Origin: an uncultured archaeon
GTDB taxonomy: Archaea; Iainarchaeota; Iainarchaeia; Iainarchaeales; CSSED10-239
NCBI GenBank assembly: GCA_964496765.1
Contig: CAZCAP010000008.1
Span: forward strand, 1,646 to 33,645
Direction of reading: 5' to 3'
Length of the DNA: 32,000 nucleotides
In this document: in pieces, positions 1-32,000 of the stretch
Layout of the letters: every line of letters begins with the position of its first letter
How positions within the stretch are numbered: position 1 is the first letter of the stretch
The notes under the pieces: generated by a model
Told to the model about the DNA's origin: nothing
Databases searched by the model: none
Seen by the model: the letters and a program-made list of their open reading frames with translations, nothing else
Program-made: the position numbers and the translations under genes

Positions 1-148
1 AATTAGTTTGCCTCTACTTAGCATACAGAATAAATTAACAGTTTTTACAAAATATTTATTTGCAAGCTTTCTTAATTTCATATAATATCTATGATTTTTC
101 TTCTTTCCCTTAGCTTTCTAATGCGCGTTAACCGAGCGAAACCGGTTA

Positions 149-231
149 CGCAAAGGACGAGATTCGAACTCGCGTAGTCGTGAGACTCCAGCTCTCTAGG
201 CTGGCGCGTTTGGCCACTCCGCCACCTTTGC
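149..231 (-). tRNA. tRNA-Ser, anticodon AGA (A34); type II with long variable arm; CCA not encoded
   Basis: The reverse complement folds as a cloverleaf. Acceptor GCAAAGG/CCTTTGC; D arm GCG-GAGTGGCCAAA-CGC; anticodon stem CCAGC/GCTGG with 7-nt loop CTAGAGA (U33, A34 G35 A36). Variable arm AGTC-TCAC-GACT-AC; T arm GCGAG-TTCGAAT-CTCGT; discriminator G. Total 83 nt. Confidence 0.85.
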
Positions 232-254
232 ATAATATAATTAATGGGAAAAGA

Positions 255-263
255 GTATATAAA
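255..263 (-). promoter_or_regulatory. TATA-box-like element upstream of tRNA-Ser(AGA)
   Basis: Minus-strand TTTATATAC lies 24-32 nt upstream of the mature tRNA 5' end at 231, which is the spacing expected for an archaeal TATA box. In this AT-rich background chance matches are common. Confidence 0.4.
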
Positions 264-269
264 TTGATT

Positions 270-515
270 TTATTTTTCACATTTATCTTTGTTGTTTGTA
301 AACATGCTCTTTGTTACACAAACAAACCAATTAAAGTGTAGTACTATGTGTGTTAGTGAAAGTATAATAAAAATAATTCCTGAAACATCATGTAATTGAA
401 CTAATGTGTGCTTTGGAACTAGTTTTAAAAATAAAATAATTCCTGTTATTGCAACTATTATAAATGAAATTGCAAGCAAGATATCTAAAAAATAATTAAT
501 CTTAATTTTATTCAT
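270..515 (-). CDS. Small two-helix membrane protein, DUF4405-like
   Basis: ATG start at 513-515, 2 nt after the stop of the upstream gene. Two hydrophobic helices with conserved-looking His residues (LVQLHDVSG, LTHIVLHFNWF), as in DUF4405-type proteins. Confidence 0.55.
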   Translation of the reverse strand: MNKIKINYFLDILLAISFIIVAITGIILFLKLVPKHTLVQLHDVSGIIFIILSLTHIVLHFNWFVCVTKSMFTNNKDKCEK

Positions 516-517
516 GT

Positions 518-853
518 TTAATGAACTCCTGAACCAGAATTAACTGACTCTGAGGGGAATAGAAGGGCTTCAACATCATTGTCACCAATTGCAAGTATCA
601 TTCCTTGACTTTCCTGACCCATCATTTTTCTTGGCTCAAGATTAACTATTACTGGTAATTGTTTCCCAACTAAATCTTCTGGATTGTATTTGGTTCCAAT
701 CCCTGCAAGTATCTGTCTTTTAAATTCACCAAAATCAACTATTAACTTTATTAATTTTGTACTCCCTTCTACTTTTTCTGAAGATTCTATTGTTCCAATC
801 CTAATATCAAGCTTTGAAAAATCCTGATAGGTTATGTTTGGTTTAACTTCCAT
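518..853 (-). CDS. tRNA-binding OB-fold domain protein (Trbp111/CsaA/EMAP-like)
   Basis: ATG start; 111 aa. Motifs FSKLDIRIGTI, KLIKLIVDFGE, QILAGIG, DLVGKQLPVIVNLEPRKMMGQESQGMILA are typical of the tRNA_bind domain. Confidence 0.85.
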   Translation of the reverse strand: MEVKPNITYQDFSKLDIRIGTIESSEKVEGSTKLIKLIVDFGEFKRQILAGIGTKYNPEDLVGKQLPVIVNLEPRKMMGQESQGMILAIGDNDVEALLFPSESVNSGSGVH

Positions 854-945
854 AATATCTTCACTTTGTTTTATTTATATCTTTCTTTCCGAAAAATCTC
901 TATATTCTTTTGGATCAAACATTTTCTTTTAAAGAAAAGGTTTGA

Positions 946-1028
946 CGCAGAGGACGAGATTTGAACTCGCGTAGTCGTGAGACTCCAGGTCTCAAGCCTG
1001 GTGCGTTTGACCACTCCGCCACCTCTGC
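946..1028 (-). tRNA. tRNA-Ser, anticodon UGA; type II; CCA not encoded
   Basis: Reverse complement: acceptor GCAGAGG/CCTCTGC; anticodon stem CCAGG/CCTGG with loop CTTGAGA (anticodon TGA). The variable arm is identical to that of the other tRNA-Ser. T loop TTCAAAT; discriminator G. Total 83 nt. Confidence 0.9.
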
Positions 1029-1580
1029 AATAACTGCTCGTGCGGTTAACACACGAATAGAAAGCCTTTACTTAAAAAACAAGCTAAAAGCTCTATATAG
1101 CTATATATAATATATAAGAGATAAAATATATAAACTAAATGTAAACCTAAAAGTAGAAAAAAAATCCCTCCAAGAATTAGAAAAAAAGAAATTATTAAAA
1201 TATTATTCAAGATTAGGGGAATCAACACACATCATATAGAATTTATCTTCACCAGATCAAGGTTATTCCCCTAAACTATCGTTCCTATTCATTATCACCA
1301 TATCTTAATACACCACCCTCCTAGATGAAACAGCTCCCTTTCGCAAAACCCTTTTCTAAAAGATTTTCTTGAGGTTTGCTTGTGACAATCTTCAATCCAA
1401 CTACTATTAGGACTGTCACATATATATTAATGGGTGGGGGTTTGATGTACAAAAAAGAACACCCTGAATTAATAGAATGTACTATAATTCATTTAAAGGT
1501 AAGGTTAAAGCTAAATAAACCCATATTAACCATAAAAGTTAATTGCAACATAACAAGAAACAAAAGAAAAAAATTTAGGT

Positions 1581-2954
1581 TTAAACTAAAAATTTTTCTT
1601 TAGCTATGAAGAAATCAGATAAGAACTCTAGAACCTCTGTTTTAATAAGATAAAGATTTCTTATATCCTGTCCAACAAAGATATTAGTATCTAGTTCACA
1701 GTTTTCTGGAAGGAAGTTTAATAGAACTGTCTTAATATCTGTCATCTCCCTTTGCTTAATTGAATACCATCTATAATCTTTAATGTATGGACCAAGAATA
1801 GCTTTTGTGTTATCTAAATAGTTTTGTGAGTTTTTCATATCACAAACAGGTGGACCAATTACTTGCTTATAGATTGGAAGAACAAGAGATTCAACTAATA
1901 TTATTAAATAGCATTTTGTTTCTCCTTCTTTATAGAATATATCATTTTTTAATATATTAAAATCTAAAAATTCAAGATGAGCTATTATTTTTTTTGCATT
2001 CTTTCTAACCTTTGACCAAACAACTTCTTTTAGCATGTCCTTAACATCAAACTCTATTATTGTTAGTTCAAAGTTATCAAGTAACCCAACCATTTGATGA
2101 TAGGTGATTTGCTTACTTGGTCTTTTAATAAAGAATTCTTTGCTTGGATGCTGTAGGAAGCTTCTCGAAGCTGCAATGAACATTGATAATTGCTTATCAG
2201 AAACAGCTGAAGCAACATTTCTGTTTTCATCAACAGGATCAATAACAACCAATGGATCATTAAACCTAGCTAGATTAATTTCCTGATCCTTAACTAAAGT
2301 AAACTTAATTGGTGCTTCCCAGTTTGCTGCATGTGTTAAAAGAGTTATGAAGTCACCATAGAATAAAATTAATAACTCACATAGATATCCAGAAAAACCA
2401 AATACCTCTGTGTCTGCTCCATAGCAATCAATTGCTTTCATGAACTGTTTAAGTATTCTAACTTCATCCTTTTGGGTTGCTTTCATGTTCTTTAGAACGA
2501 ATAATAGATGAAGAGAGGTTCTATCAACAGCAGAGATTATTTCTTCTCCAGGAGCTATCTTGTAAGCAGGAACCACTTCTACTTTATAATTATTAATTAC
2601 TCCTCTTATGTAGGGGTGCTCAGAATAGGCTTTCTCCCAGAAACAACCTTTGAAAACAGCTTGAGCAGTTGCAAGTCCTTCTTCAACAAACTCTTCTCTT
2701 TTCATGTCCTTTGGATATAAAATAAATATATCAAAATCTTTAGTTTCTGCAAGATTTGTTCCTTTTCCAAAGGAACCAGCAACAATTGCAGATAAATGTT
2801 TACCAGGCATTTTGCTAATCTTATTAATAATTGAATTAGCAAACTCCTCTTCTTCAGCAACTTGTTTGCTTGATGGTTTAATCTCTTTTAATATCTCTCT
2901 ACGAGCTAGCTTGTAGTCTTCAAGCTTAGATTTATCTATATTTAATTGTGCCAT
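1581..2954 (-). CDS. cca: Archaeal class I CCA-adding enzyme (tRNA nucleotidyltransferase)
   Basis: 457 aa with ATG start. Nucleotidyltransferase motif GSFGKGTNLAETKDFDIFILY, then EHPYIRG, VEVVPAY and AVDRTSLH, as in archaeal Cca. Consistent with tRNA genes lacking encoded CCA. Confidence 0.9.
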   Translation of the reverse strand: MAQLNIDKSKLEDYKLARREILKEIKPSSKQVAEEEEFANSIINKISKMPGKHLSAIVAGSFGKGTNLAETKDFDIFILYPKDMKREEFVEEGLATAQAVFKGCFWEKAYSEHPYIRGVINNYKVEVVPAYKIAPGEEIISAVDRTSLHLLFVLKNMKATQKDEVRILKQFMKAIDCYGADTEVFGFSGYLCELLILFYGDFITLLTHAANWEAPIKFTLVKDQEINLARFNDPLVVIDPVDENRNVASAVSDKQLSMFIAASRSFLQHPSKEFFIKRPSKQITYHQMVGLLDNFELTIIEFDVKDMLKEVVWSKVRKNAKKIIAHLEFLDFNILKNDIFYKEGETKCYLIILVESLVLPIYKQVIGPPVCDMKNSQNYLDNTKAILGPYIKDYRWYSIKQREMTDIKTVLLNFLPENCELDTNIFVGQDIRNLYLIKTEVLEFLSDFFIAKEKFLV

Positions 2955-3013
2955 AGTTATCTTATAAATATAGTAACATTAATAATATAAACCTAATCTA
3001 ATTGATTATAATT

Positions 3014-3976
3014 ATGATTAAAGATATACTTTATAAGGAACTTAGGAAGATTAAAGTAAAAGATAAAAGGATAGCAATACAGATTCCAGAGGGATTAAAG
3101 CAATACTCTAGAGAGATACTTGATTACTTCAAAGAAAACAATCCAATTCTTCTTGTTGATCCATGCTATGGTGCTTGTGATACTAGAGATGTGGAAGCAA
3201 AGAAATTGGGTGCAACTCTTTTAATTCATTTTGGGCACGAAGGAATGGGTAAGCAAGCAATTAGAACTATATATGTTCCTCTAAAGTATGAAATTAAGAA
3301 TTCAGGAATTAAATATATTATTCAGGAAATTAAAAAACTAAACTTTAAAAAAATTAATCTAGTTACAACAACCCAATATCTTAATATGATACCAATAATT
3401 AAAAAAGAACTTCTAAAAAATAAAATTATTGTAAATAAAACAAGAGAAACACAGAGAGTTAAAGAACACATGGTTCTTGGGTGTGATGCATCAACGATCA
3501 TTGATAGAACATCACCAATCATTTTTATTGGAGATGGAGCTTTCCACGTTAATAATCTTGCTTTTCTTTATTCTAATCAAAGAATATTCTCAATAAGCCC
3601 AATAGTTAGAGAAATTAAAGAAATTAGAATAAATGATGAATTCACAAGAAAAAGATATGCAATGATTGGAATTGCAAGAACAAAAACAAGATTTGGGATA
3701 TTGGTATCAACCAAGAATGGACAGAACAGATTAAAGCTTGCTCAGGAGATTAAAAAATACTTAGAGAAACATAAAAAACAAGCATACATACTTGCTAGTG
3801 ATTATATTAAAGAAGATTATCTTATTGGAATAGATGTTGAATGTTATATAAATACTGCTTGTCCAAGAATCACCTATGATGATAGTTCTTCATTTAGGAA
3901 ATCGATTATTTCTGCAAGCGAAGCATTAACCTTGTTTGATAAAGAAAAAGAAATTAAGATTGATCAAATAAATTAA
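3014..3976 (+). CDS. dph2: Diphthamide synthesis radical-SAM enzyme Dph2 (2-(3-amino-3-carboxypropyl)histidine synthase)
   Basis: The ORF track starts at TTG 3002; the first ATG is 3014 (MIKDIL...). About 320 aa with three spaced Cys in DPCYGACD, VLGCDAS and NTACPRI, matching the 4Fe-4S ligands of archaeal Dph2. Confidence 0.85.
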   Translation: MIKDILYKELRKIKVKDKRIAIQIPEGLKQYSREILDYFKENNPILLVDPCYGACDTRDVEAKKLGATLLIHFGHEGMGKQAIRTIYVPLKYEIKNSGIKYIIQEIKKLNFKKINLVTTTQYLNMIPIIKKELLKNKIIVNKTRETQRVKEHMVLGCDASTIIDRTSPIIFIGDGAFHVNNLAFLYSNQRIFSISPIVREIKEIRINDEFTRKRYAMIGIARTKTRFGILVSTKNGQNRLKLAQEIKKYLEKHKKQAYILASDYIKEDYLIGIDVECYINTACPRITYDDSSSFRKSIISASEALTLFDKEKEIKIDQIN

Positions 3977-4773
3977 TTATTCTGATCAATGTTTGCATCA
4001 AAGGCGTTGGTATCTAATTGTATGTTTGCATCGATTGGAGTATTACTATCAATTGAATTAGTGTCTAGTGTATTTGAATCATTCATTTTTATCTTGAAAT
4101 CATTTATTGATTTTTCAATCTCTGCAATGTCCTTGAACAATAAACTGGTTGTAAGAACTACTGCTCTTTGAAGCTCATCCTTGGTTTTTGTTTGAATGTA
4201 AATATATCTTTCACCAAGATTAGCATTAACTAGAACTGTTGATTCCTTTAGAGTATCCTTTGGGAAATCAATGATTATTTCAGTTACTCCTGAATTTAAT
4301 AGAGAATAGCACTCTTCTGGGGTTAGTTCTTTATTTTCATAGTAGTCTCCAAGATTTGATTGACAACTAATTGTTGCTCTTGTTTCATCCATAACATTAA
4401 CTATGATTGTTACGTTCTTGTTCTCATAGGCAAGAACAGTTAATAGATAGGTTAATTGGGAAGTGATTTGACTTAAATTATTCATGTCCTCTGGAAGAAC
4501 ATCAAGAATAAGGTAGATGTTTTGATCTTTGGATATACTCTCCATTGCATCCACTAAATAAAAGTCTCCTGATCTAAAGGTTATTCCACTTTCCTTATCC
4601 ACGAATCCATATTTGTTCTTTTGAATGAATGTGAACACAAGATAAGCAAGAACAAGAAGAATAATTATAATTACAACATAGATGAAAATGTTTTTTTTCA
4701 TTTTTTTTTCTTTTGCATGTTGCTTTATTTCCTTTGCGGTCTGTATTTTCGCCTGTGAAATAATTTGTTCCAT
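3973..4773 (-). CDS. Hypothetical single-pass membrane protein with Asp/Asn-rich C-terminal repeats
   Basis: ATG start. Lys-rich N-terminus, one TM helix (IFIYVVIIIILLVLAYLVFTF) and a C-terminal tail LDTNSIDSNTPIDANIQLDTNAFDANIDQNN. No family recognised. Confidence 0.6.
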   Translation of the reverse strand: MEQIISQAKIQTAKEIKQHAKEKKMKKNIFIYVVIIIILLVLAYLVFTFIQKNKYGFVDKESGITFRSGDFYLVDAMESISKDQNIYLILDVLPEDMNNLSQITSQLTYLLTVLAYENKNVTIIVNVMDETRATISCQSNLGDYYENKELTPEECYSLLNSGVTEIIIDFPKDTLKESTVLVNANLGERYIYIQTKTKDELQRAVVLTTSLLFKDIAEIEKSINDFKIKMNDSNTLDTNSIDSNTPIDANIQLDTNAFDANIDQNN

Positions 4774-4786
4774 AATATCACTTCAT

Positions 4787-5281
4787 TTATTTTAAGTTTA
4801 ATTTTAGTTTTAATTCCTTAAGATTCTTAACTTCGTTGTTAGTTGTTTTAATCAATATATATTTTACACCCTTTCCCTTTAAAATTGTTTCAATATACTT
4901 AGTCTCCTCACAAAATAAGTTTTCTTCTATCTTTGCAGGCAAATAATTTCTTTCTTCATACCTTCTTCTTAATAACTTAAGATCGGTTTCTAGAAGAACA
5001 ATTCTTTTGAACTTCATTAGATTACTCTTGGACATCTCTGGCCAGAGATGACCTTCAAAAATTAGATTTTCGTTCTTATGGGTTCTAATGAATTTACTAA
5101 ATTCCTTATTTAGTTTTGTGATATCAACAATATATTCTTTTTCTTGATTATCCTTTTCTCCAAGCTTGTTTGCTAATGAAAAGGATTTATCATTTACAAC
5201 TTTATAGGAATATTCCTTTCCAAGGATCTTAGACAAAGTTGTTTTTCCTGTTCCTGGATACCCTGTGATTAGCAAGTACAT
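4787..5281 (-). CDS. Fap7/AK6-like P-loop nucleoside kinase (putative adenylate kinase, small-subunit rRNA maturation)
   Basis: 164 aa. N-terminal P-loop LITGYPGTGKTT; mid motif NLIFEGHL; RIVLLETDLKLLRRRYEERNY resembles the Fap7/AK6 layout. Confidence 0.6.
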   Translation of the reverse strand: MYLLITGYPGTGKTTLSKILGKEYSYKVVNDKSFSLANKLGEKDNQEKEYIVDITKLNKEFSKFIRTHKNENLIFEGHLWPEMSKSNLMKFKRIVLLETDLKLLRRRYEERNYLPAKIEENLFCEETKYIETILKGKGVKYILIKTTNNEVKNLKELKLKLNLK

Positions 5282-5296
5282 AATTAATTCATCAAT

Positions 5297-7189
5297 TTAT
5301 CTTAGTCTTACACTCTCAAGATTCTGAATGGACATTGTATTAATATGGAACTTCTTTTGAAGGAACTTACCAAATTCTGGACAAGAATCACCATGATTAA
5401 CAAGTATGTCCTTTGGTTTTGGATGAAGAGTTGCTATGTAGTTTAATAGTTCCTGTCTATAGGCATGACCAGAGAATGCATCTGCAGTCTCAATTCTCAT
5501 ATTTACATTCAATGTTTTTGTTTTGTTATTGGAATCTGCTATTGGCATTGATTTTAGTCCTCTTTGTATCTTGTAACCCAATGAATTTCTTGCTTGGTAA
5601 CCAACGAATGCAAGAGTGTTGTTTGGATTATCAGCAAGCTCATAGAAGTATCCGAGAGATGGACCACCAGTTAGCATTCCTGATGATGCAATTATAACTG
5701 CTCCCTTTGTGTTAATTACTGCTTCCCTATTATTTTCCACATTGTCAACGGTTTTGAATAACTTGGATTGGAAAGGTGAGTTGTTTTGTAAGATTCTTGT
5801 TTTTATGTTTTGTTTTAAATATTCTGGGTAGACAGTGTGTATTGCTGATGCTTCGCGTGTCATTCCATCAATGAATACGTTTTCTGTTTTTAGCTTACCA
5901 TGTCTATAGAATTCTTCAAGAACAAGCATAACCTCCTGAGCACGACCAACAGAGAAAACAGGAATTAAAGTTATTCCACCCTTGTCTGTTGTTTCATTAA
6001 TTAAATCAATTAAATCCTGTTCAGATTTCATTCTTGATGGCATAATAAGCTTACCACCATAGGTTGATTCAACAATTAGGGTTTCAAGACGAGGATAGCT
6101 AGCATCCATGTTATTGAAAAGTCTTGTAAATCCAAACTTAATGTCTCCTGAGTAAACTAAATTTAGTTTACCTTCACCTATGTGGAGATGAGCTGAGGCT
6201 GAACCAAGAATGTGTGCTGATGAATGGAAGGTTAATCTTATTCCAGGAGCTATGTCTGTTACTTCTCTAAAGTTTCTTGTAACACAATGTTTAATTGTTT
6301 CCTTAACATCCTCTTCATCATATAGTGGTTCTCTTCCACTCTTGACTGAAACATCAATTGCATCAAACAATAATAGAGCCATCAGGTCTCTTGTGGGCTC
6401 TGTACAATAAACTGGGCCCTTGTACCCTGCTTTAAACAAGTAGGGAAGGAAACCAGTGTGATCAATGTGTGCATGTGTAATAACAACAGCATCAAGCTCA
6501 TCAAGTGGAAATCTTAGAACCCCAAGGAAAGGAGTTTCTTCCTGCCTATCAGCTTGATTAATTCCACAGTCCATAAGTATTTTTGTGTCCGGTGTTTCAA
6601 GTAGAATTGAACTTCTTCCAACTTCCTGGAAACCACCTAGCGCAGTAACTCTTACCCAATCCTTGTTGCTAACTGGGGGAGAATAGATTTTTTTTGCAAC
6701 CTCTTTTAGGAAGTTTTTTCTTTCCTGACTATACTTTAATGTAAAACCTCTAACCTTTTTAAGAATTTCAGAAGGCTCTGTTGGAGCTCTTAGTATCTTT
6801 GGTATCCATTTTGTTTCTGTGATTATGTCCTTTGAAACCTGACCAAGCTTGCCTATTACAACCCCTGGCTTATGAGCTTCAATAACAACCTCAGAGAAAA
6901 CAGGATCAAAGAAAAGAGATTTAACTCCAGCATCTTCTGGAATTAATTGCTTTATTTTTTGTAGAGCTTCAGCAGGATCCATGAGAACAGATTTCTCTGA
7001 TCTTACGTTAATTCTTTTCTTGAAAGCTTCTGCGATTTCTCCAACAACACTTTTATTATCAAAATAGATTTCAGGTGTTGTTGTGTAGATTGCAATCTCA
7101 CTTCCTTCTGCTTCAACCTTTGTATAGTTTACTTTTTTTTCATCAAGCATTAGCATGATTCTTTTTTTTATATCATCAAATATATCCAT
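5297..7189 (-). CDS. aCPSF1 (FttA-type) KH-domain beta-CASP metallo-beta-lactamase ribonuclease
   Basis: 630 aa. The N-terminal ~180 aa are KH-like (VVIGKLGQ), followed by the MBL motif ITHAHIDHTGFLP and beta-CASP region. Length and architecture are typical of archaeal CPSF1. Confidence 0.9.
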   Translation of the reverse strand: MDIFDDIKKRIMLMLDEKKVNYTKVEAEGSEIAIYTTTPEIYFDNKSVVGEIAEAFKKRINVRSEKSVLMDPAEALQKIKQLIPEDAGVKSLFFDPVFSEVVIEAHKPGVVIGKLGQVSKDIITETKWIPKILRAPTEPSEILKKVRGFTLKYSQERKNFLKEVAKKIYSPPVSNKDWVRVTALGGFQEVGRSSILLETPDTKILMDCGINQADRQEETPFLGVLRFPLDELDAVVITHAHIDHTGFLPYLFKAGYKGPVYCTEPTRDLMALLLFDAIDVSVKSGREPLYDEEDVKETIKHCVTRNFREVTDIAPGIRLTFHSSAHILGSASAHLHIGEGKLNLVYSGDIKFGFTRLFNNMDASYPRLETLIVESTYGGKLIMPSRMKSEQDLIDLINETTDKGGITLIPVFSVGRAQEVMLVLEEFYRHGKLKTENVFIDGMTREASAIHTVYPEYLKQNIKTRILQNNSPFQSKLFKTVDNVENNREAVINTKGAVIIASSGMLTGGPSLGYFYELADNPNNTLAFVGYQARNSLGYKIQRGLKSMPIADSNNKTKTLNVNMRIETADAFSGHAYRQELLNYIATLHPKPKDILVNHGDSCPEFGKFLQKKFHINTMSIQNLESVRLR

Positions 7190-7321
7190 ATTATTTTCAC
7201 TTAAATTTTGTTTTATTAGTTACCACTGTAGCTATAACCTTTTATTTTATTGTTTACTTAATTAGTTTAGATAATTAACTTATTTTGTTAATTATCCAAT
7301 TAGAAAAATTGTTTATTAAAT

Positions 7322-7927
7322 TTATTCATATTTTACAACAGGGAGTTCTTCGATCTCGTTCTTTTTAATAACAACAACCTTAACCCCATCTCCGCCAGAA
7401 AAGATATCTCTCTTCTTTGCAGCATTAATTGCACTAACTGCAATCTTAATAGCTTCCTGTGTGCTTAGGTTTTCTTTATAGTTTGCATCAATGGTTGATA
7501 GTGCAAGTTCTGTTCCTGAACCTGATGCAGTATATTTCTTTTCTTCAATTATTCCACCAGCAAGATCAAGAGAATACATTGTAAACCCATCAGCGCTTCC
7601 TGCAAGAATGAATTGAGTATAGAAGGGCATCATCTTGTTTGAGTTTAGAATGTTTGATAAAAGAGTACCGCATGCTTTTGTGCTCATGCTTCTCTTGTGC
7701 TCAAGCTCATAGAGGTTTGCTTGGACCTTTAGATGTCTAACAAGAACAAGGGAATCTCCAACCCCACCAGCAATTGTCATTGCAATGTAGTTGTTTATCT
7801 TGTATATCTTTGTAACATCAGTGTTTGATGCAAGACTACCCATTGTTCCTTTCATGTCCGCAGCAAGAACTATTGCGTCCTTAGCAATTATTCCAACTGT
7901 GGTTGTTCCTGTTTTATAACTATCCAA
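7322..7927 (-). CDS. psmB: Proteasome beta subunit
   Basis: A short propeptide MDSYKTG precedes the catalytic Thr in TTTVGIIAKDAIVLAAD; 201 aa. The start codon is TTG, preceded by AGGTGA 5 nt upstream (sense AAAGGTGAATTGCTTG). Confidence 0.9.
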   Translation of the reverse strand: MDSYKTGTTTVGIIAKDAIVLAADMKGTMGSLASNTDVTKIYKINNYIAMTIAGGVGDSLVLVRHLKVQANLYELEHKRSMSTKACGTLLSNILNSNKMMPFYTQFILAGSADGFTMYSLDLAGGIIEEKKYTASGSGTELALSTIDANYKENLSTQEAIKIAVSAINAAKKRDIFSGGDGVKVVVIKKNEIEELPVVKYE

Positions 7928-7945
7928 AGCAATTCACCTTTTAGT

Positions 7946-8632
7946 TTATTTGTTTTCCTTTCTTAAAAAAGTTTGTGAGAATTTAATCTTATTTAATTTA
8001 GTTGAAGTAAGAACCATTTCTGCAAATAATTCTTTGAAGTAATCAAACTCCTTTGGTAATCCAATTGGAAGTTCAATCTCAATTAATTTTTCTGCATCTA
8101 TTATTTGGTATTTTAGATGTTCTGGTTTCATGAAATAGAATACTTTTTGAACAATGATTGGTATTTTCTCATTATCTTCCTTATATATTTTATTTACTGT
8201 GATTGTGTATTCTAGGTTTCTACCAGCAAAGATTGGATTGAAATCAACCTTAACTCTTCCACCAGAAACAGAAATAACTTTTCCTGATTGGTTACCAATT
8301 GTTACCTGCATACCTGGTTCTGGTTTTATCTTATCTTCTTTAAAATCATTTAGAGGAACTATTTTTGTGTTGTTTGGATTTCTGTCTCCAAAAGCATCCT
8401 TTTTCAATAGAACAAAGGTATGTGTTTTTCCTGCTTCAACCTCTTTTATCTTGTCTTCAACAGCAGGAAGAAGTTCATTTGTTCCAAAAACAGCTCTAAT
8501 TGGTTTATAATCTGCTTTTACATTAAGATCATTTTCCTTTGCAAACTTTTCAAAGGTTGTATCCAGTAGTTCCTTTGAATCATTATCTTTTAAAATTAAG
8601 TCAATCTCTATTATATCGCCTTTTGTTATCAT
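7946..8632 (-). CDS. FKBP-type peptidyl-prolyl cis-trans isomerase (SlyD-like, with insert-in-flap and C-terminal domain)
   Basis: ATG start. Motifs FGDRNP, GRVKVDFNPIFAGRNLEY and N-terminal KGDIIEIDL match archaeal long FKBPs. Confidence 0.8.
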   Translation of the reverse strand: MITKGDIIEIDLILKDNDSKELLDTTFEKFAKENDLNVKADYKPIRAVFGTNELLPAVEDKIKEVEAGKTHTFVLLKKDAFGDRNPNNTKIVPLNDFKEDKIKPEPGMQVTIGNQSGKVISVSGGRVKVDFNPIFAGRNLEYTITVNKIYKEDNEKIPIIVQKVFYFMKPEHLKYQIIDAEKLIEIELPIGLPKEFDYFKELFAEMVLTSTKLNKIKFSQTFLRKENK

Positions 8633-8828
8633 TTTCTATCATTTCCTTTTTATTTAATTATAAACCTCTTAAACCTAAAGAGTAGATATAAAAGTTAAAC
8701 TAGTATCATAAAATTAGAATTTTAATAATATATTTAGGAAACAAATAGCTTAAAAAGCTATCCCTAGACCTGAAAATACAAATAATTAGGGGTTATTTAG
8801 AGACGTATATCCTTTTTTGAAGAAGGTA

Positions 8829-9767
8829 TTAGTGTTTTTCTATTCTTTTTCTGTTTGTTAGATCAAACCTATTCTCCTTTGAAACAACCTTCTTTTTAAT
8901 TATTGATTCTAGCTCCTTTCTTGCATTTCCAGAAACTGTTCCACCATCATTTGCATCTTTCTTAAGATTTGGAAAATCCTTTGAATCTCTTTCTTTTGTT
9001 ATTTCTTTTGTGCTTAGTTCTCCAAGCATTGTAAAAACAAGTTCCACATCAGTCATATTATCCCTTATATTTTGGTTTTTAAACCTAGGATCTAAGTTTT
9101 TTATTATTTTATGTTCTTTTGTGGTTACATCAAAAGTGGCTTTTGAGATTTCATCAGTTAATATCGCATAATCCTTACTTTTCTTAATTCCTCTTTTGTT
9201 CCATTCATCAGTTAAGTCTAATCTAATTATTGTTCCTCTTATTCTTTTTGCAATCCAGTCTTCTGAGTATCCTTTGATTTCATAATACCTTTTTGCTCTT
9301 GAATATAATAATTCAGGATTTTCAATCTCCTGTATTCTCTCATAACCTGTTTTTGCTAGCCATAATTTAAATGGTTCTGCTTTCTTAGATGGAATTGATT
9401 GAATAATTCTAAATAGGCCTTCTGTGTTTGAACAATCTGTTTCTCTTAATTTACCATCTTCTGCAAATAATTTCAACTGTACGATTTTATCGTACTGTTC
9501 AATGCCTCCCTCTTCCTTAATCTTGATTTTTAGATCTGACCAATACCTTCTTGGCTCTGAACTTTCAGTTAATGCACCAACCACATCAACAACTGAAAAC
9601 CACCATTCTTCATTATACCATGTTCTTCTAATTCTTTTTGTTTCAAAAACAGCTATTGCATTTTCCTTATCTCTCACTTCACTCACCTCTCCATATATAT
9701 TATGTTTTAGGAATGTATATCTTTTTTGGAGGGGGTGCGTGTCCAAGCAAATTAGGTTAAAACACAT
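8829..9767 (-). CDS. Bro-N domain protein with DinD-like (DNA-damage-inducible protein D family) C-terminal region
   Basis: The Bro-N-like segment is FETKRIRRTWYNEEWWFSVVDVVGAL. The C-terminal part (YERIQEIENPELL, DYAILTDEISKATF, MTDVELVFTMLGELSTKEITKERD) resembles DinD/antirepressor proteins. The true start may be GTG at 9677, preceded by GGAGAGGTGA, rather than the annotated 9767. Confidence 0.65.
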   Translation of the reverse strand: MCFNLICLDTHPLQKRYTFLKHNIYGEVSEVRDKENAIAVFETKRIRRTWYNEEWWFSVVDVVGALTESSEPRRYWSDLKIKIKEEGGIEQYDKIVQLKLFAEDGKLRETDCSNTEGLFRIIQSIPSKKAEPFKLWLAKTGYERIQEIENPELLYSRAKRYYEIKGYSEDWIAKRIRGTIIRLDLTDEWNKRGIKKSKDYAILTDEISKATFDVTTKEHKIIKNLDPRFKNQNIRDNMTDVELVFTMLGELSTKEITKERDSKDFPNLKKDANDGGTVSGNARKELESIIKKKVVSKENRFDLTNRKRIEKH

Positions 9768-9812
9768 AAAAAACCATAATAATATATTAAGTTACATAAA
9801 TATATATGTTAT

Positions 9813-12029
9813 ATGAATAATAATGAAATAATAGAGAAGATACTTGAAATTAATGAATATTCTTCTCTAAACCCAGTTCAGGAGAAGGCATCAAAGCACA
9901 TTGGTGAAAGTTTAATTGTGTGTTCTCCAACAGCTTCTGGAAAAACAACTATTTTTGAACTATACTTACTTGATACAATCATAAATAGAAAGAAAAAAGT
10001 AGTTTACATCTCTCCTCTCAGGGCATTAACAAGTGAACATTATTTTGAAACTAGGAGAAAGTTCGCAAAGGAATTTGATTTAAAAATAGGATTATCAACA
10101 GGTGATCTTGATGAGTCTGTTAAGCACTTAGAGGGATATGATGTTCTTTTCCTAACCTATGAAAAGTTTGATTCAATTATTCGTCATTCTCCCACATGGT
10201 TATCAGAAGTTGGATTATTAACCATTGATGAGATTCACGAAATTGGATCTGATAGGGGATCAACCCTTGAGGTTCTTTTAACACAGGTGAAAATAAATTA
10301 TCCAGATATTAAGATGCTGGGGTTATCAGCAACCATTGGAAACCCTAATGAGGTTGCTTCATGGTTATCAGCTAAACTAATAAGATCAGACTATAGGCCA
10401 GTTCCTCTTGAAGTGGGAGTGCTCTATGATAATAAGCTTTATTTTGGAGAGCAAGTAATCAAGCTTGAGAACATTAAGAAGGATCATTCTCTTAATGGAA
10501 TAATTAAAGATACATTAATTAAACAGAAACAAATAATTGTTTTTTGTAATTCAAGAAAAAGCACAATATCCTTATCAGAAAAATATTCAAGAGAGGTTTA
10601 TTCTTTATTAAAGAATGAAGAAAAAGAAAAATTAAAAATGGTTTCAAGAAACGCGCTCTCTGCTCTCGAATCACCAACCAAGCAATGCTCTCTTCTTTCA
10701 AATGTTCTATCTTTTGGGGTTTGCTTTCATCATGCAGGACTTGTTTCAAAGCAAAGGCACCTAATTGAAGATGAATTTAAGAAAGGAAATATTAAAATTA
10801 TATTTGCAACCCCTACTCTTGCTGCTGGAATAAATCTTCCTGCTTTTAGGGTTGTTATTAATTCAATCTATAGATTTAACTTAACTGGATCTGCACCTTT
10901 AGCTGTTAATGAGATTATGCAAATGGTTGGAAGAGCAGGCAGACCAAGATATGATAAATCTGGGGAAGCATTAATTGTTGCAACAAAGGAAACGGACATA
11001 AATAAAATCTATGGATCATATATTAACGCAGAACCAACTAACATTGATTCACAATTATCTAAAATAAACAAACTAAGAGCACAATTGTTATCAATAATTA
11101 TTACAAACAATATAGAAAGCATAGATGATATTAATAAATTTATTTCAAAAACATTTTATTATAAGATATTTGGATCAACAAGCGAGATTAAGGAAAACAT
11201 TAGAGATATAGTTAATGAATTTATTGAATATGGGTTTGTTGAAAAAAAAGAAAAAAACAAAATCAGAATAACTGATCTTGGAAAAAAAGTATCTTTGCTT
11301 TATCTTGATCCAACCTCTGCTCATAGAATCATTGAGGATCTTGAAATTAAACAGGAAAAGCTTGAAAAGATAAATGATTTATCTCTATTGTTAACTCTTC
11401 TTAACACAACTGAGCTCTCTCCCTATCTTAATTACAAGGATGATAAGGAGGATAATTTGTTTACAATGTTTGAAGAACTAAAGCAAACAATCTTTTTTGA
11501 TTATGAAGATATTTACCTTCTTTCAAAGCTTTATGAAGCAAAGATGTTAAAGGATTGGATAAATGAAGTTTCTGAGGATAAGATAATTGATGAATACAAC
11601 ACATCTCCTGGACAAATAAGAGACATATTAACAAGAAGTGAATGGATTATTCATTGTATATTGGAGTTGTGCAAGTTTACTGGAAAGAATATTCATTTAT
11701 TTAAGATGTTTAAAGATTTGAAATTAAGATTAAAGTATGGAATCTCACAGGAATTAGTTTCTCTAGTAGAATTAAAAAATATTGGAAGAGTAAGAGCAAG
11801 AGCATTATTTTCAAGAGGAATGAAAACATCAAATGATATTAGAAAGGATCCAGATAAGTTCATATCAATTGTTGGAAGACCAGGTCTTATTACACTCGAA
11901 GAACTAAAGATAGAATACAGGAAAGAAGTGAAAGAACAAAAAGAAGAAGTTGTTTCAAAACCAATTGAAAAAAAAAAAGATAAAAAAGAAGAAAGCTATA
12001 AAAAACAAACTTCTCTTAAAGATTATTAG
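9813..12029 (+). CDS. hel308: Hel308/Ski2-like DNA helicase
   Basis: ATG start; 738 aa. Motif I SPTASGKT, motif II DEIH, motif III SAT, motif VI QMVGRAGRP, and a C-terminal helix-hairpin-helix (LKNIGRVRARALFSRGM), followed by a Lys/Glu-rich tail. Confidence 0.9.
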   Translation: MNNNEIIEKILEINEYSSLNPVQEKASKHIGESLIVCSPTASGKTTIFELYLLDTIINRKKKVVYISPLRALTSEHYFETRRKFAKEFDLKIGLSTGDLDESVKHLEGYDVLFLTYEKFDSIIRHSPTWLSEVGLLTIDEIHEIGSDRGSTLEVLLTQVKINYPDIKMLGLSATIGNPNEVASWLSAKLIRSDYRPVPLEVGVLYDNKLYFGEQVIKLENIKKDHSLNGIIKDTLIKQKQIIVFCNSRKSTISLSEKYSREVYSLLKNEEKEKLKMVSRNALSALESPTKQCSLLSNVLSFGVCFHHAGLVSKQRHLIEDEFKKGNIKIIFATPTLAAGINLPAFRVVINSIYRFNLTGSAPLAVNEIMQMVGRAGRPRYDKSGEALIVATKETDINKIYGSYINAEPTNIDSQLSKINKLRAQLLSIIITNNIESIDDINKFISKTFYYKIFGSTSEIKENIRDIVNEFIEYGFVEKKEKNKIRITDLGKKVSLLYLDPTSAHRIIEDLEIKQEKLEKINDLSLLLTLLNTTELSPYLNYKDDKEDNLFTMFEELKQTIFFDYEDIYLLSKLYEAKMLKDWINEVSEDKIIDEYNTSPGQIRDILTRSEWIIHCILELCKFTGKNIHLFKMFKDLKLRLKYGISQELVSLVELKNIGRVRARALFSRGMKTSNDIRKDPDKFISIVGRPGLITLEELKIEYRKEVKEQKEEVVSKPIEKKKDKKEESYKKQTSLKDY

Positions 12030-12041
12030 GAAAAGAATATT

Positions 12042-12113
12042 GCAGCTATAGTCTAGTGGTTAGGATGTAAGCTTCCCAAGCTTGAGACCCGAGTTCGAAT
12101 CTCGGTAGCTGCA
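12042..12113 (+). tRNA. tRNA-Gly, anticodon CCC; CCA not encoded
   Basis: Acceptor GCAGCTA/TAGCTGC; anticodon stem TAAGC/GCTTG with loop TTCCCAA; T arm CCGAG-TTCGAAT-CTCGG; discriminator A. Total 72 nt. Confidence 0.9.
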
Positions 12114-12142
12114 CGTTGTGTTTAGAATCAATGGTAATTATC

Positions 12143-12709
12143 ATGGAACTTGGAAAAACATTATATGTTACGACCAGACAGGAATGGCGAGCATGGCTTG
12201 CAAAAAACCATAACAAGAAAAATGAACTTTGGTTGGTGTACTATAGAAAATCTTCTGGTAAATCACGAATTCCATATAATGTTGCTGTAGAAGAAGCACT
12301 CTGTTATGGTTGGATTGATAGTATAATTAAAAAAGTTGATGAAAACTCGTTTGCACAGAGATTCACTCCAAGGAAACCAACAAGTCAACTTTCTGAACTA
12401 AACAAAGAAAGGATTAAAAGGCTAATTAAACAAAATCAAATGACACCCATGGGATTAAAAGCAATACAGCACGCATTTAATCCAAAAAAAGAAAAAAAGT
12501 TTATTGTTCCAAAACAAATACTTGCAGAAATAAAAAAAGAACCAGATGCATGGAAAAACTTTCAAAAAATGCCTCTCTGGTATAAAAAAATAAGAATAAG
12601 CTATATTGGATCTAGTGAACAGCAAGAAAAGAAAATATTTGAAAAAAGACTAAATTACTTTATAAAAATGACAGGAAAAAATAAAAGATTTGGTTTCTTA
12701 AAAGACTAA
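12143..12709 (+). CDS. YdeI/OmdA-family protein (DUF1801-associated, bacteriocin-protection-type domain)
   Basis: The ORF track starts at TTG 12116, directly abutting the tRNA; in-frame ATGs are at 12131 and 12143. RQEWRAWLAKNH, LWLVYYRK, EEALCYGWIDS and RFTPRKP match the YdeI/OmdA pattern. Confidence 0.7.
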   Translation: MELGKTLYVTTRQEWRAWLAKNHNKKNELWLVYYRKSSGKSRIPYNVAVEEALCYGWIDSIIKKVDENSFAQRFTPRKPTSQLSELNKERIKRLIKQNQMTPMGLKAIQHAFNPKKEKKFIVPKQILAEIKKEPDAWKNFQKMPLWYKKIRISYIGSSEQQEKKIFEKRLNYFIKMTGKNKRFGFLKD

Positions 12710-12720
12710 AAATAAATCAA

Positions 12721-13503
12721 TTACAATCTTTTTATAAATATTTTTTCTGTTAATATTTTGCTATCAAATTGATGTTCAAATTGAAATCCTCTTTTTTTAA
12801 AAGCTACTTTGACTTCATCATAAAACTTATTTAATTTTTTTCTAAAAATGATTGTTCGAAGATAATCAAATGGTTCAGTTAAAGTTAAGTCGGTTTTTGT
12901 AAATGTAATAAAAGCGCAACCTTCTTTGTTTAATGAATATGCGGTTTTTAAAAGCACATTTTTTTTAAGTTCATCTAGTGTATACTGAAAACCACCATAT
13001 GTTGAAAAAATAAGGTCTTGCTTTTTATCAGGAACAATACTTTTTGTTCCATTTTCATATTTCATTCTTTCAATTGGATTAACAATAATATGATCAATGT
13101 TTTTTGTTGAAGATAACTTCGTATCACTTGGATCAATAGTAATTCCAGTGGTTTCAACAATGTATTTGGATTGCAATTCTTTTTTTATTTCCTGTAGAAA
13201 TTTACCTTCCCCAAGCCCTTCATCCATGATACGTAGTTTTTTGTGTTTAAAATTAGCATTTATGAATTCAATTAAATTTTTTTCTTTAAATAAGGATTTA
13301 AATATATAATTATATTCTTGCAATCCCTTGTTCTTATTCCATTTAAGTGGTTTAAACCCATCACCAGGAATATATCTTTTTCTAATCTTTGCATTGTATT
13401 TTACATATTTTTTTCTAATTTCTTGTGTACGTAATTTTTTATAGATTTCTCTAACTTGTAATTCTGCCATCCCTCCCTTAGGAATTTTTTTAATAAGCAC
13501 CAT
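12721..13503 (-). CDS. Hypothetical protein, possible class I SAM-dependent methyltransferase
   Basis: ATG start. Gly-rich motif I candidate LRIMDEGLGEGKF, motif IV-like DLIFSTYG, and LNKEGCAFITF resembling the post-motif strand. The match is weak and made by eye only. Confidence 0.45.
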   Translation of the reverse strand: MVLIKKIPKGGMAELQVREIYKKLRTQEIRKKYVKYNAKIRKRYIPGDGFKPLKWNKNKGLQEYNYIFKSLFKEKNLIEFINANFKHKKLRIMDEGLGEGKFLQEIKKELQSKYIVETTGITIDPSDTKLSSTKNIDHIIVNPIERMKYENGTKSIVPDKKQDLIFSTYGGFQYTLDELKKNVLLKTAYSLNKEGCAFITFTKTDLTLTEPFDYLRTIIFRKKLNKFYDEVKVAFKKRGFQFEHQFDSKILTEKIFIKRL

Positions 13504-13614
13504 ACACTATCAACCTATATATATTACGTTATCTAATGATTTAAAAACAAATCTTTCTAATTGAATTAATTTAAATTATATATTTTCACAACTTAAAAAA
13601 GAAAATAGATTAAC

Positions 13615-13884
13615 CTATTTTCTTAGTTTTGAAGCAAATCTTGCCCTAGCCTTTTTTTCTGAGAGCTTGTTAGCTTTCTCAGTTAATGAGGCCATCTTAA
13701 TGGTTACCCACACAGCAATCACGGTTACAAGCACAGCATAAAAGATCATTGCAAATAAACCACTTGCGGCTCCAAATACTCTTTTGAATATTTCTTGTAT
13801 GGCTGTGTTCCATGCAAGTGCAGCAACCAATCCAAACGCAGCAATAATTAATGCGTTTAATTTTTCTAAAACTTCTTTATTCAT
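13615..13884 (-). CDS. Small two-TM membrane protein (DUF5654-like)
   Basis: ATG start; 89 aa. Hydrophobic helices LIIAAFGLVAALAWNTAIQEIF and MIFYAVLVTVIAVWVTI, with a basic C-terminus. Confidence 0.5.
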   Translation of the reverse strand: MNKEVLEKLNALIIAAFGLVAALAWNTAIQEIFKRVFGAASGLFAMIFYAVLVTVIAVWVTIKMASLTEKANKLSEKKARARFASKLRK

Positions 13885-13914
13885 GTTTACCTATCTCCTT
13901 TTATTAAATTTAAT

Positions 13915-15180
13915 TTATCCAATGTTTTCCTGCTTGATTAATTCTCTTAGAAGAACAGTAGCATAGTTTCCTTTTGATAATGTAAATGAAATTATAAGTT
14001 TTTTATATCCTTCTTCTAGATGTCTCTCATCATCACCTATTTCAATTAGCTTTAATTGGTGGGCTTCTGTTTTAATATCCCGGTATTCTCCTTTGCTTGA
14101 GAGAACTGAATAATCTCGATTATAAAAATCATCAAACATTATTCCTTCTTTTGTGAGAAGCTCTTTTTCTAGTTCTCCTGCAAGACCTTCTGAAAAGGTT
14201 GATTGAAATCCAAACAAAGGTAATTGAACAGAACCATTTACTATCCTATCTCCATCAATTGGATTAAGCCCATATCCTCTATCTAATCTCATGTTTATTA
14301 GTTCATTGAAAAGATAGGATTGATAGGCATGTATGAAAAGATATTGAACTGCTTTTGGAAGAACCTGGATTGCTCCTAAATAATCATCAGGGTTCTTTGC
14401 TAAATGATTAAGCATTGCTGATTCATAACCAAAGGATGCAGGAAAGGATGATGCATGGTGGCCGAAATCAAGATCTTCCTTGAGAGCAGATCTTGCTGCC
14501 TTGATATCTTCGGTTTCAAAATCATTTGTTTCTGTTAAATATAAGATGATTCCTTCTTTGAATTTGCTTTTCATGAAAAGCTTGCCTACTCTGTGAGTTA
14601 TTTCTCTTGTTCCTCCAAACCTTTGTTCTCCAAAATAATTAATTAATCCATTTTTTTGGATTTGGGAGATGCATTCTTCTGTGATTGTTCTTATTTCTTC
14701 TTCAGCTAAATTTTTAATTTGTCTAATTGTAACAACAAATTTATTTTCCTTTAAATCTCCAATATCTATTCTTTTTTTGGACCAGGTTGGATCATAAACC
14801 TTAATTGTTTTAAAATAGAATTTTTTTAAACGTTCAAGACTTGGTTCAAAGATGGATATTCTTTGACTAGTTAATGCTCTCTTGTCCTTCAACCCAGCAT
14901 AGCCAATTCTTTTCTTACTTGTGTGAAGAAATCTTGACATTTGAGAAATAGCAACAGTTGTTGCAAGATTATTTTTTTCTAAAGTTAGATGAAGATAGTC
15001 TTCTTTATCTTGCTTTTCTGAAAAAACCTTATCCCAATCAAGCTCTGGGAGAAGTTTATCAGGAAGATATTTAACTTCAGTTATATAGTTTTCTCCAATT
15101 TCAGAAACAATAAAGTCTTCAGATATTTCTTTTATTCTTCCATTGATTGGAGAAGTGGTTGTTATGTATTTAAATTCCAT
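13915..15180 (-). CDS. truD: tRNA pseudouridine(13) synthase TruD/Pus7 family
   Basis: 421 aa. The catalytic-Asp motif GYAGLKDKRALTSQ and the segment FGEQRFG are characteristic of TruD. Confidence 0.9.
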   Translation of the reverse strand: MEFKYITTTSPINGRIKEISEDFIVSEIGENYITEVKYLPDKLLPELDWDKVFSEKQDKEDYLHLTLEKNNLATTVAISQMSRFLHTSKKRIGYAGLKDKRALTSQRISIFEPSLERLKKFYFKTIKVYDPTWSKKRIDIGDLKENKFVVTIRQIKNLAEEEIRTITEECISQIQKNGLINYFGEQRFGGTREITHRVGKLFMKSKFKEGIILYLTETNDFETEDIKAARSALKEDLDFGHHASSFPASFGYESAMLNHLAKNPDDYLGAIQVLPKAVQYLFIHAYQSYLFNELINMRLDRGYGLNPIDGDRIVNGSVQLPLFGFQSTFSEGLAGELEKELLTKEGIMFDDFYNRDYSVLSSKGEYRDIKTEAHQLKLIEIGDDERHLEEGYKKLIISFTLSKGNYATVLLRELIKQENIG

Positions 15181-15200
15181 GAGTTATCGATTCTTTTAGT

Positions 15201-17945
15201 TTATACTTTATATCTTAGAAAAGCACCTAGTCCACCAAATGTTTCAAAGAATTGCTTTCCTTCTGGAGATTCAATTGAAATTAGTTCAACCTTAGTGCTT
15301 GTTTCTTCTGCAATCTCAACAAAGTAATCAAAGATATCTAGTTCTTCAATTAATTCTGAATCCTTGCCACAGGAGGAACAAACAATTGTTTCTTTCTTTT
15401 CTTCTTTTTCTGGATCTCTAATTATTTTATAATCAATATTGTTACACGAATTGCACTTGTACTTGTTTGCCATCCAGGTTATTCCTTCGGAGAGGAGGAT
15501 GCTATCCACTTGTCCAAGATTTAATGCATTCATTACCTCTCTATAACCATAGGTCGCAAGTTCATTCTTAGCAACCTTTTCAACAAACTTATTAACAAGT
15601 GCTCTTTCCTTCATTACTCCTACTTCTTTTAGAATATCTCCAGATTTATCAAGTATTTCTTTTATTCCTGATTCATCTGTGTAGGATGTGTCTATTGTTC
15701 CAAGAACCTTATCTCTTAGTCTATGATCAAGATCTCCTGCTTCTAAAAACCAATTTTTAGAATGCCCTGGTCCACCAACCACGATACCCTTAAGCTTTTC
15801 AATACCAACAAAGGTTGCATTTACTTTTTCTCCAACTCTTTTGTAAAAGTCCTCTTCAGCTTTTTCTCTAAGACGCTCGAAACGATGTGATGAATTATGA
15901 ACAACAAGCCCATTCGCAATAAAATTTTTATTTTTTACTGTGATGTCAACCATAGAGGTTGATGTTTGTTTTTGTATATGTATTTTACTTATTTTAACAG
16001 GAATTACTGGGTAATCCATTATCTTTTTTAGATCTATATATAATTTTTTATCTTTGATTTTCTTTAAGATTGAACTTTCAAAGGTTGCTTTACCCATCAT
16101 TCTTTTGTTATTAAAGAAAGCACTAACTTTTGGGAATAATTGAAGATTATATCCTTTTGTTTCAATTAATTTTCTAATAAAACTACCAGACATAATTATT
16201 TGTCTTGATCGTTCCATATTTGATTTTTTAGTGATTACTTTGTCAAGTATTATTTGTTTTTTCTTAGATGTAAATCCAATTTTTTTCTTAAATAATTGCA
16301 ATGATGCTTTTTCAGTAATTGATATTGTAAATCTATGATTATCCGTGTATGGGTTCATATAATTATCATATTCAACGAGTGATGAAATTATTGAAAATCT
16401 TAATAGAACTAATTGTATTTGCTGAGCCAATCTCTTGTTATTTATTCCAAAACCAACTCCTCTATCAAGATTAACATATCCTTCCGCATCAAATAATCCT
16501 TTTAAGAAGCTTGCAAGAATACTGTTTGGAGAACACAATATTTGTTTTGGAATTAATGTATCTCTTGCTTTCTTTAGCTCAGGGAATTCTTCTTTAATTA
16601 ATCTTACAAGAGGCCTGCTTGTAAATCTTAATTGATGATAATTTTTTGTCTCTCTGAATCTATAACTTGAATTTACTGAAAAATAAGAATCATATTTCTT
16701 TTTATATGCCAAAGCAACATCTTTATTCTGTTCAGAGAAGGAGATTCTATCCTCTTCAAAGTTTCCATCTCCAGCAAAATACCCCATAAACTGAGCAAAC
16801 ACTATATCTATTTTGGTTGGAAGCTTAATATTTGTATAAATTGTATTTATAGTGTATTTTTTTAAAAATGTAGAATAGTTTATTTTTAATTTATTACAAA
16901 TATTTTTTAAAAATTCTCTATTTATATTTACTTTTCCAATCTCAACACCTGAAATTGCAGTTTGGGTAACTCCTAAACTTTTTGCAAGTTCTTTTTGAAA
17001 TAGCTTTCTTTTTTCTCTTTCTTTTTTTAATAAACTTTTTCCTTCTTTTGTGATTGTAAATGAATTATAATATTTTTTTGAATCAATTACTTGAATAGTT
17101 CCTTTAACATCTATTTTTTCAGGCATTAATAAAGTATCTCCTTCTTTAAGATCTTCTGCTGTCTTTTCAATAACTTCAGTTCCTGTATGAACGAAGAAGA
17201 GATGATCTTTGCTGGATTGGATTTCAAGTCTTGGTTCCTTTGTTATAATTGTATAAATTTTGTTCTTCTTTACATCCCATTTGTTTGAAACTACAGAATC
17301 AAATAGATTATAATTATTAAAATTTATGGATTTAACATCTTGATTCTTGGATAGTTCTTTAATGTCAATTATGTTTCCATCAGCTAATTGAACAAATGCG
17401 TCTTTTAAACATTGACCTCCAGCACGTGATTTACCTGGAACAGCAGATGTTTCATTACTTATAATTTGAATTGCTTTCCCTCTAAGAATAGCAAGGGTTG
17501 CTTCTCTCTTATCAACAGCAATAAAACCATAAACTTCGTCTGTTTCAGCCATCTCTTCTAGTGGAGTTGTATGAAAAGAAGAATCACACCAATAAAGCTT
17601 GGTTGTTAATCTCTTTGGTGGAATAATTTCAAGAAGAGTAACATCTGATTTGGATGGATTAGTTGAAACGTCTCCTGAAAAAAGAACTAATCCATTTTCT
17701 GGAAGCTTGAAATCTATTTGTCTTAGATAATTAATTATTCTTTTTAGAGCTGCTTGAACATTTTTTCTAGTCTGAGAGCTCTTTATGTTTGATGATTGAC
17801 TTTGCTCATCAGTTAATTGCTTAGTAACTGTGCTTCTATCAGCATCAGGAGGAAGGTACACACTTATTAATTGGGTTCCTGTTCCTTTAAACTTCTTAAT
17901 TGCTTTTAATTTCTTTTTTAATAATAATAAATTTGTTTCATCCAT
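15201..17945 (-). CDS. prf1: Peptide chain release factor aRF1, interrupted by an in-frame intein
   Basis: N-extein residues 1-178 carry NIKS (SSNIKSSQ), YWCDSSF and ...PGKSRAGGQ. C-extein residues 685-914 start SSHRFERLRE and continue through the aRF1 middle and C domains. The exteins sum to 408 aa, a normal aRF1 length. Confidence 0.95.
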   Translation of the reverse strand: MDETNLLLLKKKLKAIKKFKGTGTQLISVYLPPDADRSTVTKQLTDEQSQSSNIKSSQTRKNVQAALKRIINYLRQIDFKLPENGLVLFSGDVSTNPSKSDVTLLEIIPPKRLTTKLYWCDSSFHTTPLEEMAETDEVYGFIAVDKREATLAILRGKAIQIISNETSAVPGKSRAGGQCLKDAFVQLADGNIIDIKELSKNQDVKSINFNNYNLFDSVVSNKWDVKKNKIYTIITKEPRLEIQSSKDHLFFVHTGTEVIEKTAEDLKEGDTLLMPEKIDVKGTIQVIDSKKYYNSFTITKEGKSLLKKEREKRKLFQKELAKSLGVTQTAISGVEIGKVNINREFLKNICNKLKINYSTFLKKYTINTIYTNIKLPTKIDIVFAQFMGYFAGDGNFEEDRISFSEQNKDVALAYKKKYDSYFSVNSSYRFRETKNYHQLRFTSRPLVRLIKEEFPELKKARDTLIPKQILCSPNSILASFLKGLFDAEGYVNLDRGVGFGINNKRLAQQIQLVLLRFSIISSLVEYDNYMNPYTDNHRFTISITEKASLQLFKKKIGFTSKKKQIILDKVITKKSNMERSRQIIMSGSFIRKLIETKGYNLQLFPKVSAFFNNKRMMGKATFESSILKKIKDKKLYIDLKKIMDYPVIPVKISKIHIQKQTSTSMVDITVKNKNFIANGLVVHNSSHRFERLREKAEEDFYKRVGEKVNATFVGIEKLKGIVVGGPGHSKNWFLEAGDLDHRLRDKVLGTIDTSYTDESGIKEILDKSGDILKEVGVMKERALVNKFVEKVAKNELATYGYREVMNALNLGQVDSILLSEGITWMANKYKCNSCNNIDYKIIRDPEKEEKKETIVCSSCGKDSELIEELDIFDYFVEIAEETSTKVELISIESPEGKQFFETFGGLGAFLRYKV
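15894..17411 (-). mobile_element. Intein (506 codons) with LAGLIDADG homing-endonuclease domain and XRE-type HTH
   Basis: It starts with Cys179 (codon 17409-17411, CLKDAFVQLADGN) and ends ...FIANGLVVHN (Asn684 codon 15894-15896), followed by Ser+1. LAGLIDADG motifs are FMGYFAGDGNF (16758-16793) and FLKGLFDAEGYV (16473-16511). A block-B-like His is present in SSKDHLFFVHTG. Confidence 0.9.
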
Positions 17946-17995
17946 AAATATACCTAGTTTATCTATATAATATCTGTTACGATATATAGAAATAG

Positions 17996-18412
17996 CTATC
18001 CATTAATAACTTCAGTTATATAAAATACTGACTTAACTTGATCATTTCTATAATCATAGGTTATTCTCAGAGAAGGATAGATAATCACATAATAATCAGA
18101 GTTGTTTATTTTGTTAACAAATGGATCTCCGATCATGTATGGCTTGTAGCTTGAAATAACCACAATTTCGTTATTTAATAGTTTTTGTATAACCTGTTCG
18201 TCCGTTGGTGCTTGATCTCCAATTCCAGAGATTCCTAAAAATAAAGAATAAACAAATAATATAATTATAAGTATAACTAGGAAAATCTTAATCCTTGAAA
18301 TAGAAGATAATTTACTTAATCTTTTTGAACTTCTTGGATGATTAATTATTACTTCAGTTTTTGATTTTTGGTTTTTACTTACAACCTTCTTTTTTGTAAT
18401 TTTCTTTTTCAA
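17996..18412 (-). CDS. Hypothetical N-terminally anchored membrane protein
   Basis: TTG start 6 nt after the stop of the upstream gene. Lys-rich N-terminus, one TM helix (IFLVILIIILFVYSLFLGI) and a ~70-aa extracytoplasmic domain. No family recognised. Confidence 0.5.
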   Translation of the reverse strand: MKKKITKKKVVSKNQKSKTEVIINHPRSSKRLSKLSSISRIKIFLVILIIILFVYSLFLGISGIGDQAPTDEQVIQKLLNNEIVVISSYKPYMIGDPFVNKINNSDYYVIIYPSLRITYDYRNDQVKSVFYITEVING

Positions 18413-18418
18413 GTTATT

Positions 18419-18886
18419 TCACTCCAGACAATTATCATAATCTTGACACAATGATGCTTCCTGATAGGGGAAGACAATTGTTAGTTTGTTTTTGATTTTG
18501 TTAACTGAATACTTTGGAACAAACTTGCCCTCAGATTTATAGAAGATACAAGCAAGATCAATTGTTTTTATTGTTTTTTTAATTAATTTTATTTTTTTTG
18601 CAACTTCTTCTCCTCTGTTTTCTTCAAAAACATCATCAACCAGAAGAACATCTCCTTTTAGATCAAAGAGACAAGTAATTGCTTTATCAATAACATACTT
18701 ATTGTTTATTAGTTTTGCAGAAATTACTCCAAGAGGAACATCTAATATGCCTGATAGAATTCTTCCAAGCAATAGTCCACCACGAGAGATACAAATAACA
18801 GCACAGTATTTCTTATTTGAACTAATTACTTTTTTTCCAAGCTCAAGACTTAGAGATTCAAACTCATTCCAAGATGTATAATACAT
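18419..18886 (-). CDS. Phosphoribosyltransferase-like protein (Gpt/Hpt-like fold) with degenerate PRPP-binding loop
   Basis: The ATG at 18886 gives MYYTSWNEF..., like Gpt N-termini; the track start 18919 is TTG. ICISRGGLLLGRIL and VLLVDDV fit the type I PRTase fold, but the following loop is FEENRGEE instead of the usual xxTGxT. Confidence 0.6.
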   Translation of the reverse strand: MYYTSWNEFESLSLELGKKVISSNKKYCAVICISRGGLLLGRILSGILDVPLGVISAKLINNKYVIDKAITCLFDLKGDVLLVDDVFEENRGEEVAKKIKLIKKTIKTIDLACIFYKSEGKFVPKYSVNKIKNKLTIVFPYQEASLCQDYDNCLE

Positions 18887-19041
18887 ATGCCCTATAACCT
18901 CTATATATAATATGGACAAAAGTTATAAAAAGAGTGATATAAACCTCTAATCTTTAAACTTTAAAAAGTTAGTTTTAAAAATGCAACTTACTTTTATATA
19001 TCTACAAAGTTATAATTAAAATCTCAAGGAGAAGATGAGTT

Positions 19042-19626
19042 ATGCCAAAACCATTAAAAATTGCTATAAAGAAATTATTTGGAAAATCATTAACCTTTAG
19101 AGAAAAATGTGAAGGACTTGGAATTGAGAGGAATGGATACCTAAAAAAAATCACTCTCAATAAAAAAGACAAAACTAATAAGCATGATTTTCAATTAACA
19201 TTATTAGAAAAAAGAAAGTTCATGGTTAGAAGAGGACTTCAGAAAGCAGAAAAAAAATTAAAATTAGCAACTGAAATAATAAATAAACTAGAAAGTAAAG
19301 TTAGGAATCTGGGTTCAGCAATCTCTATTAAAGGAGATATAGATGTATTCGCACTCCGTCAAGTAGCAAAATACACTCCAACTCATTGGGAATACAGGAA
19401 AGTAGCAGTTGATGCAAGAAATTATGCAAAAATTAATTTCATAGAGGTTTACCAAGAATATATTAAAAAACACAAAAAGAAACTGGATGATATTAGTAAA
19501 ACTGATGTGCTAAATATATTACGTGAAGCTGGCAAAAAAAGAGAAAAAGTGCTTATTTATGGAGACAGAGTAATCGTTAATCTTCTAGGGCAAAAAAGTA
19601 CAAAAAGAAAAATAGCTGGATTATAG
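19042..19626 (+). CDS. Hypothetical Lys-rich protein
   Basis: ATG preceded by AAGGAGAAG. 194 aa, highly basic, with predicted coiled-coil-like segments. It overlaps the herA-like stop region by 6 nt in convergent orientation. No family recognised. Confidence 0.5.
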   Translation: MPKPLKIAIKKLFGKSLTFREKCEGLGIERNGYLKKITLNKKDKTNKHDFQLTLLEKRKFMVRRGLQKAEKKLKLATEIINKLESKVRNLGSAISIKGDIDVFALRQVAKYTPTHWEYRKVAVDARNYAKINFIEVYQEYIKKHKKKLDDISKTDVLNILREAGKKREKVLIYGDRVIVNLLGQKSTKRKIAGL

Positions 19627-21159
19627 GAAAGATTCAATATCTTTCTTTTCTTCTTCTTTTTTAGTCTCATAGCTCCTTGCTAAACCAGTTAATGTAACAT
19701 CAAGAATTGAATCCTGGGATCTCTTCTTTCGTACTTTAAAGAAAACAGGATAGTTGCTTGCTTCTCCAACAACTAGTGCTTCACCAACTCTAAGGGAAGT
19801 TATCATTTCTATTGATTTTGAATCAAGACCCTCACTTGATTCTCCAATATGCTTAAGATCGTAAGGGTTTGTAACTCTTAGAATTATATGTGTATTTGCT
19901 TGAGAAAGAACAGTTGTTGAAAGCCTAACTGGTCTTTGAGAAATTAAACATAGACAAGCACCAAACTTTCTACCCTCTCTTGCTATTGTTTCAAGTATAT
20001 TTTTTGCTAATGCTCTATCCTTTTGTGCCATCTCTGGAGCAAACTGATGGGCTTCCTCAACAATCAGAAGGAAGGGAGGAACTCTCTCCTTATTTACTCT
20101 TCCATGGAAGAGCTTGTGAGCAAAATAATAGAGAATTAATTGTTTCTTTTTTTGATTAATCTCGTTTGATAAATCTAAAATTGTTAGCTTACCTGGATGA
20201 ATCACATCATAGACGCTTGGAGAATCAACCTTTCCAAATAAACGAAGTTCAGATAACTCATACAATGCATTGATTAGTGGTTTTGAAATTGTATCCTTAA
20301 TTTCTGATGATTCAATCTCTCTAATTATGTCTTTTAAATCAAAAGGACCAGCACCGTGTTTTTTGTCTTCATTTAATTTCTTTATTGCAATTGAAAGTTC
20401 TCTTTTTTGAGCAGCAGAAAGAATTGTTAAAAGATTGGAAAGGAAATGATCTGATAAACCAGTAACACCAATTTTAATATCATTTGATTTTATTTTAATG
20501 GTCTTTGTTGAATAGTCTTTCTTTTCTTTATCTTTTGTTGGTTCAGAGAAATTAGAATATTCTCCATGAGTATCAACAAGCACTACTGCTATTCTTCCTT
20601 TGTCTTCTGCTCTATCAAGAAGCTCCTCAAGGATTACACTTGTTAAATAACTTTTACCTGCACCTGATTGAGCAAGGATAGCTAAATGCTTTTGAAGAAG
20701 GCGATCAAGATCAAAGGTAACCTGAAGAGATGGATTTTCTATTTCTCCTAGATTAAGTCCATCCTCTTTGAAATGAAGAAACTTTGAAAGAACATCCTTG
20801 TCGCAAACCTCAACCTTATCTCCTGGAGAAACAGGAAGAGTTGATCTTGCAAATCTATTTTCTATTGTTAGGACACCAAGAGGTTTAATAATACCCTCTA
20901 GAAATTCCCATTCATTTGCTGGGAATTGTTCAAAAATATTTATGTTATTTAGTTCAAATTCTTTTATTGATTCATTGTTTTCAAAATATCTATTTCTTTT
21001 AAGAACATCAACAACTAATCCAATTAACTTACCTTGAGAATAATTTATTTGAACGTATTGTCCCTTATGAACTAGTTTATTTATGCAAACAAAACTTATC
21101 TTAGAAGTGGATGGAGAATCATCTGTTGATATCACAATTCCAAATTCATTTTCTTGCAT
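19621..21159 (-). CDS. herA: HerA-like (DUF87/FtsK-HerA superfamily) ATPase with N-terminal HAS-barrel
   Basis: 512 aa. Barrel-like N-terminus (GQYVQINYSQGKLIGLVVDV), Walker A ILAQSGAGKSYL, Walker B FLLIVEEAHQFAP, and a C-terminal LISQRP...NTHIILRV. Confidence 0.8.
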   Translation of the reverse strand: MQENEFGIVISTDDSPSTSKISFVCINKLVHKGQYVQINYSQGKLIGLVVDVLKRNRYFENNESIKEFELNNINIFEQFPANEWEFLEGIIKPLGVLTIENRFARSTLPVSPGDKVEVCDKDVLSKFLHFKEDGLNLGEIENPSLQVTFDLDRLLQKHLAILAQSGAGKSYLTSVILEELLDRAEDKGRIAVVLVDTHGEYSNFSEPTKDKEKKDYSTKTIKIKSNDIKIGVTGLSDHFLSNLLTILSAAQKRELSIAIKKLNEDKKHGAGPFDLKDIIREIESSEIKDTISKPLINALYELSELRLFGKVDSPSVYDVIHPGKLTILDLSNEINQKKKQLILYYFAHKLFHGRVNKERVPPFLLIVEEAHQFAPEMAQKDRALAKNILETIAREGRKFGACLCLISQRPVRLSTTVLSQANTHIILRVTNPYDLKHIGESSEGLDSKSIEMITSLRVGEALVVGEASNYPVFFKVRKKRSQDSILDVTLTGLARSYETKKEEEKKDIESFL

Positions 21160-21176
21160 AATTAATTACCTATTTA

Positions 21177-21938
21177 TTATATATGTGCTAATTGTTTTTT
21201 AACCATTTGATTAAACCTAAGCTTTTGTTTTTTTAATTTTTGTTGAACCTTTCGTTTTTCTGTTTTTGGTAGGATTGCTTTTTCAAAACCAACTGCATTC
21301 TGAATATTTAATTTGCTTTTATAATCTATGGTTCTTCTTTTAATTGTGTGAATCTTTGAATGGATACCAAATGATGCTAGCCTATTTTGTATTGCTGTTG
21401 CCCAGGTGGACACACAAAGTTTTCTGTATTCCCCAAAAGCAAGAATGCGAACGTCCTTGCTTAACTTATTAATAAATGTTTTTGTCATAAACTTTGGAGT
21501 ACCAATGACATCAGGATTTCCATTGGCGTGTGGGTTATAATTACTATAGACCACCCTGTTTTTTAAATTTCTATTAGTGAACTCTGTGAATTTTGAAAGA
21601 ATTTGTTTTTGTAATTTCAGAGTTTTATAAAATTCTTTTTTTAGTTCAGAATATTTTTCAAAACTCATCTTGTGTTCATATCTATCATAGACCCCAATTT
21701 GGGGAGTGAAAATAATTAGAAGTGATGCTTCTTCTTTTGAAATTTTATTTATTTGATCTCCATATATTCCAATAATTTTTTTAAATTCATTTGTTGTGGG
21801 CTTGTGCTTTGAATTTAGTTTTTCAATAATTGGATTATCAATTAGATTATCTGTGACCTGCTTATAAAAACCTTGCATAAGAAAAAGATCATATAATGGG
21901 TGAACTAACAAATATATTTTATTATATTTTTCAACCAT
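21177..21938 (-). CDS. Hypothetical protein (alpha/beta-looking), immediately upstream of the herA-like gene
   Basis: ATG start; 253 aa; 17-nt gap to herA. No NurA or Mre11 motifs recognised. There is a weak resemblance to cysteine-hydrolase/isochorismatase strands (KIYLLVHPLYDLF; VRILAFGEYRKLCVSTWATAI). Lys-rich C-terminal tail. Confidence 0.5.
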   Translation of the reverse strand: MVEKYNKIYLLVHPLYDLFLMQGFYKQVTDNLIDNPIIEKLNSKHKPTTNEFKKIIGIYGDQINKISKEEASLLIIFTPQIGVYDRYEHKMSFEKYSELKKEFYKTLKLQKQILSKFTEFTNRNLKNRVVYSNYNPHANGNPDVIGTPKFMTKTFINKLSKDVRILAFGEYRKLCVSTWATAIQNRLASFGIHSKIHTIKRRTIDYKSKLNIQNAVGFEKAILPKTEKRKVQQKLKKQKLRFNQMVKKQLAHI

Positions 21939-21956
21939 GTTCTGCTACTCCTAATC

Positions 21957-22766
21957 CTATCTTATATAATTATTTCTCGCAGGTGAATCACTCTTAGGTG
22001 GATTGTTCATTTTTTCAATATCTTTTGAAATTTTTGAAAATGATTCTTCTATTTTTTTTGCACTATCGAGTATGGACTTAAGATCTAGCTTAAGCTCAGA
22101 AAATAATTTAAGAGTTATCTCAAGTATTTCTTTTGCTGATGCTGGATCCCCATAGGTAAGCTTGCTATCGGTTTCACCCATTAAACAAACACCAGATATT
22201 TTATAGTTTTTATAGGCAATTCCTGGGAGAAGTCCTGCTACTCCAGAAATTAGAGTATCCTTATTGTTTTTATCAAAATAAATATTAGTTAACTTCTTTT
22301 TTTCTAAGTCTGTTCTTGTTTTTTCATCAGAGGTGACACAGGCAACTCTTGGTTTTGTTTTCATTCTCTGGTCCCCAATATTTAATCCTGCAAAAGTATA
22401 TATTTCTTTTATTCCTGATTTTTTTGCAAAAGCAGCTATACTCTCAGAAAACTCATAGTGATCTTGAGAGTTTGGAACATTACCTAGTGCTGGTTGAACA
22501 GGTCCAACAAGGAAAAGATAATCTCTTTTTTTGCTTGAATAAACGTATAATTCATCGTGAATAATTTCAAGAACAGAATTCTTTGCATGAACAGCAGGAG
22601 GAAATGAATCTGAATAAACTTTAGCCAGGAGAATTGGTTTTGGTTTAAGCTCACTAACTAAATAATCAACAGCAATTTTGCCCACAAGGCCAATGCCAGG
22701 AAGGCCAGCTATAAGAACTGGGTTTTTTAATTTTTTTTTCAAGATTATATCTATGGTTGTACTCAT
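21957..22766 (-). CDS. PAC2-family proteasome assembly chaperone (PbaA/PbaB-like)
   Basis: PVLIAGLPGIGLVGKIAVDYL near the N-terminus and LFLVGPVQP are typical of archaeal PAC2 proteins. The track start 22775 is TTG; the ATG at 22766 is preceded by GAGG 12 nt upstream. Confidence 0.75.
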   Translation of the reverse strand: MSTTIDIILKKKLKNPVLIAGLPGIGLVGKIAVDYLVSELKPKPILLAKVYSDSFPPAVHAKNSVLEIIHDELYVYSSKKRDYLFLVGPVQPALGNVPNSQDHYEFSESIAAFAKKSGIKEIYTFAGLNIGDQRMKTKPRVACVTSDEKTRTDLEKKKLTNIYFDKNNKDTLISGVAGLLPGIAYKNYKISGVCLMGETDSKLTYGDPASAKEILEITLKLFSELKLDLKSILDSAKKIEESFSKISKDIEKMNNPPKSDSPARNNYIR

Positions 22767-22789
22767 TTGAATCAATTCCTCTAGTTAAT

Positions 22790-23551
22790 TTAATCAGTAT
22801 TATTTTTAATAATTTCTACACTTTCTCCTTTCAAGAATTTAGTTATGTCCTTTGAAATTAGGTCAAAGTCTTTTGATGCGATCTTATAATCTTTTGCAAT
22901 CACAATTATGGAATAACGCCCTGGTCCAACGTAGTTGAACTTTGAGTTAGGGTAATCCTTTTGTAATTTAAGTAGTGCTTTTCTAATTATTTCAATTCCA
23001 TTTGGTTCACTTGATGATACCTTTATTGTTCCGGTTATTATCTTGTCTTTAACAGTTATGTTTTTCGATAATAAATTGAACAATGTTTGTCTATATTTTT
23101 CTTCAATACCTGGATAGTAATCTTTACCATATTTTAATAAATTAATAAAACCTTTATAGAGACTAGATTCTTTCTCTAGAATTGGGTCCCCTATCTTTTG
23201 CCAAACATCTTCAGAAGTTAATTCTAGTTCCTTTGCAATTACTTCCATTAGGCTTTGAGCTCTTAAAAACAATCTATAGTCAGATATTTTTCTTTTTTCA
23301 TCAGCAGATGTCACTCTACTAAAAGAAAGATCAACGTGCTTTTTTTCTTCATCAACCTTTAGAACCTTTGCAGCTCTAATCTGTCCAACCTTAACATGAT
23401 TATGAATGTTTTTAATCCAGGTTGATGAGACTTGAGATATGTGAATAAATCCTTCAATATCATCAAATTCTAAAATATTTGCAAAAACTCCAAAATCAGT
23501 TATTTTTGTAATCTTACACACAACTACATCATTTAATTTAGGGTATTCCAT
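22790..23551 (-). CDS. eif2a: Translation initiation factor aIF2 alpha subunit
   Basis: N-terminal S1 domain (PKLNDVVVCKITKITDFGVFANILEFDDIEGFIHISQVSSTWIKNI), followed by helical and alpha-beta domains; 253 aa. Confidence 0.9.
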   Translation of the reverse strand: MEYPKLNDVVVCKITKITDFGVFANILEFDDIEGFIHISQVSSTWIKNIHNHVKVGQIRAAKVLKVDEEKKHVDLSFSRVTSADEKRKISDYRLFLRAQSLMEVIAKELELTSEDVWQKIGDPILEKESSLYKGFINLLKYGKDYYPGIEEKYRQTLFNLLSKNITVKDKIITGTIKVSSSEPNGIEIIRKALLKLQKDYPNSKFNYVGPGRYSIIVIAKDYKIASKDFDLISKDITKFLKGESVEIIKNNTD

Positions 23552-23719
23552 TTTTTTTTCAACTCATTTATATTCAATTATTATAAAAAGAAAATTCTTT
23601 TGTATTATATATAATATATACAAACTGTTTTTAATGTATATCTTTCCTAGAAATATATGGTTATTTGATTAAATAAAGAGCAAGCTTGTTTAAATAACAG
23701 GAATAAAGTAGAGACGAGT

Positions 23720-24286
23720 TTAATCTACTTTCTCAATTATTTCCTTTGTTTCTAGGATTTTAAAAATATCCTCAGGGATTTCCACTAGCTGATTGATTTC
23801 AAAAGGCCCATATTCCTTCATATCCCCACCAATGAATGCAGGAATGTCCTGTAGAAATTTTACCTTAACCTGTGTTGTTGTGTCTGTGTTCTGTGGCTTT
23901 TTTGAAACTCCAAAAATTGTGTTTGTTTGCTCGTTTTGCTTATCAATGAGCTTTAGAATTCCTTTTGCGAAATCAATCTCAAAATCCACTAATCCCTCAT
24001 CAGCAAAATCATTTGTTCTGCTGTACATTAAACAACTATTCATTATTTTTTTAATTCTTATTTCTCTTATTTTCTCAGTTATTCTTTTTAGGTTTTCAAA
24101 TCTTTTCAAAGTATTTGTAGAAAAAGAATCTTCAATGGATGAAATATATTTATGTCTCTCGTCTGTTAGGAATTTTTTTAATCCCTTATAAAAAGAGGAA
24201 TCTAATTTTGATAACCTGGGGGACTTGGTTTCAAGCCTATATATTTTTTGTAATTCATCATAGTCAACCTTGTAATTATCACTCAA
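23720..24286 (-). CDS. GINS subunit, Gins51 (Sld5/Psf1-like)
   Basis: 188 aa. N-terminal A-domain pattern (YDELQKIYRLETKSPRLSKLDSSFYKGLKKFL) and C-terminal B-domain (VKVKFLQDIPAFIGGDMKEYGPFEINQLVEIPEDI). Adjacency to priS is classical for archaeal gins. The TTG start overlaps the priS stop by 8 nt, downstream of GGGGTGGGA. Confidence 0.7.
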   Translation of the reverse strand: MSDNYKVDYDELQKIYRLETKSPRLSKLDSSFYKGLKKFLTDERHKYISSIEDSFSTNTLKRFENLKRITEKIREIRIKKIMNSCLMYSRTNDFADEGLVDFEIDFAKGILKLIDKQNEQTNTIFGVSKKPQNTDTTTQVKVKFLQDIPAFIGGDMKEYGPFEINQLVEIPEDIFKILETKEIIEKVD

Positions 24287-25544
24287 ATGTTCCCACCCCT
24301 TTTAATATAAAATAAATACAAATATGTTCTTCAAGCTCTTTTATTTCACCAATCTCATATGGTCCATAGGTTTTATTTAATAATTTAAATTTTGGAATTG
24401 GTTTTAAGATTTTAATTGTTTTTTTAATATCGGACTTAAAGACAATGGGATCTTTAAATGGATCAAATCCTTTAAGTTCTTCTTCATCTTTAATTGATTT
24501 CGCTAAAAAACCAGTTCCTCCATGAATTGTATCAGGCACTCTTACAATCTTGTAGATGTCCTGAGCAACCGAAGGATCTATCTTAAGTTTTATGTTTTCT
24601 ATTGCTTGATATAGAAAATTACTCCAAAATTTATCCTGTGAGGTAAAATCACTCCACAGTATACTATTATGATACATCTTATTTAAAATGACTTCCTTAT
24701 TTTCATATATAAGCTTTGCTTTTTGAGAAGTTATGTTTAATTTACTTTTAAGTTCCTTTTCATTTGAATCCCTAATAATTGTTATTAGATAATTAAGTAT
24801 TTTCTTCCCCCAGCCCTTTGCTTTATCAGGAGAAGGGATGGACCACTGCTTTTTATCAATTGTAAACCCTAGCTTTTCAAGATTAATATCATTACCAAGT
24901 ATATAATGCATCATAATTGCTCTTGATGCTTTTGATAGAGGAATTATCTTTGGATCTGTTATTCTCACATGATAACCCTTGGATCCTGAAAAAGAGATGA
25001 TAAAGTAATTAGGATCTAAGGAAAAATCTTCAACCAGCATATCAATTAGCTTTAATGTTTCCTCTTTTGCTTTACCTAGGCATTTTTCACATGTCCATTC
25101 AATAACCTCCACAGGGGAACCACATTCTGTGCACTTATCAAGGTGACCATAGCCTGTTTTGTTACAGACTTCGTTCTTACACACCCATGTATCATGTTCG
25201 TTTTTACAGGGGAGATCGAAATCATCAGCATCAAATTCATAGACTATGTCTGCTCCTGTCCATTCCTTAGCTTCCATTGGTCTTTTTTCTGGATATTTAA
25301 AATAACCAACAGAATAGGAGATGTGAAAAGGAACATTCGCTTTAAGATAGAAATTAAAATCAGTAATCGAATTGAAAAAAAGATGACGAGCGCTTATCTT
25401 CTTTCCAAAATCTCCAATTCCAAACTCTCTTGCTTCTGGACTAACTACAGAGGACACCCTATTATTAAGATAATAGTTTTTGAACTTGTTTCTAACATAA
25501 TTAACTGCATAGGAGTTAAAATAAGTTGAATCAGAGCTGGACAT
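24279..25544 (-). CDS. priS: DNA primase small catalytic subunit PriS
   Basis: REFGIGDFGKKISARHLFF, PFHISYSVGYF, GADIVYEFDADDFD (catalytic acidic motif) and a Cys-rich zinc module (CKNEHDTWVCKNEVC...CTECG...CEKC). Confidence 0.9.
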   Translation of the reverse strand: MSSSDSTYFNSYAVNYVRNKFKNYYLNNRVSSVVSPEAREFGIGDFGKKISARHLFFNSITDFNFYLKANVPFHISYSVGYFKYPEKRPMEAKEWTGADIVYEFDADDFDLPCKNEHDTWVCKNEVCNKTGYGHLDKCTECGSPVEVIEWTCEKCLGKAKEETLKLIDMLVEDFSLDPNYFIISFSGSKGYHVRITDPKIIPLSKASRAIMMHYILGNDINLEKLGFTIDKKQWSIPSPDKAKGWGKKILNYLITIIRDSNEKELKSKLNITSQKAKLIYENKEVILNKMYHNSILWSDFTSQDKFWSNFLYQAIENIKLKIDPSVAQDIYKIVRVPDTIHGGTGFLAKSIKDEEELKGFDPFKDPIVFKSDIKKTIKILKPIPKFKLLNKTYGPYEIGEIKELEEHICIYFILKGVGTFE

Positions 25545-25582
25545 ACATAATATATAGAAAGAAAGAATTAAAAAGAAGAAGT

Positions 25583-27874
25583 TTATTGCTCTCTAATCTC
25601 TGAAATCCCATCATTTTCCTTATCTCTTTCTATTATGTATTTATGAGAATTTATGGTTTCAAGTAGCTTTGTGTCATGGGTTATGATTATTGTTTGAGAT
25701 ATATATTGTGGAATGTCCTCTTCAAGAACCAGGGATAGCATTTCAACTGCTTTTGTGTCTAGATTATGGGTTGGTTCATCAAGTATTAATAATCCAAGAT
25801 TCTTGGTTAGGATTAATGCGATTGCTATTCTTATGGATAGAGCTGCACAGGCTCTCTCTCCTCCGCTTAGGAATCCTTCAACCTTGATCCAGTCTTTTGT
25901 TTTTGTTTGGACCTCAAGAATATAATCATTATCTGATTTTAGTCTAGCAGATAAATAATCCTTGTATGGATAAACCTTTGGCCAGATAATTGAAAGAGCA
26001 TCATTTATGTTATCAATTAGAACTTTTCTTAATTGATGTTGACTTACTTCAATTGATTTAATAAAGTTTGAGATATCCTGCTTTTTAATTAAATAATTTT
26101 CTTTTTTAATTTCCTGTTCTTTTCTTTGGGCTTCAAGTTTTTGGAAATTTGTGATTTGTTTTTCTAGATTATCCAATAAAGAAGTACTTGAATTTATTCT
26201 CTCTGTTATTGATTTGATTGTGCTTTCTAGATTTATGAAACTAGAATTTATTTTTATATATTCATCTTCCTGATACCCAATTGATTTTTGCTTGATATCA
26301 AGAATAGAACTTTCCTTTAGAAGTTTGTCTTTTTCTTCTTTCTTTTCAATAATGGTTATAAAAAGAGAAATTTGGTTTAAGCTAGTTGTTATTTTTTGAA
26401 GAGATGAATCATCATCTTTAATTGCAGTTATTGATGTGGTTAATTTCAATATTTCTGATTGTATTTCCTCTTTTCTTTTATTATTCTGAGAAATGGTTGT
26501 TTCTAATTGTTTAATCTTGAGTTCATTTTCTTTTTGTTTGGTAATTAACTTATCCTGCTGGTCTTCTTCCTGCTTTAGCTTATCTATTTCTTTAGCTATT
26601 GATTCAAGATTTTGTTTTTGAGTAACCAACAGCCCTTCTTTATTAATCAATTTGTTTTGAATATCCTCTTCAGATAATTGAGAATCACATATGGGGCATT
26701 TTGAAAAACCTTTCTTAAGTTCCGCTATAGATTTATCTAGTTCGGAAATAGATGAAAGAATAACTATTTTATCTTGCTTTTGTTTAGAAAGATTATCCTC
26801 TAGATTTTTTTTATAAGTGAGAAGGTCGTGGAGAGGGGTTGGTGATTGCTTTTTAGTGTCCAAGAAATATAATTGTTTTTCTTTCAAATCCAAATCTAAA
26901 CGATTAAGTTCATGTTCATAGGAAGCTCGTTCACTTGTTAGTTTTATTTTTTTATTAATATCTTCTTTTACTCTTTCAAAATCTTTATTTAAATTCACTT
27001 TTTCTTTTTCAACACCCTCTAAAGTGTTTGTAGAATAATTCTCATCCAATTTATTTTTAGTTAGGTAATTATCAATATCTTCGAGTTTAGCTTTTTTAAA
27101 GATTAATTCTTTTACACAGGAATCATTATCTTGTTTTTTCTTTTTTTGAATTGCAAGTTCAGAAACTATATTACTCTCTTTATCTTTTTCAAGAATTAAT
27201 TCTTTTTTTAATTTATCCAATGTATCTATTACTTCCTTCTTTTGAGCGAACTTTGTTTCTAAATCAAATGAAAGTATTTGGGAATTAATTTGAGAAATTA
27301 ATTGGGTTATGGTATTTGTTTCATTATCAATTAACCTATCTAGAGCTCTCGCTCCATCTTTGATTGTATCAAGCTTTAGTATTCCAAATAAATCATCAAA
27401 CTTTTCTTTTCTCTTGCTTGGTTGAATTTTCAAAAAGTAATCTAGTTCATTTTGTTCAGAATAAACAATCTTAGTGAATAATTCATAATCAACCCCAAGC
27501 AACTCTTCAATCTTAGAGGTTACATCTGTTTGCTTAGGCCCTGCAATTAATTTATTTTCTAAATATAATTTAGCACTAGTTATTCCCTTATCTGTGATTT
27601 CTCTTTCTATCTTATATACTTTTGAATCCAGATTAATAACTAAATTTATTTTTGTGTTTTCTTTTTTAACTGGTTTGAACATTATTACATCTGTGGTTTT
27701 TAGTTTCTTGTTTGAAAGAGAAGGAAAGGTACCATAGAGAGCATAGCATATTCCATCTGTTATGCTGGACTTTCCAGAACCAACCTTACCAATAAGTAAA
27801 TTAGTACCATTTGAGAAATCAAGAGTTGAAGAAAGGTGTGTCTTAAAATTCTCAAGATAAATAGAAGTTATCAT
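25583..27874 (-). CDS. rad50: Rad50 ATPase (SMC-like, zinc hook)
   Basis: Walker A GKVGSGKSS; a long Lys/Glu-rich coiled coil with a central CPICDS zinc hook; signature LSGGERACAALSIRIA; Walker B LLILDEPTHNLD; D-loop and H-loop region IIITHD. Confidence 0.9.
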   Translation of the reverse strand: MITSIYLENFKTHLSSTLDFSNGTNLLIGKVGSGKSSITDGICYALYGTFPSLSNKKLKTTDVIMFKPVKKENTKINLVINLDSKVYKIEREITDKGITSAKLYLENKLIAGPKQTDVTSKIEELLGVDYELFTKIVYSEQNELDYFLKIQPSKRKEKFDDLFGILKLDTIKDGARALDRLIDNETNTITQLISQINSQILSFDLETKFAQKKEVIDTLDKLKKELILEKDKESNIVSELAIQKKKKQDNDSCVKELIFKKAKLEDIDNYLTKNKLDENYSTNTLEGVEKEKVNLNKDFERVKEDINKKIKLTSERASYEHELNRLDLDLKEKQLYFLDTKKQSPTPLHDLLTYKKNLEDNLSKQKQDKIVILSSISELDKSIAELKKGFSKCPICDSQLSEEDIQNKLINKEGLLVTQKQNLESIAKEIDKLKQEEDQQDKLITKQKENELKIKQLETTISQNNKRKEEIQSEILKLTTSITAIKDDDSSLQKITTSLNQISLFITIIEKKEEKDKLLKESSILDIKQKSIGYQEDEYIKINSSFINLESTIKSITERINSSTSLLDNLEKQITNFQKLEAQRKEQEIKKENYLIKKQDISNFIKSIEVSQHQLRKVLIDNINDALSIIWPKVYPYKDYLSARLKSDNDYILEVQTKTKDWIKVEGFLSGGERACAALSIRIAIALILTKNLGLLILDEPTHNLDTKAVEMLSLVLEEDIPQYISQTIIITHDTKLLETINSHKYIIERDKENDGISEIREQ

Positions 27875-27982
27875 AGATATATACTAGGTGGATAGTTATA
27901 AAAAATAATTCTTTATTTTAGGTTATATTTTAGTTATAGGGGAATATATTTAAATTAAATGCCTCAGTAAATTAAATATTTG

Positions 27983-28177
27983 ATGGATATGAAACTAAAG
28001 GAACTAATATCTGATTCAAAAGCACAAATATCTGCTGAAATGATCATTCTTCTTGCTGCAATCATTGCAATTGTACTTGTTGTTGTTACTCAATTACAAA
28101 AAACAACTGATAAGGCAAATAAAAAAGTAGAAACCCAAGCAGACAAAGTTTTTGATAAGGTTGATGAAATTAATTAA
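27983..28177 (+). CDS. Small archaeal type IV pilin-like protein (class III signal peptide, Q at +1)
   Basis: The pre-sequence MMDMKLKELISDSKA is followed by QISAEMIILLAAIIAIVLVVV, the KA/KG-Q-x-S-x-E pattern of DUF361-type archaeal pilins. The track start 27980 is TTG; ATGs are at 27983 and 27989. Confidence 0.75.
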   Translation: MDMKLKELISDSKAQISAEMIILLAAIIAIVLVVVTQLQKTTDKANKKVETQADKVFDKVDEIN

Positions 28178-28178
28178 A

Positions 28179-28592
28179 ATGCATAAAGTAAAGGGTCAGG
28201 TTTCACTCGAATACATTCTAATAGTTGGAGCAGTCGTTTCTCTTCTTTTAATAATTGTAACTAGCTCTAGTATGCTCTATAAAAAGAACATTTCTGCAAT
28301 CGATGACAGAGAGTTGATTAAAACTGGAGCTGAATTGCAAAATATCTTGGACACTCTAGAGCTAATGCCCACAGGAACAGAAAAGATTATTGTAATTCCT
28401 GAATGGACTTGGACAATAGAGTATAAGGATTATTTAAAGAAAACAATAATTTTATCAAATGGAAACAAAGAAAAACCTATTTCATCCATATCTGATATAT
28501 ATCTTGAGAAAAAAAGTATTTCAGAGAAATCAGAAATAATTATTAATAAGATTGATAATAAGATATATATCAATATTGAAAAGGTAAAATGA
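28179..28592 (+). CDS. Pilin-like protein with class III signal peptide
   Basis: The ATG at 28179 lies 1 nt after the previous stop and gives MHKVKGQVSLEYILIVGAVVSLLLII (KG-Q-V-S-L-E motif plus hydrophobic helix), then a ~110-aa domain. The track start 28152 would overlap the upstream gene. Confidence 0.7.
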   Translation: MHKVKGQVSLEYILIVGAVVSLLLIIVTSSSMLYKKNISAIDDRELIKTGAELQNILDTLELMPTGTEKIIVIPEWTWTIEYKDYLKKTIILSNGNKEKPISSISDIYLEKKSISEKSEIIINKIDNKIYINIEKVK

Positions 28593-28593
28593 A

Positions 28594-29109
28594 ATGGATA
28601 TTAATTTAACATTATCTCGTGTTTTCTTTCCTGGAATAATTCTGCATGAACTAAGCCATGCAATTGCCTGTGTGGCTCTGGGTGTGAAGATAAAGAAAAT
28701 CAAATGGATAAGCAAAGAAGGCGGATTTGTTATTCATGAACATAATAAATCATATAAAACAATAATTATCTCTCTTATTCCTTTCTTTTTAAATATTGTT
28801 TATGCAATTGCCTGCGCTCTATTATTCACCATGGGAGTTGGACCTGTTCTAAAAGTGTTATTGCTTTGGATCGGGGGGAGTGCATTATTTTTTTGTTTAC
28901 CAAGCAAGGATGATGCAAAGAATGTTTTTGATTCTGTTAGGGAGAGCTATACAAAAAAGCAATCCCTTCTAAGATGGTTATACAAGATAATTTTAATTCC
29001 AATAACTCTAATTGTATTAATCCTTTCATGGTTATTTAGATTGCTAGATGAATCTTTATTTTTTAGATTACTTTTAATAATTGTTTGGATATATATATTT
29101 TTAATTTAA
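28594..29109 (+). CDS. Polytopic membrane HExxH protein (putative M50B/DUF3267-like zinc metallopeptidase)
   Basis: ATG 1 nt after the previous stop. HELSH lies within the first TM segment (FFPGIILHELSHAIACVALG). There are at least four further hydrophobic helices and a downstream acidic motif PSKDDAKNVFD that could supply the third ligand. Confidence 0.55.
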   Translation: MDINLTLSRVFFPGIILHELSHAIACVALGVKIKKIKWISKEGGFVIHEHNKSYKTIIISLIPFFLNIVYAIACALLFTMGVGPVLKVLLLWIGGSALFFCLPSKDDAKNVFDSVRESYTKKQSLLRWLYKIILIPITLIVLILSWLFRLLDESLFFRLLLIIVWIYIFLI

Positions 29110-29300
29110 AGATGGTGATAGGAGAAGTTAGATAGGGAATATCTTGTTTGAATATCAAAATATAAATCATTAAATTCATTGATTTTCATCAAAAACAACA
29201 ATTTAAAAACCATTTTCTGCACTATATAATATACATTATAGGAAGTTTGTTAAGGTATATATATTTGATGTTACATATATATAATTAGGGGGTTAATATT

Positions 29301-30050
29301 ATGATTAGATTAAGTGTTAAGGATATTAAAGAATTTAATAAGAGCATAGATGCTATTGGTGTATTAATTAATGAAGGATTATTTGTTGTTGATAAAGAAA
29401 AAATATATTTAAGAGCAACAGATCCATCTCAAATTAGTTTAATTGATTTCGTAATGCCAAAAGATGCATTCGATGAATTTGTTGTTGATCTAGGTTCTGA
29501 ATTAAAAATTTCATTTGGAATAAATATTAATAATCTTTTACAAATATTATCTCATTCAAATGCTGATGATAAGCTTCTACTTGAGATCAAAGAAAATAAA
29601 TCAAATATATTAATTGAACTTGTTGGAAAATCAAGAAGAGCATTTACAATACCTTTAATTGATGTTTCTGATCAGGAACAACCTATACCCAAAATCCAAT
29701 CAGATGTTACTGTTCAAATAAATGGAGAACAACTTCTTTCTGGAATTAAGGATGCAACCTTATTTTCTTCACACATAACATTAAAGGCAGAAGATAATAA
29801 GTTCAGCATGGAAACACAAAGCAGTAAAGGTAAGTTCAAGCAGGACATAGATGCAGAATCAAAGAACGTAGTGATTTCTGGAAACAAGGCAAAAGCAATG
29901 TATCCACTTGATTATCTACAGAACATGATTAAGAATTCAAAGGGAATCATCACAATTAAGCTTAAAGATGACATGCCACTTGAATTAAGTTATACCATAG
30001 GTAAGGCAGCAATAAGATACTTCCTTGCTCCAAGAGTAGATTCAGAATAA
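29301..30050 (+). CDS. pcn: DNA polymerase sliding clamp PCNA
   Basis: 249 aa. ATG preceded by TAGGGGGT 7 nt upstream. Two-domain pattern (FNKSIDAIGVLINEG...YLRATDPSQISLIDF... and ...FSMETQSSKGKF...MPLELSY) typical of archaeal PCNA. Confidence 0.9.
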   Translation: MIRLSVKDIKEFNKSIDAIGVLINEGLFVVDKEKIYLRATDPSQISLIDFVMPKDAFDEFVVDLGSELKISFGININNLLQILSHSNADDKLLLEIKENKSNILIELVGKSRRAFTIPLIDVSDQEQPIPKIQSDVTVQINGEQLLSGIKDATLFSSHITLKAEDNKFSMETQSSKGKFKQDIDAESKNVVISGNKAKAMYPLDYLQNMIKNSKGIITIKLKDDMPLELSYTIGKAAIRYFLAPRVDSE

Positions 30051-30061
30051 TGAATCAACTC

Positions 30062-30077
30062 TTTTTTTCTATTTTTT
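30062..30077 (+). terminator. Oligo-T termination tract after pcn
   Basis: T7 (30062-30068) and T6 (30072-30077) lie within 30 nt after the PCNA stop. Archaeal RNA polymerase terminates at oligo-T runs. Confidence 0.45.
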
Positions 30078-30591
30078 ATTGAATTAGTTTTAGTTCTCTT
30101 AATCTCTTTCTGGTTTTTTCATTTTCTAATTCAAGAGTAAATGAAGGAACAGCAAACAACACATCAGATGCTTCTTTTCTATGAAGATGTTTAACTTTAC
30201 CATCTAGTGTTATAATTTCAAACTCAGGAATTAATGGGCTATACTCTTTATAGCTAATTATTTGTTTAATACCTTTTTCCTTAAGAAATTGATAGAATAA
30301 ATCAAGTTGACCTTTATGGTATCTAACATTATAGTGATCTGCAATCCCAGGGTGCATAGCCAGGATCCAACAAGACAAATCTAATTGACTTCTGGGGTTA
30401 TCTTTATAGACTTTAGTAACAATTTTATCAAAGCTTCTTTTAATATCACGAAGATCTTTCAAAGAACGTACATTCCTTGCTTTTAGTTTAAATGCGTAAA
30501 AAGAATTACCATACTTATATGTTTTTATACTATGTTTTGGTTTTAAAATAGGTTTTAAATTTTTAATAACTTTATTTATTTTTTTAAGCAT
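30076..30591 (-). CDS. Hypothetical protein coupled to orc1/cdc6
   Basis: ATG 3 nt after the orc1/cdc6 stop; 171 aa; basic N-terminus; His-rich centre (WILAMHPGIADHYNVRYHKG). No family recognised. Confidence 0.55.
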   Translation of the reverse strand: MLKKINKVIKNLKPILKPKHSIKTYKYGNSFYAFKLKARNVRSLKDLRDIKRSFDKIVTKVYKDNPRSQLDLSCWILAMHPGIADHYNVRYHKGQLDLFYQFLKEKGIKQIISYKEYSPLIPEFEIITLDGKVKHLHRKEASDVLFAVPSFTLELENEKTRKRLRELKLIQ

Positions 30592-30594
30592 AAT

Positions 30595-31689
30595 TTAATC
30601 TCTTTTCTTTAGTAACTCAGGATCAACCCTTAAACTAATTCTTCTCTTTTCTCCTTTACCAATCCTATAGGACTCTATCTTTATTAATTCCAGTTTTTCA
30701 AGATTTTCAATGTACCTTCTAATTGTTCTTTCTGATAACTTAAATTTAGAATAAAGAGTAGATACATCTATGCCATCCTCAATTGAAAGAAGAACATCAT
30801 ACTCCTCAGGAAGAAGATACCTTATCTTCTCTGAAAGCTTAACAGAATCAACAAGCCTTGCAGATGATAAAAGAATTTCTTTTGTGATTTCTGGTTGTCC
30901 TTGTTTTTCTGTATTCTTTCCTGCCTTGTAAAGTAGATCAATTGCAATCCTTGCATCTCCACCTCTCCCTGCAGAAAAGCCAGCCACGTAACCCACTAAA
31001 TCTTCTGAAATAGAACCAGGAACCAAACCAAATTCTATTCTTTCCTTTAGAATTAACTTAATATCCTGTGGTTTATATTTTGGGAATTCAAGATCTGATA
31101 AAAAAAGAGTGCTTTGGGTTCTCTTATCCAACTCCAGGACACAGGATTTATAATTTGTAACAAGTATGATTGTAAAATATTTTTTTCCAGAATTAAATCT
31201 TGATAAATCATATAAAAGCTTAGAAGTTTCCTCTGCGTTCATCTTATCTATCTCATCTAAAATAATAATTGGAGATGAATCAGACTTGGAAAAGAGTTCC
31301 TGTGCTCTGGATAAAATTTCATCAATTGCAAGTCCACGTCTAGGAAGAATTCCTCCAAGAAAAGAAACAATTTTTGAAAGAACAGCAACCCTTGTATTCT
31401 CTTTAATTACATTTATATAAACAAATTTTGCTTTTGCACTATACTCACATAGTTCTTTTAATACAAAATTAGTTGTTAATGTTTTTCCTGTACCTGGTGG
31501 GCCATAAATTAAAATATTATTTGCTTTTTTCTGTTGTAAAAGTGGTTTTAATAGATAGGTAAGTTCTTTTATTTGAGGTTCACGAGATGGAATGCTCATT
31601 GGGAAATAATCTGGATAAAATACAGACTCATCTTTAAAGATTGGTTTACCTTCAATATCATTTTTTTCAGAAAATATGTTTTTTTTCAT
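30595..31689 (-). CDS. cdc6: Orc1/Cdc6 replication initiator (AAA+ plus C-terminal winged helix)
   Basis: Walker A LIYGPPGTGKT, Walker B PIIILDEIDKM, sensor region ILVTN, and a C-terminal winged-helix-like segment (ERTIRRYIENLEKLELIKIE). The track start 31701 is GTG; the first ATG is at 31689 (MKKNIFSE). Confidence 0.9.
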   Translation of the reverse strand: MKKNIFSEKNDIEGKPIFKDESVFYPDYFPMSIPSREPQIKELTYLLKPLLQQKKANNILIYGPPGTGKTLTTNFVLKELCEYSAKAKFVYINVIKENTRVAVLSKIVSFLGGILPRRGLAIDEILSRAQELFSKSDSSPIIILDEIDKMNAEETSKLLYDLSRFNSGKKYFTIILVTNYKSCVLELDKRTQSTLFLSDLEFPKYKPQDIKLILKERIEFGLVPGSISEDLVGYVAGFSAGRGGDARIAIDLLYKAGKNTEKQGQPEITKEILLSSARLVDSVKLSEKIRYLLPEEYDVLLSIEDGIDVSTLYSKFKLSERTIRRYIENLEKLELIKIESYRIGKGEKRRISLRVDPELLKKRD

Positions 31690-31884
31690 AGAATTACACA
31701 CAAAAGTCTACTCTGTTAATTTAATCAGGATAGTAACTAGATATTAGAGTGAATGAAAATGTATTTATATCTTTGTTTATTTCGGCATAATCTAGTGAAA
31801 TTTTGATTGGACACGTACCCCCCTCCCATAGGCATATAGGAAAGTAAATCCATATAATTAGAAGAATTAATGGAGGAATCAAAT

Positions 31885-32000
31885 ATGATAATGAATAAAA
31901 TATATAGAAAGGAATTAGTAGATTTTACAACAAATACTCTTCTAAGAATGAAACACTCAATTCTTAAGAAAGCGGAAGACGAAAAACTATTATCAAAAAA
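31885..32000 (+). CDS. Partial CDS (5' end only), unknown product
   Basis: The ATG at 31885 is preceded by GGAGG (31872-31876) with an 8-nt spacer. The frame MIMNKIYRKELVDFTTNTLLRMKHSILKKAEDEKLLSK stays open to the window edge. Confidence 0.4.
   Translation, partial: MIMNKIYRKELVDFTTNTLLRMKHSILKKAEDEKLLSK

Follow-up and report, generated by a model that had tools for sequence, protein, structure and literature searches.

A class-1 intein with an XRE-type helix-turn-helix domain at the GGQ motif of an archaeal release factor

Introduction

Most inteins belong to a replication and repair network, and they are held to follow a general rule of settling in the most conserved functional sites. PI-SceI, the intein of yeast VMA1, is the model for their homing cycle. 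In TliVMA and PhoVMA (PDB 7QSS, 7QSU, 7QST; PMC8966425), PI-PfuI (1DQ3) and PI-TkoII (2CW7), a monomeric endonuclease of the double-LAGLIDADG type is nested in a class-1 HINT splicing domain, and a helical accessory domain stands between this endonuclease and the C-terminal half of HINT. Each of these inteins is inserted into a catalytic loop of an essential protein, in the V-ATPase P-loop, RNR or PolB. In the VMA inteins, the linker between the N-terminal half of HINT and the endonuclease is an unstructured loop of 28-32 residues (PMC8966425). The main text of the survey by Novikova et al. (2016; PMC4760082) places few inteins in translation components and, on a term search, makes no mention of release factors or of eRF/aRF.

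Here we describe an intein of this general type in the gene for the release factor aRF1, found in a 32-kb stretch of archaeal DNA (the window). It follows the catalytic GGQ motif directly and carries a helix-turn-helix (HTH) domain where the VMA inteins have a loop.

Results

The aRF1 precursor is encoded by an open reading frame of 914 codons plus stop. An earlier note, made from the sequence, had divided it into residues 1-178 and 685-914 around a 506-aa insert at 15894-17411, and these coordinates hold to the base. The gene and its host-protein segments (exteins) are laid out as follows, in window coordinates:

15201..17945, minus strand: aRF1 precursor gene (ORF list; Pfam eRF1_1/2/3 and intein domains; TIGR03676 in two stretches)
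17412..17945, minus strand: N-extein, residues 1-178, domain N and the first part of domain M (Pfam eRF1_1 at residues 13-132)
17789..17778, minus strand: NIKS motif in the N-extein, residue 53
17594..17574, minus strand: YxCxxxF motif in the N-extein (YWCDSSF, residue 118)
17420..17412, minus strand: GGQ motif in the N-extein, starting at residue 176 and ending at 178
15204..15893, minus strand: C-extein, residues 685-914, beginning SSHRFERLRE (Pfam and NCBIfam matches)
15893..15891, minus strand: Ser+1 (Ser685, TCA)

The C-extein completes domain M and adds domain C, which carries a zinc-ribbon insert. Joined, the two exteins form the 408-aa aRF1 that the earlier note had predicted, in which the loop is restored to GGQ-S-S-H-R-F-E-R-L-R. 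This protein matches the NCBIfam aRF1 equivalog TIGR03676 in one stretch rather than the two of the unspliced precursor (residues 8-408 on profile positions 4-403; 471.7 bits, cut-off 234.7). The match to TIGR03676, the three domains, the NIKS, YxCxxxF and GGQ motifs and the fold identify the host protein as a class-I release factor; for the AF2 model of the precursor (pLDDT 89), the top Foldseek match to the host fold is aRF1 4af1 (E 4.6e-27). The gene lies at the conserved aRF1-TruD locus, and its exteins have a dN/dS of 0.05-0.10 relative to the nearest intein-bearing relative. Within the 32-kb window we found no second aRF1 or Pelota and no further intein.

By sequence and fold criteria, the insert is a canonical class-1 intein, with the following parts:

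15894..17411, minus strand: intein, 506 aa, precursor residues 179-684 (Cys1 to His-Asn; the same bases are absent from the syntenic allele L001)
17411..17409, minus strand: Cys1 codon TGT (precursor Cys179)
17064..17411, minus strand: N-terminal half of HINT, intein residues 1-116, with block A Cys1 and block B S67-x-x-H70 (invariant residues; AF2 beta-strands)
16845..17063, minus strand: XRE-type HTH_3 domain, intein residues 117-189, a five-helix bundle between N-HINT and endonuclease (Pfam; AF2)
16272..16844, minus strand: double-motif LAGLIDADG homing endonuclease domain, intein residues 190-380 (Pfam LAGLIDADG_3; Foldseek)
16799..16758, minus strand: LAGLIDADG motif 1, FAQFMGYFAGDGNF (…GYFAGD215G…)
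16517..16473, minus strand: LAGLIDADG motif 2, LASFLKGLFDAEGYV (…LFDAE310G…)
16014..16271, minus strand: helical accessory domain, intein residues 381-466, between endonuclease and C-HINT (AF2 helices 383-465)
15894..16013, minus strand: C-terminal half of HINT, intein residues 467-506, with block F MVDITV (D489) and block G NGLVVHN (invariant residues)
ends at 15894, minus strand: His-Asn at the intein end (…CATAAT)

Searched separately, the insert returns Pfam intein domains and the spliced extein matches TIGR03676 end to end. Pfam Intein_splicing (E 1.3e-20) spans intein residues 8-506 and LAGLIDADG_3 is matched at E 7.3e-19; the best NCBIfam match in the intein region is the IF-2 intein model (PRK14845). 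The Pfam span, the AF2 model and the superposition on TliVMA 7qss all show a HINT fold split by the inserted domains. The signature listed in the earlier note (Cys1, a block-B His, two LAGLIDADG motifs, His-Asn and Ser+1) is present in full, as are all four splicing blocks, A, B, F and G. Every one of the 121 same-site inteins has their key residues Cys1, S67, H70, D489, H505 and N506, and the +1 residue, Ser685, is invariant as well; block B reads S67-K-D-H70, Ser standing for the Thr of T-x-x-H. Such conserved chemistry indicates that the intein would be splicing-competent. Modelled alone, the intein reaches a pLDDT of 92 and a pTM of 0.91. TliVMA 7qss is the top Foldseek intein match of the precursor model (E 3e-23, TM 0.76) and matches the intein-only model at E 6.8e-22 and TM 0.74; PI-PfuI, PI-TkoII, PhoVMA and PI-SceI rank below it.

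The endonuclease retains its catalytic acids, D215 in 118 and E310 (E or D) in 117 of the 121 same-site inteins. Foldseek matches this domain to PI-PfuI, TliVMA, PI-TkoII and I-DmoI, and the matches to I-DmoI and I-Tsp061I (TM 0.65-0.70) reveal the alpha-beta-beta-alpha-beta-beta-alpha pair of the DNA-saddle fold. The endonuclease is flanked by two domains that had escaped the earlier note, an XRE-type HTH_3 ahead of it and a helical accessory domain behind it. The former scores 38 bits in Pfam (cut-off 23), has five modelled helices at intein residues 122-186, and resembles C.BclI and PezA among PDB sequences. It is found in 108/121 same-site inteins, with Q139, Q150, S154, E157 and G159 conserved, and HTH_3-bearing relatives also reside in unrelated host genes. 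The position of the latter matches that of the accessory domains (ACDs) in the TliVMA and PhoVMA inteins (PMC8966425).

The identical precursor protein occurs on eight contigs from independent Logan, ENA and JGI samples. A syntenic genome carries an empty allele, L001, whose aRF1 shares 94% amino-acid and about 87% nucleotide identity with that of the window and which lacks exactly these 1518 bp; this comparison fixes the insertion point, and the exteins are colinear across the junction against both L001 and TIGR03676. All of the 120 best homologues listed (best 120 of 424) have an intein at GGQ|S, and most of 77 clusters (50% identity, E<=1e-30) are aRF1 with an intein at this site, spanning Iain-, Woese-/Nano-/Pace-, Aenigmat- and Micrarchaeota. 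The earlier note suggested that aRF1 and GGQ are not known among the classical insertion sites. Full-text searches of the literature found no paper on an intein in aRF1 or eRF1, but the allele itself is common among DPANN database sequences.

Across GTDB genomes this one site shows all stages of the homing cycle: inteins of 486-577 aa with endonuclease and HTH, inteins of 426-435 aa with endonuclease and no HTH, mini-inteins of 131-157 aa whose sequence is homologous to that of the HINT halves, and GGQ|S sites with no intein. Relative to the nearest intein-bearing relative, the intein has an overall dN/dS of 0.096, with 0.08-0.10 for HINT, 0.13 for HTH, 0.08 for the endonuclease and 0.11 for the accessory domain.

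The reconstituted intein-less aRF1 site of the window is GGTAAATCACGTGCTGGAGGTCAA|TCATCACATCGTTTCGAGCGTCTT. Comparing 24-27 nt on each side of the junction in 28 alleles with endonuclease and HTH, 7 with endonuclease only, 8 with mini-inteins and 33 empty, we rejected a target-site immunity signature: Ser codons of the TCN and of the AGY type, and all Gly and Arg codons, appear in every class. Only within the window's own clade do the occupied alleles differ sharply from the empty one: of the 12 nt that follow the junction, 9 are different. Since no flanking-codon difference is consistent across the family, the target site is not definable from sequence alone.

GGW, GGM or GGF replaces GGQ in many DPANN aRF1s, both intein-bearing and intein-free. 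Public records label the intein-bearing genes 'LAGLIDADG family homing endonuclease', 'helix-turn-helix domain-containing protein' or 'aRF-1', an inconsistency through which aRF1 can go undetected in DPANN marker-gene and completeness analyses.

Discussion

We consider it highly probable that a canonical class-1 intein has invaded the aRF1 gene of this organism, probably a DPANN archaeon of the Iainarchaeota/Diapherotrites type, at the bond between Gln and Ser of GGQ|S, where it is proposed to splice and to home. Translation would yield the 914-aa precursor, from which HINT, using Cys1, the block-B Ser and His, the block-F Asp, His-Asn and Ser+1, would excise itself and ligate the exteins into a normal 408-aa aRF1; the fully conserved splicing chemistry argues for this step. 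The freed 506-aa intein would then act as a monomeric, double-motif LAGLIDADG endonuclease, cutting intein-less aRF1 at the GGQ-coding site so that repair copies the intein into it. Homing is suggested by the intact catalytic acids, purifying selection, the presence/absence polymorphism and discordance between intein and host, some pairs having about 80% identity in the intein and about 57% in the exteins. The pattern of occupancy, a dN/dS of about 0.1 in each module and this discordance together point to an element that is splicing-competent and probably still mobile. By analogy with the VMA, PI-TkoII and PI-SceI inteins, HTH_3 and the helical accessory domain most likely add DNA contacts flanking the endonuclease saddle, although solved inteins carry their accessory domain after the endonuclease and not before it (PMC8966425), which weighs against the analogy for HTH_3.

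The unspliced precursor should be inactive and is possibly dominant-negative, because the insert interrupts the loop that has to extend into the peptidyl-transferase centre and leaves intact both domain N, which reads stop codons, and domain C, which binds aEF1-alpha. Such a precursor would select for fast and efficient splicing. If this gene is the genome's only aRF1 copy, a condition set by the earlier note, translation termination would depend on protein splicing.

An unlikely alternative is that the intein is fixed or domesticated, still splicing but no longer homing and passed on vertically, either because the element can hardly be deleted precisely from the GGQ loop or because its endonuclease, HTH and accessory domains were kept for a use to the host. 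The identities of intein and exteins correlate across pairs (r = 0.66), a largely congruent divergence that is consistent with a long history of vertical inheritance and little mobility today, and intein and host protein are equally conserved (mean identity 51% versus 50%). Nor did a scan of IMG/VR with the intein alignment find a viral or other vector, returning only endonuclease relatives of 23-32% identity and no aRF1 intein. However, near-identical hosts differ in occupancy, mini-inteins and endonuclease-deleted forms exist, as an ongoing homing cycle would predict, and some inteins are far more alike than their exteins; the catalytic acids are also kept, in a domain whose dN/dS is 0.08.

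Less probable still is a regulatory intein, whose splicing, conditional on redox at Cys1, temperature or substrate, would gate the supply of active aRF1; the excised intein may also serve as an XRE-type DNA-binding regulator through HTH_3. An intein that contains a canonical and strongly conserved XRE HTH would suit such a role, and the unspliced precursor, with its domains for decoding and for aEF1-alpha binding still in place, could be a competitor at stop codons. Two reports document conditional splicing for other archaeal inteins (PMC11409957, PMC10663303). Against this, HTH-less inteins and mini-inteins work at the same site in other lineages, so neither module is needed for host viability, and the presence of HTH_3-bearing relatives in unrelated host genes favours an accessory role for the endonuclease over one specific to aRF1. 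Finally, the idea that a 1.5-kb non-splicing insertion has inactivated a decaying aRF1 paralogue, or that the contig is mis-joined, draws on the lower G+C of the insert (26.3% versus 33-35% in the exteins) but is effectively refuted by the intact reading frame, the identical protein on eight independent contigs, the same junctions in all 120 homologues listed (best 120 of 424), purifying selection on exteins that keep NIKS, YxCxxxF and GGQ, and the orthologous aRF1-TruD locus.

An intein at GGQ|S has several implications. First, the list of intein targets gains a translation-termination factor, hit at its catalytic GGQ loop, which supports the conserved-site rule outside the replication and repair network. 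Second, the series of variants at a single site, from endonuclease with HTH through endonuclease only and mini-intein to empty, offers a clean test of how accessory DNA-binding domains contribute to endonuclease targeting, and the family may provide new meganuclease scaffolds. Third, the precursor retains its decoding domain and therefore lends itself well to the question of whether termination is poisoned when splicing is incomplete. A more speculative idea, to which we give little credence at present, is that an arms race between intein and host has eroded the supposedly invariant catalytic Gln of aRF1 in DPANN: the endonuclease would target GGQ-coding DNA, and recoding of that site would let hosts escape, the extreme case being loss of Gln itself, as in the GGW, GGM, GGF and GGS alleles, which occur both empty and re-invaded. 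If so, those archaea would terminate translation without the canonical Gln. In a weaker variant, the excised intein would moonlight as an XRE-type regulator. The replacements of GGQ by GGW, GGM or GGF may carry more weight than the intein itself.

Among described elements, TliVMA, PhoVMA, PI-PfuI and PI-TkoII are the best matches in sequence and fold. The aRF1 intein shares their class-1 HINT, their nested monomeric double-LAGLIDADG endonuclease, their helical domain before C-HINT and their insertion into the catalytic loop of an essential protein, but sequence identity is only 11-18%, the host site is aRF1 GGQ|S, and an XRE-type HTH_3 fills the linker that is a loop in the VMA inteins. PI-SceI likewise pairs an intein-borne LAGLIDADG endonuclease with an extra DNA-recognition region beyond the saddle; that region is an insertion within the HINT domain and no HTH_3, and the fold match is weaker (TM about 0.48). 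WhiA, which is among the fold matches (3HYI, 8DY9), also joins a LAGLIDADG scaffold to an HTH, but it has lost the nuclease acids and is no intein, whereas the aRF1 intein retains these acids and has its HTH ahead of the endonuclease. The archaeal aIF2/IF-2 intein (PMC4760082; PRK14845) also resides in an essential translation factor, but the aRF1 intein targets the catalytic motif of a termination factor. The aRF1 intein brings a new insertion site, GGQ|S, and an unusual HTH accessory domain to a well-known type of element.

A class-1 intein interrupts the catalytic loop of aRF1

The earlier note had placed a homing-endonuclease intein directly behind the catalytic GGQ of release factor aRF1. 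Translation of the minus-strand ORF reproduces its coordinates for the insert exactly, along with its lengths for precursor, insert and joined protein:

15201..17945, minus strand: aRF1 precursor ORF, 914 aa
17411..15894, minus strand: intein insert, 506 aa (CLKDAF…GLVVHN), precursor residues 179-684

The GGQ occupies precursor residues 176-178 and the C-extein starts at Ser685 (SSHRFERLRE…). Joined in silico, the exteins form a 408-aa protein that restores aRF1 across the junction: it matches the NCBIfam aRF1 equivalog TIGR03676 at 471.7 bits (cut-off 234.7) in one unbroken stretch (residues 8-408 against profile positions 4-403), and the match of the unspliced precursor is split into two pieces. 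All aRF1 motifs are present, namely NIKS (residue 53), YxCxxxF (118) and GGQ. Searched separately from the extein, which returns aRF1, the insert alone matches the Pfam domains Intein_splicing (E 1.3e-20), LAGLIDADG_3 (E 7.3e-19) and HTH_3 (38 bits, cut-off 23); the first two bear out the domains proposed from the sequence, but the HTH_3 had been overlooked. Eight contigs from independent Logan, ENA and JGI samples encode exactly this protein, so the insert is not an assembly artefact.

The best 120 of 424 precursor matches are all aRF1s, of 682-921 aa, with an intein at the identical GGQ/C…HN/S junction. The splicing signature noted earlier is present and, in an alignment of 121 same-site inteins, Cys1, block-B Ser67 and His70, block-F Asp489, His505-Asn506 and Ser+1 are invariant. 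Of the LAGLIDADG acids, D215 is kept in 118 of the 121 and E310, as E or D, in 117. The HTH is found in 108 of the 121, with the XRE signature Q139, Q150, S154, E157 and G159 conserved. AlphaFold2 models (pLDDT 89 for the precursor; pLDDT 92 and pTM 0.91 for the intein alone) divide the intein as follows:

Intein residues 1-116: N-HINT strands
Intein residues 117-189: HTH, five helices
Intein residues about 200-380: endonuclease, double alpha-beta-beta-alpha-beta-beta-alpha
Intein residues 381-466: second helical accessory domain
Intein residues 467-506: C-HINT

Foldseek against the PDB matches the exteins to aRF1 and eRF1 (4af1, E 4.6e-27), in an alignment that bridges the insert. The insert itself matches the TliVMA intein 7qss (TM 0.76 from the precursor model, 0.74 from the intein-only model) as well as PI-PfuI, PI-TkoII, PhoVMA and PI-SceI, and its nuclease core matches I-DmoI-type enzymes. 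A PDB sequence search agrees, with the HTH segment matching C.BclI and PezA. Judged by sequence and predicted fold, the insert combines a class-1 intein and a LAGLIDADG homing endonuclease, showing all testable defining features of both, and it is very probably competent to splice.

An empty allele at a conserved locus

A search with the spliced extein recovers 408-aa intein-free aRF1s that are 94% identical (P0121, P0122). P0122 lies on syntenic contigs that carry, in order, a PRTase, a small ORF, aRF1, TruD, DUF5654, OmdA and a helicase. These contigs are 83-85% identical in nucleotide sequence to the window on either side of the intein and lack exactly its 1518 bp. At Iainarchaeota loci aRF1 remains linked to TruD, both where the intein is present and where it is missing. 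Given this linkage and the synteny with the empty allele, the interrupted gene is the orthologous, and presumably the primary, aRF1.

On the coding strand, the reconstituted insertion site reads GGTAAATCACGTGCTGGAGGTCAA up to the junction and TCATCACATCGTTTCGAGCGTCTT after it. The codons after the junction are TCA-TCN-CAT-CGT in the window as well as in L010, the closest relative that carries the intein, against AGT-TCG-ATG-AGA in the syntenic intein-free locus L001, so that 9 of the first 12 nt of the C-extein differ between occupied and empty alleles. Over the first 24 nt (window 15870-15893, L001:2755-2778), 13 differ, including a His to Met change at +3; gene-wide divergence between window and L001, at about 13%, is far below that of this flank. 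Such divergence could mean that a foreign donor supplied the flank by co-conversion, or that the empty allele resists cleavage, and we treat it only as a lead, because the signature is not consistent across the whole family.

Evidence for a homing cycle

Species genomes in GTDB hold the GGQ site in several states: inteins with the HTH (486-577 aa), inteins without it (426-435 aa), mini-inteins (131-157 aa) and empty. These states are found across Iain-, Woese-/Nano-/Pace-, Aenigmat- and Micrarchaeota, and the set includes Ca. Forterrea multitransposorum and Ca. Fermentimicrarchaeum limneticum, whose genomes are complete. Both HINT halves of the large inteins have homologous counterparts in the mini-inteins, and in the public protein P0099 (682 aa) the endonuclease is gutted. 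Such a range is what one would expect of a homing cycle in which the element invades, becomes fixed, suffers decay of its endonuclease and is finally lost.

Between the window and L010, dN/dS is 0.096 for the intein overall (HTH 0.13, endonuclease 0.08, accessory domain 0.11) and 0.05-0.10 for the extein, values that indicate purifying selection on the intein of similar strength in each module. Pairwise extein dS values of 0.57-0.91 put the window, L010 and the empty L001 at roughly equal distances from one another, with two sites occupied and one empty. Over the family as a whole, intein identity correlates with extein identity (r = 0.66), and one block of pairs has inteins that are about 80% identical in host proteins about 57% identical, a discordance that suggests occasional transfer between hosts. 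Two observations speak against strong current mobility: most intein and extein divergence is congruent, and a search of IMG/VR for a viral carrier of the aRF1 intein found none. With the lines of evidence above on the other side, we consider it reasonably probable that the element still moves by actual homing.

Probable consequences for the host

The loop that the insert occupies has to reach into the peptidyl-transferase centre, and the precursor is therefore expected to be catalytically inactive. It would nonetheless keep domain N, which reads stop codons, and domain C, which binds aEF1-alpha, and could thereby compete with mature aRF1. GGQ-mutant eRF1 competes with functional factor, and similar competition by the precursor would account for the strict invariance of the splicing residues. 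If aRF1 is a single gene, the condition set by the earlier note, every termination event would require splicing; the genome likely has just one, and no Pelota, second aRF1 or other intein lies within the 32-kb window.

Gln-less motifs and a second insertion site

In many DPANN aRF1s, with or without an intein, Trp, Met, Phe or Ser stands in place of the catalytic Gln, and GGW, GGM, GGF or GGS precedes the intein in 15 of 46 intein-bearing cluster representatives.

Proteins and loci with a replaced catalytic Gln
GGW: P0260, P0272, P0284, P0298, P0305; L043:3483-3560; P0386-P0505
GGM: P0281, P0294, P0300; L045, L059, L071
GGF: P0263, P0267, P0256, P0299; L051:1633-1700
GGS: P0278

With one Aenigmatarchaeota extein as query, GGW is the motif in 119 of the 120 listed nearest homologues in which the motif is visible, and 118 of these 119 are intein-free; among Iainarchaeota-type homologues, 5 of 118 have GGW or GGF. 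The replacement codons are ordinary (TGG, ATG, TTC), four intein-free GGW/GGF proteins pass the aRF1 equivalog at 463-477 bits, the intein-bearing representatives inspected retain NIKS and YxCxxxF, and the conserved aRF1-TruD linkage holds for one GGF allele. The next residues are mostly S-Q, a resemblance to the GGxSQ that PMC6514570 reports for VLRF1 families, although a third have S-A.

In addition to the GGQ-site intein, P0289 (residues ~127-367) and P0303 (~131-636) carry a second intein just before the Cys of YxCxxxF (…LYM/C…HN/CDDHYH). Both key functional motifs of aRF1 are thus intein targets.

Genomic neighbourhood

The window is an ordinary part of a small, AT-rich archaeal chromosome, whose nearest named relatives are Iainarchaeota/Diapherotrites-type DPANN MAGs. 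It encodes a CCA-adding enzyme, Dph2, FttA/aCPSF1, proteasome beta, a Hel308-like helicase, TruD, aRF1, HerA, PAC2, aIF2-alpha, GINS, primase, Rad50, PCNA, Orc1/Cdc6 and three tRNAs. Three further ORFs stand out:

8829-9767, minus strand: 312-aa ORF with BRO-N (PF02498), between an FKBP-type protein and the Hel308-like helicase
12721-13503, minus strand: 260-aa ORF, no Pfam match
19042-19626, plus strand: 194-aa lysine-rich ORF, no Pfam match

The BRO-N domain is typical of viral and mobile-element proteins, yet both neighbours of this ORF are housekeeping genes. The 260-aa ORF lies within a segment of ~885 bp (~12711-13595) that is absent from L001, where TruD/DUF5654 and OmdA are ~50 bp apart; the segment is an insertion/deletion polymorphism. 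The 194-aa ORF, beside the aRF1 cluster, is ~67% identical in nucleotides to its L001 counterpart, with flanks at 83-85%, and evolves fast.

Comparison with known inteins

In kind the element holds no surprise, as its mechanism is the textbook one for class-1 inteins that carry a LAGLIDADG homing endonuclease; what is new is the host and site (aRF1, GGQ/S), the wide DPANN distribution and an HTH_3 in the N-terminal linker. A full-text literature search, with InBase and subscription journals outside its scope, found no mention of an intein in aRF1 or eRF1, and the main text of a 2016 survey of intein hosts lists aIF2, no release factor and few inteins in translation components (PMC4760082). In sequence databases the allele is abundant and machine-annotated. 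JGI names it 'eRF1/intein/homing endonuclease'; NCBI names vary among 'LAGLIDADG family homing endonuclease', 'helix-turn-helix domain-containing protein', 'hypothetical protein' and 'aRF-1' (P0002, P0003, P0012, P0058, P0059, P0120 and others), so that an essential termination factor can look absent from DPANN annotations. The allele is useful for annotation as well as for endonuclease biology.

Pfam finds the same N-HINT, HTH_3, LAGLIDADG architecture in relatives of this intein from other hosts, FttA/aCPSF1 (P0346) and an MBL-fold protein (P0297), which indicates that the HTH is a feature of the intein lineage rather than of aRF1. HTH_3-bearing inteins appear to form a wider family, of which we found no description. 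Pfam also detects them in P0311 and P0366, with host genes unassigned; in P0309, P0333 (UDP-GlcNAc 2-epimerase host) and P0335 the HTH comes from local search only, with no Pfam confirmation. HTH-less variants of the aRF1 intein still have the KKY residues that flank the domain, and this suggests that it was deleted secondarily. A moonlighting role for the HTH as a regulator is unlikely; it is most simply read as an additional DNA-binding module, which would extend or stabilise target recognition.

Solved endonuclease-bearing inteins have diverse accessory domains, some HTH-like, between endonuclease and C-HINT (PMC8966425), and the helical domain of the aRF1 intein lies at this usual position. 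In VMA inteins, however, N-HINT and endonuclease are joined by a loop, 28-32 residues long and unstructured (PMC8966425), whereas the aRF1 intein holds a canonical XRE HTH_3 there.
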